This document shows positions 1 through 64,000 of a DNA stretch of 64,000 bases, piece by piece. How positions within the stretch are numbered: the first letter of the stretch is position 1; each line of letters opens with the position of its first letter. Origin of the DNA: an uncultured Trueperaceae bacterium (GTDB lineage: Bacteria; Deinococcota; Deinococci; Deinococcales; Trueperaceae). The notes under the pieces are model-generated. The model saw nothing but the letters and a program-made list of their open reading frames with translations. It did not search any database and had not been told where the DNA came from. The stretch covers positions 128,001-192,000 of the forward strand of contig CAWFFU010000010.1 of assembly GCA_963815215.1 (NCBI GenBank). Reading direction: 5' to 3'. The translations under genes and the position numbers were made by a program.

Positions 1-1118
1 CTTCGGCCCGGCGCGAGCGCGATCAGGCGCAGACCGACCTCGCCAAGGCGAAGCAGGAACGCGATGCCGCCAGGAAGAGCCTGGCCGACGCCGAAGCGCA
101 CGCCGCCATGCTGGGTCAGGGCCGGGACGCCGCCACCGGTGAGCTCCAGGCTGCGCAGGCGCAGATCGATACGCTCACGCAACAACGGGACGTGGCTCGG
201 GCCGCCCTCGAGAAGGCATCGGCCGACGTGAAGCAGGCGCGTGCCGGCGCGGCCGACGGCTCGACCCCTGCAGTTGCCGTCCAGCCGGACGTTGCCACGC
301 TGAAGGCCTCGCTCGACGCCGCCAACGCGCGGGCCGACGCGGCCGAGAGCGACGCTGCCAAGCTCCGCGGCCAGGTCCAGGAGCTCGAAGCGAAGGTAGT
401 GAAGGCCAGCGATGATCTGGCGGCGGCCGTCCAGGCGCGCGACGAGCTCCAGAAGACGCGGAGCGCGCTCGAGGCGCAGAGTGTCGAACAGGCCAACGCC
501 GTGGCCGCTGCGCGGCAGCAGGTGCAGGCGCTCCAGTCGCAAGTGTCCGATCTGCGGGCCGGGGTCGATGACGCGACCCGGACGCTGACGCAGCTCCGCG
601 AGCGGGCGAGCGCGAGCGAGGTCGCGCTCGCCGCGGCCCAGAAGGAGCGCGACGCACTCAAGCGCCAGCTCGCGACGACGCAGAACGAGCGCGATGTGCT
701 GCAGGCCCGACTCGACGCCACCCGGCAGCGCAGCAGCACCCTGGCGCAGCAGCTCGAGCAGACCGCGGGCGACCTGCAGTCCGCCCGCGGACGCGCCACC
801 GAGCTCACCCACAGCCTCGAGATCCTGCTCGCCAACCATCAGGGGCTCCAGCAGCTCAGTCAGGTGCAACGGAGTGAACTCGCCGACGTGCGCCGGCGGC
901 TCGAAGACGCCCAGACCGAAGTGGCACGCCTGACCGGCGCACGCGGGATCTACACGGTCCAGCCGGCGGATTCGCTGTCATCGATCGCCGTGTTCTTCTA
1001 CCGGAACGCCGATCGCTGGCCGGCCATCCTGGAGGCCAACGCCCACCTCATCTACAACCCCGACCTGATCTTCCCGGGCATGGTGCTGATCGTGCCGGAG
1101 GTCGCCGGGAGCGGTTGA
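1..1118 (+). CDS. Long coiled-coil protein with C-terminal LysM domain (5'-partial)
   Basis: Frame is open from base 3 into the listed ORF; A/Q/E/R-rich heptad pattern; C-terminal YTVQPADSLSSIA...WPAILEAN...PDLIFPGMVLIVP is LysM-like. Confidence 0.8.
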   Translation, partial: SARRERDQAQTDLAKAKQERDAARKSLADAEAHAAMLGQGRDAATGELQAAQAQIDTLTQQRDVARAALEKASADVKQARAGAADGSTPAVAVQPDVATLKASLDAANARADAAESDAAKLRGQVQELEAKVVKASDDLAAAVQARDELQKTRSALEAQSVEQANAVAAARQQVQALQSQVSDLRAGVDDATRTLTQLRERASASEVALAAAQKERDALKRQLATTQNERDVLQARLDATRQRSSTLAQQLEQTAGDLQSARGRATELTHSLEILLANHQGLQQLSQVQRSELADVRRRLEDAQTEVARLTGARGIYTVQPADSLSSIAVFFYRNADRWPAILEANAHLIYNPDLIFPGMVLIVPEVAGSG

Positions 1119-1128
1119 GCGATCGGAC

Positions 1129-1869
1129 TCAGCCCGAGCCGGCCAGCTCCGCCAGGCTCCGGGCCACATCCCGGTCCACCACGCCGCCGTGGTAGGTGAT
1201 GGCCGTGCTGACGTCGAGCGGGGTCAGCTTGGCGAGCGAACGGACGGCCTCGTCCATGTCGGGCGTGACGGTGGGCCGGGGTCCCAGGAGCCGCCCTCCT
1301 TCGGAGACCAGCGCGTCGCCGCAGACGAGGGTGCGGCTGCGTTGCAGATAGAGGCTCAGGTGGCCGGGGGTGTGCCCCGGCGTGTGGATCACGGTGATGC
1401 CGCCGCAGTAAGGGAGCACCTCGCCGTCTTCGACCGTTCGGTCCACCGGGGCGTGGGGCGGGTCCTTGATGACCGCTTCCACCTGCGCGCGCTGTTCGGC
1501 GGGCAGGCCCTTCAGGCGCTCGGCCATGCGCCCCGGATCCATCTTGATGGGCGTCTTCTCCCCCTCGATGTAGGGCCTGTCGAGCGCGTGGGCCAACACC
1601 TCCACGTCGTGGCCGACGGCGCGCAGGAGCTCCGGCAGGCCGCCGATGTGGTCGATGTCCTGGTGGGTGAGGATGACGCGGGTGAGGCGTTCGAGGGGAA
1701 CGCCCGCCCGGCGGCACGCCTCGCGGATCGCCTCGAGCTGCCCCGGCATCCCGGTGTCGATCAAGATCGCGTCCTGCTCGTCCCACACCAGCGTGGGGTG
1801 GATGGCGCTGGGACCGCCAAGGAAGTCCATCGTCAGCTCGAGTGCCTCGACGCCTTCGGCTACATGCAT
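1129..1869 (-). CDS. MBL-fold metallo-hydrolase
   Basis: LIDTG, THQDIDHIGG, HTPGHTPGH, GDAL and YHG motifs; ATG at 1869 preferred. Confidence 0.9.
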   Translation of the reverse strand: MHVAEGVEALELTMDFLGGPSAIHPTLVWDEQDAILIDTGMPGQLEAIREACRRAGVPLERLTRVILTHQDIDHIGGLPELLRAVGHDVEVLAHALDRPYIEGEKTPIKMDPGRMAERLKGLPAEQRAQVEAVIKDPPHAPVDRTVEDGEVLPYCGGITVIHTPGHTPGHLSLYLQRSRTLVCGDALVSEGGRLLGPRPTVTPDMDEAVRSLAKLTPLDVSTAITYHGGVVDRDVARSLAELAGSG

Positions 1870-1998
1870 GTCGGCCTGCCCCCTATCGGTCCCCAAGGTA
1901 CGGCGCAGAGCGGGCGCCCGGCGTAGCGTGCGAGCCCGCTCCGGGGACGCCCGCGCTGACGAGGGTGGTCCCGGGCAGTGCTACGGTTCTCTCGAGCC

Positions 1999-2385
1999 AT
2001 GGACCTCCCCTTCACTACCATCGACGTCATCGAGCGCGCGTGCCTGGCCAAACCGGGTGCGGTTCCGGACCGGCCGTTCGGCCCGGAGACGCTCGTCTAC
2101 AAGGTCGAAGGCCGCATCTTCGCGCTGCTGGCCAGCCGAGCGACGCCCCTCGAGCTGAGCCTGAAGTGCGACCCGGAGCTGGCGGTGGCGTTGCGATCGA
2201 GCTACCCGGCCGTCACGGCCGGCTACCACCTCGCCAAGCGCCACTGGAACACGCTCCGCCTGGACGGAAGCGTTCCCGACGCCACCATTCGCGAATTGAT
2301 CGACCTCTCGTACGATCTGGTCGTGGCCAAGCTGCCGCTGGCCACGCGGCGCCGCCTGGCGTCCCAACCCCCGCCGGCGTCCTAG
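1999..2385 (+). CDS. MmcQ/YjbR family protein
   Basis: [43 protein letters not shown]. Confidence 0.9.
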
Positions 2386-3404
2386 CGCCCGCGCGAGGCG
2401 CCCTCCAGGAAGTCGTAGGGGTAGGGCAGGGTCACGTCGCTGGCCGAGGTCAGCTTCGCCATCTGTGCCTCCGACAGGCTCCAGCCCACCGCGCCGAGGT
2501 TGTCCTCGAGTTGCGCCATGGTCCGCGCGCCCAGGATCGGGGCCGTGACGCCGGGGCGTTGCAGCAGCCAACGCACGGCTACCTGCGCCGGAGTCCTGCC
2601 GGCCTCCTCCGAGACCTCCAGCAGGGCGTCGATCACGCTCCAGGTGTGCTCGTTGGCGAGGTTGGGCCAGCTCTCGCCCCATCCCTTCTGGGCCGCGATC
2701 TCCACGCGCGTGCCCTGGGGAGGCCGCTCCATCCCGCGGTGGTACTTGCCCGACAGCCAGCCGCCGCGGAGCGGGCTCCATGGGATCACGCCCAGGCCCT
2801 CGCGTAGCGCGACCGGGATGAGCTCCCACTCGGTCGAGCGGCACAGCAGGTTGTACTGGGGTTGCAGCGAGACGAACCTCTCGAGGCCGCGCTCGCGGCT
2901 CAGGTCGATGGCGCGCTGGAGCTGGTAGCCGGTGAGGTTGCTGGCCCCCAGGTACCGCACGCGGCCGTCCTCGACCAGCGTGTCGAGTGTGCTCATGACG
3001 ATCTCGATCGGGGTCCCGGGGTCCCAGGCGTGGATCTGCAACAGGTCCAGGTAGTCGGTCTGGAGGCGAGCGAGGCTGGCCTCCAGGGAAGCGAGGATGT
3101 GCTTGCGGCTGAGCCCTACGTCGTTGGGGCCATCGCCCATCGGGAAGCGCACCTTGCTGGCGATGACGAGCTCGTCGCGGTCTCGGCGCTTCAGCCAGCG
3201 GCCGACGATCTCCTCGGACACGCCGCGTGAGTACACGTTGGCAGTGTCGATGAAGTTGCCTCCGGCGGCGACGAAGGCGTCCAGCATGCGGTGGCTGTCC
3301 TGCTCGCCGGCTTCGCCTTCGCGCCCGAACGTCATGGCGCCGAGGCAGAGCTCGCTCACCTTCACGCCGCTGGTTCCGAGATAGCGGTACTCCATGGCAT
3401 CCAC
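2382..3404 (-). CDS. Aldo/keto reductase
   Basis: [50 protein letters not shown]. Confidence 0.93.
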
Positions 3405-3454
3405 TCCCTTGACGTCGGACCCGACCGCTGCGGTCGGGCCGCACCACCATGCTA

Positions 3455-3479
3455 GCCCCGCGCCGCGCTGGCGCGGGGC
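3455..3479. terminator. GC-rich hairpin downstream of the FAH gene
   Basis: GCCCCGCGCC-gcgct-GGCGCGGGGC perfect 10-bp stem; no U-tract. Confidence 0.4.
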
Positions 3480-3516
3480 GCGAGCCGGAGTGATGGCCGA
3501 AGCGCTTGCCGGAGCG

Positions 3517-4356
3517 TCAGCCGCCTTCCACCAGCCGCGTGACGAGCCGGCGCACGGGGCCCACCTCGACCGCGAGCTCGTCGCCGGCCCGCAGCCAGCG
3601 CTTCTCCTCCATGCCGAGGATGACGCCCTCGGGGGTTCCGGTGGCGATCACGTCGCCGGGCTCGAGCGTGAAGTAGGTGCTGGCGTAGCTGATGATCTCG
3701 GCCACGCTGAAGATCATGTCCGCCGTGTTGGAGTCCTGCCGAAGCTCGCCGTTGAGCCAGCAGCGTACGCCGAGCGCCTGCGGGTCGGGGACGGCGTCGG
3801 CGGTGTGGAGCTCGGGGCCGATCGGAAGGAAGCCGTCCAGCGTCTTGCCCAGCAGCCATTGACCGGTGCGCTTCTGGAGCGCCCGGGCGCTCAGGTCGTT
3901 GCCGCTGGTGTAGCCCAGCACGTGGTCGAGCGCCCGCGCCTCGCTGACGCGCCGGGCGCGGCGGCCCACGACGACCACCAGCTCCGCCTCGTAATCGAGC
4001 TGCTCCACCTCCGGCGGCACCGCGACCTCGGCATCGGGCCCGGCGATGGCGTTGCCGAACTTCGAGAACAACACCGGGCTGGTCGGGATCTTCATGCCGG
4101 TCTCCTGGGCGTGACGCCGGTAGTTGAGGCCGACGCACAGGATCTTGCCGGGGCGCGGGACGGGCGGGCCGAGCCGGAGCCGGCTCGCATCGATGGGAGA
4201 GCGCCCCTCATCGGCGATGCGCGCGAGCTCGGGCAGCGCCGACAGGCCGCGGGCGGCGAGCTCGTCGGCGCTGAGGTCGGTGCGCGTGACGGTGTCGCCG
4301 TCGCGCACGCCGACGCGAAGGACGCCCTCGGAGTCGTAGTAGCTGACGAGGATCAT
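3517..4356 (-). CDS. Fumarylacetoacetate hydrolase family protein
   Basis: [44 protein letters not shown]. Confidence 0.93.
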
Positions 4357-4500
4357 GGTGCCTCCCGCAGGGGGCCGGCGTGCCCGCAGGCACCCGACGG
4401 CCTGGTGACGATCGGTCCCAAGCCTACCCGCCCTGCGCCTACGGGGTGGCGAGTCGCCCGCGCCTCCGGGGCCGGGCTCACGACCGCCCCCGGTGAGCGG

Positions 4501-5541
4501 TCAACGAGAAAGCCCTCCACCGTCGGCTCGATCCGGGTGAGCGCCGCCTCCGTCGGGCGGCAGTGCCTGGGGGAGGGTGCGCCCGGATCGCAGTGCGCGC
4601 ACGATGGGGAGCAGGTGAGCCTCCACGAAGACCGGATCGGGGGCATGCCGGTACTCGAAGGCCCGCTCGTGAGTGCCGAGCAGCGAGCGCACGGATTCGG
4701 CGCCGCTGGCATAGACGACGACGTCGCTCCGGGAGAGAAGGCCCGGTAGATGCGGATCGGTCGCCAGGCAGTAGGCGATGGAGGAGACATGGGGGGCGTA
4801 GCGCGCGATGCCTGCCTCGAGCGCCGGGAGGAAGCCGGGGAGGCGGGCGACGCCGAGGAGCCGCTGTCGAGGGTCGATCTGGGCCAGCGACACCCGCGTA
4901 GGCTCGCTCGGCACGAACTGCAGGTAGGTGACGGGCACCGCCTCGGCCAGCCGGGCGCGTACTTCCTTGACGCGGTAGGGGAAGGTCACGATCAGATCGA
5001 TGCCGGCCTCCGGCGTGAGCGTGTCGACGGTCAGGTCGTCGAAGGTCGCGGCCCGCACCCGTGCGAGGCCTGCGAGGCTCTTCTGCAGGGCTTCAGCGTA
5101 GCCCTGGGTGGCGGCGTCGAACATGCCAACGACGAGGACCGTGACTTCGCGGCCCCGTCGTTTGCTGCCGGCGAGGTGATCGCCGAGCCGGCGCAGCAGT
5201 TGATCGTCGTCGAGCCCCAGGCGCCGGCCTTCGACGATGACGCGGTCCAGGACGGCCTCCAGATGGCTGTCGCGTGGATCCCCGGCGAGGACCCCGATGG
5301 ACTCCGTGACGTAGGTGCCGCGCCCGGTCCGAGCGACGAGGAGACCGGCTTTCTGAAGCTCGCGGTAGACCTGGGAGACGGTGACCGGCGACACCCCCAA
5401 GCGCTCGGCGAGGCGCCGCACGGTCGGAAGGCGGGTCCCCGGAGCCAGGTCACCGCAGGCGATGGCGTACTCCACCTGACCCCTGAGCTGGACGCCCAGC
5501 GCAACGGTGCTCGATCGGTCGATGAAGGGTCGGAACGGCAT
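4501..5541 (-). CDS. GntR-family regulator (YtrA-like wHTH) with long uncharacterised C-terminal region
   Basis: QLRGQVEYAIACGDLAPGTRLPTVRRLA...VSPVTVSQVYREL...GRGTYV; paralogue at 56312-57406. Confidence 0.88.
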   Translation of the reverse strand: MPFRPFIDRSSTVALGVQLRGQVEYAIACGDLAPGTRLPTVRRLAERLGVSPVTVSQVYRELQKAGLLVARTGRGTYVTESIGVLAGDPRDSHLEAVLDRVIVEGRRLGLDDDQLLRRLGDHLAGSKRRGREVTVLVVGMFDAATQGYAEALQKSLAGLARVRAATFDDLTVDTLTPEAGIDLIVTFPYRVKEVRARLAEAVPVTYLQFVPSEPTRVSLAQIDPRQRLLGVARLPGFLPALEAGIARYAPHVSSIAYCLATDPHLPGLLSRSDVVVYASGAESVRSLLGTHERAFEYRHAPDPVFVEAHLLPIVRALRSGRTLPQALPPDGGGAHPDRADGGGLSR

Positions 5542-5583
5542 GGTCGTCCCCTCGCGGCAAGCCGGATGAGATCGATGAGTGTC

Positions 5584-5603
5584 TGTTACAGCCGACTGTA
5601 ACG
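5584..5603. promoter_or_regulatory. Palindromic operator candidate (GntR site 1)
   Basis: tGTTACAG-ccga-CTGTAACg, perfect 7-bp inverted repeat overlapping the gntR -10. Confidence 0.65.
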
Positions 5604-5623
5604 ATTGCGGGCGCCAGGGTCAA
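5595..5623 (-). promoter_or_regulatory. Sigma70-type promoter of gntR
   Basis: Minus strand TTGACC-17 nt-TACAGT. Confidence 0.65.
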
Positions 5624-5713
5624 CCGTGAGAAGGGGTCGGATGGCGCCGAGGCGATCAACCGTGTTGCCGACGGCAAAGTCGGTCCGAGGGGCCGGCCGC
5701 CGCGGGGCGGACG

Positions 5714-5751
5714 TTGACGGCCGCTCGTAGTTGTCCTATATTCGTGTAACA
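5714..5751 (+). promoter_or_regulatory. Sigma70-type promoter of peptide ABC operon 1 with overlapping operator candidate (site 2, 5732-5751)
   Basis: TTGACG(5714)-17 nt-TATATT(5737); TGTCCT-N8-GTAACA overlaps the -10. Confidence 0.7.
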
Positions 5752-5893
5752 ATTTTCGTCGTTCCAATGGGCGCACGACGGGGAGGGGGACCCACCGTTC
5801 GTGGATCTCGGGCCCGCTGCCGGGTTCCTGTCAGTTCCTTACGGCACCGCTCGTATGCATCCGCATCGCATGCATCCGCACAGAGGAGGCAGC

Positions 5894-7447
5894 ATGAAAC
5901 GTACGCTCACGCTCGTCCTGGCCCTGCTGGCGCTCCTGGGCACCACCGCGTTCGCCCAGAAGACGCTCGTCATCGCGATCCAGGCCGATCCTACCGGTTT
6001 CGACCCGGAGGCCGTCCTGAACAACACCTCCGGCTTCATCATGTCGGCGGTGTTCGACAGCCTTGTCCGCTACAAGCCCGGCACCGTGGATGTGGCACCC
6101 GGCCTGGCGGAGAGCTGGGACATCTCGAGCGACGGGCTCACCTACACGTTCCATCTGCGTCACGGCGTGACCTTCTCCGACGGCACTCCGTTCAACGCGC
6201 AGACCTACGTCAAGAGCCTCGATCGCCTGTTCAACAAGAGCGACCCCGCGTACATCTACAACACCGGACCGGTGGAGAGCTACATCGATTTCACCTACGG
6301 TGCCGTGGCGAGCTACAAGGCGCTGGACGACTACACCGTTCAGTTCACGCTCAAGCACCCGTTCGCACCGTTCCTGACGAGCCTGGCGATGGTCTGGAAC
6401 GGCGTGGTCAGTCCGACGGCGGCTGTGAAGTACGGTAAGGACTTCCGTAACAACCCCGTCGGCACGGGTCCGTTCATCCTCAAGGAATGGGTCCACAACG
6501 ATCACATCACGCTCGACGCCAATCCCAACTACTGGGGCGGCAAGCCCAAGGTCGATCGCGTCATCTTCAAGGTGATTCCCGATTCGCAGACGGCGGTCCT
6601 GCAGATGAAGCAGGGTCAGGTCCAGATCCTGGCCGACGTGTCCAGCCAGGTGATCCCGGCGATCAAGTCCGATCCCCACCTCAAGCTCGTGACGCAACCC
6701 GGTCTGACCGTCAACGGTATCGCGCTGCCCACCGACACCAAGCCGTTCGACGATCCCCGCGTTCGGCAGGCGCTGAACTACGCTATCGACCGCGCGGCCA
6801 TCAACAAGTCCCTGTACAACGACCTCGCCGTGCCCATGACGTCTCCGTTGCCCGAGGCGCAGTGGGGCTTCGACAAGAGCCTGCAGCCCTACACCTACGA
6901 CCCCGCCAAGGCCAAGCAGCTCCTCGCCGATGCCGGCTACCCCAACGGCTTCAAGGCCGAGCTGCTGGCATACAACTCGGCGCGCGGCTACAATCCCGCC
7001 GGCGCTCAGATGGCGGTGGCCATCCAGAGCTACCTGAAGAAGGTGGGCGTGGACGTGTCGATCCAGCAGATGGAGTTCGGCTCGTTCCTCGCCAAGGTGC
7101 GTTCCGGCGACTACCACGGTATGGCCATGACCGGCTGGTCGGGTGACAACGGCGACCCGGACAACTTCCTGTACGAGCTGTTCGACTCGGCGACGATCCC
7201 GGTCGGTGACACCTCGCACTACAAGAACGACCAGGTCGATAGCCTGCTCCTGCAGGCCCAGAAGGAGACCGACTACGCCAAGCGGGTGGCGCTCTACGAG
7301 CAGGCGCAGCAGATCATCTGGCAGGGGGCTCCCTGGATCTTCCTCAACAACACCTTGCAGGTGCGGGCCACGACCGACAACGTGACCGGCTTCGTGCTCA
7401 ACCCCACGCAGATGTTCTTCGGACTGGAGAACGTCGGCCTGCAGTGA
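5894..7447 (+). CDS. Peptide/nickel ABC transporter substrate-binding protein (DppA-like)
   Basis: GAGGAGG RBS; signal peptide MKRTLTLVLALL...AFAQ; PGLAESWDISSDGLTYTFHLRHGVTFSDG family-5 signature; GWSGDNGDPDNF. Confidence 0.93.
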   Translation: MKRTLTLVLALLALLGTTAFAQKTLVIAIQADPTGFDPEAVLNNTSGFIMSAVFDSLVRYKPGTVDVAPGLAESWDISSDGLTYTFHLRHGVTFSDGTPFNAQTYVKSLDRLFNKSDPAYIYNTGPVESYIDFTYGAVASYKALDDYTVQFTLKHPFAPFLTSLAMVWNGVVSPTAAVKYGKDFRNNPVGTGPFILKEWVHNDHITLDANPNYWGGKPKVDRVIFKVIPDSQTAVLQMKQGQVQILADVSSQVIPAIKSDPHLKLVTQPGLTVNGIALPTDTKPFDDPRVRQALNYAIDRAAINKSLYNDLAVPMTSPLPEAQWGFDKSLQPYTYDPAKAKQLLADAGYPNGFKAELLAYNSARGYNPAGAQMAVAIQSYLKKVGVDVSIQQMEFGSFLAKVRSGDYHGMAMTGWSGDNGDPDNFLYELFDSATIPVGDTSHYKNDQVDSLLLQAQKETDYAKRVALYEQAQQIIWQGAPWIFLNNTLQVRATTDNVTGFVLNPTQMFFGLENVGLQ

Positions 7448-7481
7448 CCCACGACGGCGCCTTCCATCGCGCCCTTCGCGT

Positions 7482-7520
7482 CCCCCACGCCTCGCCGCAG
7501 CGGCGGCGAGGCGGTGGGGG
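7482..7520 (+). terminator. Stem-loop after binding-protein gene (mRNA stabiliser or partial terminator)
   Basis: CGCCTCGCCGC-agcg-GCGGCGAGGCG with CCCCA/TGGGG extension. Confidence 0.55.
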
Positions 7521-7553
7521 GCGTTCTCCGAGCCCGTCCCGAGCGGACCCGTA

Positions 7554-8558
7554 ATGTTCCAGTACACGTCGCGACGCGTCCTCCAACTGCTCCCCGTGAT
7601 CCTGGGCGTGAGCCTGCTGGTGTTCTTCGCCATGCACGTGCTGCCCGGCGACGTCGCCACGCTTCTCCTGGGTGATCGGGCTACCGCCAAGCAGCTCGCC
7701 GACCTGCGGCACCAGCTGGGGCTGGACGATCCCATCTGGGTGCAGTACTGGACCTTCCTGGTCTCGGGGCTCCAGGGAGACTTCGGTACCTCGCTACGGA
7801 CCAACAAGCCCGCCATGGACATGGTGCTCGGGGCGTTCCCCGTGACCTTTCAACTCGCCGTATCGGCCCTCGTCATCGCGCTCGCCGCCGGGATCCCGAT
7901 GGGGGTCGTCGCCGGCGTGAGGCCGGGCGGCTGGTTCGACAACCTGCTGCTCGCGTTGTCGTTGATCGGGGTGTCGATGCCGATCTTCTGGCTCGGCCTG
8001 ATGCTGATCCTGGTCTTCGGCGGTCATCTCGGATGGCTTCCGATCGGCGGCGTGCTCGACATCGGGCAGAGCGTCCATCGGATCACCGGCATGCCCATCC
8101 TCGACGCCATTCTCGAAGGCAATTGGGCTGCTTTCGGCAGCGCCGCGCGCCACCTCGTCCTGCCCGCCGCCACGCTCGCCACCATCCCGCTGGCCCTCAT
8201 CACGCGCATCACGCGGGCCGAAGTGGTGGGCGCCCTCGCTCACGACTACGTGCGGACCGCGCGGGCGAAGGGTGTCCGCGAGCGTGGGGTGGTCCTGCGA
8301 CACGCCCTTCGCAACGGCATGATCCCGGTGGTCACCGTGGTCGGTCTGCAGTTCGGTCTGCTGCTGTCCGGGGCGGTGCTCACGGAGACGATCTTCTCGC
8401 TTCCCGGGCTCGGCCGCCTCATGGTCGACTCGATCCTCAACCGCGACTACCCGGTGGTCCAGGCCGGAGCCATCCTGGTCGCTCTCGTGTTCGTGTTCAT
8501 CAACCTCGTTGTGGACATGTCCTATGCCTACCTCGATCCGAGGATCCGCTACCAATGA
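7554..8558 (+). CDS. Peptide ABC permease (DppB-like)
   Basis: LPGD, DYVRTARAKG, GAVLTETIF, RDYPVVQ, LDPRIRY. Confidence 0.93.
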   Translation: MFQYTSRRVLQLLPVILGVSLLVFFAMHVLPGDVATLLLGDRATAKQLADLRHQLGLDDPIWVQYWTFLVSGLQGDFGTSLRTNKPAMDMVLGAFPVTFQLAVSALVIALAAGIPMGVVAGVRPGGWFDNLLLALSLIGVSMPIFWLGLMLILVFGGHLGWLPIGGVLDIGQSVHRITGMPILDAILEGNWAAFGSAARHLVLPAATLATIPLALITRITRAEVVGALAHDYVRTARAKGVRERGVVLRHALRNGMIPVVTVVGLQFGLLLSGAVLTETIFSLPGLGRLMVDSILNRDYPVVQAGAILVALVFVFINLVVDMSYAYLDPRIRYQ

Positions 8559-9421
8559 CGACCGCAACGCGTACGACCGAGCCGCGCAGCAGCAGCGCGC
8601 GCGCACGCCAGCTTCGCCGGCTGTTGCGAAAGCCGAACTTCATCGTCGGGAGCGTCATCGTACTGGCATTCCTGGCGGTGACGCTGCTCGCACCCGTGCT
8701 GACGCCGTACGATCCCACCGAAGGCGACTTCATGAGCGCACAGTCGCCTCCCGTGGCGGGTCACCCGCTCGGCACCGACCAGTACGGTCGAGATCTTCTG
8801 ACCCGCGTGCTCTATGGGACGCGCACCGCGCTGCTGGCGATCGTCGTTGCGGACGGGATCGCGCTGCTGGCGGGAAGCGCACTGGGACTCGCGGCGGGCT
8901 TCTACGGCGGCGCCACGGATAGCGTCATCATGCGCATCGTCGACGTCCTGCTGGCGTTCCCCTATCTGTTGCTGGCGCTCATCATCGTGGCCGCGCTCGG
9001 TCCCAGCCTGGTCAACGCCATGGTCGCGATCGGCGTCGTCTACACTCCGCAGTACGCGCGCCTGATGCGTGGCAAGGCCCTCTCCATCCGGCAGCAGGAG
9101 TTCGTTCACTCCGCTCGCGCCCTAGGGGCTCGGGATGTCCGGATCATGGCGCGGCACGTTCTTCCCAACAGTCTGGTGCCGATCCTCGTGACCGCCACCC
9201 TGCAGGCCGGCACCGTGATCGTCGAAACGGCGGGGCTGTCCTTCCTCGGACTCGGAGCGCAGCCGCCGACGCCGGACTGGGGGGCGATCCTGGCCGACGG
9301 GCAGAGCTACTTCCTGACGTCGTGGTGGATCGCGACATTCCCCGGGCTGGCCATCCTGTTGGTGGTCCTGGGCTTCAACCTCGTGGGCGATGCCCTTCGG
9401 GACACGCTCGAAGGAGCTTGA
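8555..9421 (+). CDS. Peptide ABC permease (DppC-like)
   Basis: ATGA overlap with upstream gene; HPLGTDQYGRD, HVLPN, LSFLGLGAQPPTPDWG, GDALRD. Confidence 0.93.
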   Translation: MTTATRTTEPRSSSARARQLRRLLRKPNFIVGSVIVLAFLAVTLLAPVLTPYDPTEGDFMSAQSPPVAGHPLGTDQYGRDLLTRVLYGTRTALLAIVVADGIALLAGSALGLAAGFYGGATDSVIMRIVDVLLAFPYLLLALIIVAALGPSLVNAMVAIGVVYTPQYARLMRGKALSIRQQEFVHSARALGARDVRIMARHVLPNSLVPILVTATLQAGTVIVETAGLSFLGLGAQPPTPDWGAILADGQSYFLTSWWIATFPGLAILLVVLGFNLVGDALRDTLEGA

Positions 9422-9498
9422 GGCCAAGGCCGGGTCCGCTGGGCCGTCCCGCACGCGCTTGGGCCCCGCGGCGGCGCCCGGGCTTCAGAGCTCCGGTT

Positions 9499-10566
9499 TC
9501 AGGACTCGGCCGGTAGGACGTGCAATGCATCGGCCGCGAGCGACAGGAAGACGCTGTCGCCGGCGGTCCGCATGCCGCGATCGGTGGGGTCGGTCTCGTC
9601 GATGACGAGCTCCCCCACGCCCTCGACCTCGACGAGGTACTCGGCGTGATTCCCCAGGAACACGGTGCGTCGGACCGTGCCTCGGAGCGGGCCGTCGGTC
9701 GTCGACATGAGGATGGCCTCGGGCCGCAGGACGAGCGTGACCCGGGACCCCTCAGCCACGTCGGGCGCATCGGGAAGGGGCCAACGCGCGCCGGCGACGT
9801 CCACGGCGCCGCCGGTGAAGATGGCGTCGACGAAGTTGACCTTGCCGATGAAGTCTGCGACGAAGCGGTTGGCGGGCCGCGCGTAGACCTCGCTCGGGGA
9901 GCCGATCTGCTCCACCGTTCCGCCGTTCATGACGACCAGCACGTCGGAGATGCTCATGGCCTCGACCTGGTCGTGCGTCACGTAGACGCTGGTGATCCCC
10001 AGCCGCTGTTGCAGGTCACGGATCTCCAGTCGCATCTGCTCGCGCAGCTTGGCGTCCAGATTGGACAGCGGCTCGTCGAACAGCAGCAGCCGGGGCTCCA
10101 TGACGATGCAGCGCGCCAGCGCCACGCGTTGCTGCTGGCCTCCCGACAGCTGGCTGGGCGACCTGCCCCCCAGGGCCCCGAGGCCGACCAGCTCGAGCAC
10201 CCGCCCGACACGCTCCCGGATCCCATGCCGGGATCCGCGCTTCAGGCGCAGGCCGAAAGCCACGTTCTCGAACACGCTCAAGTGGGGGAAGATGGCGTAC
10301 GACTGGAACACCATGGCGCTGTCCCGGACGTTGGGGGCCTCGTCATTGACGCGACGGTCACCGAAGTAGATGTCGCCTCCGGTCGGCTCCTCGAAGCCCG
10401 CGATCAACCGCAGCAGCGTGGTCTTGCCGCAGCCCGACGGGCCGAGCAGGGTGACGAGCGCTCCCTTCTCGATGTCAAGGCTCACGTCGTTGACGGCGAC
10501 GACGGTCTCGCCGCCGGGACTCTCGAACTCCTTGCGCAAGCGGTCGATTCGCAGGTCGGTTGCCAT
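9499..10566 (-). CDS. ABC transporter ATP-binding protein (FbpC/PotA-like)
   Basis: GPSGCGKT, LSGGQQQR, LLFDEPLSNLD, VTHDQ, C-terminal TOBE-like region. Confidence 0.93.
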   Translation of the reverse strand: MATDLRIDRLRKEFESPGGETVVAVNDVSLDIEKGALVTLLGPSGCGKTTLLRLIAGFEEPTGGDIYFGDRRVNDEAPNVRDSAMVFQSYAIFPHLSVFENVAFGLRLKRGSRHGIRERVGRVLELVGLGALGGRSPSQLSGGQQQRVALARCIVMEPRLLLFDEPLSNLDAKLREQMRLEIRDLQQRLGITSVYVTHDQVEAMSISDVLVVMNGGTVEQIGSPSEVYARPANRFVADFIGKVNFVDAIFTGGAVDVAGARWPLPDAPDVAEGSRVTLVLRPEAILMSTTDGPLRGTVRRTVFLGNHAEYLVEVEGVGELVIDETDPTDRGMRTAGDSVFLSLAADALHVLPAES

Positions 10567-10576
10567 GCCGCTCCCT

Positions 10577-12250
10577 CTAGAACCGGATGGTGGAGGCCAC
10601 GTCGGCGCGGCGGCCGACCAGCAGGTCGATGACGACGATGGCGCTGAGCACGATGGCGAGCAGGACCATGCTGAACGCCGCGGCGACGCCCAGGCGGCCG
10701 GAGCCCACCTCGTTGAGGATCTGCACCGTCATGAGGTTCCAGTTGGCCGAGACCAGGAAGATCGCCGCGCTGATCGCCGTCATGGCGCGAACGAAGGCGA
10801 AGACCAGGCCCGAGAAGAAGGCCGGACCGATGAGCGGCAGCGTGACCTTGCGGAAGGTCGTGAGGCCGTCGGCGCCGAGGTTCTGGGCGGCTTCCTCGAT
10901 CGACGGATCGATCTGCCTGAGGATGGCGATGCCCGACTGGATCCCGACGGGGACGTAGCGGAACACGAAGTTCAGCACCAGGATGAGCAGGGTGCCGGTG
11001 AGCAGCAGCGGCAACCGGTTGAACGCCAGGATGTAGCCGATGCCGACCACGGTTCCCGGCACGGCGAAGTTGAGGATGGAACCGAACTCCATCGCCCCCT
11101 TGCCCGGGAACGAGCGACGCACGACCAGGAAGGCGATCAGCATGCCTAGGATGCCGCTGATGGGCGTGGACACCATGGCCACGATGAGCGTGTCCTTGAC
11201 CGTGTCGAACGCCACGTCGAAGACGTAGGCGAAGTGCTGCAGGGAGAGGTGGTAGTCGAACCCCCACACGCGGGTGGACGCGCCCACCAGGATGACCGCG
11301 TAGAACATCACCACCACGACCGCGAAGAACACGACCACGGCGTACAGCAGCCACTTGGCGAGGGGCGAGACGGCCTTGCTCACGGTGGCGCTGGGCTTAC
11401 CGGTCACGGTGACGTACTGGCGGCGCGAGAGGTACGCGCGTTGGATGGCGAACGCCGTCATGGACGGGATGAGCAGCACCACGGCCAGCATCGCGCCGCG
11501 CGCCAGGTTGAAGCTGCCGGTGATCTCGAGATAGGCCTGCGGGGCCAGCATCGGGAAGGCGGCCCCGGCCAGGACGAGAGGGTTACCGAAGTCCGCCATC
11601 GACTCGATGAACACCACCAGGAAGGCGCTGGCGACGCCGGGCAGGGAGAGCGGGAAGGTCACGCGCCAGAACACCTGCCAGCGGTTCGCCCCGATGTTGA
11701 GCGCAGCGTCCTCGAGCGTCGGATTGATCGAGGAGAGCACGCCGCGCAGCGACAGGTAGGCGATCGGTGCGAAGGTGAACACCTGCGACAGCACGACGCC
11801 GAAGAAGCCGTAGATGCGGAAGTCATGCAGGCCGAGGAGCTGCCGTGTGATGAGACCGTTGAAGCCGAACAGGAACAGGATGGAGATCGCTCCCGAGAAC
11901 GGGGGCGAGATGATCGGCAGGATGGTCAGCATGTGGAGCAGGCGCTTGCCGGGGACCTTGGTGCGCCCCAGCACGAACGCCGCGACGTAGCCGAGGATCA
12001 CGCCGAGCAGCCCCACCAGGGCACCGACGCTCAGGCTGTTCACCAGCGCGTTGCGGTACAGACGGCGCCGCGCGATCAGCTCGAAGTTGTCCAGGCCGAA
12101 CCCCGTGGGCGTGCGGAAGCTCGACAGTAGCACCAGCACCAGCGGGTACACCACGAACACCGCCAACGCCACGAAGATCGCGATCACCACGGCGAAAAGC
12201 ACGCGGTCACGCGCGAGCACGCGCAGTTGGGTTCGAGCACGATGGAGCAT
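10577..12250 (-). CDS. Fe3+/AfuB-type ABC permease (two-domain)
   Basis: About 12 TM segments, two EAA loops (LEDAALNIGA, IEEAAQNLGA), ADFGNP. Confidence 0.88.
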   Translation of the reverse strand: MLHRARTQLRVLARDRVLFAVVIAIFVALAVFVVYPLVLVLLSSFRTPTGFGLDNFELIARRRLYRNALVNSLSVGALVGLLGVILGYVAAFVLGRTKVPGKRLLHMLTILPIISPPFSGAISILFLFGFNGLITRQLLGLHDFRIYGFFGVVLSQVFTFAPIAYLSLRGVLSSINPTLEDAALNIGANRWQVFWRVTFPLSLPGVASAFLVVFIESMADFGNPLVLAGAAFPMLAPQAYLEITGSFNLARGAMLAVVLLIPSMTAFAIQRAYLSRRQYVTVTGKPSATVSKAVSPLAKWLLYAVVVFFAVVVVMFYAVILVGASTRVWGFDYHLSLQHFAYVFDVAFDTVKDTLIVAMVSTPISGILGMLIAFLVVRRSFPGKGAMEFGSILNFAVPGTVVGIGYILAFNRLPLLLTGTLLILVLNFVFRYVPVGIQSGIAILRQIDPSIEEAAQNLGADGLTTFRKVTLPLIGPAFFSGLVFAFVRAMTAISAAIFLVSANWNLMTVQILNEVGSGRLGVAAAFSMVLLAIVLSAIVVIDLLVGRRADVASTIRF

Positions 12251-12265
12251 GGATGTGGGGTGAAG

Positions 12266-12291
12266 GAGGGGCGGGCCGGAGCCCGCCCCTC
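12266..12291 (-). terminator. Stem-loop after binding-protein gene
   Basis: GAGGGGCGGGC-cgga-GCCCGCCCCTC perfect 11-bp stem. Confidence 0.55.
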
Positions 12292-12299
12292 AGCGGCCG

Positions 12300-13289
12300 C
12301 TACTGGCCCAGCACGTCCTGGACCCAGCGGTCCACGAGGCGTTGCCGATTGCCGGCCGCGTACGTGGGATCGAACGACACCAGCTTGATGCTGTCGAGAG
12401 AAGGGATGCCGGGCCCCGCGCTGACGTCGGCGCGGATCGGCAGGAAGTACGTCTTCTGGGTGGCCAGTGCCTGCTGGCCGTCCTTCGACGTCATCCAGTC
12501 CACCAGCTGCTGTGCCTCGCCCAGGTGGGTGGCGCCCTTCAGGATCGACATGGCGGCGACCTCGTAGCCGACGCCTTCGCTCGGGAACACGACCTTGACC
12601 GGGAAGCCCTCGTCGACCAGCTTGAGGAAGCCGGGCGTGAACTGGATCGCGATGGCGGTCTCACCGACGCCCAGCGAACCGCTCGGCGCCGTCCCGCTCT
12701 GGGTGTAGGTCTGCACGTTCGGGTTGAGCGCCTTCATGTAGGCGAAGGCGGCGTCCTCACCGAAGATCGCGCGCAGCGTCAGGATCACGTTGTAGGCGGT
12801 GCCGGACGACTGCGGCGACGGCATCTGCACCAGGCCCTTGTACTCGGGCTTGGTGAGGTCCGCCCAGCTCGCGGGTACGGCGGCGCCCCGCTGCGAAAGG
12901 ATGTCGGTCCGCACGCCGAAGGCGAGCGGGTTCGTGTAGATGGCGTGCCAGGAGCCCGCGGCGTCCTTGAAGTTCGCCGGCAGCGCGTCGGCGTTGGCGG
13001 AGACGTAGGGCTGGGTGAGGCCACGTTCCTTGGCGAGGATGTGGTTCTCGCTGGGCGCCCCGAACCAGACGTCCGCCTGCGGCCGGTTCTTCTCGGCCTC
13101 GATGCGCGACAGCGCCGGGCCGGACGACAGGAACACCATCTGGACCTGAACGCCCGTCGCGTCTGTGAAGGCGCTGAGGATCTTGCGGGCGTTCTCCTCG
13201 TCGACGCTGGAGTAGACGACGAGCTGGGCCGACGCCCAGGTGAAGCCCAGAGCGAGGATCGCGAGAATCACGACACGGATCTTCCGCAT
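12300..13289 (-). CDS. ABC substrate-binding protein, Fe3+/AfuA/thiamine-like cluster; ligand unknown
   Basis: GGAGG RBS; signal peptide ending ASAQ; RIEAEKNRPQADVWFG, PSPQSSGTAY, PSEGVGYE. Confidence 0.85.
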   Translation of the reverse strand: MRKIRVVILAILALGFTWASAQLVVYSSVDEENARKILSAFTDATGVQVQMVFLSSGPALSRIEAEKNRPQADVWFGAPSENHILAKERGLTQPYVSANADALPANFKDAAGSWHAIYTNPLAFGVRTDILSQRGAAVPASWADLTKPEYKGLVQMPSPQSSGTAYNVILTLRAIFGEDAAFAYMKALNPNVQTYTQSGTAPSGSLGVGETAIAIQFTPGFLKLVDEGFPVKVVFPSEGVGYEVAAMSILKGATHLGEAQQLVDWMTSKDGQQALATQKTYFLPIRADVSAGPGIPSLDSIKLVSFDPTYAAGNRQRLVDRWVQDVLGQ

Positions 13290-13502
13290 GCGACTCACCT
13301 CCCACGGAGCGACCCCTTCGCGAGAGTCCTTGGACCGTGCGCGCTCCGTTGCGCCAAGGTAGCCGCGGGCCCGGCACGGGGGGGTCGGTGGAAAGCAGGA
13401 CACGAGGGGGTGGGAATCGTCCCCACGGGGCGGGGCGTTGGGGTGTGGGGGGACGGGTGTGGGGGACGTCGGCGAACGCGGTCGCGCGGCCGCCGCGCCC
13501 GG

Positions 13503-14174
13503 TCAGCCGGTCTTGCGGTAGAGCGCGTTGACGGTGGTGCGGTGGCCCCGCTCCGTCGCCACGCGCACGGCCTGCGTGGCCTCGGCCGGCTCGAACCCGT
13601 GCCGAGCGAAGGCGGCGTCGAGCGCCTCGGGCGCGAGCAGGGTGATGCGGTCGTGCGGTCCCCCGAAACCGAAGTAGACGTTGGCTTCGTCGGGCACCGG
13701 CTCGAGCGCGACGCCGTGCGGGCGCGAGTCGGGGGCGAAGCTGGCGACCAGGCAGTGCCCGCCGGTCACGAGCACGCGTGCCGTGCCGGCCAGGGAGCGC
13801 TCCCACTCGCCGGCGGTGCCCGCGTTCTGGAACGCGCCGAGCGCGATCACCAGCTCGAAGCTGCCGTCGGGGAACGTGCTGAGGTCGTCCATGCGGCCCT
13901 GGACCACGCGGCGGCGCGCCTCGTCGGCGCCCACCAGCGGCGCCAGCCGCGCCCGTGCCGCCTCGACCATGGCGGCCGAGGCGTCGAGCGCCCACACATC
14001 GGCGCCGGCCGCTGCCAGATGGAGGGTGTTGCGGCCCGCCGCGCAGCCGATGTCCAGCGCGCGCAGTCGGGCGGGATCGCGCTGCGCCAGCCACGCCAGC
14101 AGGCGGCGATCGGGCTCGCGCGCACCGAAGCGCTCGACGATGTCGGGACGTTCCCAGAAGGACGAGCCACTCAT
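13503..14174 (-). CDS. Class I SAM-dependent methyltransferase
   Basis: ALDIGCAAGRN motif I, ALDAS, FPDGSFELVI; start taken at MSGSSFW. Confidence 0.85.
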   Translation of the reverse strand: MSGSSFWERPDIVERFGAREPDRRLLAWLAQRDPARLRALDIGCAAGRNTLHLAAAGADVWALDASAAMVEAARARLAPLVGADEARRRVVQGRMDDLSTFPDGSFELVIALGAFQNAGTAGEWERSLAGTARVLVTGGHCLVASFAPDSRPHGVALEPVPDEANVYFGFGGPHDRITLLAPEALDAAFARHGFEPAEATQAVRVATERGHRTTVNALYRKTG

Positions 14175-14365
14175 GAGCCCATTGTGGCGCACGACGGTGA
14201 GAGGGCGCCCGACGGCGGCCCAGGTCGGTGCGTCCGTAGGCAGGGCGGTGCATCCTCCGCGGCGGCGCGCGTTCCGGCGGCAATCGCGCAACGGGCGCGT
14301 GACGGCAGGCGCTATCGTGGAGTCGTGAACGTTCGCTCGCTCTCCACGATCAAGGAAGCCCGACC

Positions 14366-15328
14366 ATGAACGCATCTTCGCGCTCTGCAGGGAAGCAGCG
14401 CGGGCTCGAGGCCTGCGTGACGCCACGAGGCATCATCGCGGCGCTGGCCATCGATCAGCGCGGCAGCCTGCGCAAGGCGCTCGCGAAGGCTGCGGGCAAG
14501 GGGCCCGCAGAGGTGACCGACGCCGATCTCGCCACCTTCAAGGCGGTGGTGACGCGCGAGCTGACGCCCTGGGCGTCGGCGGTGCTGCTCGACCCGCTCT
14601 ACGGCTGGGAGGCGGCCGCCGACCGGGCGCCCGCCGCGGGACTCATCGTCGCCTACGAGAAGAGCGGCTACGACGCCACCGACGAGCACCGCATGCCGAC
14701 GCTGTTGCCGGAGTGGTCGGCCGGCCGCTTGAAGGAGGCAGGCGCGGACGTCGTCAAGGTGCTGGTCTACTACGATCCCGCCAGCCCCGCTGAGGTCAAC
14801 GAACGCAAACAGGCGTTGGTCCGGCGCGTCGGTGAGGAGTGCCGGGAGGCCGACGTCGCCTACTTCCTGGAGCCGGTCACCTACGACGGCGCTGGCACGG
14901 GCGGGGCCGAGGCCAAGCCGGAACGGGTCACGCGAAGCATCGCCGAGTGGACCCGGCCCGAGTACGGCGTGGACGTGCTGAAGGTGGAGGTGCCGGTGGA
15001 TCCGAGCTGGCTCCAGCCCGGGGCCCTGGCGTCGCAGCGCGAGCGGGTGCTGTCCGCCATGCGGCAGGCGACGGAGGCGTCGACGGTGCCCCTCATCTTC
15101 CTGTCGGCGGGTGTGGACATGGAGCTCTTCGTCCGCTCGCTCGAGCTCGCCGGCGAGGCGGGCGCGCGCTTCAACGGTGTGCTGTGCGGCCGCGCCACCT
15201 GGAAGGGCGGTATCGCCGCCTATGCGGGCGGCGGGGAGCCGGCGCTGGAGGCGTGGCTGCGAAGTGAAGGGATGGCCAACATCGAGCGCCTCAACGAGGC
15301 GCTGGAAGCGAGCGCCGCCGCGCTCTAG
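14366..15328 (+). CDS. lacD: Tagatose-1,6-bisphosphate aldolase family (class I)
   Basis: ALAIDQRGSL, YEKSGYD, GVDVLKVEVPV, FLSAGV, GVLCGRATWK. Confidence 0.88.
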   Translation: MNASSRSAGKQRGLEACVTPRGIIAALAIDQRGSLRKALAKAAGKGPAEVTDADLATFKAVVTRELTPWASAVLLDPLYGWEAAADRAPAAGLIVAYEKSGYDATDEHRMPTLLPEWSAGRLKEAGADVVKVLVYYDPASPAEVNERKQALVRRVGEECREADVAYFLEPVTYDGAGTGGAEAKPERVTRSIAEWTRPEYGVDVLKVEVPVDPSWLQPGALASQRERVLSAMRQATEASTVPLIFLSAGVDMELFVRSLELAGEAGARFNGVLCGRATWKGGIAAYAGGGEPALEAWLRSEGMANIERLNEALEASAAAL

Positions 15329-15367
15329 CCGCCGCGCTCGAAGCGCCGCGCTCGAGGCGCCGTTCGC
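15316..15367 (+). repeat. 14-bp-period tandem repeat starting in the 3' end of lacD
   Basis: CGCCGCGCTC at 15316, 15330, 15344 and degenerate CGCCGTTCGC at 15358. Confidence 0.7.
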
Positions 15368-15417
15368 GCCGCTCCCGGCGATTCCGTCGGGCCTTCGCGA
15401 GCGGCGTAGACTGCCGC

Positions 15418-15906
15418 ATGAGTGCCGAGCGAGAAGCCGTCTGTGTGCGCGCCGCGACCCGCGAAGACCTTCCCTTCGTGCGCGCCCTGGCCGCACGGCT
15501 GGTCTCCTTCGAGGGGCTTATGACGCGCGACCCGGCGGCCGTCCTGGCCAGCTCCGAGCGCGCGCTCGAGGAGGCCGTCGAGCAGACGGTGCAGGGGTCG
15601 CCCACGGTGGCGGTGCTGGTGGCCGAGGCCGCGGGTGGGGCGCGGCTCGGTTGCGTTCAGGTGCAGCGCGGCGTCGAGTACTTCTCGGGCGATCCCGAGG
15701 CCTACGTGGGGGTGCTGGCTGTGGCGGATCACGCCGAGGGACGAGGTGTCGGGCGCGTCTTGATGGAGGGGGCCGAGACGTGGGCGCGGGAGCGTGGGCT
15801 CAGTCGTCTCGCGCTCGAGGTGTTCGCGAACAACGGCGGAGCGCGCGCCTTCTACGAGCGGCTGGGGTTCGCCGAGGACTCCCTGCGGGTGGTCAAGCGG
15901 CTCTGA
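15418..15906 (+). CDS. GNAT family N-acetyltransferase
   Basis: LAVADHAEGRGVGRVL, NNGGARAFYERLGF; TAGACT 5 nt before ATG suggests leaderless mRNA. Confidence 0.9.
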   Translation: MSAEREAVCVRAATREDLPFVRALAARLVSFEGLMTRDPAAVLASSERALEEAVEQTVQGSPTVAVLVAEAAGGARLGCVQVQRGVEYFSGDPEAYVGVLAVADHAEGRGVGRVLMEGAETWARERGLSRLALEVFANNGGARAFYERLGFAEDSLRVVKRL

Positions 15907-18900
15907 AGGGGCCCACCGGCTCCCACCGCGACACTCCACCAGCGCGTGAGTCGGTCCGCTTCGTCCAGCAACGCTGCGGCCTCGACGCCGTCCGCGCCCG
16001 AGCTCGTCCCGTGCTGCGCCAGCGCCCCAAGCAGGCGCTGGCGCAGCCCTGCCTCGTCGAGCACCGGCCGGTCATCGAGGTAGCCGTGGTCGAGCAGCCA
16101 ATCCTGCAACTGTTCGCGGGCCTCGTTGCGAAAGCGGGCCACCTGGCCGTTCTCGAGGCCCTCCAGGAGCCTGCGAGCGTCCCCCCCGACGCGGGCGGAG
16201 AGGTCGTCGACCCGATCGAGGAAGGTGGCCGTAACGGCGTCCGAGGCCTCGAGCGCGGCCCGGTCCACGGGGCGCCCTCGGCCGCGCCGCCAGCCTTCCA
16301 GGAACGGGTCGATCGCAGCGGCTCGCGCCTCGAGGCGTGCACGCTCGGCCCCGGTCAGCAACCCGCCGCCGCCCTCGTCACGAAGGAACGCCCGCAGCGT
16401 GCCGAGGCGCTCCACGCCCGCGCGCAGCAGGCGGTGGAGCAGTGGTAAATCGTCGCGCAGGAGGTGGAAGAGGTGGCAGGCGTCGCCCGGCCGCCAGGGG
16501 TCGACGGGGGGCACGGCCAGAGCGGCTCCGTACGCCTCCGGCGTCCTGCCGTCGGGCGCGGGGGGATCGCTGTGGGCGGGAAGGGCCAGCGCTTCGGGCC
16601 CCGCGACGGCCCGGCCGAGGCGCCGCACGCTTGCGATGTCGATCAGGTGGGGTGCCCCGTCGCGCTCGGCCGCGGCTCCGTCGCGTGCCGGAGGGGCGGC
16701 GTCCCGCTCCGACGGGGCCTCCCAGAGGAGGGCGTCCTCGGCTCGGGCGGAGAGGTAGAAGAGCTGCCGGCCCCCCTCGCGGGCAAGCACGCTCAGGCTG
16801 TGGGCCACCGCCCGGAAGCGATCGACGTCGGCAGTGGTGAGCGCCTCGTCCAGGAACAGCGGCAGCGACGCTCGTCCCCTCTCGGCCTCCGTGGCGAACG
16901 CCACCCGCACCGCCAGCAGGAGCTGCGCACGCGTTCCCGTGGAGAGCTCGGTCAGCGATCGACGTTCACCGCTGGCGGTCTCCCGGGCCGCGAAATCGCC
17001 CTGGCGGCCGCCATCGAACAGCAGCTCGTACTGGTCGCGCGTGAAGCGGCGGAACCAGCTCGCAGCGCGGCGCAGCGCGTCTGGCTGGCTGGTCTGCTCG
17101 TGCTCGGTCTCGACCGTGTCGAGCAAGAAGGCGCCGGCCTCGGCGTAGAGAGCCTCGTCGAGCCGATCGGCGAGCGTGTCGGAGGCCTGCTGCCACTCCT
17201 GGCGCGCGCGTTCGAGGTCGCGCTCCGATCCCGCCCGCCGGACGCGTTCGCGCGTGACGGCGATCCTCTCGGAGATCTCCTTGGCGGCGGCCGCCGTCTG
17301 CCGCAGCTCCGCGAGGCGGGCGCGAATCGCGTCGGAATCGTCCGCGTCGGCGCGTTCGAGCAGGTCCGGGCGGTGCCCCAGCTCCTGGCGGCGATCGCCC
17401 TCCCGCAACGCGGCGTCGCGCAGCGCCTCCCTCCGCCGCCGGTAGACGTCGAGGCGGCCGAGCCGTTGGTGGAGCTCCCGCTCGGCGTCGCGTAGTCCCG
17501 CTTCACCCTCGCCGGCGTCCAGACCGGCGCCCGCGAGGAGGGTGCGGACCGAGGCGCGCGCCCGCTCCAGGTCGCGCTCGGCACGTTCGATGGCGGCCCG
17601 CGCGCCCTCCCGGTCCCTGCGGGCGTCGTCACGCATCGTCAGACGTCCGGATAGGGCGCTCCAGCGCGACTCGAGTAACGCGACCGGGGGCGCAGGCTCG
17701 TCGACCGCCTCGCCGTGCTCGTCCAGGAATACCCGCAGGGCAGCCGTGGAGGCGTCGAGACGTTGGCGGCGTGGTGCGCGTTTGGCATCGATGCCGCGCA
17801 GCTTGAGTCCTGCGCGGTCGACCGCGTCGACCAGACGGAGCCAGCGCTCGAGCCCGGCGTCGAGCACTGCGGGGTCGAAGCCCACGCGCTCCGCCAGCTC
17901 GCCGAGACCGCGTTCGGCCTCGGCCTGCCGGGCCAGCGCCGCCGCCCGCCGGCGCTCGGCCTCGGCACGCTGTTCCAGCCGCGTGCGCAGGCCCTCGGCG
18001 CGGGCGACGGCAGCTTCGAGGGCGTCGAGACGACGGCTTACGCTCGGCGCGCTCCAGGTCTCGGGAGCCGCGAGGCCGCTCCGGCGGAAGCGCTCGTGCG
18101 CGTGGTCCCGCTCGCGGGCGGCCGCGCCGTCGCGGAGCAAGAGCGGCAGGCCGGCGAGCAGCGCGCCCGCCAGACCGGCCAGCGGCAGCGTCTGTGCCCC
18201 ACCGAGGAAGGCGAGCACGAGCGCGCCGCCGCCGCCTCCCAGCACGAGCGCCAGGCCGAGCCCGCGCGCCGCCGTCCAGCGCGGCCTGCGGGCGGCGGAG
18301 AGCCATGCCGCCAGGGCGTCACGCGCCGTCTTCAGGCGCTCAGGGGGTTCCTCCTCGTCGTCGGGCGTGGGCAACCGGTCGAGCTCGTGCCGGAGCTCGC
18401 GCAGCTCCGCGTCGACCGAGCGCTTCGCTTCCAACGCGGTGTCGACGGCGCTCAGAGTGGCCGGGTCCAGCTTCGGGCCCGGGTCCGGGTGGGCCTCCGG
18501 GCCGAACGCGCTGCGCGCCAGCTCGAGCTCCGCTCGCGCCTCGCGCCGCCGGTCCTCCAGGGCCGCGAGCTCCGAAGCCTCGCGTTGCATCTCCTTGAGG
18601 AGCTGGTTGCGTTCTTCGAGGTCCGATCGCTTCAATACGCTGAGCTCGAGCCCGGAGGTCTCCAGGGTCCGGCCCGCCTCTTCGTCGCGGCGGCGCGCGG
18701 CGGCGAGCTCCGCTTCGGACGCTTCGATCTCGGTGTGCAGGGCATCGAGTCGTTCCGCTTCTCCGCCGACCAGGCGCTTCATGCCCTCCGGGAAGCCGTC
18801 GAGCTCGGCGCGCGCGCGCTCGACGTCGCGCCGCGCCTCGATGAGACCGAGCGCGTGGTCGTGCTCGTCGGCGTGGTGCGCCGCGGCCTCCGCCTCCCGC

Positions 18901-19463
18901 TCCTGCCGGAGCCAGCGTTCGATCTGCTCCTCCTGCTGAACCAGCTGCTCGCGTTCCCGCAGCACCGCGTTGAGCGCCTCGGTCGCGCGCTGGAGGCGCT
19001 TCGCTTCGCTCTGGCCGCTGCCGTGGCCGCGGAAGGGCCCGCGCTCGCGGACCTCGGCGAGGTCGTAGCCGCCGGACAGATCGAGCGCGAGCTGCCGCGC
19101 GATGAGGGCGTCGGTCGTGCCGGCCGCGGTGAGGTCCTCGACGCCGAGCGTGTAGCAGCCGAGCAGGTGATGCTCGGGCAGGCCCGGTCGCGGCACCGCC
19201 CGGCCGTCGCGGCTCCAGCTCACCGCGTCGCCGGCACGGCTCACCCGCAGCTCGCCGTCGTCGTCCTCGAACAGGGCCTCCAGGATCACGCCGGAGCCGC
19301 GCTGCTCCTCGGGGTAGAGCAGGGCTTGCACGGCACGCAGCACGCTGCTCTTGCCCGACGCGTTGGGCCCCACCACGACGTTCACGCCCGGATCGACGTC
19401 GGTCAGCTCGAAGCCGGGGTGGATGCCCGGCAGCCTGTCGACGCGGAGCCTGCGCAGCCTCAT
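15852..19463 (-). CDS. yhaN: YhaN-like SMC/Rad50-type ATPase with central TM hairpin and C-terminal extension
   Basis: Walker A GPNASGKS, long coiled coil, two hydrophobic segments, LSTGTRAQLLLAVR signature, LFLDEAL Walker B. Confidence 0.8.
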   Translation of the reverse strand: MRLRRLRVDRLPGIHPGFELTDVDPGVNVVVGPNASGKSSVLRAVQALLYPEEQRGSGVILEALFEDDDGELRVSRAGDAVSWSRDGRAVPRPGLPEHHLLGCYTLGVEDLTAAGTTDALIARQLALDLSGGYDLAEVRERGPFRGHGSGQSEAKRLQRATEALNAVLREREQLVQQEEQIERWLRQEREAEAAAHHADEHDHALGLIEARRDVERARAELDGFPEGMKRLVGGEAERLDALHTEIEASEAELAAARRRDEEAGRTLETSGLELSVLKRSDLEERNQLLKEMQREASELAALEDRRREARAELELARSAFGPEAHPDPGPKLDPATLSAVDTALEAKRSVDAELRELRHELDRLPTPDDEEEPPERLKTARDALAAWLSAARRPRWTAARGLGLALVLGGGGGALVLAFLGGAQTLPLAGLAGALLAGLPLLLRDGAAARERDHAHERFRRSGLAAPETWSAPSVSRRLDALEAAVARAEGLRTRLEQRAEAERRRAAALARQAEAERGLGELAERVGFDPAVLDAGLERWLRLVDAVDRAGLKLRGIDAKRAPRRQRLDASTAALRVFLDEHGEAVDEPAPPVALLESRWSALSGRLTMRDDARRDREGARAAIERAERDLERARASVRTLLAGAGLDAGEGEAGLRDAERELHQRLGRLDVYRRRREALRDAALREGDRRQELGHRPDLLERADADDSDAIRARLAELRQTAAAAKEISERIAVTRERVRRAGSERDLERARQEWQQASDTLADRLDEALYAEAGAFLLDTVETEHEQTSQPDALRRAASWFRRFTRDQYELLFDGGRQGDFAARETASGERRSLTELSTGTRAQLLLAVRVAFATEAERGRASLPLFLDEALTTADVDRFRAVAHSLSVLAREGGRQLFYLSARAEDALLWEAPSERDAAPPARDGAAAERDGAPHLIDIASVRRLGRAVAGPEALALPAHSDPPAPDGRTPEAYGAALAVPPVDPWRPGDACHLFHLLRDDLPLLHRLLRAGVERLGTLRAFLRDEGGGGLLTGAERARLEARAAAIDPFLEGWRRGRGRPVDRAALEASDAVTATFLDRVDDLSARVGGDARRLLEGLENGQVARFRNEAREQLQDWLLDHGYLDDRPVLDEAGLRQRLLGALAQHGTSSGADGVEAAALLDEADRLTRWWSVAVGAGGPLQSRLTTRRESSANPSRS

Positions 19464-20749
19464 GCGGCCGGCTCCTTCTGGGCCAGCAGCGCGTCGAGGG
19501 CGTCGAGGGCGGCGGCCTCGAGCAGCGCGGCGACGCGTTCCTCATCGGGGGGCGCGGCTCCGGTCGCGCTGAGGTGGCGCCGCCGGGGCACTTCGGCGAG
19601 CCGCCGGCTCGCCACCCGGAGCAGCGCCTGTCGCGCCTCCGGCTCGCCCCGCCCCTGCAGCAGCAGCAGCTTGCGGGCGAGCAGGCCCACCGGATCGGCG
19701 CTGCGCGCCAGCGCCGCGAGGTCCCGTTCGGGGAGGGCCTTCAGCGAGACGGCGTGCACGAAGTAGGACGTGCCGTCCTGAGGGTAGAGCCCCGATCGCG
19801 GGTCGGCGGCGGCCAACGCCTGGGCCACGCCGGCGCGCAGGGCCGTGCGTCCGGTCAGAAGCAGGCGACATCCGACGGCGGCCGCGTGGAACGGCGCCTC
19901 GGCGAGGGCGGCATGGAGCGCGTCGATCGCCGCCGTGATGCGTACGGTGACGTCGGCCGGGTCGGCGAGCCCGTCGAGCGGCACGTCCAAGGTCTCCCAG
20001 CGCAAGGGCGCGAGCGGAAGGGCGCTCAACTCCAGCGCGCCGCCTGAGTCCACCTCCAGCAGCCAGGCGCCGTGCGGTCCCGGCTCGCCCGGGTCGGTGC
20101 CTACCAGCGAGCCGAGGTAGCCGATCGGCCTCGGGCCCGCGGTGATGTCGGGTCGGTGGACGTGCCCCAGCAGCCAGGCGTCGACCGGTGCCGCCAGCAG
20201 GTCGGCGGACCGGACCGGCGCGTAGCGGCTCCCCGTCTGGTCGCGATCGGCATGCAACAGACCGATGGTGGTCTCGGGGCCGCGGGCCGGGAGCCCCGCC
20301 GCCAGCGGGTCGTCGGGAGCCACGCGTTCGGGGAACGACCAGCCGAGCACGCGCACGCGTACGCCGTCGGCGCCTTGCAGCACGTGGCCTTGCCAGCGCC
20401 CGTCGCGGCCGAGCAGGGTGAAGCCGGGCACGGCCCCGGCCAGCCGCGGCAGCACCTGGACGTCGTGGTTGCCGGCGATGCCGAGGACCGGGATGCCCGC
20501 CTCGGCGAGCCGCTCGACGCCCTGCCGCAGGTCCGCGAACGCCTCGAAGAAGTCGTCGTCCCGGTCGACGACGTCGCCGGCCAGGAGCAGCCCGTCGACG
20601 CCGCGATCCAGCGCGACCTGTACCAGACGCCGCCACCCGGCTGCCGGGTCGAGGTCGTCGGCGTGGTCGGCCAGCCCGTCAGGCAGACGCGAGGGCCGCC
20701 GCCCAAGGTGGATGTCGGCCGCGCACAGGAGCCTCACGCCTCCCATCAT
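19460..20749 (-). CDS. yhaO: YhaO-like Mre11/SbcD metallophosphoesterase nuclease
   Basis: ADIHLG, AGDVVD, AGNHD, LGHVH; ATGA overlap with the ATPase; start could be 20749, 20746 or GTG 20737. Confidence 0.85.
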   Translation of the reverse strand: MMGGVRLLCAADIHLGRRPSRLPDGLADHADDLDPAAGWRRLVQVALDRGVDGLLLAGDVVDRDDDFFEAFADLRQGVERLAEAGIPVLGIAGNHDVQVLPRLAGAVPGFTLLGRDGRWQGHVLQGADGVRVRVLGWSFPERVAPDDPLAAGLPARGPETTIGLLHADRDQTGSRYAPVRSADLLAAPVDAWLLGHVHRPDITAGPRPIGYLGSLVGTDPGEPGPHGAWLLEVDSGGALELSALPLAPLRWETLDVPLDGLADPADVTVRITAAIDALHAALAEAPFHAAAVGCRLLLTGRTALRAGVAQALAAADPRSGLYPQDGTSYFVHAVSLKALPERDLAALARSADPVGLLARKLLLLQGRGEPEARQALLRVASRRLAEVPRRRHLSATGAAPPDEERVAALLEAAALDALDALLAQKEPAA

Positions 20750-20780
20750 GCCTGCTCCGCCGGTCCATGTACCGTAGGGC

Positions 20781-21911
20781 ATGGCCGCACGCCGCCTGCT
20801 GCTCGCCGTCCCCGCGCTCGCCCTGCTGTTCCTCACGGCCTGCGTGCCGAGCGTCTACGACCATCCCTACCCGGTGAGGCCGGTCGAGCTACCGCGCGAT
20901 CAGGCGGCCCACGCCGCTCCGATCGAGTGGTGGTACTACACCGGGCACCTGACCGACCCGCAGGGGCGGCACTACGGGTTCGAGCTCACCTTCTTCAAGG
21001 CCTACCCGCCTCCATCGATGAAGGCGTTCGGGCCGGTGCCGATGTCGATGATCATGGAGAAGGCGTTCGTGGGGCACTTCGCGGTGACCGATCCGTCCCG
21101 GAAGACCTTCGCGAGCGCCCAGAAGTCGACGGCCTGGGGCTACCAGGGGGGCGCCTCGAAGGACCGTTTCGACGTCTACGTCGCGGATTGGTTCGCCCGC
21201 AACGTGCCCGGCAGCAAGGCCCAGCACATCCACGCCGGGGGCGACGGCTACAGCCTCGACTTGACCCTCGATCCACAGAAGCCCGCGGCGCTCCACGGCG
21301 ACCCGCCCGGCATCCAGTCGATGGGTCCCGGCGGTACCAGCTACTACGTCTCGTACACCCGCATGGCCGTCACGGGGACGCTGGGCGTCGACTGCACCTT
21401 CTTCGGCTGCCGCGACCTGAAGGTCACCGGTCTCGCCTGGCACGACCACCAGTGGGGCGACTTCAAGATGACCGGCTACGCCGGCTGGGACTGGTACAGC
21501 CTGCAGTTCAACGACGACACCGAGCTCATGCTCTACCTCATCCGCGGCCAGGACGGGGGTTACGCCACGGCGGCGGGGAGCTTCGTGACGAAGGACGGGC
21601 GCACCGTCCACCTCACGGCTCGGGACTTCGAGGTCACCCCCACGGGCGAGACCTGGACCAGCCCTACCACCGGCGCGGTGTACCCCTTGAGCTGGAGGGT
21701 TCGCGTGCCCCGCTTCGGTATCGACGTGAACGTGACGCCGGTGATGAAGGACCAGGAGATGAACACCCGGTCGACCACCGGCATCGCCTACTGGGAGGGC
21801 GACGTACGCGTTGCGGGCTCGACGCCGGGCGTGGGGTACGTCGAGCTCACCAACTACGACCGCCATCCCTTCCGGGGCGGTTCGAGCTCGTCCTCGAAGG
21901 CGGGGCCCTGA
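20781..21911 (+). CDS. Lipoprotein, AttH/CrtC-like lipocalin-fold family
   Basis: Lipobox LTAC; EWWYYTGHL, SYYVSYTR, AWHDHQWG, GWDWYSLQ, YWEG, GYVELT. Confidence 0.85.
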   Translation: MAARRLLLAVPALALLFLTACVPSVYDHPYPVRPVELPRDQAAHAAPIEWWYYTGHLTDPQGRHYGFELTFFKAYPPPSMKAFGPVPMSMIMEKAFVGHFAVTDPSRKTFASAQKSTAWGYQGGASKDRFDVYVADWFARNVPGSKAQHIHAGGDGYSLDLTLDPQKPAALHGDPPGIQSMGPGGTSYYVSYTRMAVTGTLGVDCTFFGCRDLKVTGLAWHDHQWGDFKMTGYAGWDWYSLQFNDDTELMLYLIRGQDGGYATAAGSFVTKDGRTVHLTARDFEVTPTGETWTSPTTGAVYPLSWRVRVPRFGIDVNVTPVMKDQEMNTRSTTGIAYWEGDVRVAGSTPGVGYVELTNYDRHPFRGGSSSSSKAGP

Positions 21912-21962
21912 GCTTTCACGAGCCGATGGCCCGGTCGGGTCTTCCATCGAGGCCGAACGGCG

Positions 21963-23273
21963 CTAGGGCGAGCGCCCTGCCGGCGCTGCGCCATCGGCCG
22001 CCGGCCGGGCCTGCCGCCGTCGCATGATCGCAAGGGCGGCCAGGACGAACCCGCTCGCCACCCAGAGCAGGCCGGCGTAGCCGGTGAGTGCGGCGATGAA
22101 CCCGCCCAGCAGCGAGCCGATGACCGCCGCCACGGCGCCCGAGGCGGCGTAGAGGCCCATCGCCTCGCCCTGGGGAAGGCTCGAGCTCTCCGCCGCGAGG
22201 TCGGAGCCGGACACCGCCAGCAGCGACCACGCCAGGACGACGAGCCCGAACCCGGCCACCGCCAGCCAGCCCCGCACCGCGACGTGGGTCAGGCCGACCA
22301 GGGTGAGGAATACGAGGGCCGCCAGGCGCAGGCCGAGGCCGGTCCGGTAGACCGCGCCGGCGCCCAGGCGCTTCGAGGCGCTCCCGGCCGGTCCGTAGAG
22401 CAGCAGGCCCACCGCGGCCGCGCCCGCGAACGCCCAGGAGGCCGCCCCCGTCTGGAGGCCGAAGACGTGCCCCATCACCAGTGGGTAGAAGGAGAACACG
22501 GCGGCGCTGCCGACGTTGCCGAGGAACCAGCTGCCGAGGAAGTCCAGGAAGGGGGAGCGGCCGCTCCGCACGAGCGTCGGCAGCTTCGCCAGCGCCCGCG
22601 TGAGGTGCGGCAGGTGCGCGTGACTCATCATCGTGCCGAGCACCAGGCCGCCATGGCGGGCGTGGTGGTCTCCGGCGACCGGCTGTTCCTTCGGCGTCGA
22701 CTTCGGCACGGCCCGGAACATGGCCGTTGCCAGCACGGCCGCGAAGGCCGCGAAGGCGAGGGCCAAGGTTGCGTGTGACCCGCCGAAGGCGCCGGCCAAC
22801 ACCAGGCCCGCGACCTGGCCCGCGCCGTAGAAGGTCTGCAGCCAACCGAAGCGGGCCCCCCACGACGCCCGCGGATGCCGCTCCGTGATGAACAGATTGG
22901 CGACGGTCGCGGTCGCCGACGCCGCCAGCCCGATGACCAGTGCCGTCAAGACGAACCAGCCCAGCTCGTGCCGGAGCGGGAACGCGCCGATGCCGGCGGC
23001 CAGGACCGCCAATCCCGAGGCGTACAGGGGGCGGTGCCATCCCGTCCTGTCCGCGAGCGAGCCCCACAGCGGCGCCGCCAGCATGCCGAGGTTGAACGCG
23101 GCCATGACCAGGCCGGGGGCGGTCGGGCCACCCGTGCGCTCGGCCAGCAGCGGCAGCACGATGGGCGCCACGCCCGAGATGACGAGCCCCAGCAGGGCAT
23201 AGGACAGGTACCAGCGCTGGATGGGTTGGGAAGTGTCGGTGACAGCGGTGGGCTTCGCCGGCGGACGTTCCAT
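21963..23273 (-). CDS. MFS transporter
   Basis: About 12 TM segments; WGSLADRTGWHR motif A; His-rich central loop; GAAGGAG RBS. Confidence 0.88.
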   Translation of the reverse strand: MERPPAKPTAVTDTSQPIQRWYLSYALLGLVISGVAPIVLPLLAERTGGPTAPGLVMAAFNLGMLAAPLWGSLADRTGWHRPLYASGLAVLAAGIGAFPLRHELGWFVLTALVIGLAASATATVANLFITERHPRASWGARFGWLQTFYGAGQVAGLVLAGAFGGSHATLALAFAAFAAVLATAMFRAVPKSTPKEQPVAGDHHARHGGLVLGTMMSHAHLPHLTRALAKLPTLVRSGRSPFLDFLGSWFLGNVGSAAVFSFYPLVMGHVFGLQTGAASWAFAGAAAVGLLLYGPAGSASKRLGAGAVYRTGLGLRLAALVFLTLVGLTHVAVRGWLAVAGFGLVVLAWSLLAVSGSDLAAESSSLPQGEAMGLYAASGAVAAVIGSLLGGFIAALTGYAGLLWVASGFVLAALAIMRRRQARPAADGAAPAGRSP

Positions 23274-23378
23274 GCGGTCACTCCTTCGCAGCGGAGGGCA
23301 GGGCGTCTCGCCCCCGGCGACCCAACCAGCTATAACAGACCGGTCCGAAACCACCGGTAGTCGGCGGCGTGGACGCGG

Positions 23379-23392
23379 AGGGCATCTGACCC
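23379..23392. promoter_or_regulatory. DevR/DosR-like box between divergent MFS and P-type ATPase genes
   Basis: Minus strand GGGTC-AGAT-GCCCT, one mismatch to GGGNC-N4-GNCCC; 23 nt upstream of TAGCAT (23416). Confidence 0.4.
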
Positions 23393-23564
23393 TTCCCGCT
23401 GCGCACACCCGGCGCTAGCATGCCTTCGGCGTGGCGGCCCGCCGAGCCGCGGCACGTCCTGACGGAGTGTGTCCGCGTCCGCGGCCGACAACGTCGCCGC
23501 GGGGCTTCGGCCCAGCGGCCCCCGAGGCCGAGCGGACCGTCCACGCCGGGAAGAAGGCGTGTCG

Positions 23565-26123
23565 ATGGAAGGTTCGCGCCCTCGTTCGAAACGTTCGATC
23601 CCACTCCCGCGCAAGGCGCACGGTTCCGACAACACCGCGACTCCCTCCGGGGAGGACGCCAGGAAGCTGGCGGAGGTGCCCATCGAGGAGCTCTTCCGAC
23701 GCTTCGAGAGCACCCCCGACGGCCTGTCCTCCGAGGAGGCCGGCGCGCGTCTGGAGCGCTACGGCCGGAACTCGGTCGAGGACAAGCACGAGAGCGCACT
23801 CCTGAAGCTGCTCGGCTTCTTCTGGGGGCCGATCGCCTGGATGATCGAGGTGGCGGCCGTGCTGTCAGCGGTGGTCGGTCACTGGACCGACCTCATCGTC
23901 ATCGTGGTGCTGCTGCTGTTCAACGCCCTGGTCGGGTTCTGGCACGAGTTCCAGGCGTCGAATGCGGTGGAGGCGCTGAAGAAGCAGCTCGCGCTACACG
24001 CGCGCGCACGCCGCGACGGGCGCTGGGTCCAGCTCGACGCGGAGGAGCTGGTGCCGGGCGACATCGTGCGGCTGCGGCTCGGCGACGTGGTGCCGGCCGA
24101 CGTCAAGCTGGACCAAGGCGACTATCTGTCGATCGACCAGTCCGCGTTGACCGGCGAGTCGTTGCCGGTCGACAAGGCGCCCGGGGATCTAGGCTTCTCC
24201 GGCTCGGTGGTGCGCCAGGGCGAGATGTCGGGACTGGTCGTCGCTACCGGCGGGAACACGTTCTTCGGCCGGACGGCGCAGCTCGTGGCGGGCGCCAAGT
24301 CCGAATCGCACTTCCAGCGGGCCATCCTGTCGATCGGCGACTACCTGATCTACCTGAGCCTCGGCCTGGTAGCGGTGCTGGTCGTGGTCGAGCTCTTCCG
24401 CGGAACGCCGTTCCTGGAGCTGGCGCAGTTCGCGCTGATCCTGACGGTGGCGTCGATCCCGGTAGCGATGCCGGCGGTGCTCAGCGTCACCATGGCGATC
24501 GGCGCGATGGTGCTGGCACGCATGAAGGCCATCGTGGCGCGCCTCGAATCGATCGAGGAGATGGCCGGCATGGACGTGCTGTGCTCGGACAAGACCGGCA
24601 CGCTCACGATGAACGAGTTGAAGCTCGGCGAGCCGGTGCTGTTCGCAGACGCCGACGAAGCGACCCTGCTGACCGCCGCGGCGCTCGCCTCCGACGAGGC
24701 CAACGCCGACGCCATCGACCAGGCGGTGTTGGCGGGCGCCGAGGGGGCGGGTGCGGCGGCGAGCGGCTTCCAGCGCGAGAGCTACGTGCCCTTCGACCCG
24801 GTCAAGAAGCGCAGCGAAGCCCGTGCAACGTCTCCTGAGGGGGTGTCCTGGCGCGTGACCAAGGGTGCGGCGCAGGCCGTACTGGCTCTCGTCGACCTCG
24901 ATGAGAGCGCCCTGCACGAGGTACAGGCGAAGGTGGGCGAGCTCGCTCACCACGGCTACCGGACTCTTGCGGTGGCCCGCGCGGTGGGCACGGAACCGTG
25001 GCGGATCCTGGGGTTGCTGGCGCTGTCCGATCCACCGCGCAGCGACTCCGCCGAGACGATCCGCCAAGCGCGCGAGCACGGCATCGAGGTCAAGATGGTC
25101 ACCGGCGACAACCTCGCCATCGGTAAGCAGATCGCCGGCGACCTGTCGCTGGGGACCGATCTGTTGCCGGCCGGCCACCTGTTCGAGGAGGGGCATCCGG
25201 AGCAGGATACGAACACCTGGGTCGAACGGGCCGATGGCTTCGCCGAGGTCTTCCCGGAGCACAAGTACCGCATCGTGAAGGCGCTGCAGGCGAGGGGACA
25301 CATCGTCGGCATGACAGGCGACGGCGTCAACGACGCACCGGCCCTGAAGCAGGCCGACGTCGGCATCGCCGTGAGTGGCGCCACCGACGCCGCGCGCAGC
25401 GCGGCCGACCTGGTGCTCACCGCGCCGGGACTGTCGGTCATCGTGCGGGCGGTGGAGGAGGCCCGGCGCACCTTCGAGCGGATGAACTCCTACGCCATCT
25501 ACCGCATCACCGAGACGATCCGCATCATCTTCTTCGTCACGCTGGCGATGATCGTCTTCCGTACCTACCCGATCACCGCCATCATGGTCATCCTGCTCGC
25601 GCTGTTGAACGACCTCCCGATCCTCACGATCGCGTTCGATCGGACGGAGCTCGCCGACAACCCGGTGCGCTGGGACATGCGGCGCGTGCTCACCATGGCG
25701 ACGGTGCTCGGGCTGGTGGGGGTCGTGGAGACGTTCGCGCTGCTGGCGCTGGCGCGTGCCTACCTGCCGCTGGACGCCAGCCAACTGCAGACGCTCATCT
25801 ACCTCAAGCTCGCGGTCGCCGGCCACCTGACCCTGTTCGTGGCCCGCCAGCGCGGCTTCTTCCTGTCCCGGCCGTTCCCGGCTCCGACGCTGCTCGTCGC
25901 CATCCTTGGCACGCAGGCGATCGCGGTGCTGATCGTCGGCTTCGGCGTGTTCGTCGCCGCCATCCCGTGGTGGACCGTCGGGGTGGTGTGGGTGTACTGC
26001 CTGGCGTTCGTGTTCATCGAGGACGCGCTCAAGCTCGCCGTGTACCGCACCCTCGATCTCGGCGGGCCGGGGCACCGCAGCTTCATGCGCCGGCTGCAGC
26101 AGAGGCTGCACAGTCACGCCTAG
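23565..26123 (+). CDS. Proton-efflux P-type ATPase (P3A type)
   Basis: DQSALTGESLPV, IPVAMPAVLSVTMAIGA, CSDKTGTLT, MTGDGVNDAPALK, ALLND in M6. Confidence 0.9.
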   Translation: MEGSRPRSKRSIPLPRKAHGSDNTATPSGEDARKLAEVPIEELFRRFESTPDGLSSEEAGARLERYGRNSVEDKHESALLKLLGFFWGPIAWMIEVAAVLSAVVGHWTDLIVIVVLLLFNALVGFWHEFQASNAVEALKKQLALHARARRDGRWVQLDAEELVPGDIVRLRLGDVVPADVKLDQGDYLSIDQSALTGESLPVDKAPGDLGFSGSVVRQGEMSGLVVATGGNTFFGRTAQLVAGAKSESHFQRAILSIGDYLIYLSLGLVAVLVVVELFRGTPFLELAQFALILTVASIPVAMPAVLSVTMAIGAMVLARMKAIVARLESIEEMAGMDVLCSDKTGTLTMNELKLGEPVLFADADEATLLTAAALASDEANADAIDQAVLAGAEGAGAAASGFQRESYVPFDPVKKRSEARATSPEGVSWRVTKGAAQAVLALVDLDESALHEVQAKVGELAHHGYRTLAVARAVGTEPWRILGLLALSDPPRSDSAETIRQAREHGIEVKMVTGDNLAIGKQIAGDLSLGTDLLPAGHLFEEGHPEQDTNTWVERADGFAEVFPEHKYRIVKALQARGHIVGMTGDGVNDAPALKQADVGIAVSGATDAARSAADLVLTAPGLSVIVRAVEEARRTFERMNSYAIYRITETIRIIFFVTLAMIVFRTYPITAIMVILLALLNDLPILTIAFDRTELADNPVRWDMRRVLTMATVLGLVGVVETFALLALARAYLPLDASQLQTLIYLKLAVAGHLTLFVARQRGFFLSRPFPAPTLLVAILGTQAIAVLIVGFGVFVAAIPWWTVGVVWVYCLAFVFIEDALKLAVYRTLDLGGPGHRSFMRRLQQRLHSHA

Positions 26124-26200
26124 CGGGACGATCGGAATGGGACGTTTGACTGGTGGTCCCGTTCGCCGGAAGTGCCGTCTGGAGCCCGTGATCTGACCTT

Positions 26201-26221
26201 GTGTAGGAGTTTCTCCTACAC
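26201..26221. promoter_or_regulatory. Perfect palindrome upstream of the response regulator
   Basis: GTGTAGGAG-ttt-CTCCTACAC. Confidence 0.5.
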
Positions 26222-26364
26222 GGTCGTCCCGGATGCCCCCGACCGGCGCGTGCGGTCTGCGCGCCACCCTGGGAGAAGGCAACGGTCCGGCCGGCCGGGC
26301 GCGTTCGTCCCAGACGGGCGGGCGGCCCGCCGGCCCGCGCCATCGGTCCACCGGGAGACGGGGT

Positions 26365-27081
26365 ATGGGCATGGTCGGCATCAGCAGCGGCAGGATCGGG
26401 ACGTACGCGCGCCGCGCGCAGGCGCAGGTGCCGGGGACGGCGCAGGTGCGGGTGTTGCTCGGCGCGCCTCAACGGATGATGCGGCAGGCATTGACGTCCG
26501 CGCTCGGCGGTCACGCCAGGCTGCGCATGGTGGGGGATGTGGGCAACGGCAAGGATGCGTTGCGGTGGGCGCTGGAAGTGCGCCCCGACATCACCCTCCT
26601 CGACCAGGGCCTGGGAACGGTGGACGGGGTCCACGCCGCGTTCGCCATCCATTCCGAGGATCCCGCGCTCAAGCTGGTGCTGCTCAGCGACGGGTACGTC
26701 GATCCCGTGGAGGTCGCCGAGCTCGAGCCGGTCACGGCCGCACGGGTGTCGAAGCGGCTGGACATGCAGGCGCTGGTCGACGTGCTGGTCCGGGTGGCGG
26801 AGGGGGAACGTCCGGGCACGGTGCCCGCCGCCATGGTGGCGGCGCCCCCACCGATGGCTTCGCCGCGTCACGGACTCAAGGCCTCGGAACAGGTGCTGCT
26901 CGAGTTCCTGGTCGACGGCAACGACAACCGCATGATGGCCGACCGCCTCGGCTGCACCGAGAAGACCGTGCGCAACCGCCTCAGCGACCTGTATGCCAAG
27001 CTGAACCTGCACAACCGCACGCAGGCGGCGTTGTACGCCGTCCGCACCGGTCTGGTCGATCCGGCGAAGGCGGAGGCCTGA
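26365..27081 (+). CDS. NarL/LuxR-family response regulator, atypical receiver, no adjacent kinase
   Basis: PDITLLD receiver segment; HTH DNRMMADRLGCTEKTVRNRLSDLYAKLNLHNRTQAALYA; start uncertain. Confidence 0.82.
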   Translation: MGMVGISSGRIGTYARRAQAQVPGTAQVRVLLGAPQRMMRQALTSALGGHARLRMVGDVGNGKDALRWALEVRPDITLLDQGLGTVDGVHAAFAIHSEDPALKLVLLSDGYVDPVEVAELEPVTAARVSKRLDMQALVDVLVRVAEGERPGTVPAAMVAAPPPMASPRHGLKASEQVLLEFLVDGNDNRMMADRLGCTEKTVRNRLSDLYAKLNLHNRTQAALYAVRTGLVDPAKAEA

Positions 27082-27123
27082 CGAGCGGGCCCCGCCGTCC
27101 CGCGCCGCACGCCACCGTCGACG

Positions 27124-28056
27124 TCACGCGCGGCTCGACGCCCGCGCCCGGGCGGCGCCGGCGGCGCGCTCCGTGCCCGGCCGGCGAGGGGGCGCGGCCA
27201 CGCTCACCCGTTGCTCCCCCGCGTACACGTTGAAGCGCCGGTCGCGCAGGAAGCCTACCAGCGTGACGCCGAAGCGCTCGGCCACCTCGACGGCAAGGCT
27301 GGACGGCGCCGACACGGCGGCGACGAACGGCACGCCGGCCGCCACCGCCTTCTGCAACAGCTCGAAACTCGCCCGCCCGCTCACGCAGACCAGACGCTCC
27401 GCGAGCGGCAGGCGGTCCTCCAGCAACGCCCACCCCAGCAGCTTGTCGAGGGCGTTGTGCCGGCCCACGTCCTCGCGCAGGGCGACCAGCGTCCCGTCGG
27501 GCTCGAACAGGCCGGCGGCGTGGAGGCCCCCGGTGCGCCCGAACAGCGCCTGCGCCTCGCGGAGCCGCGCCGGCAACGACTCGAGCACGCCCGCCGTCAC
27601 CGACGGACCGCGCCCCAGAGGCGCCGGGCAGCGCACCTCGAGCGCATCCAGGTGCGCCTTGCCGCATACGCCGCAGGCGCTGGTCATGGTGAAGTGCCGC
27701 TCGAGCCGCTCCAGTGCCGGCAGCTCGGCGGCGCGCAGGTGCACGTTGACGACGTTGCCACGCTCCGCCTCGGGAACGGCGGCGCAGTAGCGGAGGCTCC
27801 GGAGCTCCTCGCGAGCACGGACGATGCCCTCGCCGTGGAGGAAGCCGGCTGCCAGCTCGAAGTCGTCCCCGGGGGTGCGCATGGTGACGGCGACGGTGGT
27901 GCCTCGGTGCGCCGCGGTGCGCCCTCCGGACCCGCTCACAAGGCGGATCTCGAGGGGTTCCTCGGCGGCGATGGCGTCACCCTCGGGCGGCCGCCGCTCC
28001 TCGCCCACGACGCGCGTGACCGTCACGCGCCGGGTCGGCCGGGTCGCCCCCCTCAT
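27124..28056 (-). CDS. fdhD: Formate dehydrogenase accessory sulfurtransferase
   Basis: TMRTPGDDFELAAGFL, SACGVCGK, TGGLHAA, EDVGRHNALDK, VSAPSSLAV. Confidence 0.95.
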   Translation of the reverse strand: MRGATRPTRRVTVTRVVGEERRPPEGDAIAAEEPLEIRLVSGSGGRTAAHRGTTVAVTMRTPGDDFELAAGFLHGEGIVRAREELRSLRYCAAVPEAERGNVVNVHLRAAELPALERLERHFTMTSACGVCGKAHLDALEVRCPAPLGRGPSVTAGVLESLPARLREAQALFGRTGGLHAAGLFEPDGTLVALREDVGRHNALDKLLGWALLEDRLPLAERLVCVSGRASFELLQKAVAAGVPFVAAVSAPSSLAVEVAERFGVTLVGFLRDRRFNVYAGEQRVSVAAPPRRPGTERAAGAARARASSRA

Positions 28057-30359
28057 ACCCGGGGCACGCCCGCGGCGGCAGCGGACTCGGCCGCCACCGA
28101 GTGGGCCGTGCCGGCACGCTCGATGCGGGCGATGGCGTCCTTGTACGCGGGGATCTGGGCGTTGGGCGAGCGCGCGCCGGGATCGACCAGCACGTTCGCT
28201 TCCGGCCAGTGCAGCTGGACCGAGCCGGGCGCGACATCGGCGGTGAAGAGCCGTCCGCGGAAGGCGCCGTGCTCGTTCGCCACCACCACCGCCTCGCCGC
28301 TCCCAACGCCGAGGCGCGCGGCTTCGTCCCGGTGGACGATGACGGCGTCACGGGGCATCCCGTTCATGGGGTCGACGTCCTCGTGGACGATGCTGTTGAA
28401 CTGCTTGCCGCGCCGCGTGATGACCACGAAGCTGCCCGCTTCCCGGAGCAACTCGGGGGGAGCGGCCGCCAGGAAGCGCGCCCTGCCACTGGGGGTCGGG
28501 AAGGTCCAGCCCTCGCACAACCGCGGCCCACCGTACTGGACCTGGTCCCCCTTCCCGGCAAGCGACTGGATGCCGTCGTACATCGGGATGACACGGGCGA
28601 TCTCAGCGCGGATGGCGGCGGTCCCAGAGAAGCGGACCTTCTCCGCCAGCGACGGCCGGGCGCGCGCTACGATCTCCGACAGGACCTCCCACTCGGGGCG
28701 GGCCTCAGCGATGCGCGGTCCCGGGATCTCCGGGCTGAACACGATACGGCGCTCGGTGGACGTCTCGGTCACCCCGCCCGGCATCTCGTAGCGGGTGGTG
28801 GCGGGTAGCAGCAGCACGATGTCGGCGGGATCCTGGAGCATCTGGCTGCTCGGCACGATGTCGAGGTGCACGCGCAGCCCGATCCGCGCCAGCGCATCGT
28901 CGACGCCTCCGGGTCCGGGCATCACTTCGCGGAAGTTGCCGCCGACCGCCATGAGCACATCGATCTCGCCACGCCGAGCGGCATCGAGCATCTCGGGCGT
29001 GGTGAGCCCCTTGCCGGTAGGTACCGTGAACCCGTACAGCGCCGACAGGGCAGCGGTGTGCTCGGCGTCGGCCGGGTGACCACCCGGCAGGACGGTGGCG
29101 TAGGCGCCCATCTCGGCGCCGCCCTGCACCCCGGAGTGTCCGCGGATCGGCATGAGGCCGCAGCCCTCGCGGCCCACGAAGCCCCTGGAGAGCGCCAGGT
29201 CGATGATGGCCCGGACGTTCTCCTCACCGAACGCATGCTGCGTGATGCCCATGCCCCACACGAAGACGGCGCGATGCGCCCCGCCGAGCAGGCGGGCGTA
29301 CGTCTCCATGTCGGCGCGGGCCGTGCCGCTCGAGCGCTCCAGGTCCTCCCAGGTCAGCCCGTCGAGCAGTGCGGCGAGCTCGTCGAAGCCCTCGGTGTGC
29401 TCGTCGATGAAGGCGCGATCGACCGCGCCCTCCCGGATCATGGCCTTGAGCGTGCCGCGTAGGAAGGCCTGATCGCCCCCCGGCGCGATGCGGAAGGCAT
29501 GGTCGCTGATGCGGGTGCCGAAGAGCGCGCTCTCCACGTCCGATGGCACCCAGTAGCGGTCCATGCCCGGCTCGACGTAGGGGTTGACGGTGACGACCTT
29601 GGTGCCCGCCTTCTTGGCGTGGTAGAGGTACTTCATCACCACGGGCTGGTTCTTGGAGACGTTGGAGCCGATGAACGTCACCACGTCGGTGCCGATGAGG
29701 TCGCTGTAGGAGACGGTGGTGGCGCCGACCCCGAGCCCGGCCTTGAGGCCGACCGTGCTGGGCGAGTGGCACACCCGGGCGGCGTTGTCGACATTGTTGG
29801 TGCCGAGCGCGCGCATCGCCTTCTGCGCCACGTAGTAGGTCTCGTTGGGGATGCCGCGACTGGTCAGATAGAGGTAGGCGCGGTCGGGCTCGGTGGCGCC
29901 GAGCCGCTCGGCGACGAGATCGATGGCCTCGTCCCAGGCGATGCGCGTGAAGCCCGGTTCGCCGCGCCGGCGGATCATCGGATGCGGGAGCCGGCCCAGC
30001 GCGCGAAGCTCGCGCGAGCGCAGACCCCTGAGCTTCGACACGTCCGCCAGCCGGCTCGGGTCGAGCGCCCCCATGGTGTTGAGGCGCAGCAGCCGAAGGC
30101 GCACGTTGCACAGGTGGACGCCGTCGATGGTCCAGTCGCTCATGCCGCTCGTGCCGAGCGCGCAGCCGTCGCACACGCCGTCTTGCAGGATGCGCCAGGC
30201 GTAGCCTGCGGCATCGCGGTTCTCCCACGCCGCCCTGAACACCTCCCGGAAGTTCTCGGTGTGGGCCAGCGGTACGCGGGTGGCCCAGGTGGACGCGTCC
30301 CAGCCCTTCTTGTTGGGCGGACGGACGGAACGCTTCGGTCGGCTGCTCATGAACGACAT
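28053..30359 (-). CDS. FdhF/YdeP family molybdopterin oxidoreductase
   Basis: CDGCALG, NNVDNAARVCHSPS, MPIRGHSGVQG, TRRGKQFNS, PEANVL; ATGA overlap with fdhD; start 30359 or 30377. Confidence 0.92.
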   Translation of the reverse strand: MSFMSSRPKRSVRPPNKKGWDASTWATRVPLAHTENFREVFRAAWENRDAAGYAWRILQDGVCDGCALGTSGMSDWTIDGVHLCNVRLRLLRLNTMGALDPSRLADVSKLRGLRSRELRALGRLPHPMIRRRGEPGFTRIAWDEAIDLVAERLGATEPDRAYLYLTSRGIPNETYYVAQKAMRALGTNNVDNAARVCHSPSTVGLKAGLGVGATTVSYSDLIGTDVVTFIGSNVSKNQPVVMKYLYHAKKAGTKVVTVNPYVEPGMDRYWVPSDVESALFGTRISDHAFRIAPGGDQAFLRGTLKAMIREGAVDRAFIDEHTEGFDELAALLDGLTWEDLERSSGTARADMETYARLLGGAHRAVFVWGMGITQHAFGEENVRAIIDLALSRGFVGREGCGLMPIRGHSGVQGGAEMGAYATVLPGGHPADAEHTAALSALYGFTVPTGKGLTTPEMLDAARRGEIDVLMAVGGNFREVMPGPGGVDDALARIGLRVHLDIVPSSQMLQDPADIVLLLPATTRYEMPGGVTETSTERRIVFSPEIPGPRIAEARPEWEVLSEIVARARPSLAEKVRFSGTAAIRAEIARVIPMYDGIQSLAGKGDQVQYGGPRLCEGWTFPTPSGRARFLAAAPPELLREAGSFVVITRRGKQFNSIVHEDVDPMNGMPRDAVIVHRDEAARLGVGSGEAVVVANEHGAFRGRLFTADVAPGSVQLHWPEANVLVDPGARSPNAQIPAYKDAIARIERAGTAHSVAAESAAAAGVPRV

Positions 30360-30680
30360 GGCTCGCGCACCTCCCATGCGCGGCGGACGCCCGGCCGGAT
30401 GCAGCCGGCGCGACCCCCACGGGCGTTTCGGTTGGCGCCACTATAGGCCCGTGCTCCATGCGAGCGATGAGCGCGCCGCTACGCCAGGCGACAGAAGGGC
30501 CGCACCGTAGCGCGGCCGGGAGCGGGCGTGGGCCGCCCGCCTGGACAGAACGGCGCGGCCCGGAGTGAAGGGAAGGGGTCGGGGGGAGCGGCGGGATCAG
30601 CCCTCCACCGCGTACGGGCGCACCTCCACGAACCAGCCGTCGCGGCGGGCGAAGATGCGCCCGCCGTGGCCCGTGCCGCT

Positions 30681-30700
30681 CGATAACGCTCCGATAACGC
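30681..30700 (+). promoter_or_regulatory. Direct repeat with 11-bp period upstream of the lipoprotein gene
   Basis: CGATAACGC-tc-CGATAACGC. Confidence 0.35.
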
Positions 30701-30750
30701 CGCACTGCCTAGGCTCACGCCGATAGGTGGTGGGACGCATGTGCAGGACC

Positions 30751-31956
30751 ATGAGATCCGTCGTATTGGTCGGGCTCGTAGCTCTCGTTGCTGGGGTGCT
30801 CGCGGCGTGCGCTGGAGGGACGGCTCCGGCCTCCGGTGGGACGGGGCCCGGGACCGGGCCCGTCACGGCGAGCATCGGACCGGCGGGGGGCGCGGTGACG
30901 TCGTCGGATGGGATCGTGACCCTCACGGTCCCCAAAGGGGCGCTGACGAAGACGCTGACCTTCGGCATCGCGCCGGCCACGACTGCGCCCAACGGGGCGA
31001 TCCTCTCCTACGAACTGACGCCGTCGGGGACGACGTTTGCGGTTCCGGCAACGCTGACAGTCGAGACGCGGACGCTGTCGTTGCCGGCCGGAACGTCCGA
31101 GAGCGACGTGCGGATCGAAACTGCGGCAGGCGGTGCCTGGCACGGGCTGTTCACGACCCTCGACAGTGGTACCCACACGGCATCCGCGTCGCTGGCGCAC
31201 CTCAGCACCTACGGCGTGGTGGTGCCGGCGCTGACGAGCAGGTTGGTGCTGGGCTGGGTCCCGTCCGACCCCATCGTGGCCACGCTGGCGGAGAGTACGA
31301 CCGACTTCTACCAGGACCAGGTCACGATCCACGACCCCGCGGTGGCGCCGCCCACGGCGCCGACCTGCGGTGCGTGGGACTGGCTGAACAGGCGTACCTA
31401 CTACGACGCCGGCGGGGTCCAGTGGACGGCGTCGGCGCCGCCATCGTCGGTCAATCCTTACCCGGCGTTCGGCCAGGAGGCGTTCTCGGTGCTGGGGTCG
31501 GGGACCGGCTTCGCGATCGCCACGAAGCTCCAGGCCAGTGCGGACTCCGGCGGCGAGGTCTACGTCGGGTACACGGCTGGCAACGCCGGCTCCATCGGGC
31601 CGTTCACGATCGCGGAGATCGACAACCCGAGTGGTGCGCAACGAACGCTGAGCCTGCGTTGGGCCTCGAGTGGCTCCTTCAACGGATCGGGCCCCGACGG
31701 ATACTTCGCTAGCTCGCAAGTCGAGTACGACTACCAGGCGGCCGATGGTACCTGCTCGGGCGGGTCCGTGAGCTTCGGGTCGGGGGTTCCCGGCACTCCC
31801 GTCGGGTCGACGACGTCGTTCACGATCCCGGCGGGGTCGGTCAAGATCTGGGTCGACATCGCCTCCTACGCGACCTTCGACATCTCCATGGACACCATGC
31901 GGGCGTTCACCGTCAAGGGCGCGCTCGACGACGAGCTCGACGTACAGGTCGAGTGA
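30751..31956 (+). CDS. Lipoprotein with ZU5-like N-terminal domain and unknown beta-rich C-terminal domain
   Basis: Lipobox LAAC; IGPAGGAV...LTVPKGAL...YELTPSGTTFAVPATL...HLSTYGV; S/T/G-rich. Confidence 0.7.
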   Translation: MRSVVLVGLVALVAGVLAACAGGTAPASGGTGPGTGPVTASIGPAGGAVTSSDGIVTLTVPKGALTKTLTFGIAPATTAPNGAILSYELTPSGTTFAVPATLTVETRTLSLPAGTSESDVRIETAAGGAWHGLFTTLDSGTHTASASLAHLSTYGVVVPALTSRLVLGWVPSDPIVATLAESTTDFYQDQVTIHDPAVAPPTAPTCGAWDWLNRRTYYDAGGVQWTASAPPSSVNPYPAFGQEAFSVLGSGTGFAIATKLQASADSGGEVYVGYTAGNAGSIGPFTIAEIDNPSGAQRTLSLRWASSGSFNGSGPDGYFASSQVEYDYQAADGTCSGGSVSFGSGVPGTPVGSTTSFTIPAGSVKIWVDIASYATFDISMDTMRAFTVKGALDDELDVQVE

Positions 31957-31960
31957 GAAG

Positions 31961-31993
31961 GTGCTGGCGCCGGAGCATCTCCGGCGCCAGCAC
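31961..31993. terminator. Hairpin between convergent genes
   Basis: GTGCTGGCGCCGGAG-cat-CTCCGGCGCCAGCAC perfect 15-bp stem. Confidence 0.7.
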
Positions 31994-32035
31994 GTCGTCG
32001 TGTGGATGGCAGGGGCGCCCGCGGCGCCTCCCTTT

Positions 32036-32590
32036 CTAGACCAGCTCGGCCTCCCAGCCTGCCCGGGCTGCGCCCCGCTCTAGCGCTTCGAGGTTCATGG
32101 CCAGCAGGTTGCGCCGATGCGGCGGGATGACGTGGTCCAGGGTCGCCTTGATTTGCTCGAGCCCCACCACCGGCAGCCGCGCCAGCAGCGCGCCGACCAG
32201 TACCAGGTTGGTGACCTTGCCGTCGCCCAGCGTGCGGGCGATGTCGTCGCCCGGGACCAGCACCACCTCGATGTCGGGGCGCTGCGGCCGGCGCTCGATG
32301 ATCGAGCTGTTGACCACCAGCACCCCGCCGGGCTTGACCAGCGGCTCGTAGCGTTCGAGCGACGGCAGATTGAGGACGATGGCGGCGCGCGGGTTGCGCA
32401 CCACCGGCGAGCCGATAGTGGCGTCGGAGACGATGGTGGTGCAGTGGGCGGTGCCGCCCCGCATCTCGGGGCCGTAGGAGGGGAACCAGGTGGTGTGCAG
32501 GCCCGCGTCGAGCGCGGCGTAGGCCAGCAGCTGGCCGGCGAAGAGGGCGCCCTGGCCGCCGAAGCCGGAGATCACGATCTCGGTCTGCAT
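32036..32590 (-). CDS. 2-oxoacid:ferredoxin oxidoreductase gamma subunit
   Basis: SGFGGQG, PSYGPEMRGGTA; TGATG overlap with beta subunit. Confidence 0.92.
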   Translation of the reverse strand: MQTEIVISGFGGQGALFAGQLLAYAALDAGLHTTWFPSYGPEMRGGTAHCTTIVSDATIGSPVVRNPRAAIVLNLPSLERYEPLVKPGGVLVVNSSIIERRPQRPDIEVVLVPGDDIARTLGDGKVTNLVLVGALLARLPVVGLEQIKATLDHVIPPHRRNLLAMNLEALERGAARAGWEAELV

Positions 32591-33399
32591 CAGCGTGCCG
32601 CCTTCCCGTTCCCGGAGGGCTGCGCCGCGGCCGTGGCCTGCGGGGCCTTGAACTCGCCCAACGGGTAGACCGGCACCATGGAGTCGCGGATGAAGTCGAG
32701 CGCGCCCTGTGCGTCGAGGCCCCAGTTGGTGGGGCAGCTCGATAGCAGCTCGACCATCGCGAACCCCAGATCCTGCTGCTGCACTTCGAAGGCCTTGCGG
32801 ATGGCCTTCTTGGCGCGCCGGATGTGCACCACGTCGTGGAGGCTCTGACGCGCCACGTAGACGGCGCCGTCGACCTGGGCGAGCAGTTCGCTCATCTTCA
32901 ACGGGTAGCCCTGGGTCGCGACGTTGCGGCCCAGCGGCGAGGAGGTGGTGGCCTGCCCCACCAGCGTGGTGGGCGCCATCTGACCGCCGGTCATGCCGTA
33001 GATGGCGTTGTTGATGAAGATGACGGTGATCCTCTCGCCCCGTGCGGCCGCGTGCAGGATCTCGGCGGCGCCGATGGAAGCGAGGTCGCCGTCGCCCTGG
33101 TAGGTGAAGATCGTCTTGCCCGGGCTGGTGCGTTTGAGGCCCGTGGCCAGCGCCGGTGCGCGGCCGTGGGGCGCCTGTGCGAAGTCGACCGCGAAGTAGT
33201 TGTAGGCGAACACCGAGCAGCCGACCGACGCCACCCCGATGGTGGTCTCGCGCAACCCGAGCTCGTCGATCACCTCGGCCACCAGGCGGTGGGCGATGCC
33301 GTGGGTGCAGCCCGGGCAATAGTGGGTGGACGTCGGTGCCAGCGCCTCGGGGTAGCTCACCACCGGCGCCAGCGTGCGGCTGGGTGCCTGAACGCTCAT
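32590..33399 (-). CDS. 2-oxoacid:ferredoxin oxidoreductase beta (TPP-binding) subunit
   Basis: [42 protein letters not shown]. Confidence 0.93.
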
Positions 33400-34478
33400 G
33401 CCACCGCCTCCTCGGGATGGAGCTCTCGCTGCAGGTCCCGGATGGCGCCCAGGACCTCCTCGGGCATCGGTACCACGCCGCCGGTGCGCCCGAAGAAGTG
33501 GATCGGCACGCGCTCGCGGGTGGCGCGGCGCACGTCGGTCAGCATCTGGCCGGCGTTCATCTCGACCACCAGGATGGCGTCGACCTCGTCGGCGAGGCGC
33601 AACAGCCGCTCCTCCGGGAAGGGGTAGAGGGTGATGGGCCGGAGCAGGCCCACCGCGGTCCCCTCGGCCCGCGCCGCCTCGATGGCGGTGAGCGACAGCC
33701 GGCCGGCGGTGCCGAAGGCGACCACCGCGATGCGGGCGTCCTCGAGGTACGTCTCGTCGAAGCGCACCTCGTGGCGTTCGATCTCGCGGTAGCTGGCCTG
33801 CAACTCCCGGTTGTACGCCTCTTCCTCCTCGGGGTCGAGGTAGATCGAGGTGATGGCGTGGGGCTCGCGGCCGTGGGCGCCGGTGAGGGCCCAGGCCGGG
33901 CGCGCCTCGACGGGTCGGGGCTCGGTCATCGGCGGCAGCTCGGCGGGCTCCATCATCTGGCCGAGGCTGCCGTCGGCCAGGACCACGGTGACGCAGCGGT
34001 AGCGCTCGGCCAGGTCGAAGGCCAGGACCGTGAGGTCGATGAGCTCCTGTACGGTGGCAGGTGCCAGCACGATCATGCGCATGTCGCCGTGGGGACCGCC
34101 CTTGACCATCTGGTTGTAGTCGCTCTGGGCGGGGGCGATGTTGCCGAGGCCGGGCCCGCCGCGCATGACGTCGACGATGACCACCGGGACGCGCGAGCCG
34201 GCGATGTAGGACAGACCCTCCATCATCAGGCTGACGCCCGGGCTGGACGACGAGGTCATGACGCGCACGCCGGCGGTGGCGGCGCCGTAGACCATGTTGA
34301 TGGCGGCCACCTCGCTCTCGGCCTGCACGAAGGTTCGACCCAGCTCGGGCATGCGCCTGGCCATGTGCTCGAGCGCCTCGGTCTGCGGCGTGATGGGGTA
34401 GCCGAAATAGGCTTCGCAGCCGGCACGGATGGCGGCCTCGGCGAAGGCGACGTTGCCCTTGAGGAGCTGGCGTGCCAT
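33396..34478 (-). CDS. 2-oxoacid:ferredoxin oxidoreductase alpha subunit (ketoisovalerate/VOR-like)
   Basis: [39 protein letters not shown]. Confidence 0.93.
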
Positions 34479-34702
34479 CAGGCGGCCGCTCGCTCGCGGT
34501 AGACGGTGAAGGCGGCTTCCGGGCAGATCACGGAGCACAGCTCGCAGCCGGTGCACAGGCCGTCGGGATCGGTCAGCTCCACCGGGTGGTAGCCGCGCGC
34601 GCTGAACCGCGTGGAGAGCGCGAGCAGACCCTTGGGGCACACCCCGGTACAGAGCCCGCAGCCCTTGCACAACGATTCGTCGACGGAAACGGTACCCTTC
34701 AT
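34478..34702 (-). CDS. 2[4Fe-4S] ferredoxin (delta subunit)
   Basis: [12 protein letters not shown] and [27 protein letters not shown] overlap with alpha subunit. Confidence 0.93.
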
Positions 34703-34749
34703 GGGTCCCTCCTCGCTTGTCTGTTGCCTAACGGTAGCGCCGTCGAGGT

Positions 34750-34763
34750 GGGCCTTTTGTCCC
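34750..34763. promoter_or_regulatory. DevR/DosR-like box upstream of the oxidoreductase operon
   Basis: Minus strand ttGGGACAAAAGGCCC, exact fit to GGGNC-N4-GNCCC, 13 nt before a TACCGT -10 candidate. Confidence 0.55.
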
Positions 34764-34875
34764 AACACGGTACAAAACCGGGATCGACATGCCGCGCGCG
34801 GTCGAGCCGGGACGCCTCGCGCGACCCGGCGGCGCAGCGTTCGTGGCGACCGGCGTGAGGGCGGCGGGCCCGAAG

Positions 34876-36600
34876 TCAGGCCCGGTCCGGCGTCCGGTCG
34901 CTCGGGCCGGTCCGGCGGGCGCGCAGGCGGTTGGCGAGCGCCAGCCGCAACTCGCCCCACGCTCCCACCGGCGAGTCGGCGATGGCCACGGCCTCCAGCG
35001 CTCTCAGCACCCCGACGCCGGGAGGGTGGGCCAGGTAGCGCGGCTCCCAGTCGGGATGGAACTTGCTCTTGAACACGTGCAGGCCCTTGAAGTTGTACAG
35101 GGCGTTGCCGCGCTCGAAGACCGTCGCGAGCGCGCGCTCGGTGAGCGGCGCCCGCGCCGAGGCGTCGAGCCCGCTCAGCGCCGACAGGCCGAGGTCCGCC
35201 CGCTCCACCCCTTGCTCGCGCAAGCGTTCCAGGAGCCGCACGAACAGGAACAGCATGGTCTCGGAGGGCGCGCCGTCGACGAAGCGCATGAGGTCGACCG
35301 CCAGCCCGGAGCGGCCGTACTCGGGGATGAGGTTCACGAACGCCTGCACCGCGGCGTCGGGTCCTTCCACGGTGACCACCGGGCAGCCGGCGATGTAGGC
35401 CTCGTCGTAGCGGCCCAGCGAGAAGTCCTTCTCGGAGGTACGCCGGCTCCGCAGCCACGCCGCGGACACGGCGGCCAGGGCGTGCAGGCGTTCGGGCGGT
35501 TGCGGCGGGTCGTGCCACACCACCCGGTACCCCTCCCGGTCCATCCGGTTCACGCCGGCGCGCAGGTTCTTGTTGCGGGCACCGGAGAGGGTGAACGACG
35601 CCAGCGCGACGACCGCCTGCTGGCCGATGAGGGTGGTCTGCAGGCCGGCGGCCCGGTAGTGCGCCCGGGCGTCGGGCCGTACCTGGTAGAAGACCGGTCG
35701 CCAGGCGCGCTCCCGGCAGAAGCTCACGAACGCGGCGGCCGCGGCGGCGGCGTCCTCGTCCGGGCCGATCGGGTCGCCCAGCGCCAGCCCGACGTTGCCG
35801 ACCGGCTTGTAGGCGACGACCGATCCGCCTGGGGTGAACAGGTACTGCTTGTTGCCCAGCAGGGCGATGTGGGCCAGGCTGGAGCGACCGTGCGCATCGA
35901 CGATGGCCTGCGCAGCCCGGCGCTCCGGCTCGCCGGCGCGGTCGCGTTCCACCACCGGCCGCAGGGCCATCACCACGGCGGTTCCGAGGCTGGCCGCCGC
36001 CAGCAGGTAGATGCTGTCGAGGAAGAAGTGCGCCAGCCGCGTGTGCGGCAGGGGAGGGGCGCCGAAGGTGAACATCGAGACGGTGGCCGACAGTGCCTGC
36101 GGGAGGCTCAGCCGCAGGTGGAACTCGCGGTCGAGTGCGTCGTAGCCGAGGGTGCCGTAGAGCAGCGTCACGAACACCGCCAACGCCAGCACGCGCAGCG
36201 CCATGCGCGCCGTCGGGTGGTCGTGGCGCGCCACGAACTGGTGCCGGCCCAGCAACAACAGGCCGAGCATCAGCAGGCTGACGGCGGCCGCCTCGAGCTC
36301 GAGCCCCTTGAGCAAGTTGGCCAGCGTGCCCAGGCTCAGTACCGCCACGCTCAACCACCAGGCGTTGCGTTGCCGTCGTGCCAGCCCGCGCGCCAGGACC
36401 AGCAGGGCGAAGCCTGCCAGGCCGGCGGCGAGACGGCTGGCGGCGCGGTACTCGAACGGGACCACGGCCCGTAGCAGGTCGAGGCGTTCGGGCACGACGG
36501 CCTTGGCCGCCGACCAGATGTCGACCAGACCCACCGCGAACACCAGCAGCACCGCCAGCCGCACCCACCCGCCGGCGGCGAGGTGAAGGCCCCGCCTCAC
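34876..36600 (-). CDS. MprF-like aminoacyl-phosphatidylglycerol synthase domain protein (DUF2156) with about 6 TM segments
   Basis: LALGDPIG, EKDFSLG, VDLMR, LGLSAL, YNFKGLHVFKSKFHPDWEPRYL. Confidence 0.88.
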   Translation of the reverse strand: MRRGLHLAAGGWVRLAVLLVFAVGLVDIWSAAKAVVPERLDLLRAVVPFEYRAASRLAAGLAGFALLVLARGLARRQRNAWWLSVAVLSLGTLANLLKGLELEAAAVSLLMLGLLLLGRHQFVARHDHPTARMALRVLALAVFVTLLYGTLGYDALDREFHLRLSLPQALSATVSMFTFGAPPLPHTRLAHFFLDSIYLLAAASLGTAVVMALRPVVERDRAGEPERRAAQAIVDAHGRSSLAHIALLGNKQYLFTPGGSVVAYKPVGNVGLALGDPIGPDEDAAAAAAAFVSFCRERAWRPVFYQVRPDARAHYRAAGLQTTLIGQQAVVALASFTLSGARNKNLRAGVNRMDREGYRVVWHDPPQPPERLHALAAVSAAWLRSRRTSEKDFSLGRYDEAYIAGCPVVTVEGPDAAVQAFVNLIPEYGRSGLAVDLMRFVDGAPSETMLFLFVRLLERLREQGVERADLGLSALSGLDASARAPLTERALATVFERGNALYNFKGLHVFKSKFHPDWEPRYLAHPPGVGVLRALEAVAIADSPVGAWGELRLALANRLRARRTGPSDRTPDRA

Positions 36601-36648
36601 GGTGCTCGCCTCACGGTGCTCGCCTCACGATGTTCGCCTCACGGTGCC
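36593..36648 (-). repeat. 4 x 14-bp tandem repeat forming a chain of three GTGA-coupled 5-codon mini-ORFs
   Basis: TCAC at 36597, 36611, 36625, 36639; minus-strand unit AGCACCGTGAGGCG. Confidence 0.85.
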
Positions 36649-37298
36649 TGCCTCGCGCCGCGGCGCGCGCGCGCACCCAGCAGCCAGCCGAGCGCGCCGC
36701 CGTAGACGACCGTGAAGAGGTGCTCGGCGCCGGCGTTGACGTCGCGCCCCGGCACGCCATGCGCCGTCGCCGCGGCGAGCCAGCCCACCGCCGTGACGAC
36801 CGCGAAGGCGGGCACAAGCCAGCGCCAGCGCGGCGTCATCGCCAGGGCCAGCGCCAGCGCCCCGAAGTAGCCGGCCGACGCGCCGACGTCGCGAGCGTTG
36901 CGTACCAGCCCAGCGGTGGGCGGCAGCACGTAGAGTAGCGCCAGCGTCAGGAACGACAGCACGTGTAGTCCCAGGAACGCCAGGGCCGCCCACCAGCTGC
37001 CCGCTCGGCGTTCGAGCAGGCCCACCCCGAGGCCGGTCAGGGCCAGCGCCTGCAGCAGGCTCCAGGGGTCGGTGGTGAACCAGGCGGCGCCGAGGAGGCG
37101 CAGTAGATCCAGCGAGAGTCCGTCGGTCGGTCGGAATCCGGCATCGTGGATCACGTAGCGCGGCACCGCGTGCCAGGCGCTGCCGGTCAGCAGGCCGACC
37201 ACGACGAGCACGAGGAGCAACGTCAGCGTGACGGGATAGCGCCGTAGGCCGCGGAGCCTGGGAGGGGTACGAGAGGAGGGTAGGCCCGAGGACGCCAT
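36639..37298 (-). CDS. Integral membrane protein, rhomboid-like
   Basis: About 6 TM segments; LLERRAGSW, DVGASAG, EHL; start at ATG 37298 avoids overlap with the divergent gene. Confidence 0.65.
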   Translation of the reverse strand: MASSGLPSSRTPPRLRGLRRYPVTLTLLLVLVVVGLLTGSAWHAVPRYVIHDAGFRPTDGLSLDLLRLLGAAWFTTDPWSLLQALALTGLGVGLLERRAGSWWAALAFLGLHVLSFLTLALLYVLPPTAGLVRNARDVGASAGYFGALALALAMTPRWRWLVPAFAVVTAVGWLAAATAHGVPGRDVNAGAEHLFTVVYGGALGWLLGARARRGARQAP

Positions 37299-37405
37299 CC
37301 ACCGCCAGGATAAGCCCCGCCCGCTCCCCGAATCGGGCCGGAGACGACCGTGAGGGCGTGTCTGGGGCGTGCCGAGCCGGCGATGAGCGTGGTATGTCGG
37401 TAGGC

Positions 37406-38209
37406 ATGAGCGAGGCGGCGCTAGGCAGTCCGTGGTGGGGCGAGATGGAGCTGACGCCGGGGGAGCTTCGCCACTGGCACGTTGGACCCTACCGACTGTG
37501 GGTGCGGGCGATGGCACTGGAGTGGCGCCTGTGGAGCCTGTCGAGCGTCGAGGCCATGGCCGAGGAGATGGTGCTCGGCGCCGAGGCGCAGGACGGCGAG
37601 GTGCCGGCCGAGGCGGTGCTCACCCGGGTGGGGTTGAACTCGGCGCGTCCGGTCCTCGAGCTGCGGCCGGCGCTGGCCGACCGCGACGTGGTGGTGCGCC
37701 CCGACACCCCGGTGGTGGTGCCGGGCGGGGCGAGGCTCGAGCTCTACGTCACCACGCCGGTGTGGGTCATCGTGCGTGCCGGCGGGGGCGTGCCGCTCCT
37801 CGATGAGCCCAGCCTCCGCCTCTCCGATACCTGGTTCGGCCCCAACACGCTGGAGGGGGAGCTTGCCTACGCCATCCGCACGGCGGCGAGGCTCGATCTC
37901 GAGGAGCTGCCGCGCCGCCCGCACCGGGCCATCACCAAGGTGGTCGTCGTCAACGGAGCGCGCGAGGCGCTGGTGCTCGAGAAGCTCAAGGTGCCGGTCG
38001 CCGGCCTGGTGCTCTACACGTCCCAGGGCAGCGGACTGTGGACCGACCAGGTCACGCTCGAGCGCAAGCAAGGGAGTGGCGTGGCCGAGGCATCGGTGGG
38101 CGCCGGGCCGAACGTACCGGGCGTGGACGCCGAGCGCATCGCCGAGCCCCGCGTCACGACGCCGTCACGCTTCTCGCTGAACGCCTTCGGGCGGCTGCTG
38201 GGCGTGTGA
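37406..38209 (+). CDS. Conserved hypothetical protein (DUF432-like) upstream of MscS
   Basis: LRPALADRDVVVRP, LSDTWFGPNTLEGELAY; co-oriented with MscS. Confidence 0.6.
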   Translation: MSEAALGSPWWGEMELTPGELRHWHVGPYRLWVRAMALEWRLWSLSSVEAMAEEMVLGAEAQDGEVPAEAVLTRVGLNSARPVLELRPALADRDVVVRPDTPVVVPGGARLELYVTTPVWVIVRAGGGVPLLDEPSLRLSDTWFGPNTLEGELAYAIRTAARLDLEELPRRPHRAITKVVVVNGAREALVLEKLKVPVAGLVLYTSQGSGLWTDQVTLERKQGSGVAEASVGAGPNVPGVDAERIAEPRVTTPSRFSLNAFGRLLGV

Positions 38210-38222
38210 GGAGGGAGGGAAG

Positions 38223-39122
38223 GTGGGCTGGCTCACATCGACGCTACATCTCCAGGTGACCCCTGCGCAGGTGGCGGCCGCCGTCCGCGCCGGGGTCTAC
38301 GTGGTGCTGGGGATCGGACTGGCGCGCCTGACCGCCGTCACCGTCACCCGCGCCACGCGCCACATGGGTGCCCAGGAGCGGGTGCTCCTCCGGCGGCTGG
38401 CGAGCTACGCCGTCCTGGCGCTGTTCCTGGCATCCGCGCTGAGGGAGGCGGGTTTCCGCTTCGATGTGCTGCTCGGCGCCGCCGGCATCCTCACGGTGGC
38501 GGTCGGGTTCGCCTCACAGACGTCGGCCTCGAACATGATCTCGGGCCTGTTCCTGATGTTGGAACGCTCCATCGCCATCGGTGACGTGATCAACGTCAGC
38601 GGCACGGTCGGCGAGGTGCTGTCGGTCGACCTGCTGTCCACTCGCCTGCGCACCTTCGACAACTTGATGGTGCGCATCCCCAACCAGACCATGGTCACCA
38701 CCCTGATCACCAACTACAACCGGTTGCCGATCCGACGTTTCGACCTGCAGGTGGGGGTGGCGTACAAGGAGGACCTGGCCAAGGTCGAACAGGCGCTGCT
38801 CGACATCGCCGATCGCGACCCGCTGTGCCTCGAGGATCCGGCGCCGCTGTTGATCGCCATGGGCTTCGGGGCTTCGTCGATCAACTACCAGCTCTCGGTC
38901 TGGGCCAAGCGCGAGAACTGGCTCGAGCTGCGCAACCGCATCACCCGTGAGGTGAAGGCGGGCTTCGACGAGCTCGGGATCGAGCTCCCGTTCCCCCACG
39001 TGTCCCTCTACACCGGCAGCGTCACCGAGCCGTTCCCGGTGATGGTGACGAACCCGGCGGCCGTGACGGGCGCATCCGCTCCGTCCGGCGCCGCCACCAC
39101 GCCCCCGGAGGCCGAAGCATGA
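38223..39122 (+). CDS. mscS: Small-conductance mechanosensitive channel family protein
   Basis: GAAGILTVAVGFASQTSASNMISG, IGDVI, RTFDNLMVRIPN, GIELPFPH. Confidence 0.92.
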   Translation: MGWLTSTLHLQVTPAQVAAAVRAGVYVVLGIGLARLTAVTVTRATRHMGAQERVLLRRLASYAVLALFLASALREAGFRFDVLLGAAGILTVAVGFASQTSASNMISGLFLMLERSIAIGDVINVSGTVGEVLSVDLLSTRLRTFDNLMVRIPNQTMVTTLITNYNRLPIRRFDLQVGVAYKEDLAKVEQALLDIADRDPLCLEDPAPLLIAMGFGASSINYQLSVWAKRENWLELRNRITREVKAGFDELGIELPFPHVSLYTGSVTEPFPVMVTNPAAVTGASAPSGAATTPPEAEA

Positions 39123-39949
39123 GCGCACCTGGTCCGAGTACTGGCGACTTCCCTAGGGAGCCGCGGGTCTGGTACGTGACCTTCCCGACTCTCCACGCCG
39201 AGCCGTTGAGGGTGGCCGGGCAGCTCCGCATCCCGCAGGACGTTCCCGGCCCGCTCCCGGCCGTGGTGATCGTGCACGGCTCGTTCGGCGTCGACGGCCG
39301 CGGCGCCGCCATGGCGGAGGCCCTGAACGCCGCGGGGATCGCCACGCTGGAGATCGACATGTGGAGCCCACGCAGCCTGGTGGGCGCGCTGTCACGTCCG
39401 GAGCACGCCGCCGAGACCTTGCCCGACGCCTTCGGAGCACTTCGCTACCTGGCGGGCCGCCCCGAGATCGACGGAGACCGGGTCGGCATCACCGGCTTCT
39501 CGTGGGGTGGCGGGGTGTCGATGCTGACCGCCACCCGCCGCTACGTGCGGCAGATCGTCGGCGAGGGGGGTGAGCGCTTCGCGGCGCACGCGCCCTTCTA
39601 CCCGGTGTGCTGGGCCTACAACCACCGTCCGGGGTACGAGTTCTCGGGCCTCACGGGCGCGCCGGTGCTGCTGCAGGCCGGGGCGGAGGACACCTACGAT
39701 CGGCCCTCCGGCTGCCCGGACCTGGTGGCGGCGCTGCCGGAGGAGGACCGGAGGCACGTGCGCGTGATCGTGTACGAGGGTGCCACCCACGCCTTCGACC
39801 GCCCGGGACCCGCCGTCACGGTCAACGATCCGCATGCTCACGAAGGGGAGGGCGGCGAGGTCACGTTCGCGCCGAACCCGGAGGTGACGGCGCGGGCGCA
39901 CCGCGAGACGGCGGCGTTCTTCTCGAAGGTGCTCGCTCCTCGCGGCTGA
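39119..39949 (+). CDS. Dienelactone hydrolase-like alpha/beta hydrolase
   Basis: HGSFG, GFSWGG nucleophile elbow, [16 protein letters not shown]. Confidence 0.85.
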
Positions 39950-40067
39950 GCGCCCCGCAAGGCGGCCGGCCGTCACCGACCCTGCCGGGCGAGCGGGGGA
40001 CGGCCGTCCCTCGCGGGCCTTCCACCCTCACCGCTACGGTGTCGAGAGGGGGTGGAAGGAGGCCGGC

Positions 40068-41053
40068 ATGCCCGGTGACACGCCGATGGTGGATCGAGCA
40101 GAGAGCGGGAAGTCGGTATCTCCGGCACCGGGTCCGGCCCTGCGCGTCGAAGGCCTGACCAAGCGCTTCGGTGAGGTGATCGCCGTCGACGAGCTCACGC
40201 TCGAGGTGCCGCGCGGCACAGTGTTCGGCTTCCTGGGGCCGAACGGCGCCGGCAAGACCACCACCATCGGGATGCTGCTGGGCCTGGTGCACCCCACGCG
40301 CGGCCGCGTGGAGGTGCTCGGTGGCGCGTGCGGCCGGGGGATCTTACTGCGCTGCGACGGGTCGGAGCCCTGGTGGGCGCCCCCGCGCTGATCCCGTCGT
40401 TCAGCGCCCGGCGCAACCTGGCGTTGCTGGCGGGCCTGGCGCCGGGGCACGACGGACGGGCCGCCATCGACGCCGCCCTGCGGCGCGTGGGTCTGGGCGA
40501 GTCCGCGCACCGGAGGGCGGGCACCTTCTCGACGGGCATGAAACAACGCCTCGGGCTGGCCATGGCCCTGATCGAGGAGCCCGACCTGCTCATCCTCGAC
40601 GAGCCCACCAGTGGAATGGATGCGGCGGCGCGCCGCGAGGTCAAGAACCTGCTGCGGGAGGTCGCGGCCGAAGGCGTCACCGTCTTCCTGAGTAGCCACC
40701 TGTTGCACGAGATCGAACAGGTGTGCGACGAGGTCGCCGTGCTCGACCGGGGACGGCTGGTGACCCGCGGCACGGTGGCGTCGCTGCTGCCCGACGCCAA
40801 CATGGTGCGCGTACGCGTGGACGACCCGGCTGCCGCGGGGCGGCGCCTGGAGGAACTGGAGGGCGTCACACGTCTCGACCCCAACGGCTCCTACCTCGAG
40901 GTCGAGGGGGTCGACCCGCAACGCCTGGTCGCATTCCTGGTGGGCGCGGGCCACGTGCCGAGCGAAGTGACGAGCGGCCGGCCCGACCTGGAGACGCTCT
41001 TCTTACAGCTCACCGCCCCTGAAGAGGGCGCACGGACGGGAGTGGAGGCGTGA
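40068..41053 (+). pseudogene. ABC-2 exporter ATPase split by a frameshift near 40320-40328
   Basis: Walker [10 protein letters not shown] in one frame; FSTGMKQR, LILDEPTSG, SSHLL in another; only two bases (40326-40327) separate the frames. Confidence 0.75.
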
Positions 41054-41580
41054 TCGTGCTGACCTCGGCCGAACTCACCAAGCTCTTCCGGAGGCCGCCG
41101 CTGTGGCTGGCCCGGGGGGTGGCCCGCGGGCCGCTGCTGCTGGCGCGCTTCCTGGCGACCCTCCCGGCACTGCTGCTGGTCGCGCTGGTAGTCGTGGCGG
41201 TCGGCCTCCTGCTGTCGCTCGGCCACCTCGATGCCGCGCTTCTCGCCAGCCACCTCACCCTCGGCGGCCTCGCCCTGGCGGTGCTGGCCATGGCGTTCGG
41301 CGCGCTGCCGTACGTGGCGCTCTCGCTGGGTCTGGCGGTGGGGACCCGCGCCGTGGCGGTGCCGGTCGGCGGCGTGCTGTTGCTGGCGCTGCTGGTCGAG
41401 CCGATCGTGGGCCAGCTGGCACCGGGGGTCGGCGCCTACCTGCCGTCGTCGCTGAGCCGGACGCTGCTCGCCGGAGGCGGGGACGGGAGCCTGGCGGCGG
41501 GCCTCCTCATCGCCCTGTACACGGCGGTCCTGCTGGCCGTCGCGGTGGCGACCTTCCGGCGCCAGGACCTGACCGGGTGA
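41050..41580 (+). CDS. ABC-2 permease, short, probable internal deletion
   Basis: AELTKLFRRP start and FRRQDLTG end are typical, but ARGVAR motif follows immediately; 176 aa. Confidence 0.6.
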   Translation: MIVLTSAELTKLFRRPPLWLARGVARGPLLLARFLATLPALLLVALVVVAVGLLLSLGHLDAALLASHLTLGGLALAVLAMAFGALPYVALSLGLAVGTRAVAVPVGGVLLLALLVEPIVGQLAPGVGAYLPSSLSRTLLAGGGDGSLAAGLLIALYTAVLLAVAVATFRRQDLTG

Positions 41581-41605
41581 CCCCAGGGCGCCAGGCGGCA
41601 GACCG

Positions 41606-42106
41606 TCAGGCCGCCGGGGCCTCGCTACGCTTGAAATAGTGGAGGGTGCCCATCCAGCTGCCGCAGTAGGTCCAGCCCTCCTGCTCGGTGCGCTCGCGCT
41701 GGCGCGTGCTGAGCACCTCGGTGATGCGCAGGTAGCGCCACGGTTCGCGCAGTTCCGGCTTCTCCGGGCGGCGGAAGTGCAGCACCATCGGGCCGAAGCC
41801 GGTCAGCTCCCAGCCCTGGCGGCCCATCTCGTCCATCACCCCGACCTCGTCGAAGGCGGTGGCGGCACGATCCTGGTACTCCCAGGCTTCCGCGAGGAGT
41901 GTCATCTTCTCCTCCAGGTCGATCAAGAACAGGTCCTCGACGTGGGTGTTGAACAGCCAGGCGAGGCGTAGCGCAGTCTGCAGGCTGGGATCGCTCCGGC
42001 CCGTCTCGACGGCGTTGACCGCCTGGCGCGAGAGCCCCAGACGCTGCGCGAGGTCCGCCTGCGACCATCCACGCCCGCGACGGTGCTCCTTGATGGTGTT
42101 GTGCAA
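41606..42106 (-). CDS. Xre/Cro HTH regulator fused to a DUF2812-like domain
   Basis: TTG start after [16 protein letters not shown]...SRQAVNAVETGRSDPSL; EMGRQGWEL and EGWTYCG...YFKR repeats. Confidence 0.78.
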   Translation of the reverse strand: MHNTIKEHRRGRGWSQADLAQRLGLSRQAVNAVETGRSDPSLQTALRLAWLFNTHVEDLFLIDLEEKMTLLAEAWEYQDRAATAFDEVGVMDEMGRQGWELTGFGPMVLHFRRPEKPELREPWRYLRITEVLSTRQRERTEQEGWTYCGSWMGTLHYFKRSEAPAA

Positions 42107-42164
42107 CGCGCTTCCCTTCGTCGGACCCGGGGGCCGCTCCACGGCCAGCGTAGTCCATCGAGCG

Positions 42165-42189
42165 ATGACATGTAAAGCCTGCATGTCAT
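42165..42189. promoter_or_regulatory. Palindrome upstream of the Xre regulator (autoregulatory operator candidate)
   Basis: ATGACATG-N9-CATGTCAT. Confidence 0.55.
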
Positions 42190-42262
42190 GACGTGTGAAG
42201 ACTCCACCCATCGAAGTGGCGGAGGCCGCCCCAGGATGGGCTCCGCCACGGCACGATGGGGT

Positions 42263-42838
42263 ATGGCCGATCCTCCACGCCGCGCTGCGGGAGGCCGCGC
42301 GCCCGGCTGGGCGGCGTTCCTCCGCGGCATCAACGTCGGCGGCAAGCACAAGCTTCCCATGCGCGAGCTGACGGCCTTCTTCGCCGAACTCGGCGCGCGC
42401 GACGTCCGCACCTACATCCAGAGCGGCAACGTCGTCTTCCGGGCCACGCCCGACGTCATCGCCGGCCTGCGCGAGAGTTGGCCCTCGCGGGCCGCCGCCC
42501 GCTACGGCTTCGAAGTGCCGCCCGTGCTGCGCTCGTACGAAGAGTTGCGTGAGGTCGTGCGTGCCAACCCCTTCCCGCATGGCGACGTCGACGAGAGGAC
42601 GCTGCACGTGATGTTCCTGGGCGACACGCCCGCTCCCGAAGCGGTCGCCCGGATCGACGTGGGGCGCTCGCCGCCCGATGCCTTCGCCGTACGTGGCCGC
42701 GAGATCTACCTGCACCTCCCCGACGGTATGGCGCGCACCCGGCTCACCAATGCCTACCTCGAGGCCATACTCGCCACGACGTCTACGGCCCGCAACTGGC
42801 GGACCGTGCAGGCGGTGCTGGCGCTGGCTGGCGCTTGA
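42263..42838 (+). CDS. DUF1697 family protein
   Basis: FLRGINVGG, VRTYIQSGNVVF, TARNWRTV. Confidence 0.9.
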   Translation: MADPPRRAAGGRAPGWAAFLRGINVGGKHKLPMRELTAFFAELGARDVRTYIQSGNVVFRATPDVIAGLRESWPSRAAARYGFEVPPVLRSYEELREVVRANPFPHGDVDERTLHVMFLGDTPAPEAVARIDVGRSPPDAFAVRGREIYLHLPDGMARTRLTNAYLEAILATTSTARNWRTVQAVLALAGA

Positions 42839-42915
42839 GAGGGTCGGCGCCGTGGCGACGCCGCCGTCCCTACCGAACCGGGCATGGCTCGATGCGCCCT
42901 CGACGGCGCCCCGGC

Positions 42916-42944
42916 TTGACGTTCCCCTGATGCCAACGTAGGAT
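42916..42944 (+). promoter_or_regulatory. Sigma70-type promoter of the sugar ABC operon
   Basis: TTGACG-17 nt-TAGGAT. Confidence 0.65.
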
Positions 42945-43020
42945 GATTCGACCTGGAAATGCAGTTCGCACCAGCGGTACGGATCCCGGATCCGTCCGCC
43001 GATCGAGGAGGACACGTATC

Positions 43021-44304
43021 GTGAAACTCAGAGTCCTGGCCATTGTTGCCGCGCTCGGTCTGCTCGGCCTCGCCTCCGCGCAGACCCTCCGCTACTTCTC
43101 CTGGGAACCGAACATCACGGAGCAGACCAACGCCCTCATCCAGCAGTTCGAGGCCGCTCACCCCGGTGTGAAGATCCAGTTCGAGGCCGATTCCCCCGAC
43201 CAGTACTGGCCCAAGATGAGCGCACTGGCGGCGGCCCACAAGCTGCCCGACGTCTTCTACATGTCGAGCGGCTACATCGACGAGTGGCAGTCCAACGGCC
43301 TGCTGGCTGACCTGCAGCCGTTCACGAAAGGTGTCGACTGGAGCCAGTACTTCACCGGCGTGCTGTCGACGGCGCGTTTCCCCCACGGCGCTACCGGCGA
43401 CCTCTACGCCGTCCCCATCGACTGGGTGGGTCCGGTGCTGTACTACAACAAGGACGCCTTCGACAAGGCCGGCGTGCCCTACCCCAGCGCCGACTGGACC
43501 TGGAACGACTTCCTCGATGCCGCCAAGAAGCTGACGGTGCGCGACGCCAACGGCAAGGTCACCCAGTGGGGCTTCTGGGCCTACGGCCGCTACGCACACA
43601 TCGAGCCGTGGATCTTCCAGAACGACGGTCACGTCCTCAACGCCGCGCGCACCCGCATCCAGGTGGATGCCAACGCCAAAGCGGCCATGAAGTTCGTCAC
43701 TGACCTGGTCAACGTCGAGAAGGTGGCGCCGGCGCCCAAGCTGATGTCGGGCGTGAACCAGCAGGACGTGTTCCCGCAGGGCCTGGCTGCGATGTGGGTC
43801 GACGGCAGCTGGAACATCGCGAACAACCGCAAGATCATCGGCGACAAGTTCCACTGGGATATCGCCATGGTGCCGCGCGGCCCGGCCGCAAGCTCCGACA
43901 CGGCCTACACCTGGCCCGACATGATGGCGGTCTCGGCTACCTCCAAGAACAAGGAGTTGGCCTGGGAGTTCGTGCAGTTCATGACCGGTTCGGCGCGTCC
44001 GGCCAACACCTACCTGGCCGGCACGGTGCCCTTCGCCAAGTCCACCGAGGAGGCCGTGCTGAAGAACGACGCGGCGCTGCAACCGGCCCACGAGTCGCTC
44101 CTGCTCGAGATCGGCAAGCTTCCCAGCCGGACCACCTTCACGCCCAAGTGGAGTGAGTGGCGCGGCTACTCGGCGGCCGGCGGCGGCGGGATGAACGGCG
44201 AGCTCGATAAGGTCTTCAACGGGCAGGAGTCCCTGGACGACGCCATCGCTGCCTTCACCAGCCACGGCAACCAGGTGCTCGCCCGGGTCTACCCGAACCC
44301 CTAG
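43021..44304 (+). CDS. Carbohydrate ABC substrate-binding protein (family 1)
   Basis: GAGGAGG RBS, GTG start, signal peptide ending ASAQ; LPDVF, LYYNKDAFDKAG, WTWNDF. Confidence 0.9.
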   Translation: MKLRVLAIVAALGLLGLASAQTLRYFSWEPNITEQTNALIQQFEAAHPGVKIQFEADSPDQYWPKMSALAAAHKLPDVFYMSSGYIDEWQSNGLLADLQPFTKGVDWSQYFTGVLSTARFPHGATGDLYAVPIDWVGPVLYYNKDAFDKAGVPYPSADWTWNDFLDAAKKLTVRDANGKVTQWGFWAYGRYAHIEPWIFQNDGHVLNAARTRIQVDANAKAAMKFVTDLVNVEKVAPAPKLMSGVNQQDVFPQGLAAMWVDGSWNIANNRKIIGDKFHWDIAMVPRGPAASSDTAYTWPDMMAVSATSKNKELAWEFVQFMTGSARPANTYLAGTVPFAKSTEEAVLKNDAALQPAHESLLLEIGKLPSRTTFTPKWSEWRGYSAAGGGGMNGELDKVFNGQESLDDAIAAFTSHGNQVLARVYPNP

Positions 44305-44317
44305 GCCGCTCGTCACG

Positions 44318-44362
44318 ACGGCGTGTGGGTCGCGGAGCCGAGCTCCGCGACCCACACGCCGT
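44318..44362 (+). terminator. 21-bp perfect stem-loop after binding-protein gene
   Basis: ACGGCGTGTGGGTCGCGGAGC-cga-GCTCCGCGACCCACACGCCGT. Confidence 0.7.
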
Positions 44363-44376
44363 GAGGCTCTCGCCAG

Positions 44377-46128
44377 GTGCGCTACCGAAGGATCACGCCC
44401 TACCTGTTCATCGGCCCCATGATCGTGGGACTGCTGGTCTTCCGGCTGATCCCCATCGCGGCCTCGCTGGCCGCCAGCTTCACGAGCTGGAACGTCTTCT
44501 CGGCGCCGAGCTGGGTGGGTCTGGCGAACTACCGGACCATGCTGGGGTCGGCCGAGTTCTGGCAGGTGCTGAGGAACACCGGCGTCTTCGCCGCCATCTA
44601 CGTGCCGGGGACGATGGTGCTTGGCCTGGCGCTGGCGCTGCTGGTCAACCGCAACCTGAAGGGGGCGACCGCCCTGCGAGGGGTGTTCTTCATGCCCTAC
44701 ATCACCTCGGTGGTGGCAGTGGCCATCGTCTGGCGCTGGATCTTCGCGACCCAGTACGGGGTGCTGAACTACGCTCTGACCCACTGGTTCGGCGTCGCCC
44801 AGGGTCCGTCGTGGCTCGGGGACGGCCGCTACGCGCTGCTGGCGCTGGCCATCGTGTACGTGTGGCAGAGCTCGGGCTTCCAGATGCTGCTGTTCCTGGC
44901 GGGGCTCCAGAACCTCGACGCCAGCCTGGAGGAGGCGGCACGCTGCGACGGCGCGAGCCGCTGGCAGGTGTTCCGACACATCACGCTTCCACTGCTTTCG
45001 CCGATGACGTTCTTCATCCTGATCGTGTCGCTCATCAACTCCTCGAAGACCTTCCAGGTCACCTACGCCCTGACGGGCGGCGGTCCCAACCATGCCTCCA
45101 CGACGCTGGCCTACGCCATCTACCAGAACGCCTTCGTGTTCTTCCGCATGGGCTACGCCTCGGCGCTCGCCTACGCCTTGATGGTGTTCGTAGGGGCGGT
45201 CACCGTCCTCAACTTCAACCTCCGGCGCCGCTGGGTCTACCAGACGAGCCACGAGCGTCGTAACATGGCGGACGCGCCTGCGGTGCGCCGGCCGTGGCGC
45301 GGCCGGCTGACGGCGGCGGTGGTCTACGTCTTCCTGGCGGGGTTCGCCCTGTTGACGCTGTTCCCCTTCCTGTGGATGGTGTTGACCTCGTTCCAGACGG
45401 CCGGCGACACCTTCCGCATCCCGCCGAGCCTGACGCCGTCGCTGCTGTTCAGCGCTCACCCGTTCGCGAACTTCGTCGAGCTGTTCACCCGCTTCACCTT
45501 CGGGCGCTATCTGCTCAACTCGGTCTTCGTGTCGACGGTGGCCGCCGCCGGTCAGCTCGTGACCTGCTCGCTCGCGGGCTTCGCCTTCGCACGCATGCGC
45601 TTCCCGGGCCGAATGCTGCTGTTCGGCGCCCTGGTGTTCACGATGTTCGTGCCCACCGAGGTCACCATCATCCCCGAGTTCCTGCTGATGGCGAAGCTGA
45701 ACTGGCTCGACACCTATCTGCCGCTGATCGTGCCCTCGCTGATGGTGGGGGCCTTCGGGACGTTCTTGCTGACCGAGACCTTCCGGTCCGTGCCCTACGG
45801 GCTCGAGGAGGCGGCCACCATCGACGGAGCGTCGCCGCTGCGCATCTACTGGCACGTCTTCATGCCCATCGCCCGACCGGCGCTGGTGAGCCTCTTCGTC
45901 ATCGCCTTCATCGACAACTGGAACGAGTTGCTGCGCGCCGTTCTGTACATCTCGAGCAACGGCCTCAAGACGGCGCCGCTCGGCCTGGTGTCGCTGCAGG
46001 GGCAGTACCAGTCGGAGTGGACGCTCCTCATGGCGGGCTCGCTACTGTCGATCCTGCCGATGATCCTGGTATACCTGCTGGCGCAGAGGTACATCGTGCA
46101 AGGCTTCGTCACCTCCGGGCTCAAGTAG
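44377..46128 (+). CDS. Fused carbohydrate ABC permeases (MalF-like + MalG-like)
   Basis: Two EAA loops (LEEAARCDGA, LEEAATIDGA); no stop at RRWVYQ-TSHERRN-MAD junction. Confidence 0.85.
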   Translation: MRYRRITPYLFIGPMIVGLLVFRLIPIAASLAASFTSWNVFSAPSWVGLANYRTMLGSAEFWQVLRNTGVFAAIYVPGTMVLGLALALLVNRNLKGATALRGVFFMPYITSVVAVAIVWRWIFATQYGVLNYALTHWFGVAQGPSWLGDGRYALLALAIVYVWQSSGFQMLLFLAGLQNLDASLEEAARCDGASRWQVFRHITLPLLSPMTFFILIVSLINSSKTFQVTYALTGGGPNHASTTLAYAIYQNAFVFFRMGYASALAYALMVFVGAVTVLNFNLRRRWVYQTSHERRNMADAPAVRRPWRGRLTAAVVYVFLAGFALLTLFPFLWMVLTSFQTAGDTFRIPPSLTPSLLFSAHPFANFVELFTRFTFGRYLLNSVFVSTVAAAGQLVTCSLAGFAFARMRFPGRMLLFGALVFTMFVPTEVTIIPEFLLMAKLNWLDTYLPLIVPSLMVGAFGTFLLTETFRSVPYGLEEAATIDGASPLRIYWHVFMPIARPALVSLFVIAFIDNWNELLRAVLYISSNGLKTAPLGLVSLQGQYQSEWTLLMAGSLLSILPMILVYLLAQRYIVQGFVTSGLK

Positions 46129-46129
46129 C

Positions 46130-47458
46130 GTGCTGACGATCCGCAAGGAGCGGCGTTCGTTCGACGCCGGTGATGCGCAGGTCGTGGTGATCCGCACCGA
46201 CAGGCTGCGCCCGGTCAGGCTCACGGCTGTCGCGAAGGTGCGCGCGGCGGAGCTGGCGCACATCCTCGGTCAGCGCTTCGAGCGCCCGGTCATGGCGGCG
46301 GCGTTGCCGCCGCCCAGCCTGCGGGCGTCCTCCTGGTCGGAGGGCGCCCAGCCCCGACGGGACGGGCACGAGCTACTGGCGCTGCGCTCGCTGGCGGCCG
46401 CGGCGGTGGGCGCCGTCGGCGCAGAAGGCGGAGATGCCAGGGCCGAGCGCTTCTTGCGCGACCTCGAGGCTCGCGGGCTCGTGGCGCGGGCGCGTCACGA
46501 CGGTGGCCCCGGTGCGGTCCTGACCGTGGTGGTGGGGGGTCTCGGGTTCCCGCGGGCGCTGAGTCGAAGGTCACCGGGCCGGCTGATCGTCAACAGCCAC
46601 TTCTTCGTGCTCGAGCCCGCTGAGCTGGACCGACCCCATGCCGTCATCGGCGATCCGGTGGGGATGCTGGCGGTCGACGGCGTGGTGGTCCGGCCGCCGG
46701 TGACGCGGCGGGCCACCTTGGTGCAGGGGCCTACCGGGTGGTCGGTGACCCAGCTCGGTCCGGACGACGTCGAGTTGCGGGTCGGCGACCGCCCAGGCCG
46801 GGGCCGCCTGTTGGGGCGCGGCGCCGAATCCGCCGCCGGCGCATTCGAGGCTGTCCTGAACGGGCGCTGGCCGATGGCGCTTTCCGAGGAGGGCGGCCTC
46901 GCTGCGCCCCACGGCGGACTGGTGGCCCGTTGGGAGGCGCCGCCCGCCGACGACGTCCGCGGGATCCTCCGCCGCGCCACCCCCGTGAGCTACCTCGTCC
47001 CGCGGCTGCCCGACCTGATCGCGGCCGTGCAGGGCGGTCCGGAGTTGGTGCGCGAGGGAGAGGTCGTGGTCTCGGAGCGGCAGCTCCAACTCGAGGGCCT
47101 GCCCAACCCCATGTCTCCGGCGGCGACAGCGCCGCTGGCCTTTCCGACGGACGTCGACCGCACACCGGCGGCGCGCGTGGCGGCCGCGGTGACGGCGTCC
47201 GGCGAGCTGCTGATCGCCGTGGTCGAAGGGGCCTCTAGCATCGCCGGGCCGTCGGCGTCGGGCTCGTCGGGCTGCACCTTGGTGGAGCTCGCACGGCTGC
47301 TGCGTGACGCCGGTGCCGTCGAAGCGCTGAACCTCGACGGCGGCGGCTCCGCCCAGGCGTTCGAGGGCGCCAGCGCCTGGGTCGTGCCGGGCGATACCCG
47401 GCGGACGGCGGGCGCGTCGTTCGATCGGCCGGTGCCGGTGGCCTTGAGCCTGGGGTGA
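46130..47458 (+). CDS. Phosphodiester glycosidase family protein (NAGPA/DUF2233-like)
   Basis: QGGPELV, GCTLVELA, ALNLDGGGS, RPVP. Confidence 0.75.
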   Translation: MLTIRKERRSFDAGDAQVVVIRTDRLRPVRLTAVAKVRAAELAHILGQRFERPVMAAALPPPSLRASSWSEGAQPRRDGHELLALRSLAAAAVGAVGAEGGDARAERFLRDLEARGLVARARHDGGPGAVLTVVVGGLGFPRALSRRSPGRLIVNSHFFVLEPAELDRPHAVIGDPVGMLAVDGVVVRPPVTRRATLVQGPTGWSVTQLGPDDVELRVGDRPGRGRLLGRGAESAAGAFEAVLNGRWPMALSEEGGLAAPHGGLVARWEAPPADDVRGILRRATPVSYLVPRLPDLIAAVQGGPELVREGEVVVSERQLQLEGLPNPMSPAATAPLAFPTDVDRTPAARVAAAVTASGELLIAVVEGASSIAGPSASGSSGCTLVELARLLRDAGAVEALNLDGGGSAQAFEGASAWVVPGDTRRTAGASFDRPVPVALSLG

Positions 47459-47493
47459 GCGCCGCCGGGCGGCTAGGGCATAGGATGAACGGC

Positions 47494-48495
47494 ATGAGCG
47501 CAGCCAATCCCACCCCTCACGCCGACGGGACGGTCAGCGCCTTCCTGCGCCACCACTACCGCCACTTCAACGCCGCCACCCTGGTGGACGCGGCCGATGC
47601 CTACGTGCGCCACCTCGACGGCGGCGGCGCCATGATGGTCACCCTGGCCGGCGCCATGAGCACCGGTGAGCTGGGCCTGTCCCTTGCCCAGATGATCCGT
47701 CAGGACAAGGTACACGCGATCAGCACGACCGGGGCCAACCTCGAGGAGGACGTCTTCAACCTCATCGCCCACGACTTCTACGAGCGGGTGCCGCACTACC
47801 GCGACCTGACGCCGCAGCAGGAGAGGGGGCTGCTCGACCGGCACATGAACCGCGTCACCGACACCTGCATCCCCGAGGAGGAGGCCATGCGCCGGCTGGA
47901 GGGGGCACTGCTGGAGGCGTGGGTACGGGCGGACGCGGCGGGCGAGCGGTACTTCCCGCACGAGTTCCTGTACCGGTTGCTGCTGAGCGGCGCGCTGGAG
48001 GAGCACTACCAGATCGACCCGCGCGACTCCTGGCTGCTGGCCGCGGCGGAGAAGGACCTGCCGATCGTGACGCCCGGCTGGGAGGACTCCACCACCGGCA
48101 ACATGTTCGCCGCTCACGTCATCACCGGCGAGATCGGCAACGCTCACACCGTCAAGAGCGGCATCGAGGCGATGACCTACCTGGCCGACTGGTACACCCG
48201 CACCGCGCAGGAGCGCAGCATCGGGTTCTTCCAGATCGGTGGGGGCATCGCCGGCGACTTCCCCATCTGCGTGGTGCCGATGCTGCACCAGGACCTACAG
48301 CGCGAGGGCGTGCCGATGTGGGGCTACTTCTGCCAGATCAGCGACTCCACCACCAGCTACGGCTCGTACTCCGGCGCCGTACCCAACGAGAAGATCACCT
48401 GGGGCAAGCTCTCGGTGGATACGCCGAAGTTCATCGTGGAGTCCGACGCCACCATCGTCGCGCCGCTCATGTTCGCGCTGATCCAGGGTCTCTAG
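47494..48495 (+). CDS. Deoxyhypusine synthase-like protein (bacterial polyamine aminobutyltransferase family)
   Basis: HFNAA, LAGAMST, TGANLEED, IGGGIAGDF, YGSYSGAVPNEKITWGK; start 47494, 47485 or 47455. Confidence 0.9.
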   Translation: MSAANPTPHADGTVSAFLRHHYRHFNAATLVDAADAYVRHLDGGGAMMVTLAGAMSTGELGLSLAQMIRQDKVHAISTTGANLEEDVFNLIAHDFYERVPHYRDLTPQQERGLLDRHMNRVTDTCIPEEEAMRRLEGALLEAWVRADAAGERYFPHEFLYRLLLSGALEEHYQIDPRDSWLLAAAEKDLPIVTPGWEDSTTGNMFAAHVITGEIGNAHTVKSGIEAMTYLADWYTRTAQERSIGFFQIGGGIAGDFPICVVPMLHQDLQREGVPMWGYFCQISDSTTSYGSYSGAVPNEKITWGKLSVDTPKFIVESDATIVAPLMFALIQGL

Positions 48496-48510
48496 GGGCC
48501 GGGCTCCCGC

Positions 48511-49443
48511 TCACGCCGCCGGAACGCCGATCCCTACCAGCGGATCGCCGGCGTTGATGGCGAGGCTGGTCACCGCGAACAGCACCGTGCCGTCAACGGT
48601 GCTGCGCGCCTGCTGCAGTGTCTCGCCCAGCAGGTCGGTGACGGTCCCCAGCGCCTGACCGGGATGCACGCGCTCGCCGACCGTGACGGCGGGGTACCAG
48701 CAACCGGCGTGCTCGCTGCGCGACCAGGCGAAGGTATCGATGACCCGGCTCGGCTCGCCGGCCGGAACGTCCCCCTCGCCCATGCCGAGGTGCGCCAGGA
48801 CGCGCCGCGAGCCCTCCTCGAGCATGCCCACGGCGCTGTCGGGCCACAGCCCCTGGCCGCCGGCCTCCGCCAGCACGGCCGGGATCCCCAGGTCGTGGGC
48901 GGCGGCGAAGGTCATGCCGGCCCCGGCCTCCTCGATCCGGAAGGGGAGTCCGAACGCGTCGGCCATGGCGGCGCTGGCGGCGTCATCGCGCCAGTGGATG
49001 GCGAACGGTGTGAGCGCCTCGATGAGGTCGCCGCCGTGAAGGTCCAGGTAGGCGTCGGCACCCGTCATGAGCTCGTGGACGAGCCAGTGCGCCAGGCGCT
49101 CGCTGGCGCTGCCGTCGGCCCGACCCGGGAAGACGCGGTTGAGGTTCTTGCCGTCCAGCGGGTTCAGGTAGATGCTGCGCGCGACGTAGGCGCTGGTGTT
49201 GACGATCGGTACGATCACGAGCCGTCCCGTCAGCGCGGCGGGGTCGAGGGTGGCCAGCCGCTGGGCGGCCGCGATCGACGCGTACTCGGCGCCGTGGATG
49301 CCGGCGGTCACCAGCAGGGTGGGGCCGGCGGCTCGACCCTGGAGGACGTGGCATGGCACGGGGGGCGCCTCGTCGAGCGGCGCCAGCAGCCCGGACCAAC
49401 GCGAGCCGGGTGCGAGGCCATCGGGAGGGCGGATCGGAGCCAC
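48511..49443 (-). CDS. Succinylglutamate desuccinylase/aspartoacylase (M14) family protein
   Basis: AGIHGAE, DGKNLNRVFPG, LDLHGGD, AEAGG. Confidence 0.9.
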   Translation of the reverse strand: MAPIRPPDGLAPGSRWSGLLAPLDEAPPVPCHVLQGRAAGPTLLVTAGIHGAEYASIAAAQRLATLDPAALTGRLVIVPIVNTSAYVARSIYLNPLDGKNLNRVFPGRADGSASERLAHWLVHELMTGADAYLDLHGGDLIEALTPFAIHWRDDAASAAMADAFGLPFRIEEAGAGMTFAAAHDLGIPAVLAEAGGQGLWPDSAVGMLEEGSRRVLAHLGMGEGDVPAGEPSRVIDTFAWSRSEHAGCWYPAVTVGERVHPGQALGTVTDLLGETLQQARSTVDGTVLFAVTSLAINAGDPLVGIGVPAA

Positions 49444-49457
49444 GGTCCGGCTCCCGC

Positions 49458-50216
49458 TCAGCCCTGCTCGAGAGGACGGATCAACACCTCGTTGATGCTC
49501 ACCCGCTTCGGGCGCGTGACCACGTAGCGGATGGCGTCGGCGATGTCCTCGCTCTGCAGCATCTCCATCTTGGCGATGTTGGTCTCGTAGCGTTCCTTGG
49601 TGGCGGCGTGAGGGATGTGGTCGGTCAGCTCGGTGGCGACCACCCCGGGCTCGATGAGCGTCACCTTGATGCCGTCGCCGTTGACCTCCCGCCGCAGGGC
49701 CTCACTGAAGCCGTTCACGCCCCACTTGGTGGCGTTGTAACCCCCTTGGGTGGGGCCCGCGAAGCGTCCGGAGACCGACGAGACGTTGACGATGTGCCCG
49801 CCGCCGCGCGAGCGCATCGGGGCGATCGCCGCTCGGCACGCCACCATCAATCCCAGCAGGTTGATATCGATCATGCGCTCCCAGTCCGCGGGGTCGGTCT
49901 CCTCGATCGGCCCCAGGAACATGACGCCGGCGTTGTTGACCAGCACGTCGAGGCCGCCGAGCGCTTCGACGGTGGCGTCGACCGCCCGTTGTGCGCCGTT
50001 GCGGGTGGCGAGGTCGCCGACGTGCACGAAGACCTCGCTGCCGGCCCCGCGCAACTCGGCGGCCAGCGCCTCGAGCCGGTCGGCTCGGCGGGCGCTCAAC
50101 GCGAGGTTGGCGCCTTCGCGGGCCAGCGCACGGGCCGTGGCCTCCCCGATCCCGCTCGAGGCCCCCGTCACCAGCGCCACCTTGCCGTGAAGCGTGCCTA
50201 CTGTGGTTTCGTTCAT
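49458..50216 (-). CDS. SDR family oxidoreductase
   Basis: TGASSGIG, NNAG, YNATK. Confidence 0.92.
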   Translation of the reverse strand: MNETTVGTLHGKVALVTGASSGIGEATARALAREGANLALSARRADRLEALAAELRGAGSEVFVHVGDLATRNGAQRAVDATVEALGGLDVLVNNAGVMFLGPIEETDPADWERMIDINLLGLMVACRAAIAPMRSRGGGHIVNVSSVSGRFAGPTQGGYNATKWGVNGFSEALRREVNGDGIKVTLIEPGVVATELTDHIPHAATKERYETNIAKMEMLQSEDIADAIRYVVTRPKRVSINEVLIRPLEQG

Positions 50217-50800
50217 GCGTCCGTCCCTTCGTGGCCCGGATCGCGCTCCGCGCGCAGCCAGGCGAGTGCGTGGTTCTGGAGCTCCTCGGTACGCTCGGCG
50301 GCGACCACGATCACACCGTCGGCGTCGGCGAGGACCAGATCGCCGGGAGCGATGCTCACCCCCGCGACCTCCACGGCGACATCCAGCGATCCGGCCGAGG
50401 TCGGCTCGCCGCGGGCCGGCAGGCTGCCGCGGGCGCGGACGGCCAGGCCGGTGGCGGCGACCGCGCGAACATCGCGAACGTAGCCGTCGACGATCACGCC
50501 GGCTGCGCCGCGTTCCAGGGCGACGGCCGTGAGCCGGTCGCCCCATAGCGCGGCCTCGAGGCCGGCCGCCGCGATCACCAGGACCTCGCCGGGTCGCAGC
50601 GCCTGCGCGCCTGCGCGCACCGCCGCCAGGTCGCCGTCCGGCGCGGACACGGTGCGTGCGACGCCGGCGAAGTCCCCGCCGAGGTGCACCTGCCACACCG
50701 GACCGGTGGCGCGGGCCACGCCGCGGTCGCACAGCATGCAGCTGACGCCGCCGTCGGCCAGGGCCGGGGCGAGCAGGCGTGCGGCGTCGCCGGCGCTCAC
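50213..50800 (-). CDS. RraA/HMG-aldolase family protein
   Basis: FAGVARTV, ALWGD, DGYVRDV, PGDLVLADADGVIVV. Confidence 0.85.
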   Translation of the reverse strand: MSAGDAARLLAPALADGGVSCMLCDRGVARATGPVWQVHLGGDFAGVARTVSAPDGDLAAVRAGAQALRPGEVLVIAAAGLEAALWGDRLTAVALERGAAGVIVDGYVRDVRAVAATGLAVRARGSLPARGEPTSAGSLDVAVEVAGVSIAPGDLVLADADGVIVVAAERTEELQNHALAWLRAERDPGHEGTDA

Positions 50801-50844
50801 GAGCGGCGCCTCACGAGCGGTAACTCACGAGGCGTGCCTCACAG
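50796..50844 (-). repeat. Diverged 4 x 14-bp repeat forming a chain of three GTGA-coupled 5-codon mini-ORFs
   Basis: TCAC at 50797, 50811, 50825, 50839. Confidence 0.8.
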
Positions 50845-52356
50845 GTCGTACAGCTCCCGGTACTTGCCGTCGAGGTAGGTGAGGTAGGGCTCCGGAGCGA
50901 GGCCACGGCCGGTGGCGCGCGTCAGCAGCGCATCCGGGGAGTAGCGCCGTCCGTGCCGGTAGACGTTCTCCTGCAGCCAGGCGCGTAGGGGAGCGGTGTC
51001 GCCGCGCTCCAACGCCGGCGTGATCGCCGGTTCCTGCGCCCGAGCCGCTTCCAGCCACTGCGCGCTCATCACGTTGCCGATGGTGTAGGTCGGGAAGCTC
51101 CCGAACAGCCCGGTCGACCAGTGGATGTCCTGCAGGCAGCCGCGCGCGTCGTCGGGCACCTCGAGGCCGAGGGTGGCCTCGACGCCCGCGTTCCAGGCCT
51201 CGGGCAGGTCCCGCACGCTCAACGAGCCGTCGAGCAGGGCCATCTCGATCTCCACGCGCAGCATGATGTGGAGGTTGTAGGTCACCTCGTCGGCCTCGAC
51301 CCGGATCAGGCTGGGCTCGACGTGGTTGACGGCCCGGTAGAAGGCCTCGGCGTCGACGTCGGCGAGCTGCTCGGTGAAATGGTCGCGGAGCGCCCCGAAG
51401 TGGGCTCGCCAGAAGGGCCGGCTGCGGCCGACCAGGTTCTCCCACAGCCGGGACTGGCTCTCGTGGGTGCCGTAGCTGCTGCCCGCCACGGCGTAGAGCC
51501 CCGGAACGTCGGTGGTGAAGGCGGTGCGAACGTAGGCGGGGTCCACCCCCTGCTCGTAGAGCGCGTGGCCGGCCTCGTGCAGCGTGCCGAACAGGCTCAT
51601 CGGCAGGTAGTCGCGCCGGAAGCGCGTCGTGATGCGCACGTCGTCGCGGGTGAAGGAGATCTCGAAGGGGTGCGCCGACACGTCGAGCCGCCCGCGTCCC
51701 AGGTCGTAGCCGATCAGCCGGGCGAAGTGCAGCGCCGCGTCACGTTGCGCGCTCTCCGGGTAGTCCCGCTGCAGGAAACGCCGGTCCGCGACCACGTCGC
51801 TCGCGCGGATCCCTTCCAGCAGCGGCAGGATGCCACCGCGCAGGGCGCCGAACAGGTCCTGGAGGCGGGCGGCCGTCATGCCGGGCTCGTACAGGCCGAC
51901 CAGGGCATCGTACGGATGCTCCCGGTAGCCGATCGCCTGGGCCAGGCGCTGCTGCAGCTCCAGCATGTGCTCCAGCGCGGGTGCGAAGGCCGCCATGTCG
52001 TCGTCGGCGCGAGCGCGTTCCCAGGCGGCCTGCGCCACCGAGCGATGCTCGGCGAGCGCCTCGACCAGGCCGTCGGGCAGGCGCTGCAGCAGCTCGAGCG
52101 CGTCGGCGAGCTGATCGAGCTCGTCCGCTTCCTCGGCGCTCGCGCTCTCGGCGCGGGCCTCCTGCAATGCCCCGACGAGCTCGCGCGACAGCAGGCGCTC
52201 GCGTGCCACCTTCGACAGGGTGGCGAGCTGCTTGCCGCGCGCCGCCGCGCCTTGCGGCGGCATCTGGGTGCGGGCGTCCCAGGTCAGCAGGTTGACGGCG
52301 CACAGCAGGTCGTTGATCTCGGCGACGTGGCTGCGCACCCGTTCGATCGTCCTCAT
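50839..52356 (-). CDS. Carboxypeptidase M32 (Taq-type)
   Basis: HPF, DVRITT, HEAGH, HESQS, IRVEADE, GCLQDIHW, FPTY. Confidence 0.95.
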   Translation of the reverse strand: MRTIERVRSHVAEINDLLCAVNLLTWDARTQMPPQGAAARGKQLATLSKVARERLLSRELVGALQEARAESASAEEADELDQLADALELLQRLPDGLVEALAEHRSVAQAAWERARADDDMAAFAPALEHMLELQQRLAQAIGYREHPYDALVGLYEPGMTAARLQDLFGALRGGILPLLEGIRASDVVADRRFLQRDYPESAQRDAALHFARLIGYDLGRGRLDVSAHPFEISFTRDDVRITTRFRRDYLPMSLFGTLHEAGHALYEQGVDPAYVRTAFTTDVPGLYAVAGSSYGTHESQSRLWENLVGRSRPFWRAHFGALRDHFTEQLADVDAEAFYRAVNHVEPSLIRVEADEVTYNLHIMLRVEIEMALLDGSLSVRDLPEAWNAGVEATLGLEVPDDARGCLQDIHWSTGLFGSFPTYTIGNVMSAQWLEAARAQEPAITPALERGDTAPLRAWLQENVYRHGRRYSPDALLTRATGRGLAPEPYLTYLDGKYRELYDL

Positions 52357-53786
52357 GCCTTCCTCCATGTCGACGGCAGCGCGCGCCACAGGCGCGCCCA
52401 GGCCTGCTGGCCCAGGCGGAAGCGCTCCGGCCGGTAGAACTCGTTGGGAGCGTGGATGTCCTCATCTCCGGTGCTGAACGAGAAGAACACCGTGTCGGCG
52501 CCGAGCGCTTCGCGGAAGGTGGAGGTGATCGGCACGCTGCCGCCCATCCCCACGAGGGTCGGGGCCGAGCCGAACACACTCCGCAGCGTGTCGGCGGCCG
52601 CACGTACCGCCCAGTGGTCGTCCGCCACGCGGTAGGCGGGCGCGCCCGCTCCGGGGCCCCGGACCTCCAGCGTGACGCCGGGCGGGCAGTGGGCTTCGAG
52701 GTGGCGGCGCACCGCGGCGCCGACGGCGTCGGGGTCCTGCCCGGGCACCAGACGGCAGCTCAACTTGAACGTCGCCTCGCTCGGGAGCACGGTCTTGCTG
52801 CCCGGGCCCTGGTAGCCACCGTAGAGTCCATTCACTTCGAGGGTGGGCCGGTACCACTGGCGCGCCAGCGTGCCGTAGCCAGGCTCGCCGAAGGGCGCGG
52901 ACGCCCCCACCTCGTCCAGGTACGCGGCCTCGTCGAACGGCAGGCGCTCGAGCGCGGCCAGCGTCGCGGCATCGGGGGGCTCGGCGCCGTCGTAGAAGCC
53001 GGCGACCGCCACGCGCCCGCCGTCGTGGAGGCCCGCTACCAACTCCGCTGCGGCGTGCAACGGATTCGCCACGCCGCCACCGTGGCGGCCCGAGTGCAGG
53101 TCCTTGCCGGGGCCGCGCACCGTCGCTTCGAGTGTGGTCATGCCCCGCGCGCCGGTCACCAGGGTGGGCACGTCGGGCCGCCACATGCCGCCGTCGGCCG
53201 AGAGCACCACGTCGCACGCCAGGGCGGAGGCGCGCTCGCGCACCAGCGGCCCCAGGCTGGGGCTGCCGATCTCCTCCTCGCTCTCGAACAGGAAGCGCAG
53301 GTTCACGGGAGGTCGTTCGCCGGCCCGTGAGAACGCCTCCGTCACCAGGATCGGGATGAGCATGGAGGCCTTATCGTCGCTGACGCCGCGACCGTAGAGC
53401 CGCCCGTCGCGCTCGGTGAGCTCGAACGGGGGCGAGTGCCACGCCGCCAGCGGCTCCGGCGGCTGAACGTCCATGTGGCCGTAGACGAGAACCGTCGGCG
53501 CGCCGTCGCCGGCGGCGTCCCAGCGCGCGTAGACGGCAGGATGCCGGGGCGTGTCCCACACCTCGACCTCGAGCTCGGGGATGGCCCGCAACCGCTCGGC
53601 CACCCAGGCCGCGGCCCGCCGCACCTCGCCGGAGCGCTCCGGGTCGGTGCTCACCGACGGGATCGCCACGAAGTCGCGAAGTAGCTCCAGCGAGCGTTCG
53701 TAGCCGTCGGCCAACAGGGCGGAGACCGCGTCGTCGCCGGACGGTGCTGTCTCGGGCGCATCCGGTCGGTCGCCGTGCGCGGGCAC
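52353..53786 (-). CDS. M20 family dipeptidase
   Basis: YGHMDVQP, GRGVSDDK, ESEEEIGS, DLHSG, IHAPNE. Confidence 0.93.
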   Translation of the reverse strand: MPAHGDRPDAPETAPSGDDAVSALLADGYERSLELLRDFVAIPSVSTDPERSGEVRRAAAWVAERLRAIPELEVEVWDTPRHPAVYARWDAAGDGAPTVLVYGHMDVQPPEPLAAWHSPPFELTERDGRLYGRGVSDDKASMLIPILVTEAFSRAGERPPVNLRFLFESEEEIGSPSLGPLVRERASALACDVVLSADGGMWRPDVPTLVTGARGMTTLEATVRGPGKDLHSGRHGGGVANPLHAAAELVAGLHDGGRVAVAGFYDGAEPPDAATLAALERLPFDEAAYLDEVGASAPFGEPGYGTLARQWYRPTLEVNGLYGGYQGPGSKTVLPSEATFKLSCRLVPGQDPDAVGAAVRRHLEAHCPPGVTLEVRGPGAGAPAYRVADDHWAVRAAADTLRSVFGSAPTLVGMGGSVPITSTFREALGADTVFFSFSTGDEDIHAPNEFYRPERFRLGQQAWARLWRALPSTWRKA

Positions 53787-53789
53787 CGC

Positions 53790-54557
53790 TCAGCGCCCCC
53801 CGTCGACGGACAGCGTCTGCCCGGTGATCCAACCGGCCTGGTCGCTGGCGAAGAACAGCACCGCATTGACGATGTCCTCCGGCGCACCCAGGCGCTTCAG
53901 CGCGATGCCCTGCACCAGCTTGCGCTGCCCCTCCTCGCCGTACGACGCCCACTGCTTCTCGGTGGTCGGATTGGAGAGCACGAAACCGGGGGCCACGGAG
54001 TTCACCGTGATCCCCCAGGATCCGAGCTCGTGGGCCAGCTGGCGGGTGAGGCCGATCTGTCCGGCCTTGGCCGCGGCGTACGCCTGGATGCCGGTGAGAC
54101 TGATGCCCAGGCCCGCCCCGCTGGAGATGTTCACGATGCGGCCGGCGCGGGCGGCCTTCATCGTCGGCGCGACGGCGCGGCTGGTGTGGAAGGCGCCATC
54201 CAGGTTGACGGCGAAGATACGTCGCCAGTCCTCGTCCGGGACCTCCTCGAGAGGCCTCCCGACCTGGCCGAGCACGCCGCCGGCGTCGTTCACGAGGATG
54301 TCGAGGCGACCGCTGGCGGCCAGCGCGTGCCCGACCCAGGCGTCCACGGCCTGGCGATCGGAGACGTCGACGGCGGCTACCTCCAGCGGGTGGCCGGCGT
54401 CCTGCGCCAGCCGCCCGGTCTCTGCGAGCTCGGTGGCGGCGACGTCGCTGGCGAAGACCGACGCCCCCAGTCGGGCGAGCCCGAGGGCGATGGCGCGGCC
54501 GAAGCCGTGCGCCGCGCCGGTCACGAGCGCGGTCCTTCCGTCAAAGCGCAGCTGCAT
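53790..54557 (-). CDS. SDR family oxidoreductase (FabG-like)
   Basis: TGAAHGFG, YAAAKAG, WITGQTLSVDGG. Confidence 0.9.
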   Translation of the reverse strand: MQLRFDGRTALVTGAAHGFGRAIALGLARLGASVFASDVAATELAETGRLAQDAGHPLEVAAVDVSDRQAVDAWVGHALAASGRLDILVNDAGGVLGQVGRPLEEVPDEDWRRIFAVNLDGAFHTSRAVAPTMKAARAGRIVNISSGAGLGISLTGIQAYAAAKAGQIGLTRQLAHELGSWGITVNSVAPGFVLSNPTTEKQWASYGEEGQRKLVQGIALKRLGAPEDIVNAVLFFASDQAGWITGQTLSVDGGR

Positions 54558-55617
54558 GCGGGTCCCCTTCCGGCTGGTCCTCGGCGATGGCGGCGAGGTT
54601 CTCCCAGGCGCGCGCCCGCCGTCCGTTCTCGACATCGTGCATCAACTCCACCAGCCGTCGCAGGTAGGGAACGGCGACGCCGTGCCCGTCGGCGATGCCA
54701 AGGATGGGCGCGAACTGGGCGTCGGTCTCGGTCTTGCGGTGGTGCACGGCGAGGTCGCGCCACACGCCCGAGTGGGTCTTGGCCGAGCGTTGGTTGAAGG
54801 CGACCATGGCGTCGAAGGAGGCCTTGCGGGCTGCGGCGTCTCCCCCCGGCGCGAAGGCCGCCGGATCGAAGCCGTTGAAGCCGACCGGCCTGGCCCCGTG
54901 GGCGCTCGCCACCTCCATGACCTCTCGAGCCAGGGTCGCCAGCACCGGCTGGACCGTGGCGTCGGCCAGGGTGTCGACGATGCTGGCATCGGTCAGAGCC
55001 TCGGCGAACAGCATCGCGCCGTAACCCATCTTCCCCCACAGGTAGCCCCAGATGTTGTCCGTGGTCTCGGCGCCGGGCTCGAAGTCGCGCAGGGCGATCG
55101 TCAGCCGTTGCAGCCGCTCGCTGGCGCGCCCGTCGAGCTCGCCGAGCACCACCGCGCCGCGGCCGGAGAACTGCACGATCCCGGGCTCGAGCACGTCGGC
55201 GCCGAAGTTCACGAACGCACCCATGGTGCGCTCCGCGCCCACCGACTGGGCGAGCACGACCTCGTTCAGACCGTTCTGCATCGACACCACGCAACCGCCC
55301 TCGGACACGTGCGGCGCGAGCCGGGCCGCGGCACGCTCGGTATCGAGCGCCTTGACGGCCAGCAGCACCCAGTCCCAGGTGCCGTCGACCTCGTCGGGGC
55401 CGACGATGGGGGCGTGCACCGTGAACGTGTCGATGGGCCCGACGATGCGCAGGCCGTCGCGGCGCACCGCCTCCACGTGCGCCTGGTTGGCGTCCACGAA
55501 GGTGACGTCGTGGCCTGCGCGTGCCAGATGCGCGCCTACCACGCCACCGATCGCCCCCGCACCCCACACCAGCGCCCGTAGGCGCGGCCTTGCCGGCGCG
55601 TCGTCGTTCAGTTCCAC
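54541..55617 (-). CDS. Ketopantoate reductase (PanE/ApbA) family protein
   Basis: GAGAIGG, LLAVKA, MQNGL, WGK, SGVWRDL...TETD; GTG start after GGAGG. Confidence 0.85.
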   Translation of the reverse strand: MELNDDAPARPRLRALVWGAGAIGGVVGAHLARAGHDVTFVDANQAHVEAVRRDGLRIVGPIDTFTVHAPIVGPDEVDGTWDWVLLAVKALDTERAAARLAPHVSEGGCVVSMQNGLNEVVLAQSVGAERTMGAFVNFGADVLEPGIVQFSGRGAVVLGELDGRASERLQRLTIALRDFEPGAETTDNIWGYLWGKMGYGAMLFAEALTDASIVDTLADATVQPVLATLAREVMEVASAHGARPVGFNGFDPAAFAPGGDAAARKASFDAMVAFNQRSAKTHSGVWRDLAVHHRKTETDAQFAPILGIADGHGVAVPYLRRLVELMHDVENGRRARAWENLAAIAEDQPEGDPHAAAL

Positions 55618-56306
55618 GGCCCCTCCAGGGCGGCGCGCGTCTCCTCGACGCCGGCACGCCACACGACCTCCATCGCCTCGTCGGGCTTCTGGTAGGCGCC
55701 GCCCATGTTGCCGTCGCCCAGCATGTCGCGGACCTCGGGCGCGGTCATCAGGCGCATGCGCGTCATGTCCGTCATCGGCTTGGCGCCGTCGGGCGGGTGC
55801 ACGCCTTCGAGCCGGGTCCAGGCGAAGTTCTCCATCCAGGAGGCGTGCGAAGCGGCCTCGTCGATGGCGTGGACGGCGGCGAACGTCGCCGGCGCGTTCC
55901 ACCAGTTGTGCCACTTCACGCGCACCCCAGGGTGGGTGTTCATCCACTCCTGAACGACCGATCCGGCGGCGCTGTTGCCGCCGTGCCCGTTGACGAACAG
56001 CACCCGCTTGAAGCCGGTGGCGGCGAGGCTCTCCAGGATGTCCTCGACGATGCGGCGATAGGTGTCCAGGCGCAGGCTCACCGAGCCCGGGTAGGACAGG
56101 AAGTAGGGTGTCACGCCGTAGTTGAGGGTGGGGAAGACGGGCACACCCAACGGTGCAGCGGCCTCGCGCGCCACGCGCTCGGCCAGGATGTTGTCCACCG
56201 CCAGGCTGAGGTAGCCGTGTTGCTCGGTGCTCCCCATCGGGACGACGGCGCGATCGTCGCGCTCCAGCTGCTTCTCGACCTGCATCCAATTCATCGCGTG
56301 GATCAC
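55608..56306 (-). CDS. Creatininase family amidohydrolase
   Basis: PMGSTEQHGYL...D, NGHGGN, SHASWME. Confidence 0.9.
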   Translation of the reverse strand: MIHAMNWMQVEKQLERDDRAVVPMGSTEQHGYLSLAVDNILAERVAREAAAPLGVPVFPTLNYGVTPYFLSYPGSVSLRLDTYRRIVEDILESLAATGFKRVLFVNGHGGNSAAGSVVQEWMNTHPGVRVKWHNWWNAPATFAAVHAIDEAASHASWMENFAWTRLEGVHPPDGAKPMTDMTRMRLMTAPEVRDMLGDGNMGGAYQKPDEAMEVVWRAGVEETRAALEGPWN

Positions 56307-56311
56307 ACGCC

Positions 56312-57406
56312 TCACTCCTTTGCGTCGCGCTCCTGCCGCACGCTCTCGAGCGTGGGGAGCAGGAGGCGGCTGATGGAACCGACCTCGGGTTCGTACCGGA
56401 ACTCGAAGGCGTCGATGTCGGGGGGAACGTGGGCGAGCGCGTTCCGGCTGCCGCTGGCATAGACCATCACGGTGCAGCGGCGTTGCGCCAGGGCGAGCGC
56501 CGCGGGATCGAGCGGCACCGCCTCGATCTTGCGCACGTGCGGGCAGAAGCGTGTCACGTTGCGGCGCAGCGTGGGGAGGAAGTCGGGGATGCTGGCGACC
56601 ACCATCACGCAGGCATCGGACGGCACCGCGGCGAGGCGCGTGCGCGTCTCCCGCGAGGGATGGAAGGCGAGGCTCAGCACGGGCACGTCGCCACCCACCC
56701 GGGCACGCAGCTCGGCCTCGCGGTTGGCCAGGGTGACGTAGACGTCGGGCGCGGTGTCGCTCGAGCCCGGCAGCGCGATGGCGTCGGCGTCGAAGGTGGT
56801 CCATTCCAGCACGTCGCCGGGCGGGAGGTGGCGACGGATGGCCTCGACGTACGCCACGGTCGCGTCAGGGAAGATGCCGACGAACAGGATGTGGACGCTG
56901 CGTCCGGTGCGGGCGGGTCGATGAGCGCGCACCGTCACCGCCTCGGCGGCGGCGCTGCGCGAGAAGCCGAGCGCCTCGGCCGCCGTGAAGAAGGTGTCGA
57001 CGGCGTGGCTCAGCGCCAGCATGGCCTCCGTGGCCTGTTGTGGCGGAAGGCGTTCGGGCACGAAGGTGCCGCGGCCCTGCTGGCTCTCCAGCAGCCCCTG
57101 CTGGCGCAGCTCGCGGTAGACCTGCGAGACCGTCACCGGCGCCAGGTGGAGCAGGCGCGCCAGCTCGCGCACCGACGGGAGCTTGCTGCCCCGCGGGATC
57201 TCGCCCGTGGCGATGCCGTACTCGATCTGGCCTCGCAACTGGACGCCGACCGGCAGGGGGAGGTCGCGGTCCAAGGCCAGACGCCAGGGGGCCGCGCCGG
57301 TTTGGAACTCGATGGCGGCGTCCGCCTGCGGCGCGGCCGGCCGGTCGCGCGCCTCGCCCACCGGCACGGCCGGGTCCAGCGCCTCCGAGGGGCCGGAGCG
57401 GGTCAC
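56312..57406 (-). CDS. GntR-family regulator, paralogue of 4501-5541
   Basis: QLRGQIEYGIATG...LPSVRELA...PVTVSQVYREL...GRGTFV; GTGA overlap with upstream ATPase. Confidence 0.88.
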   Translation of the reverse strand: MTRSGPSEALDPAVPVGEARDRPAAPQADAAIEFQTGAAPWRLALDRDLPLPVGVQLRGQIEYGIATGEIPRGSKLPSVRELARLLHLAPVTVSQVYRELRQQGLLESQQGRGTFVPERLPPQQATEAMLALSHAVDTFFTAAEALGFSRSAAAEAVTVRAHRPARTGRSVHILFVGIFPDATVAYVEAIRRHLPPGDVLEWTTFDADAIALPGSSDTAPDVYVTLANREAELRARVGGDVPVLSLAFHPSRETRTRLAAVPSDACVMVVASIPDFLPTLRRNVTRFCPHVRKIEAVPLDPAALALAQRRCTVMVYASGSRNALAHVPPDIDAFEFRYEPEVGSISRLLLPTLESVRQERDAKE

Positions 57407-58494
57407 GGCCGCGCCTCCGGGCGGTGCTCGACGCCGCTCGCCGGCGCGCCGCCGCCGTCGGGGTCGTACAGGTGGCAGGCGCACTCGCGTCCGTCGCGCT
57501 CGACCAGCTCGGGGACGCGGACGTTGCAGCCCTCGAAGGCGCTGGAGCAGCGCGGGTGGAAGGCGCAGCCGCTGGGTACGCGTAGCGGGCTCGGGAGCTC
57601 GCCACGCACCGCCTCGGTGGTGGTGGTGTGCTCGGGGTCCAGCGACGGCGCCGCGGAGAGCAGCGCACGGGTGTAGGGGTGGCGCGGGTCGTGGAACAGC
57701 GCCTCGGTCTCGCCGACCTCGACCACCCGGCCCAGGTACATGACCGCCACGCGGTGCGAGATGTGCCGCACCAGCCGCAGGTCGTGTGCGACGAACAGCA
57801 CCGTCAGGTGGAGGCGCTCCTGCAGCTCCAGCAGCAGGTTGATGACCTGTGCCTGGACGCTGACGTCGAGCGCCGAGACGAGCTCGTCGGCGACGAGGGT
57901 CTCGGGCTCGAGCGCCAACGCCCGCGCGATGCCGATGCGTTGCCGCTGGCCGCCCGAGAACTCGTGCGGCATGCGGTCCGCGGAATCGATGGGCAGGCCC
58001 ACCATGTCGAGGAGCTCGCGTAGGCGTTCGGGGATGGCCTTGGGGGGCCGCATGTTGTGGACGCCCAGCGCCTCCCGCAGGATCTGACCCACGCTCATGC
58101 GCGGGTTGAGGCTGGAGTAGGGGTCCTGGAAGATCATCTGGACCTTGCGGTGGTAGCGGCGCAGGGCGTCGCCCTGCAGGGCCAGGACGTCGGTGCCCCG
58201 GTAGCGCACCGACCCGGCGTCGGGCTCGTGGAGCCGGACCAGGCAGCGCGCCAGCGTGGACTTACCGCAACCGGACTCCCCCACGATGCCGAGCGTCTCG
58301 CCACGCTCCACGCGTAGCGTGACGCCGTCGAGCGCCCGCACGGCCAGCTTGGGCTCGCCCTTGAGGCGGTCGAAGAGGGTGCGCTGGACCGGGAAGGTCT
58401 TGACCAGGCCATCGATCTCGTACGCCGCGGCCGATCCCGTCGGCCCGGCGATGCTGACGTTCTGCCGGGTACCCTGCCGTGCGGTGGCGGTCAC
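57403..58494 (-). CDS. Peptide ABC ATPase (DppF-like)
   Basis: GESGCGKST, FQDPYSSLNP, FSGGQRQR, HPYTRALL, C-terminal Cys motif. Confidence 0.93.
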   Translation of the reverse strand: MTATARQGTRQNVSIAGPTGSAAAYEIDGLVKTFPVQRTLFDRLKGEPKLAVRALDGVTLRVERGETLGIVGESGCGKSTLARCLVRLHEPDAGSVRYRGTDVLALQGDALRRYHRKVQMIFQDPYSSLNPRMSVGQILREALGVHNMRPPKAIPERLRELLDMVGLPIDSADRMPHEFSGGQRQRIGIARALALEPETLVADELVSALDVSVQAQVINLLLELQERLHLTVLFVAHDLRLVRHISHRVAVMYLGRVVEVGETEALFHDPRHPYTRALLSAAPSLDPEHTTTTEAVRGELPSPLRVPSGCAFHPRCSSAFEGCNVRVPELVERDGRECACHLYDPDGGGAPASGVEHRPEARP

Positions 58495-59507
58495 GCGGAC
58501 ACCTCCGCGGGGGCGGGGAGCTCGGCGTGGTGCAGGCAGGCGCTGGTATGATCCTCCGCCACGAGCTGACGCCGCGGCTCCTCAGCCAGGCAGGCGTCGG
58601 TCACGAAGCCGCACCGCGGCCCGAAGGGGCAGCCGGGGGGCAGCCCGCTGAGGTCGGGGGGCGATCCCGGGATGGGCTTGAGCGGTTGACGGTTGGCGCC
58701 TCCGCTGGGCAGCGACAGCCGCAGGCCCAGTGTGTAGGCGTGCTTGGGGTGCATGAACAGGGCCCGCACCGGCGCCGTCTCGACCAGCCGTCCGGCGTAC
58801 ATGACGGCCACCCGATCGCAGGTCTGCGCGACCACACCGAGGTCGTGCGTCACCAGGATCACGCTCATGCCGAGTTGCTCGCGCAGGCGCAGCAGCAGCT
58901 TGAGGATCTGGTCCTGGATGGTGACGTCGAGGGCGGTGGTGGGCTCGTCCGCCAGCAGCAGGCTGGGCGACGAGGCCAGTGCGATGGCGATCATGGCGCG
59001 CTGGCGCATGCCGCCGCTGAACTCGTGGGGGTAGGCTCCGAGGCGTTCGCGCGCCGAGGGGATGCCGACCAAGTCGAGCAGCTCGGCGGCGCGGTCGGTG
59101 GCGGCGGCGCCGCTCAGTCCCTCGTGCTCGCGCAGGCTCTCCAGGATCTGCTCGCCCACTGTCAGCACCGGGTTGAGGGCGGTCATCGGCTCCTGGAAGA
59201 TCATGCTGATCTCGCCGCCGGTGACCTGGCGCATGCGGCGGGCGCTGACGTCGAGCAGGTTCTCGTCGCGCCAGCGCACCTCGCCCGTTACCTTGGTGGG
59301 GGGCCGAAGCAGCCGCAGGATCGAGCGCAGCGTGACGCTCTTGCCCGACCCGGACTCGCCGACGATGCCGAGCACCTCGCCCGCGCCCACGTCGAAGCTC
59401 ACGTCCCGGACGGCGTTGAGAGGACCTCGTGGGGTGTGGAAGGTGGTGTCGAGGTGGCGGACGCTGAGCAGCGGCGCGGCCGCCCCGGCGGCTTGCATCG
59501 CGCTCAT
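58491..59507 (-). CDS. Peptide ABC ATPase (DppD-like)
   Basis: [39 protein letters not shown]. Confidence 0.93.
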
Positions 59508-60364
59508 CGTGTCGGCCTCAACAGGTCCGCCAGGCCGTCGCCGACCAGGCTGAAGCCCACGCCGGCGAGCGTCAGCACCAGCCCGGGGAACGACGAAATC
59601 CAGGGTGCCGTGACCATGAAGTTCTTGCCGTCCGCCACCATCACCCCCCACTCGGCGGTGGGCGGTTGGGCGCCCAGGCCGAGATAGCCGAGCGAGGCGC
59701 CCAGCAGGATTCCCAGGCTCATGTCGGTCATCCAGTAGACGATGGCCGGGGTGACGGCGTTGGGGAAGATGTGGCGGAACACGATGCGGCTCGGTGAGTA
59801 ACCCATCACTCGGGCCGCCTGCACGTACTCCGACTGCTTCTGGACCAGCGTCTCGCCGCGCACCAGGCGGGCGTAGTACACCCAGCCCACGACGCTGACC
59901 GCCAGGTACATGTTGCGCAGGCCGGGGCCGAGCATGGCGACGATGGCGATGACGAGGATCAGGAACGGGAACACCATCACGACGTCGACCAGCCGGCCGA
60001 AGCCGGCGTCGAGCCAGCGGCCCACGTAGCCGGTTATGGCGCCGGCCAGCGTGCCGAACAGGAACGGGAACAGCGTACAGAACAGCGCGATCTGCAGGTC
60101 GACGCGCGCGCCGTAGATCACGCGCGAGAACACGTCGCGGCCGAAGTTGTCGGTGCCGAACAGGTGCTGCGCACTGGGGCCCTTGAGGATGGCGCCGTAG
60201 TCGAACTTGCTCGGGTTGTAAGGGGCGATCAGGTGCGGGAAGAGCGCCATCGCCAGCAGAGCGGTGACGATGGTCAGCCCGATCACCAGGGTGGGCTTGG
60301 GCCGGACGCGAAGCCGGCGCCGGCGGGTGCGTGGAGCGGTCGTCACGGCCGACGGGAGCGCCAT
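59504..60364 (-). CDS. Peptide ABC permease (DppC-like)
   Basis: HLFGTDNFGRD, HIFPN, LGLGAQPPTAEWG. Confidence 0.93.
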   Translation of the reverse strand: MALPSAVTTAPRTRRRRLRVRPKPTLVIGLTIVTALLAMALFPHLIAPYNPSKFDYGAILKGPSAQHLFGTDNFGRDVFSRVIYGARVDLQIALFCTLFPFLFGTLAGAITGYVGRWLDAGFGRLVDVVMVFPFLILVIAIVAMLGPGLRNMYLAVSVVGWVYYARLVRGETLVQKQSEYVQAARVMGYSPSRIVFRHIFPNAVTPAIVYWMTDMSLGILLGASLGYLGLGAQPPTAEWGVMVADGKNFMVTAPWISSFPGLVLTLAGVGFSLVGDGLADLLRPTR

Positions 60365-60365
60365 G

Positions 60366-61307
60366 TCAGGCCACCTTCGTACGGGGGTCGAGGGTGCTGT
60401 AGGCGAGGTCGGTCAGCAGGAACACCACCATGATGACGACGGCGAAGGCCAGGGTGAGGCCCTGCACCACCGCGTAGTCGCGCCCGAAGATGGCGTCGAC
60501 CATGAGCCGGCCCACCCCCGGGATGGCGAAGACCGTCTCGGTGATGACCGCGCCGCCCATGAGCTGACCGACCGAGAGCCCGAACAGGGTCACGGTGCTG
60601 ATGAGGGCGTTGCGCAGGATGTGCTTGAAGAGCACCAGCCGGGGGCGGATGCCTTTGGCCCGCGCGAAGTCGACGTACTCGGCGTCGAGCACCTCCAGGA
60701 TGGAGGAGCGCAGGTTGCGCATCAGGATGGCGGCCAGATAGAAACCGAGTGAGAGAGCGGGTAGGAACAGATAGTACAGATCCGACGCCGCGGTGGGTCC
60801 GATGCCCCCCACCGGGAACCAGTGCAGCCGGGCGCCGAAGAAGCCCAGGAGCTGCAGCGAAAGATAGAACACCGGCAGCGACAGGCCGACCTGGAAGATG
60901 GCGCGGATGAGGTTGTCGACCCAGGTGCCACGCTTCAGCGCCGAGAGCACCGCCGCCGGCACCGACAGCAGCGCCGCCAGGACGCCGGCGTAGAGCGTGA
61001 GGAACAGCGTTACCGGCATGCGGTCGGCGATGAGCTGGGTGACGGGCACCTTGAGGTTGATGCTGGTGCCGAGATCGCCGCGCGCCACGCGTTCGAGGAA
61101 GTACCAGAACTGGACGGGCAGAGGCTTGTCCAGCCCCAGCTCCTTGTGCACGCGGGCGACGGCCTGATCGGTGACGCGGTCGCCGAGGATGGCGACGGCG
61201 GGATCGCCCGGCAGCAGCCGGACCATGGCGAACACTAGGATCATGATCACCAGCAGCGTGGGGATCATCTGCAGGATCCGGGTGAGGGCGAACTGCCAGC
61301 GGTTCAC
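60366..61307 (-). CDS. Peptide ABC permease (DppB-like)
   Basis: LLPGDP, EYVDFARAKG, GAVITETVF, RDYAVVQ. Confidence 0.93.
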   Translation of the reverse strand: MNRWQFALTRILQMIPTLLVIMILVFAMVRLLPGDPAVAILGDRVTDQAVARVHKELGLDKPLPVQFWYFLERVARGDLGTSINLKVPVTQLIADRMPVTLFLTLYAGVLAALLSVPAAVLSALKRGTWVDNLIRAIFQVGLSLPVFYLSLQLLGFFGARLHWFPVGGIGPTAASDLYYLFLPALSLGFYLAAILMRNLRSSILEVLDAEYVDFARAKGIRPRLVLFKHILRNALISTVTLFGLSVGQLMGGAVITETVFAIPGVGRLMVDAIFGRDYAVVQGLTLAFAVVIMVVFLLTDLAYSTLDPRTKVA

Positions 61308-61360
61308 GTCGGCTACCTCCCGGGACCAGGCCCGGCCGCGAGCTGGTGCGGCTGGGGGAG

Positions 61361-61393
61361 CCGGGGCCGCTCGCAGGATGCGAGCGGCCCCGG
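61361..61393 (-). terminator. Stem-loop after binding-protein gene
   Basis: CCGGGGCCGCTCGCA-gga-TGCGAGCGGCCCCGG perfect 15-bp stem. Confidence 0.65.
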
Positions 61394-61407
61394 AGGCGAG
61401 TCGGACG

Positions 61408-62982
61408 TCAGTTGGTCGTCTTGTACGCGGTCTTGAAGATGTAGTTGCCGAGCGGGATCTGGTTCAGGCCCGTGACGGTCTTGCGGATCGCGACCGGGTA
61501 GGGCGTCTCATACAGGAACACGATCGGGGCGGCGTCCATGTAGATCTTCTGGATCTCCTTGTAGTCCGCGGCGCGCTTGGCGGTGTCGAGCTCCTGCTGC
61601 GACTGCTCGAACAGCTGGTCGATGCGGTCGTTCTGGAAGCCGGTGTGCAGCGACTGGATGTTCTTGTAGACCGCGAAGTAGCTGGTGATCTCGCTGGGGT
61701 CGTTGATGTCGTTGGTCCAGCCGGCGGTCCGCATCTGGAAGTCGTTCTTGCGGTAGCGCTCGGTCTTGGTGGCGGCGTCGAGCTGCTCGATCTTGAGCTT
61801 GATGCCCACTTCGCCCCACATGCTCTGCAGAGCCGTCAGCAGCGCCAGGTCGTTCTGGCTGCCGGCGGTGGCCAACGCGGAGACCGTGAAGCCGTTGGGG
61901 AACCCGGCCTGAGCCAGCAGCGACTTGGCCTTCTCGAGATCGTAGGCGTAGCCGCGGGTGGCGACGTAGTACGGGGTGGTCGTCGACATGAACGACTGCA
62001 TGGGGGTGCCGATGCCGAAGTTCACCACCTGGATGAGCGCCTGCTTGTTGGTGGCGTAATTGATGGCCTGGCGCACCTCGAGGCTGGACAGCGGGTTCGG
62101 CGTGCCGTCGGGCAGGGTGGGCCGGTTGTTCATCAGCACGCTGTTGACCTGGGTCGACGGGAACAGCTCCATGTTGATGTTGGGGTCCTTCTGCAGCTCA
62201 CCGACGCGCGACAGCGGGATGAATTCGGCCGCGTCGAGCTCGCGTGACTGCAGCTTGAGGATGCGCGTGGCGTCGTCGGGCACGATGTCGAAGCGGATGC
62301 TGTCGAGGTAGGGAAGCGCCTTGCCGTCGGCACCCTTCTCCCAGTAGTACGGGTTGCGCGTGATCACCATGTAGGAGCCGCGCTTCCACTCCGAGAGCAC
62401 GAACGGACCGGAGCCGATGGGGTGCTCGGCGAAGGCCTTGGCCTTCTCCGCGTCGGTCGACCCCTTGGCCGCCTCGAACAGCTTCTCGGGCATGATGGCG
62501 GCATTGAACATGGACAGCGCCGGGACGATGGTCGGGTCCGGGTGCTTGAGGTGGATGATCACCTTGTTGCCGCTGGCGTCGATGGAGTCGATGGCGGCGA
62601 GAGTGAAGTTCCAGATGCCGTTGTCAGGGTTACGGGCGCGATCGAGCGACCACTTGGCGTCCTGGGCGGTGATGGGGCTGCCATCGGCGAACTTGATGCC
62701 GTCGCGCATGGTCAGCGTGAGTGTCAGGCCGTCGCTGGAGAAGCTCCAGGCGGTGGCCAGATCGGGCGCCACGTCCTTGCCGTCGGCCGTGGGCTGGAGG
62801 AGCGGATCGTAGAGGTTGGTGAGGACCCAGATGTCGAGGTTGGCGTCGTTGAGGACAGGATCGAGGAACAGCGAGTCGGCGTAACGTCCGAAGACGAGCT
62901 GTCCCCCACGCTGCTGCGCGAACGTGGTTCCGAGCACGAGGGTGGCCAGGAGGGCCAGGGCGAGCGTTGTGAGCCGTTTCAT
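61408..62982 (-). CDS. Peptide/nickel ABC substrate-binding protein (family 5)
   Basis: GGAGG RBS; signal peptide ending TFAQ; PDLATAWSFSSDGLT, PIGSGPF, VRQAINYA. Confidence 0.93.
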   Translation of the reverse strand: MKRLTTLALALLATLVLGTTFAQQRGGQLVFGRYADSLFLDPVLNDANLDIWVLTNLYDPLLQPTADGKDVAPDLATAWSFSSDGLTLTLTMRDGIKFADGSPITAQDAKWSLDRARNPDNGIWNFTLAAIDSIDASGNKVIIHLKHPDPTIVPALSMFNAAIMPEKLFEAAKGSTDAEKAKAFAEHPIGSGPFVLSEWKRGSYMVITRNPYYWEKGADGKALPYLDSIRFDIVPDDATRILKLQSRELDAAEFIPLSRVGELQKDPNINMELFPSTQVNSVLMNNRPTLPDGTPNPLSSLEVRQAINYATNKQALIQVVNFGIGTPMQSFMSTTTPYYVATRGYAYDLEKAKSLLAQAGFPNGFTVSALATAGSQNDLALLTALQSMWGEVGIKLKIEQLDAATKTERYRKNDFQMRTAGWTNDINDPSEITSYFAVYKNIQSLHTGFQNDRIDQLFEQSQQELDTAKRAADYKEIQKIYMDAAPIVFLYETPYPVAIRKTVTGLNQIPLGNYIFKTAYKTTN

Positions 62983-63049
62983 GCCTACCTCCCTAGGGTT
63001 CTCCAGCTACAGGTCGGCCGTCGAAGCGCCCGTTCACCGCCCTGCGAAC

Positions 63050-63089
63050 TGTGATGGCGGAACATAACACAGCGATTTGTTGCCGTCAA
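63050..63089 (-). promoter_or_regulatory. Sigma70-type promoter of peptide operon 2 with overlapping operator candidate (site 3, 63050-63069)
   Basis: Minus strand TTGACG-17 nt-TATGTT with extended TG; TGTTAT-N8-ATCACA overlaps the -10. Confidence 0.7.
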
Positions 63090-63161
63090 TCGCATGGAGA
63101 TTCAACCTGGGGCGGCGTGTCGCAGGCCCGTCGCCGGCGTACCACGTGCGCGGCCGCCCCC

Positions 63162-64000
63162 TCAGCCGGGACCGAAGGGCGGCCCCGGCCGTGGCGTCAC
63201 CGGTGCCAGGGCGGCCAGCGCGCCGGCCAGCTCGAGCAGGCGCGCGTCCGCGCCGCGAGCGGTGACGAGCTGCAGGCCCACCGGGAGCCCGGCCTGAGCG
63301 TTGAACGGGACGGCGACGGCAGGGGCGCCCACCAGGTCGAAGGGACCGCTGAAGTGCATCTCGACCGCTCCCTCCTGCCCGCTGACGACGGGATCCTCGG
63401 CCGGCGCCACGGTGTTGACCGCGGGCATCAGCAGCGCGTCGAAGCCCGCGAGCAGGTCGTCGGAGACCGCGGTGAGGGCACGGCGCGTCTCCAACGCCCG
63501 CAGGTAGCGAGTGGCCGGCACCGTGAATCCGTACTCGAGCTGGGACCGCGTAGCGGGGGCGTATCCCTCGGCGGAGGACTTCATGTACTGTTCGTGCAGC
63601 ACACTTGCCTCGGGGTAGAGGATGTCCAGCAGCGCCTCGTTGGCATGCTCCAACGCACCCAGCGGCGCATCCACGACCACGGCGCCGGCCTCCGTGAGCG
63701 CGCGTTCGGCAGCGTCCAGCGCGGCGCGCACGGGCGGCTCGAGGTCCACGGCATCGACGTACGCGCGGGGGACGCCGAAGCGGAGGCCGGTCAGCGGCGG
63801 CGTGTCGCCGTCGGGACGCGTTCTGCGCTCGCGCAGCGCCTCCGGGCCGTCCGCCATCAGCGCCAGCAGGTCGGCGGCGTCACTGGCGGTCCGCGCCAGG
63901 GGCCCGACGTGATCGAGGGTCCAGGAGAGGGGGAAGACGCCGTCCACGGGCACCCGGCCGTAGGTCGGCTTGTGGCCGAAGACGCCGCAGTAGGCGGCCG
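63162..64000 (-). CDS. Amidase signature family protein (5'-partial)
   Basis: AAYCGVFGHKPTYGRV...LSWTLDHVGPLAR, GLPVGLQL; frame open to window edge. Confidence 0.88.
   Translation of the reverse strand, partial: AAYCGVFGHKPTYGRVPVDGVFPLSWTLDHVGPLARTASDAADLLALMADGPEALRERRTRPDGDTPPLTGLRFGVPRAYVDAVDLEPPVRAALDAAERALTEAGAVVVDAPLGALEHANEALLDILYPEASVLHEQYMKSSAEGYAPATRSQLEYGFTVPATRYLRALETRRALTAVSDDLLAGFDALLMPAVNTVAPAEDPVVSGQEGAVEMHFSGPFDLVGAPAVAVPFNAQAGLPVGLQLVTARGADARLLELAGALAALAPVTPRPGPPFGPG

Follow-up and report, generated by a model that had tools for sequence, protein, structure and literature searches.

The question raised by this locus, which lies in a 64,000-nucleotide window (the whole stretch of DNA analysed) from the genome of an uncultured Trueperaceae bacterium, is why two neighbouring genes are joined by a chain of stop/start overlaps, and whether that chain serves a purpose of its own. 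On the minus strand, from 36642 to 36597, GTGA occurs four times at an exact period of 14 nt (first bases at 36642, 36628, 36614 and 36600), and the sequence across the array reads ...CAG GCA CCG TGA, followed by GTGAGGCGAACATC GTGAGGCGAGCACC GTGAGGCGAGCACC GTGAGGCGGGGCC. The first TGA is the stop of a rhomboid-like gene, the fourth GTG is the start of an MprF-like gene, and three ORFs of five codons lie between them (Table 1). The first of these shares its GTG with the TGA of the upstream gene and its own TGA with the next GTG, each unit closes the frame of the preceding one, and the TGA of the third is shared with the MprF-like start. A Shine-Dalgarno-like GAGG is found 8 nt 5' of each of the four GTG codons, in the 3' end of the preceding frame. 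The TGA codons of the array occupy all three frames, which follows automatically from a period of the 3n+2 class. The architecture described in the initial annotation (four GTGA at a 14-nt period, the MRRTS, MRRAP and MRRAP mini-ORFs, the MprF-like start, a GAGG before each next GTG and stops in three frames) was thus confirmed, the GAGG being present before the first GTG as well.

Table 1. Features of the junction and of a second array of the same build, in window coordinates.
Feature	Coordinates	Strand	Remarks
Upstream gene, longest ORF, 292 aa	36639..37517	-	ends CCG TGA at 36641..36639
Degenerate proto-unit GCGAGGCAGGCACC	36643..36656	-	read from sequence; 11/14 identical to unit
Four-GTGA chain, array proper	36597..36642	-	sequence and Tandem Repeats Finder (TRF 36593..36647)
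Mini-ORF 1, GTG AGG CGA ACA TCG TGA (MRRTS)	36625..36642	-	read from sequence
Mini-ORF 2, GTG AGG CGA GCA CCG TGA (MRRAP)	36611..36628	-	read from sequence
Mini-ORF 3, GTG AGG CGA GCA CCG TGA (MRRAP)	36597..36614	-	read from sequence
MprF-like gene, 574 aa	34876..36600	-	starts at fourth GTG; PF09924 and NF033480 matches
Relay 2, four GTGA	50797..50842	-	same build as 36597..36642 array, unrelated origin
RraA-family gene	50213..50800	-	downstream of relay 2

The upstream gene was assigned a likely start near 37220 (~193 aa) by an in-house gene caller, and no Pfam or NCBIfam match above default thresholds was obtained for it. Its product is a multi-pass membrane protein, for which a rhomboid-like identity is offered as a lead only (Atlas feature score of 0.93 to PF20401 clusters; PF01694 at E=0.026). 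The downstream gene encodes a transmembrane N-terminal part and a lysyl-phosphatidylglycerol synthase C-terminal domain. The name MprF-like, already proposed for it, is fair, since the match to PF09924 (LPG_synthase_C) is strong (1.7e-77) but that to NCBIfam bifunc_MprF (NF033480; 1.1e-132, 444 bits) lies under the model cut-off of 600.

A chance origin of the array is excluded, because the genomic RTGA frequency of 0.0059 leads one to expect four in succession at any one fixed period only 0.008 times per period genome-wide. The genome, a Trueperaceae MAG of 70% GC, contains many tandem arrays of 11-15 nt; Tandem Repeats Finder (TRF) reported 1185 arrays in 3.32 Mb, among them 56, 83 and 68 with periods of 11, 13 and 14, and at the junction a row with period 14, 3.9 copies, 90% matches and a score of 96, together with a row of 28-nt period at 36591..36654. 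The degenerate proto-unit GCGAGGCAGGCACC falls inside the upstream gene, at its 3' end, and is the source of the GAGG that precedes the first GTG; together with the GTGAGGC located 14 nt downstream it makes up an imperfect repeat from which slippage could have started.

In all eight genomes of the genus the first TGA closes the upstream ORF and the last RTG opens the MprF-like ORF, and what differs is the number of units in between: four in the genome under study (G000), three in its nearest relative (G008, where the first start is TTG) and one in the other six. This comparison shows a junction whose ancestral form was the canonical 4-nt RTGA stop/start overlap between rhomboid-like and MprF-like genes, and of which a 14-nt piece carrying the overlap was copied to three units in G008 and four in G000. 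Since the single overlap found in six of eight genomes is ancestral, the array is young. Two environmental contigs agree with these alleles, one being identical to G000 through the four-unit array and the other carrying the G008-type change at 36642 with a loose end that fits one unit fewer (the three-unit form); several contigs from the four runs break in or beside the array, so that they give alleles and not a copy-number spectrum. The expectation that unit number could change without breaking the stop/start phasing was therefore borne out (four in G000, three in G008). The true start shifts along with the final unit, each unit closes the frame before it, and both forms leave the MprF-like gene intact; the junction is thus unlike a phase-variable contingency locus, in which gain or loss of one unit would switch the reading frame or the promoter spacing on or off.

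Taken together, the array is probably a young tandem duplication of a coupled junction, produced by replication slippage, which survived because its unit belongs to the 3n+2 class. With a unit of this length, the frame opened at each copied RTG would be closed precisely at the following RTG, by the TGA of the unit after it. Ribosomes ending the upstream gene would reinitiate on the overlapping GTG, read five codons, terminate and repeat, reaching the true start after three hops, with a weak Shine-Dalgarno GAGG available 8 nt 5' of every GTG; one termination-reinitiation event would be replaced by four, and the array would span a gap of 38 nt that would otherwise separate the genes. A copy of 3n+1 length would instead carry reinitiating ribosomes out of frame over the true start, and such copies are absent at junctions in the chain scan of G000. 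We infer translation of the mini-ORFs and hand-over of the ribosome from the arrangement of these signals. The likeliest view is that the relay is a passive, tolerated by-product, which would keep coupling with probable loss at each hop, and no purpose-built regulator.

The signals at the junction resemble those of known coupled -4 overlaps: co-directional genes share an RTGA (a single one in six of eight genomes, three to four joints in G008 and G000), and an SD-like motif stands at the upstream 3' end, with a match of 4 nt. The 16S 3' end reads ...GGATCACCTCCTTTCT and contains the anti-SD CCUCC, of which GAGG matches just these 4 nt. Of overlapping pairs tested elsewhere, 13 of 14 were reported to be strictly coupled (PMC6728339), and in native Escherichia coli and Haloferax pairs an added 14 nt is reported to cost 40-80% of reinitiation and an added 38 nt almost to abolish it (PMC10666635).

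Fresh initiation at the MprF-like gene could nevertheless occur whether or not the relay works, because the true start has its own GAGG. On this account the internal GTG codons would be unused, the gene would be initiated anew at GAGG-N8-GTG and the array would be untranslated neutral junk, a 38-nt spacer that has yet to decay. Fresh initiation is plausible since an SD-like motif accompanies 54% of the canonical overlaps of the genome (196/360); the youth of the array fits as well, as does the absence of special structure, the junction RNA (161 nt) folding no better than shuffles (z=-0.01). If the RTG codons were unused, however, a 3n+1 copy should do no more harm than a 3n+2 copy, but a strong preference for 3n+2 is seen both in junction arrays and in single-hop spacings, as detailed below. 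At a further locus (C3:781240), a 17-nt hop that ends on the downstream start keeps its length and both RTGA in 6/6 congeners while its inner sequence drifts, so much so that the peptide is different in each of the six genomes. A purely neutral, untranslated array is therefore considered unlikely.

Junction RTGA arrays are common in the genus and have periods of 11, 14 or 17, all 3n+2, and never 3n+1. In G000, chains of at least three RTGA number eleven at period 14, five at 13, one at 11, one at 17 and none at 10 and 16, against an expectation of 1.36 per period. Those joining the end of a coding ORF (at the first TGA) to the start of another (at the last RTG) comprise five of the 3n+2 class (one of period 11, three of 14 and one of 17), three of 3n and none of 3n+1. 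Across ten genomes of the genus, fourfold RTGA arrays collapsed by hand amount to 19 at period 14, four at 13 and one at 11, counts that come from a search for intact RTGA chains and are biased toward conserved-looking cases. Long ORFs on both sides were found for none of the 13 period-13 arrays listed, and for period-14 arrays of G000 (three) and also of G007, G012 and G040; no fourfold period-11 array of the relatives lies at a gene junction, that of G000 being the only one. Among non-3n arrays outside coding DNA, the stop codon of a gene is held by 15/44 of the 3n+2 class vs 3/29 of the 3n+1 class.

The same bias was detected in single spacings, as the enrichment scan suggested in the initial annotation had anticipated. 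Downstream of the 740 RTGA-ended genes of G000, a coding-like RTGA-started ORF beginning 5-61 nt on lies at a 3n+2 distance in 60 cases and at 3n+1 in 9 (binomial 2e-10), counts that include a few genes at two candidate starts and refer to coding-like ORFs, not mapped starts, as the in-house caller (codon log-odds) is reliable for stops and not for starts. Controls with YTGA or TAG/TAA upstream stops gave 85:68 (Fisher 3e-6 vs 60:9), although those with YTGA stops alone lean to 3n+2 (64:42), a lean that is not fully explained. In a genome of a second genus (G020, 2.4 Mb) the effect is weaker (odds ratio 2.8), with RTGA spacings of 27:9 vs 57:54 in the control (p=0.004; Fisher 0.019). Selection thus seems to sort which junction duplications survive, the length class being what is kept. 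The slippage duplication that had been put forward as the simple alternative consequently stands as an origin, and the word neutral attached to it goes too far, since this sorting is revealed by the frame bias.

The architecture recurs at relay 2, elsewhere in the genome and in relatives. At relay 2 a 516-aa ORF without an NCBIfam match ends CTG TGA, followed by GTGAGGCACGCCTC GTGAGTTACCGCTC GTGAGGCGCCGCTC and then by the GTGA that starts the RraA-family gene. G008 has the same four GTGA there with spacers that differ at 6/30 positions; the preservation of GTGA letters (16/16) relative to spacers (24/30) is not significant alone and is search-biased. A third array (C12:44719) has four units in G000, three each in G008 and G003 and one in three other genomes, and another differs between G003 and G004 (6 vs 8 units). 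A search of five congeners turned up no orthologue of the period-11 array of G000 (C7:12020). Ten TRF arrays bridge co-directional genes, and three of the ten proved on inspection to be non-relays: a duplicated stop whose units lack starts (C4:134803), a poor array that lies within the downstream gene, next to a simple ATGA overlap (C10:101828), and a repeat of 10 nt located in a normal spacer of 60 nt (C9:127046).

These data can be set against an adaptive, tunable relay, in which unit number would be selected for the ratio of MprF-like to upstream protein, or the units would catch out-of-frame ribosomes or sense arginine through AGG-CGA. Unit number does vary among close relatives at three loci, start, stop and GAGG are kept in every unit, older relays persist across species, and copy number would scale output if the hops were not fully efficient. 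Against it, six of eight genomes have no array at the junction, and the same arrangement turns up at gene pairs that have no relation to one another (rhomboid-like/MprF-like, 516-aa ORF/RraA-family and others), which points to no common functional theme; adaptive tuning, as first suggested, is thus unsupported. Peptides of the older hops are not conserved, and the three-frame stops that suggested frame-catching are the arithmetic of the period. The codons AGG, CGA, ACA and GCA each account for 2-4% of the codons for their own amino acid in the genome, and the gene already begins with GTGAGGCG in G001, G003 and G004, so the rare arginine codons of the array were inherited from the junction itself and the proposed Arg-Arg sensing is not sustained. 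Nor were the conserved peptide or codons and the alternative RNA structures of a leader peptide or attenuator found, because older hop peptides differ in every genome and the fold is unremarkable. A tunable relay is accordingly judged quite improbable, and the modular device initially envisaged gives way to an ancestral single overlap, a young array and codons that are the junction's own letters.

A repeated binding site (a tandem operator) or a small MIRU-like mobile element inserting at start codons was also considered. A factor acting as a dimer or oligomer could bind 14-mers repeated in tandem, RTGA(A)GG is common to the units of different loci, and the unit of the distant G040, ATGAGGCAAACACC, is 12/14 identical to that of G008. 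What the units share, however, is the start codon, the stop codon and the GG of the SD-like motif, letters for which the scan itself selected, and every array's unit resembles its own junction flanks. With up to two mismatches the 14-mer has 93 matches genome-wide, compared with a range of 22-845 among 20 shuffled units, and this junction is its only tandem site; the match count within the shuffled range and the single tandem site indicate a unit of local origin and no dispersed family, and a dispersed or mobile unit was rejected. A consensus scan of 36300..37700 found no promoter- or terminator-like site and no inverted repeat. Both versions are very improbable.

A broader reading, to which we give only tentative credence, is that bridging frames in Trueperaceae, each with its start overlapping the preceding stop and its stop overlapping the following start, are selectively maintained as general carriers of terminating ribosomes over gaps between cistrons, born by 3n+2 duplication of an RTGA, with hop number setting the protein ratio. 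The 14-nt arrays would then represent the newborn stage, and older hops such as the 17-nt one kept in 6/6 genomes would be under purifying selection on length and phase only.

If the frame rule holds, the arrays constitute a natural experiment on termination-reinitiation, and the missing 3n+1 copies would be indirect genomic evidence that ribosomes restart at these sites and that restart in the wrong frame is costly. The ratio of 3n+2 to 3n+1 RTGA-to-RTGA spacings would likewise offer a cheap genomic read-out of the reliance of a lineage on coupling. The alleles of one, three and four units at one junction provide a ready allelic series from which the efficiency of one hop could be measured. 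In annotating such genomes, true starts can lie several RTGA units past the previous stop, and the short frames in between do not represent genes.

Among the literature matches listed for translational coupling, short intercistronic ORFs and operon tandem repeats, no tandem junction relay is described. The closest known case appears to be that of mycobacterial interspersed repetitive units (MIRUs), reportedly introduced by Supply et al. in 1997. Like the array, MIRUs are described as tandem units between co-transcribed genes with a copy number that varies among strains; senX3-regX3 contains, depending on the strain, three 77-bp units or two of 77 bp and one of 53 bp (PMC4213456), and both lengths are, by our arithmetic, 3n+2, the same class as 14. 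The ORF of the unit is reported to be coupled, at -4 nt, to the gene that follows, and its insertion hardly to disturb expression (PMC12548453). The junction shares with MIRUs tandem units whose ORFs are linked by 4-nt overlaps between genes of one operon, and a copy number differing among strains (4 vs 3, with one environmental contig fitting 3). One consensus unit over many loci is not found, as the units of other arrays come from their own junctions. MIRUs are described as 53-77 bp long, dispersed, apparently mobile and restricted to mycobacteria, whereas the array consists of 14-nt copies of a local junction, is not dispersed and occurs in Trueperaceae.

Every joint of the relay is also a -4 overlap with an SD-like motif, as in the canonical ATGA/GTGA coupled pairs described elsewhere (PMC6728339, PMC10666635), of which the genome contains 360 among 2580 called genes. 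Canonical pairs have a single joint between two real genes, whereas the joints of the array run through five-codon frames that encode nothing conserved. NUGA overlaps of uORF-to-ORF and uORF-to-uORF type, with a proposed termination-reinitiation coupling, are reported in Mycobacterium tuberculosis (bioRxiv 10.1101/2022.06.01.494293). They are of the same kind as the single-hop bridging ORFs counted in G000, but they lie in 5' leaders and are not tandem copies of a gene-gene junction, and no frame rule appears in the sections of that preprint available to us. The bicistronic designs of biotechnology, in which a short ORF 'delivers' the ribosome to a gene of interest (PMC12548453), likewise have a short ORF that ends on the downstream start and drives its translation; they are engineered and comprise a single hop, unlike the array.

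On the minus strand the junction reads ...CAG GCA CCG TGA and continues as GTGAGGCGAACATC GTGAGGCGAGCACC GTGAGGCGAGCACC GTGAGGCGGGGCC..., with four GTGA whose first bases lie at 36642, 36628, 36614 and 36600. Five-codon frames begin at the first three GTG (MRRTS, MRRAP, MRRAP), each ending on the TGA that belongs to the following unit, and GAGG stands 8 nt 5' of all four GTG, the first included; the initial annotation had described this chain, its pentapeptide mini-ORFs and the GAGG spacing within the units, and the re-read sequence bore out every detail. Tandem Repeats Finder (TRF) reports period 14, 3.9 copies and 90% matches. Since RTGA (the stop/start overlap ATGA or GTGA) occurs at a frequency of 0.0059 in the source genome (G000; 3.32 Mb, 14 contigs, 70% GC, 16S rRNA ending in ...GGATCACCTCCTTTCT), chance would place four of them at a single fixed period only 0.008 times per period genome-wide.

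Features of the two relays and their flanking genes
Feature	Position	Strand	Remark
Upstream ORF	36639..37517	-	stop is the first TGA
Degenerate proto-unit GCGAGGCAGGCACC	36656..36643	-	end of the upstream gene; carries the GAGG for the first GTG
MprF-like ORF	34876..36600	-	start is the fourth GTG
Second relay	50797..50842	-	spacers differ from those of the first relay

The downstream protein matches PF09924 (LPG_synthase_C, 1.7e-77) and the NCBIfam bifunctional MprF model (1.1e-132), the latter at 444 bits, under the model cut-off of 600, and "MprF-like" is therefore the right name. Neither Pfam nor NCBIfam gave a match for the upstream protein; in language-model features its likely shorter, 193-aa form is similar to rhomboid-like clusters (0.93, PF20401), and it reaches PF01694 at E=0.026, which are taken as leads only to a possible rhomboid-like protein.

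The junction was compared, with frames checked, in the source genome and seven further genomes of the genus, and in all eight the terminal TGA of the rhomboid-like ORF shares bases with the start codon of the MprF-like ORF. A single RTGA is present in six (G001, G002, G003, G004, G005 and G007). The nearest relative, G008 (92% identity across the 501-nt junction stretch), carries three units, the first of which is TTGA, so that the upstream stop is retained and TTG is a possible start; the source genome carries four. From this distribution, the junction was ancestrally a plain 4-nt overlap, and the array expanded recently within a single lineage. Among public metagenome contigs, several of which end at the array, one is identical to the source genome through all four units, and a second has the G008-type change at 36642 and a loose end compatible with one unit less. 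Slipped-strand duplication requires a near-repeat, and the proto-unit and the true junction form one (GCGAGGC / GTGAGGC, spacing 14 nt) that may have served as seed. A dispersed element was ruled out, since the 14-mer unit has 93 genome matches at up to 2 mismatches, within the range of twenty shuffled versions (22-845), and was not found in tandem elsewhere in the source genome. The origin of the array is thus ordinary: a coupled junction was duplicated recently, and the number of copies varies.

The same duplication habit is seen at a non-coupled gene end at 15314..15362 (+), where a 14-nt array (3.5 copies, 88% matches) starting at a TAG stop duplicates the gene 3' end without start codons. 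In G004 the MprF-like gene (contig C7, loci L006 and L013) matches as two segments (residues 4-232 and 227-564) that lie in different frames, and is either frameshifted or misassembled.

The proposal that the relay is a purpose-built device for tuning or sensing is not supported. The junction functions with one unit in six congeners, and the gene pairs that bear relays have no common theme. The rare codons AGG, CGA, ACA and GCA (each 2-4% of the codons of its own amino acid) are simply the letters of the inherited junction: the gene begins with GTGAGGCG even in the single-unit genomes G001, G003 and G004. Stops do occur in all three frames as the initial annotation had pointed out, but they are no special feature, as the period alone produces them. 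The junction RNA has no unusual structure, and no promoter-like or terminator-like site was found in the junction.

The interesting part is the frame rule behind the array. RTGA chains of at least three in the source genome numbered 0, 1, 5, 11, 0 and 1 at periods 10, 11, 13, 14, 16 and 17, against 1.36 expected per period. Junction chains, which begin on the TGA stop of one coding ORF and finish on the RTG start of another (sequences inspected), number five at 3n+2 periods (one at 11, with four 4-codon frames, three at 14 and one at 17) and three at 3n periods, the latter being no more than N-terminal repeats; no junction chain has a 3n+1 period, and the scan suggested earlier thus favored 3n+2. 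Among arrays of four RTGA in ten genomes of the genus, collapsed, 19 have period 14, four period 13 and one period 11. None of the 13 period-13 arrays listed has long ORFs on both sides, a setting found for period-14 arrays in the source genome (three), in G007, and in G012 and G040, which belong to other genera. Of all 1185 TRF arrays in the source genome, 56, 83 and 68 have periods 11, 13 and 14, and the raw material is therefore without bias toward 14; tandem-array density is about two to three times that of G020, of the same family and another genus. A gene stop codon lies within 18 of the 73 non-3n arrays outside coding DNA, where random placement would give 9.4 +/- 2.6; the share is 15/44 for 3n+2 and 3/29 for 3n+1. 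The bias is in the location of arrays at junctions, not in the supply of periods.

Tandem arrays were also observed in other settings. A non-genic stretch (G000:C11:275709-275819) with five GTGA units of 14 nt and, after them, a 12-nt GTGAACGAAC array is kept with changes in G008 (C5:53144), with no long ORF on either side. The longest chains observed, with 6 and 8 units, are two 14-nt GTGA arrays orthologous to each other (G003:C4:956921-956994 and G004:C14:102273-102374; loci L032 and L033), which start at a gene stop and have no long ORF past the last unit. An identical 13-nt GTGA chain with identical flanks on two contigs (G000:C6:608-637 and G000:C9:152263-152292) is probably a single repeat, or contig ends that overlap in the assembly. 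Genomes from two other families of the order (G033:C4:358581.. and several contigs of G036) carry long arrays of heptamers, (GTGATGG)n and (ATGAGCT)n, that recall the intergenic TAACTGA heptamer repeats reported from Beggiatoaceae (PMC4679880).

A 3n+2 unit sets the TGA of each unit in frame with the RTG of the preceding one. Most likely, a ribosome terminating on the upstream gene can restart at the overlapping GTG, translate five codons, terminate and restart, reaching the true MprF-like start after three hops; with a 3n+1 unit, a ribosome restarting on the first RTG would cross the true start out of frame. Strict coupling was reported for 13 of 14 overlapping pairs tested (PMC6728339), and in the native E. 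coli and Haloferax pairs examined reinitiation was reduced by 40-80% at +14 nt and almost nil at +38 nt (PMC10666635). Here exactly 38 nt separate the upstream stop from the MprF-like start, and coupling by reinitiation should therefore fail without the inner starts and stops. As for the simple alternative of neutral slippage duplication, the junction was indeed duplicated, presumably by slippage; that the inner GTGs are unused and the MprF-like gene is initiated afresh at its own GAGG may hold for this one young array, but neutrality leaves the frame bias unexplained. The lack of 3n+1 arrays at junctions, though period-13 arrays are as common as period-14 ones, argues that restarting on copied RTGs really occurs and that selection sorts the duplications. 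The sequences show the anatomy, the origin, the copy variation and the frame bias, from which slippage, translation of the mini-ORFs, ribosome hand-over and a cost of 3n+1 units are inferred.

The rule extends to single hops, counted as coding-like ORFs that start with RTGA 5-61 nt past a gene stop. Our own gene caller gave 2580 genes in the source genome at a score of at least 30 (1895 stopping at TGA, 740 at RTGA) and 360 canonical overlaps. After an RTGA upstream stop, 3n+2 and 3n+1 spacings number 60 and 9 (binomial 2e-10), against 64 and 42 after YTGA (CTGA or TTGA), a control itself skewed toward 3n+2, and 21 and 26 after TAG/TAA (Fisher 3e-6 against both controls); the starts are unmapped and a few genes with two candidate starts are counted twice. 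For G020 (2.4 of 2.92 Mb) the RTGA counts are 27 and 9 (binomial 0.004; 16:4 in the first 1.2 Mb alone), against 57 and 54 in the pooled controls (Fisher 0.019). In nearly all 3n+2 cases the frame of the first RTG is open up to the TGA on the start of the next gene, and is thus a bridging frame of 2-20 codons.

Older relays have persisted in the genus. At C3:781240 (contig and position in the source genome) a 17-nt hop ends on the downstream GTGA in all six genomes compared, with two hops in G000, G008 and G003, one in G007, and one preceded by a CTGA stop and a short spacer in G002 and G005; the six-residue peptides differ in all five sequences read, G008's being left out (MTEPLR, MTEKVP, MTGQAS, MMESAP, MTVLRP). 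The 14-nt array at C12:44719 has 4, 3 and 3 RTGA in G000, G008 and G003 and one in G005, G002 and G007. C8:68841 has four RTGA, likewise in G008, plus a CTGA 14 nt ahead, all still in phase although the spacers are only about half identical. Length and phase are thus conserved and content is not, as befits a frame valued only for being translated; this is suggestive and not a test, because the loci were found by searching for intact chains. The frame rule is supported by the counts in two genera together with these conserved hops. At the second relay of the window G008 also has four GTGA, with spacers differing at 6/30 positions between flanks 98% identical, and the G003 orthologue (locus L016, minus strand ~1760..1910) has no repeat, but a single 18-codon frame (56 nt) that overlaps the upstream stop in an ATGA and the RraA-family start in a GTGA. 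Downstream of paralogous or orthologous copies of the 516-aa gene that precedes the second relay, in G005, G002, G007 and G008 (L017, L018, L019, L020), a conserved CTTCCTTGAG...GGCTACACTGAG motif ends 6-7 nt before an ATG; it resembles a -35/-10 promoter and would yield a leaderless mRNA.

No earlier account of relays built from tandem junctions, or of a rule favoring 3n+2, was found in the literature searched, whose coverage was incomplete. In M. tuberculosis leaders, NUGA overlaps were described that link short ORFs to genes or to one another (bioRxiv 10.1101/2022.06.01.494293). The nearest case in the accounts available is that of the mycobacterial MIRU, tandem units between operon genes that vary in copy number among strains and whose ORF has a -4 nt coupling to the gene that follows (PMC12548453; PMC4213456). 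The two lengths given for these units, 77 and 53 bp, fall in the 3n+2 class, as does the unit of the array described here; however, MIRU are described as a dispersed, apparently mobile family with much longer units. The array thus works in the manner of MIRU arrays without belonging to that family, whose defining dispersal the 14-mer unit lacks.

Follow-up and report, generated by a model that had tools for sequence, protein, structure and literature searches.

A tandemly repeated stop/start overlap between an M32 carboxypeptidase gene and an RraA-like gene in a Truepera-like bacterium: a likely product of local repeat expansion with an automatic relay architecture

Mycobacterial interspersed repetitive units (MIRUs), reportedly described by Supply and colleagues in 1997, are repeats of some tens of bases found in mycobacterial hosts. 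Gene overlaps of four nucleotides (-4 nt) are likewise said to be coupled by termination-reinitiation, as Huber and colleagues reportedly set out in 2019. In the portion of a review that deals with them, MIRUs are presented as repeats that insert at start codons, where an internal ORF comes to be coupled to the gene at -4 nt (PMC12548453); being intercistronic, often tandem and copy-variable, and carrying a small ORF with a -4 overlap, they hardly disturb expression when they insert. The same portion describes bicistronic-design leader ORFs and uORFs as elements that deliver ribosomes (PMC12548453). In sections of another study, TAACTGA heptamers of Beggiatoaceae and cyanobacteria appear as short stop-codon-bearing direct repeats just upstream of starts, one fixed heptamer being present at 169 loci (PMC4679880). 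The distance over which coupling operates is addressed in passages of a study of native gene pairs from E. coli and Haloferax, according to which a gap of +14 nt cuts termination-reinitiation by 40-80% and one of +38 nt nearly abolishes it, while for coupling no more than the last 15 nt of the upstream ORF are needed (Huber et al. 2023, PMC10666635).

The locus considered here lies in a window of 64,000 nucleotides (C10:128001-192000), the whole stretch of DNA that was analysed, from a genome (G000) of 3.32 Mb and 70% GC, whose nearest named relatives belong to Truepera; between its carboxypeptidase and that of a Truepera radiovictrix MAG, identity is 70%. The minus-strand sequence of 50842..50797 is (CT)GTGA GGCACGCCTC GTGA GTTACCGCTC GTGA GGCGCCGCTC GTGA (GCGCC), that is, four GTGA cores at a period of 14 nt linked by three 5-codon ORFs, with each TGA overlapping the following GTG (Table 1); the xTGA stop/start overlap is thus present at four of the four cores, all of them GTGA. 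The sequence and TRF bear out this anatomy of four GTGA and three mini-ORFs (MRHAS, MSYRS and MRRRS), which a sequence-only reading of the window had described. That reading also placed the carboxypeptidase stop within the first GTGA and the RraA-like start at 50800, and both placements hold. The carboxypeptidase C-terminus (...YRELYDL* or ...YRELYHL*) ends at the equivalent place in relatives. The GTG at 50800 is the first start codon of the RraA-like ORF, since the TGA of core 2 closes the frame upstream and leaves no longer in-frame ORF, and the N-terminus MSA...ARLLAPAL, encoded from GTG-AGC/AGT-GCC, aligns across G000, G008, G003 and G004. The gap between the carboxypeptidase stop and the RraA-like start measures 38 nt, and a scan for promoters and terminators found no promoter-like or terminator-like site between the two genes. 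The triple pattern GTGA-N10-GTGA-N10-GTGA has four matches in the window, all within this array and a sister array at 36597-36642, and none in 100 dinucleotide shuffles.

Table 1. Positions of the junction array, its flanking genes, the sister array and further junction arrays of the source genome
Feature	Position	Strand	Details
14-nt tandem array, 3 full units + terminal core	50791..50842	-	TRF period 14, 3.8 copies, 79% matches
Core 1 GTGA	50839..50842	-	TGA 50841-50839 = M32 carboxypeptidase stop; GTG 50842-50840 = mini-ORF 1 start
Mini-ORF 1, GTG AGG CAC GCC TCG TGA (MRHAS*)	50825..50842	-	GAGG 8 nt ahead of next GTG
Mini-ORF 2, GTG AGT TAC CGC TCG TGA (MSYRS*)	50811..50828	-	SD-like motif weakened to GAGT; GAGG in G008
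Mini-ORF 3, GTG AGG CGC CGC TCG TGA (MRRRS*)	50797..50814	-	own TGA overlaps RraA-like start
Core 4 GTGA	50797..50800	-	GTG at 50800 = RraA-like start; MSA... N-terminus conserved in G008, G003, G004
Upstream gene: M32 (Taq-type) carboxypeptidase, 516 aa	50839..52389	-	Peptidase_M32 PF02074, 6e-171
Downstream gene: RraA-like/aldolase family protein, 195 aa	50213..50800	-	PF03737, 6e-34
Sister array, 4 GTGA cores, period 14	36597..36642	-	TRF 3.9 copies, 90% matches
Sister array, upstream gene: membrane-protein ORF	36639..37517	-	
Sister array, downstream gene: MprF-like	34876..36600	-	
Junction array, HemC to DsbD_TM-like	C12:44719		period 14, 4 cores (G000)
Junction array, GT2 glycosyltransferase to unknown	C7:12020		period 11, 5 cores (G000)
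Junction array	C14:49827		period 14; upstream gene really ends at core 2 (G000)
Period-15 arrays on junctions	C3:1172536 and C11:638052		G000

The array may be read as a translational hand-over. Ribosomes ending on the carboxypeptidase UGA would reinitiate on the overlapping GUG and would then travel by way of three -4 overlaps as far as the RraA start, helped perhaps at each step by an SD-like GAGG that lies 8 nt ahead of the next GUG; such a motif precedes each GUG, with GAGU instead in unit 2 of G000. With such a chain, the 38-nt gap would not uncouple the genes, and the expansion would thus be tolerated as nearly neutral. Because the 3' end of the 16S rRNA has CCTCC (anti-SD CCUCC), de novo initiation at each GUG is possible too. 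Peptidyl-tRNA drop-off may cost very short ORFs some of their ribosomes, so that the chain may attenuate coupling rather than fully preserve it.

Among the described systems, MIRUs share with the junction array an intercistronic position, a tandem layout, a variable number of copies and a unit ORF that overlaps the neighbouring stop and start (-4). However, a single dispersed sequence family was not found, the units of the junction arrays being locus-specific; the unit is only 14 nt long and apparently made locally from the junction, and the host is a Truepera-like member of the Deinococcota. Judged by layout and sequence, the junction array is best classed as a variant akin to MIRUs and not as a member of their family. 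The proposal of the sequence-only reading that an element of this form is undescribed thus gives way to a precedent, the MIRU ORF coupled at -4 nt to the neighbouring gene, as that part of the review presents it (PMC12548453). Every step of the chain is itself a plain -4 nt (ATGA/GTGA) overlap, of which G000 has 428 by crude criteria, but here four of them stand in series, separated by 5-codon ORFs without a conserved peptide, and reinitiation on them is putative. The bicistronic design likewise has a short ORF that contains an SD and terminates at the start codon of the target gene, but the junction chain is of natural origin, has three such ORFs in a row and would receive its ribosomes from an upstream gene, not from a 5' leader. 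The TAACTGA heptamers are alike in being short repeats with stop codons just ahead of starts, but in place of one fixed heptamer each locus here has its own unit, to judge from the sections of the study describing them (PMC4679880). Head-to-tail copies, one-unit (14-nt) differences in close relatives and homogenised units are features of VNTRs arising by slipped-strand duplication, from which the junction repeat differs in lying exactly on the stop/start overlap and in thereby acquiring a translational reading. Literature searches, which covered few subscription journals, returned no paper on 14-nt junction duplications or on the tandem-repeat richness of Truepera.

Comparison of the same junction in related DNA indicates how quickly it changes. 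In G008, the RraA protein is 100% identical to that of G000 and the 3582-nt locus 98.5% identical. The array there again has four GTGA cores at period 14, with the spacers GGCACGGCTC, GGTACCGCGC and GGTACCGCGC, so that 6 of the 30 spacer bases differ from G000, compared with 48 of 3552 (1.35%) elsewhere in the locus (P=2.7e-6); the excess persists at P=0.003 if the neutral rate is set at 5%. Units 2 and 3 of G008 are identical to one another, as is expected from unit turnover. Metagenome contigs of runs X1 and X3 carry the G008-type array and a contig of X13 an intermediate one, while a contig of X6 (6300 nt, spanning the whole stretch concerned) lacks exactly 14 nt at 50810 and consequently has three cores. 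All nine positions that vary among G008, X1, X3, X6 and X13 fall in spacers. In G003 and G004 (78% and 77% identical), no array is present; the carboxypeptidase/RraA-like junction instead has a 54-nt non-repeat spacer, which amounts to exactly one 19-codon ORF (MSREPQEPDRKGARERRLP) that opens at an ATGA overlapping the carboxypeptidase stop and closes at the GTGA where RraA starts. The RraA-like gene of G006 and G018 lies downstream of an M20 peptidase gene instead, and the junction in G006 is a single GTGA overlap. Relatives found with the RraA protein as query were all at most 41% identical and uninformative for the junction.

The architecture recurs, as the sequence-only reading had supposed on the basis of the sister array, whose period and extent are as claimed (Table 1). 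Indeed, further examples exist at C12:44719, C7:12020 and C14:49827 of G000 and in congeners. At the sister junction in G000, there is a resemblance between the unit spacer (GGCGAGCACC) and the 10 nt ahead of the first core (GGCAGGCACC), and GAGGC repeats occur 14 nt apart across the junction; the sister unit thus appears to combine the end of the upstream gene with the overlap. Among eight congeners, six have a single overlap at this junction (GTGA in G003, G004, G007, G001 and G002; ATGA in G005), and the two arrays differ, with four cores in G000 and three in G008, the first of the latter being mutated to TTGA. The junction between the HemC and DsbD_TM-like genes, compared in ten congeners, is a single overlap in five and a 14-nt array in four (four cores in G000 and G004, three in G008 and G003); the remaining one, G001, has an independent 17-nt duplication. 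For the period-11 junction at C7:12020, the corresponding regions of relatives are non-syntenic or N-masked. Unit sequences differ from locus to locus, with nothing in common beyond xTGA(R)G, and the gene pairs concerned (M32 peptidase/RraA-like, unknown/MprF-like, HemC/DsbD_TM-like and GT2/unknown) have no evident functional link, a point against selection for stoichiometry. An invariant count and period, as read from the two arrays of the window, did not hold up in this comparison, as unit number differs in near-identical DNA and junction arrays of periods 11 and 15 exist in G000. Nor did conservation of the architecture: orthologous junctions show a plain overlap (6/8 at the sister and 5/10 at the HemC junction) or, in G003/G004, the 54-nt non-repeat spacer, an outcome that the sequence-only reading had itself named as refuting. 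On the genomes compared, junction arrays are apparently recurrent, young and unstable, and what such junctions usually have is a plain 4-nt overlap.

This instability has a genome-wide background. With TRF criteria of period 8-30, at least 2.8 copies and a score of at least 50, G000 contains 237 non-redundant tandem arrays, the periods of which peak sharply at 11-15. Array location was taken from a crude GC3-based gene model (2382 ORFs, 81% of the genome), which misses genes and mis-sets starts and was for this reason left out of start-dependent statistics. By this model, arrays inside ORFs number 1, 53, 7, 4 and 52 at periods 11, 12, 13, 14 and 15, respectively, and those outside or partly outside ORFs number 10, 16, 15, 16 and 27. 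Such a period distribution is, as far as array counts tell, what would be left by a mutational process generating tandem duplications of 11-15 nt, from which selection purges those that break the frame within genes. In 100-kb samples, the congener G003 has 10 arrays per 100 kb, G019 (another genus of the same family) 4 and G026 (same order, likewise 70% GC) 0; the density in G000 averages 4.8 per 100 kb, with a range of 0-18 over 22 chunks. From these densities, array richness is apparently a lineage trait and not an effect of composition. Counts of 4-mers among the 84 non-coding arrays of G000 show an excess of GTGA (13 observed vs 8.0 expected) and TGAG (15 vs 6.4) that, at 1.6-2.3-fold, is too weak to speak for a motif-specific mechanism.

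We regard it as likely that the array between the carboxypeptidase and RraA-like genes is a young, lineage-specific and copy-variable 14-nt VNTR of the stop/start junction, whose relay is automatic and which has probably passed a hand-over filter, and that it is not a purpose-built device. Several features of this origin are seen directly, namely the tandem nature of the array, the turnover of copy number and units in near-identical DNA, the absence from most congeners and the genome-wide array background. TRF finds head-to-tail copies of one unit, and differences of whole units between close relatives are found in the X6 contig, in the sister array and at the HemC junction. The unexpanded state at the sister and HemC junctions is the single overlap; at the carboxypeptidase/RraA-like junction, relatives have an unrelated spacer or another upstream gene. 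Slippage, or else duplication mediated by microhomology, would have given rise to the array within a genus that resembles Truepera (Deinococcota) and is rich in 11-15-nt arrays. Because the duplicated unit holds the overlapped GTGA and has a length of 3n+2, each copy becomes a mini-ORF of five codons, with its TGA overlapping the GTG that follows. Neither protein is altered, since the first TGA still ends the upstream one and the last xTG still starts the downstream one. The cores are identical because they are copies of each other and because the outer two are the real stop and the real start. A mutational reason can also be given for period 14. Before the overlapped starts of the 428 plain overlaps counted in G000 by crude criteria, SD-like motifs peak at -12/-11, and a GAGG at -12 lies 14 nt from the GAGG of GTGAGG; direct repeats of at least 5 nt that span the junction number 10 at a distance of 14, as against 3 at 13, 5 at 16, 5 at 17 and 7 at 11.

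Whether selection has also acted on the arrays was assessed in several ways. In three array families, identified through the homology of their flanking genes, polymorphism affected 0 of the 9 family-positions that are T/G/A of internal cores and 15 of the 30 spacer positions, while the x position of the core varied among start-competent bases only (A/G, plus G>T in G008). The sequence-only reading was thus right that cores vary less than spacers, whereas the invariance of spacing and cores, from which it had argued for selection, is expected automatically from recent tandem duplication. For the array at 50797-50842 there are zero variable sites in 16 core bases (p=0.013), or p=0.088 when the eight internal-core bases not constrained by genes are considered. 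In a genus-wide scan of periods 11, 13, 14 and 15, triples of xTGA exceed those of a reversed control at period 14 (84 vs 11 in 10 genomes), period 13 (27 vs 9) and period 11 (23 vs 2); at period 15 the counts are 300 vs 27, with most of the 300 being codon-periodic coding sequence. Arrays with at least three cores and at least 60% spacer identity were classified by position, the period-14 classification covering 30 loci among the matches listed and the period-15 sample 16 loci chosen by eye for repeated spacers among 150 listed of the 300 matches. In tests with a post hoc grouping, related genomes, partial locus sampling and a crude gene model, arrays of periods 11 and 14 lie on true junctions in 6/30 cases vs 2/43 for periods 12, 13 and 15 (Fisher p=0.058), and at gene-linked positions in 18/30 vs 12/43 (p=0.008); for G000 alone, the junction arrays number 4/10 vs 2/18 (p=0.15). 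The six junction arrays of G000 exceed a uniform expectation of about 0.6, calculated as 84 arrays per 649 kb of 'non-coding' DNA x 428 junctions x about 10 positions. In addition, non-repeat spacers exactly bridged by one mini-ORF occur in G003/G004 and in G009. A census of two-core arrays (a single mini-ORF) by period was discarded, since its apparent 3n+2 enrichment is an artefact: with first codon positions rich in GC, ORFs in the wrong frame can clear the GC3 threshold at 3n+2 periods, whereas at 3n+1 periods they fail it. The selective tests suggest a lean toward selection, and none is conclusive. From the invariance of cores, the excess of 3n+2 periods and the single bridging mini-ORFs, it would follow that the relay probably keeps translational hand-over across the 38-nt gap. 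Selection would then probably act as a purifying filter, in which expansions that keep the hand-over persist and arrays that break it are lost, rather than favouring a device for its own sake.

The same observations have to be weighed for a dedicated, positively selected translational relay or attenuator, in which the GTGA chain, with a tuned number of steps, serves to set the ratio of RraA to carboxypeptidase. Such a device would explain why core positions are not polymorphic (0/9) when spacers are (15/30), why junction arrays favour 3n+2 periods (6/30 vs 2/43, p=0.058), why the layout recurs at several junctions of several congeners, why mini-ORFs bridge the spacers of G003/G004 and G009 exactly, and why period-14 xTGA triples outnumber the reversed control (84 vs 11 in 10 genomes). 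We nonetheless consider it unlikely. Most congeners lack the array at equivalent junctions, copy number varies between near-identical sequences, unit sequences are unrelated between loci and the flanking gene pairs are functionally unlinked; moreover, period-15 arrays sit on junctions too, 14-nt microhomology supplies a mutational reason for the period, and concerted evolution maintains cores without selection.

Explanations in which the stop/start content is incidental fare worse. Sites for a DNA- or RNA-binding regulator, in the manner of iterons or the Beggiatoaceae heptamers, would account for regularly spaced motifs directly upstream of a start codon, and the sections of the heptamer study referred to above propose intergenic TAACTGA direct repeats upstream of starts as such sites (PMC4679880). 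Here, however, instead of one motif at many loci, the arrays have no common unit sequence beyond xTGA(R)G, spacers change fast (6/30 bases between G000 and G008), G003/G004 have no array, and GTGA/TGAG are enriched only 1.6-2.3-fold in non-coding arrays, all of which makes regulator sites very improbable. An RNA structure formed by pairing of neighbouring units (an attenuator, terminator or processing site) is harder still to credit. It is true that CUCGUGAG is self-complementary with G-U pairs allowed and that the MFE fold has a 12-bp hairpin involving units 1 and 2, but the fold, at -40.5 kcal/mol, is no more stable than expected from shuffling (mean -42.8, z=+0.68; 147 of 200 shuffles were at least as stable), no terminator-like site lies between the genes, and the units of other arrays are not self-complementary. 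Finally, the general difficulty of assembling repeats is all that speaks for an assembly artefact, and both this and chance have a negligible probability, given that the pattern has 0 matches in 100 shuffles, that independent assemblies (G008 and the contigs of X1, X3, X6 and X13) contain the array and that, at 46 nt, it is shorter than reads.

A more far-reaching idea, which we hold to be rather improbable, is that junction arrays are evolvable rheostats, in which slippage would alter the number of -4 steps at high frequency, each step would pass on a fraction of the ribosomes, and only 3n+2 units with intact cores would be kept by selection. If this were true, populations could tune the ratio of neighbouring gene products with both proteins untouched, which would amount to a contingency-locus mechanism acting on translational coupling.

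If the array is instead, as seems likely, a local VNTR with an automatic relay, then the 4-nt stop/start overlap would be a spot where short tandem duplications can grow with neither protein changed and where the survivors tend to keep the overlap chain. The lengths of junction inserts that persist can be counted and would thus provide a natural experiment on the importance of translational coupling. For annotators and those who screen genomes, the case is a caution that an architecture resembling a 'relay' can arise as a by-product of unstable repeats. The abundance of 11-15-nt arrays across the genus may stem from some peculiarity of how this radiation-resistant lineage replicates or repairs its DNA, and it is this abundance, together with the frame filter at junctions, rather than the single locus, that would be worth following.

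At the junction upstream of the RraA-like gene, two congeners (G003 and G004; L015 and L016) carry a single 19-codon ORF and no repeat array, and this ORF spans exactly from the ATGA that holds the carboxypeptidase stop to the GTGA that holds the RraA start. Similarly, G009 (L162) has a bridge of 14 codons at a junction of the C14:49827 type, which in the source genome (G000) is another period-14 array. G001 (L156) has an independent duplication of 17 nt (ATGA-N13-GTGA) at the HemC to DsbD_TM-like junction, where 14-nt arrays occur in four other congeners; both lengths equal 3n+2. In G000, a family-2 glycosyltransferase gene and an unnamed gene are separated by a period-11 relay made up of 4-codon mini-ORFs.

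Within the main array, CUCGUGAG (minus strand) is self-complementary if G-U pairs are permitted, and adjacent units could therefore form a 12-bp hairpin; the predicted fold of the main-array RNA is no more stable than those of shuffled sequences.

Longer period-14 arrays of xTGA cores (a stop TGA overlapping the next start) occur in congeners, and three were classified by their links to genes. Those at G004:C14:102273 and G003:C4:956921 begin at a gene's stop codon and extend into non-coding sequence, and no gene starts at their other end. The array at G009:C457:3980 has no link to the stop or the start of a gene. A further period-14 array lies in the window itself; the TAG of its first unit (15326-15328) is the stop of a putative, mechanically listed ORF (14366..15328, plus strand) in a region where listed ORFs overlap on both strands, and TCGA replaces this site in later units. 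Separately, a junction on C3, conserved in G003, G005, G002 and G008, is not a repeat: it has three xTGA spaced 13 nt apart and a strong AAGGAGGAG motif (ATGA.CCCCCGTC.TGAAGGAGGAGCTTGA), and probably represents a normal, conserved junction within an operon.

Coordinates of arrays and related features
Feature	Location	Description
Self-complementary segment	window 50801-50838 (-)	CUCGUGAG
Period-14 array	window 15314-15362	3.5 copies, unit GCCGCCGCGCTCGA
Period-11 relay (L122)	G000:C7:12020-12067	five GTGA cores, unit GTGACGCCGTG
Non-repeat junction	G000:C3:457115-457144	
Long period-14 xTGA arrays	G004:C14:102273-102374; G003:C4:956921-956994, 970354-970427; G009:C457:3980-4067	6-8 cores
Example array clusters	G000:C2:32020-36235; C10:291697-300954; C11:478876-487294	

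Short tandem arrays are unusually abundant in G000: the genome has 237 non-redundant ones, which are unevenly spread and clustered (0-18 per 100 kb). Their periods peak sharply at 11-15 nt, and arrays within ORFs have a period of 12 or 15 almost exclusively. This richness is shared with congener G003 and was not found in 100 kb sampled from a genome of the same order with equal GC content; our literature search found no paper on such 11-15-nt array richness in this lineage. Such a narrow range of unit lengths suggests that replication or repair has a mechanistic ruler.
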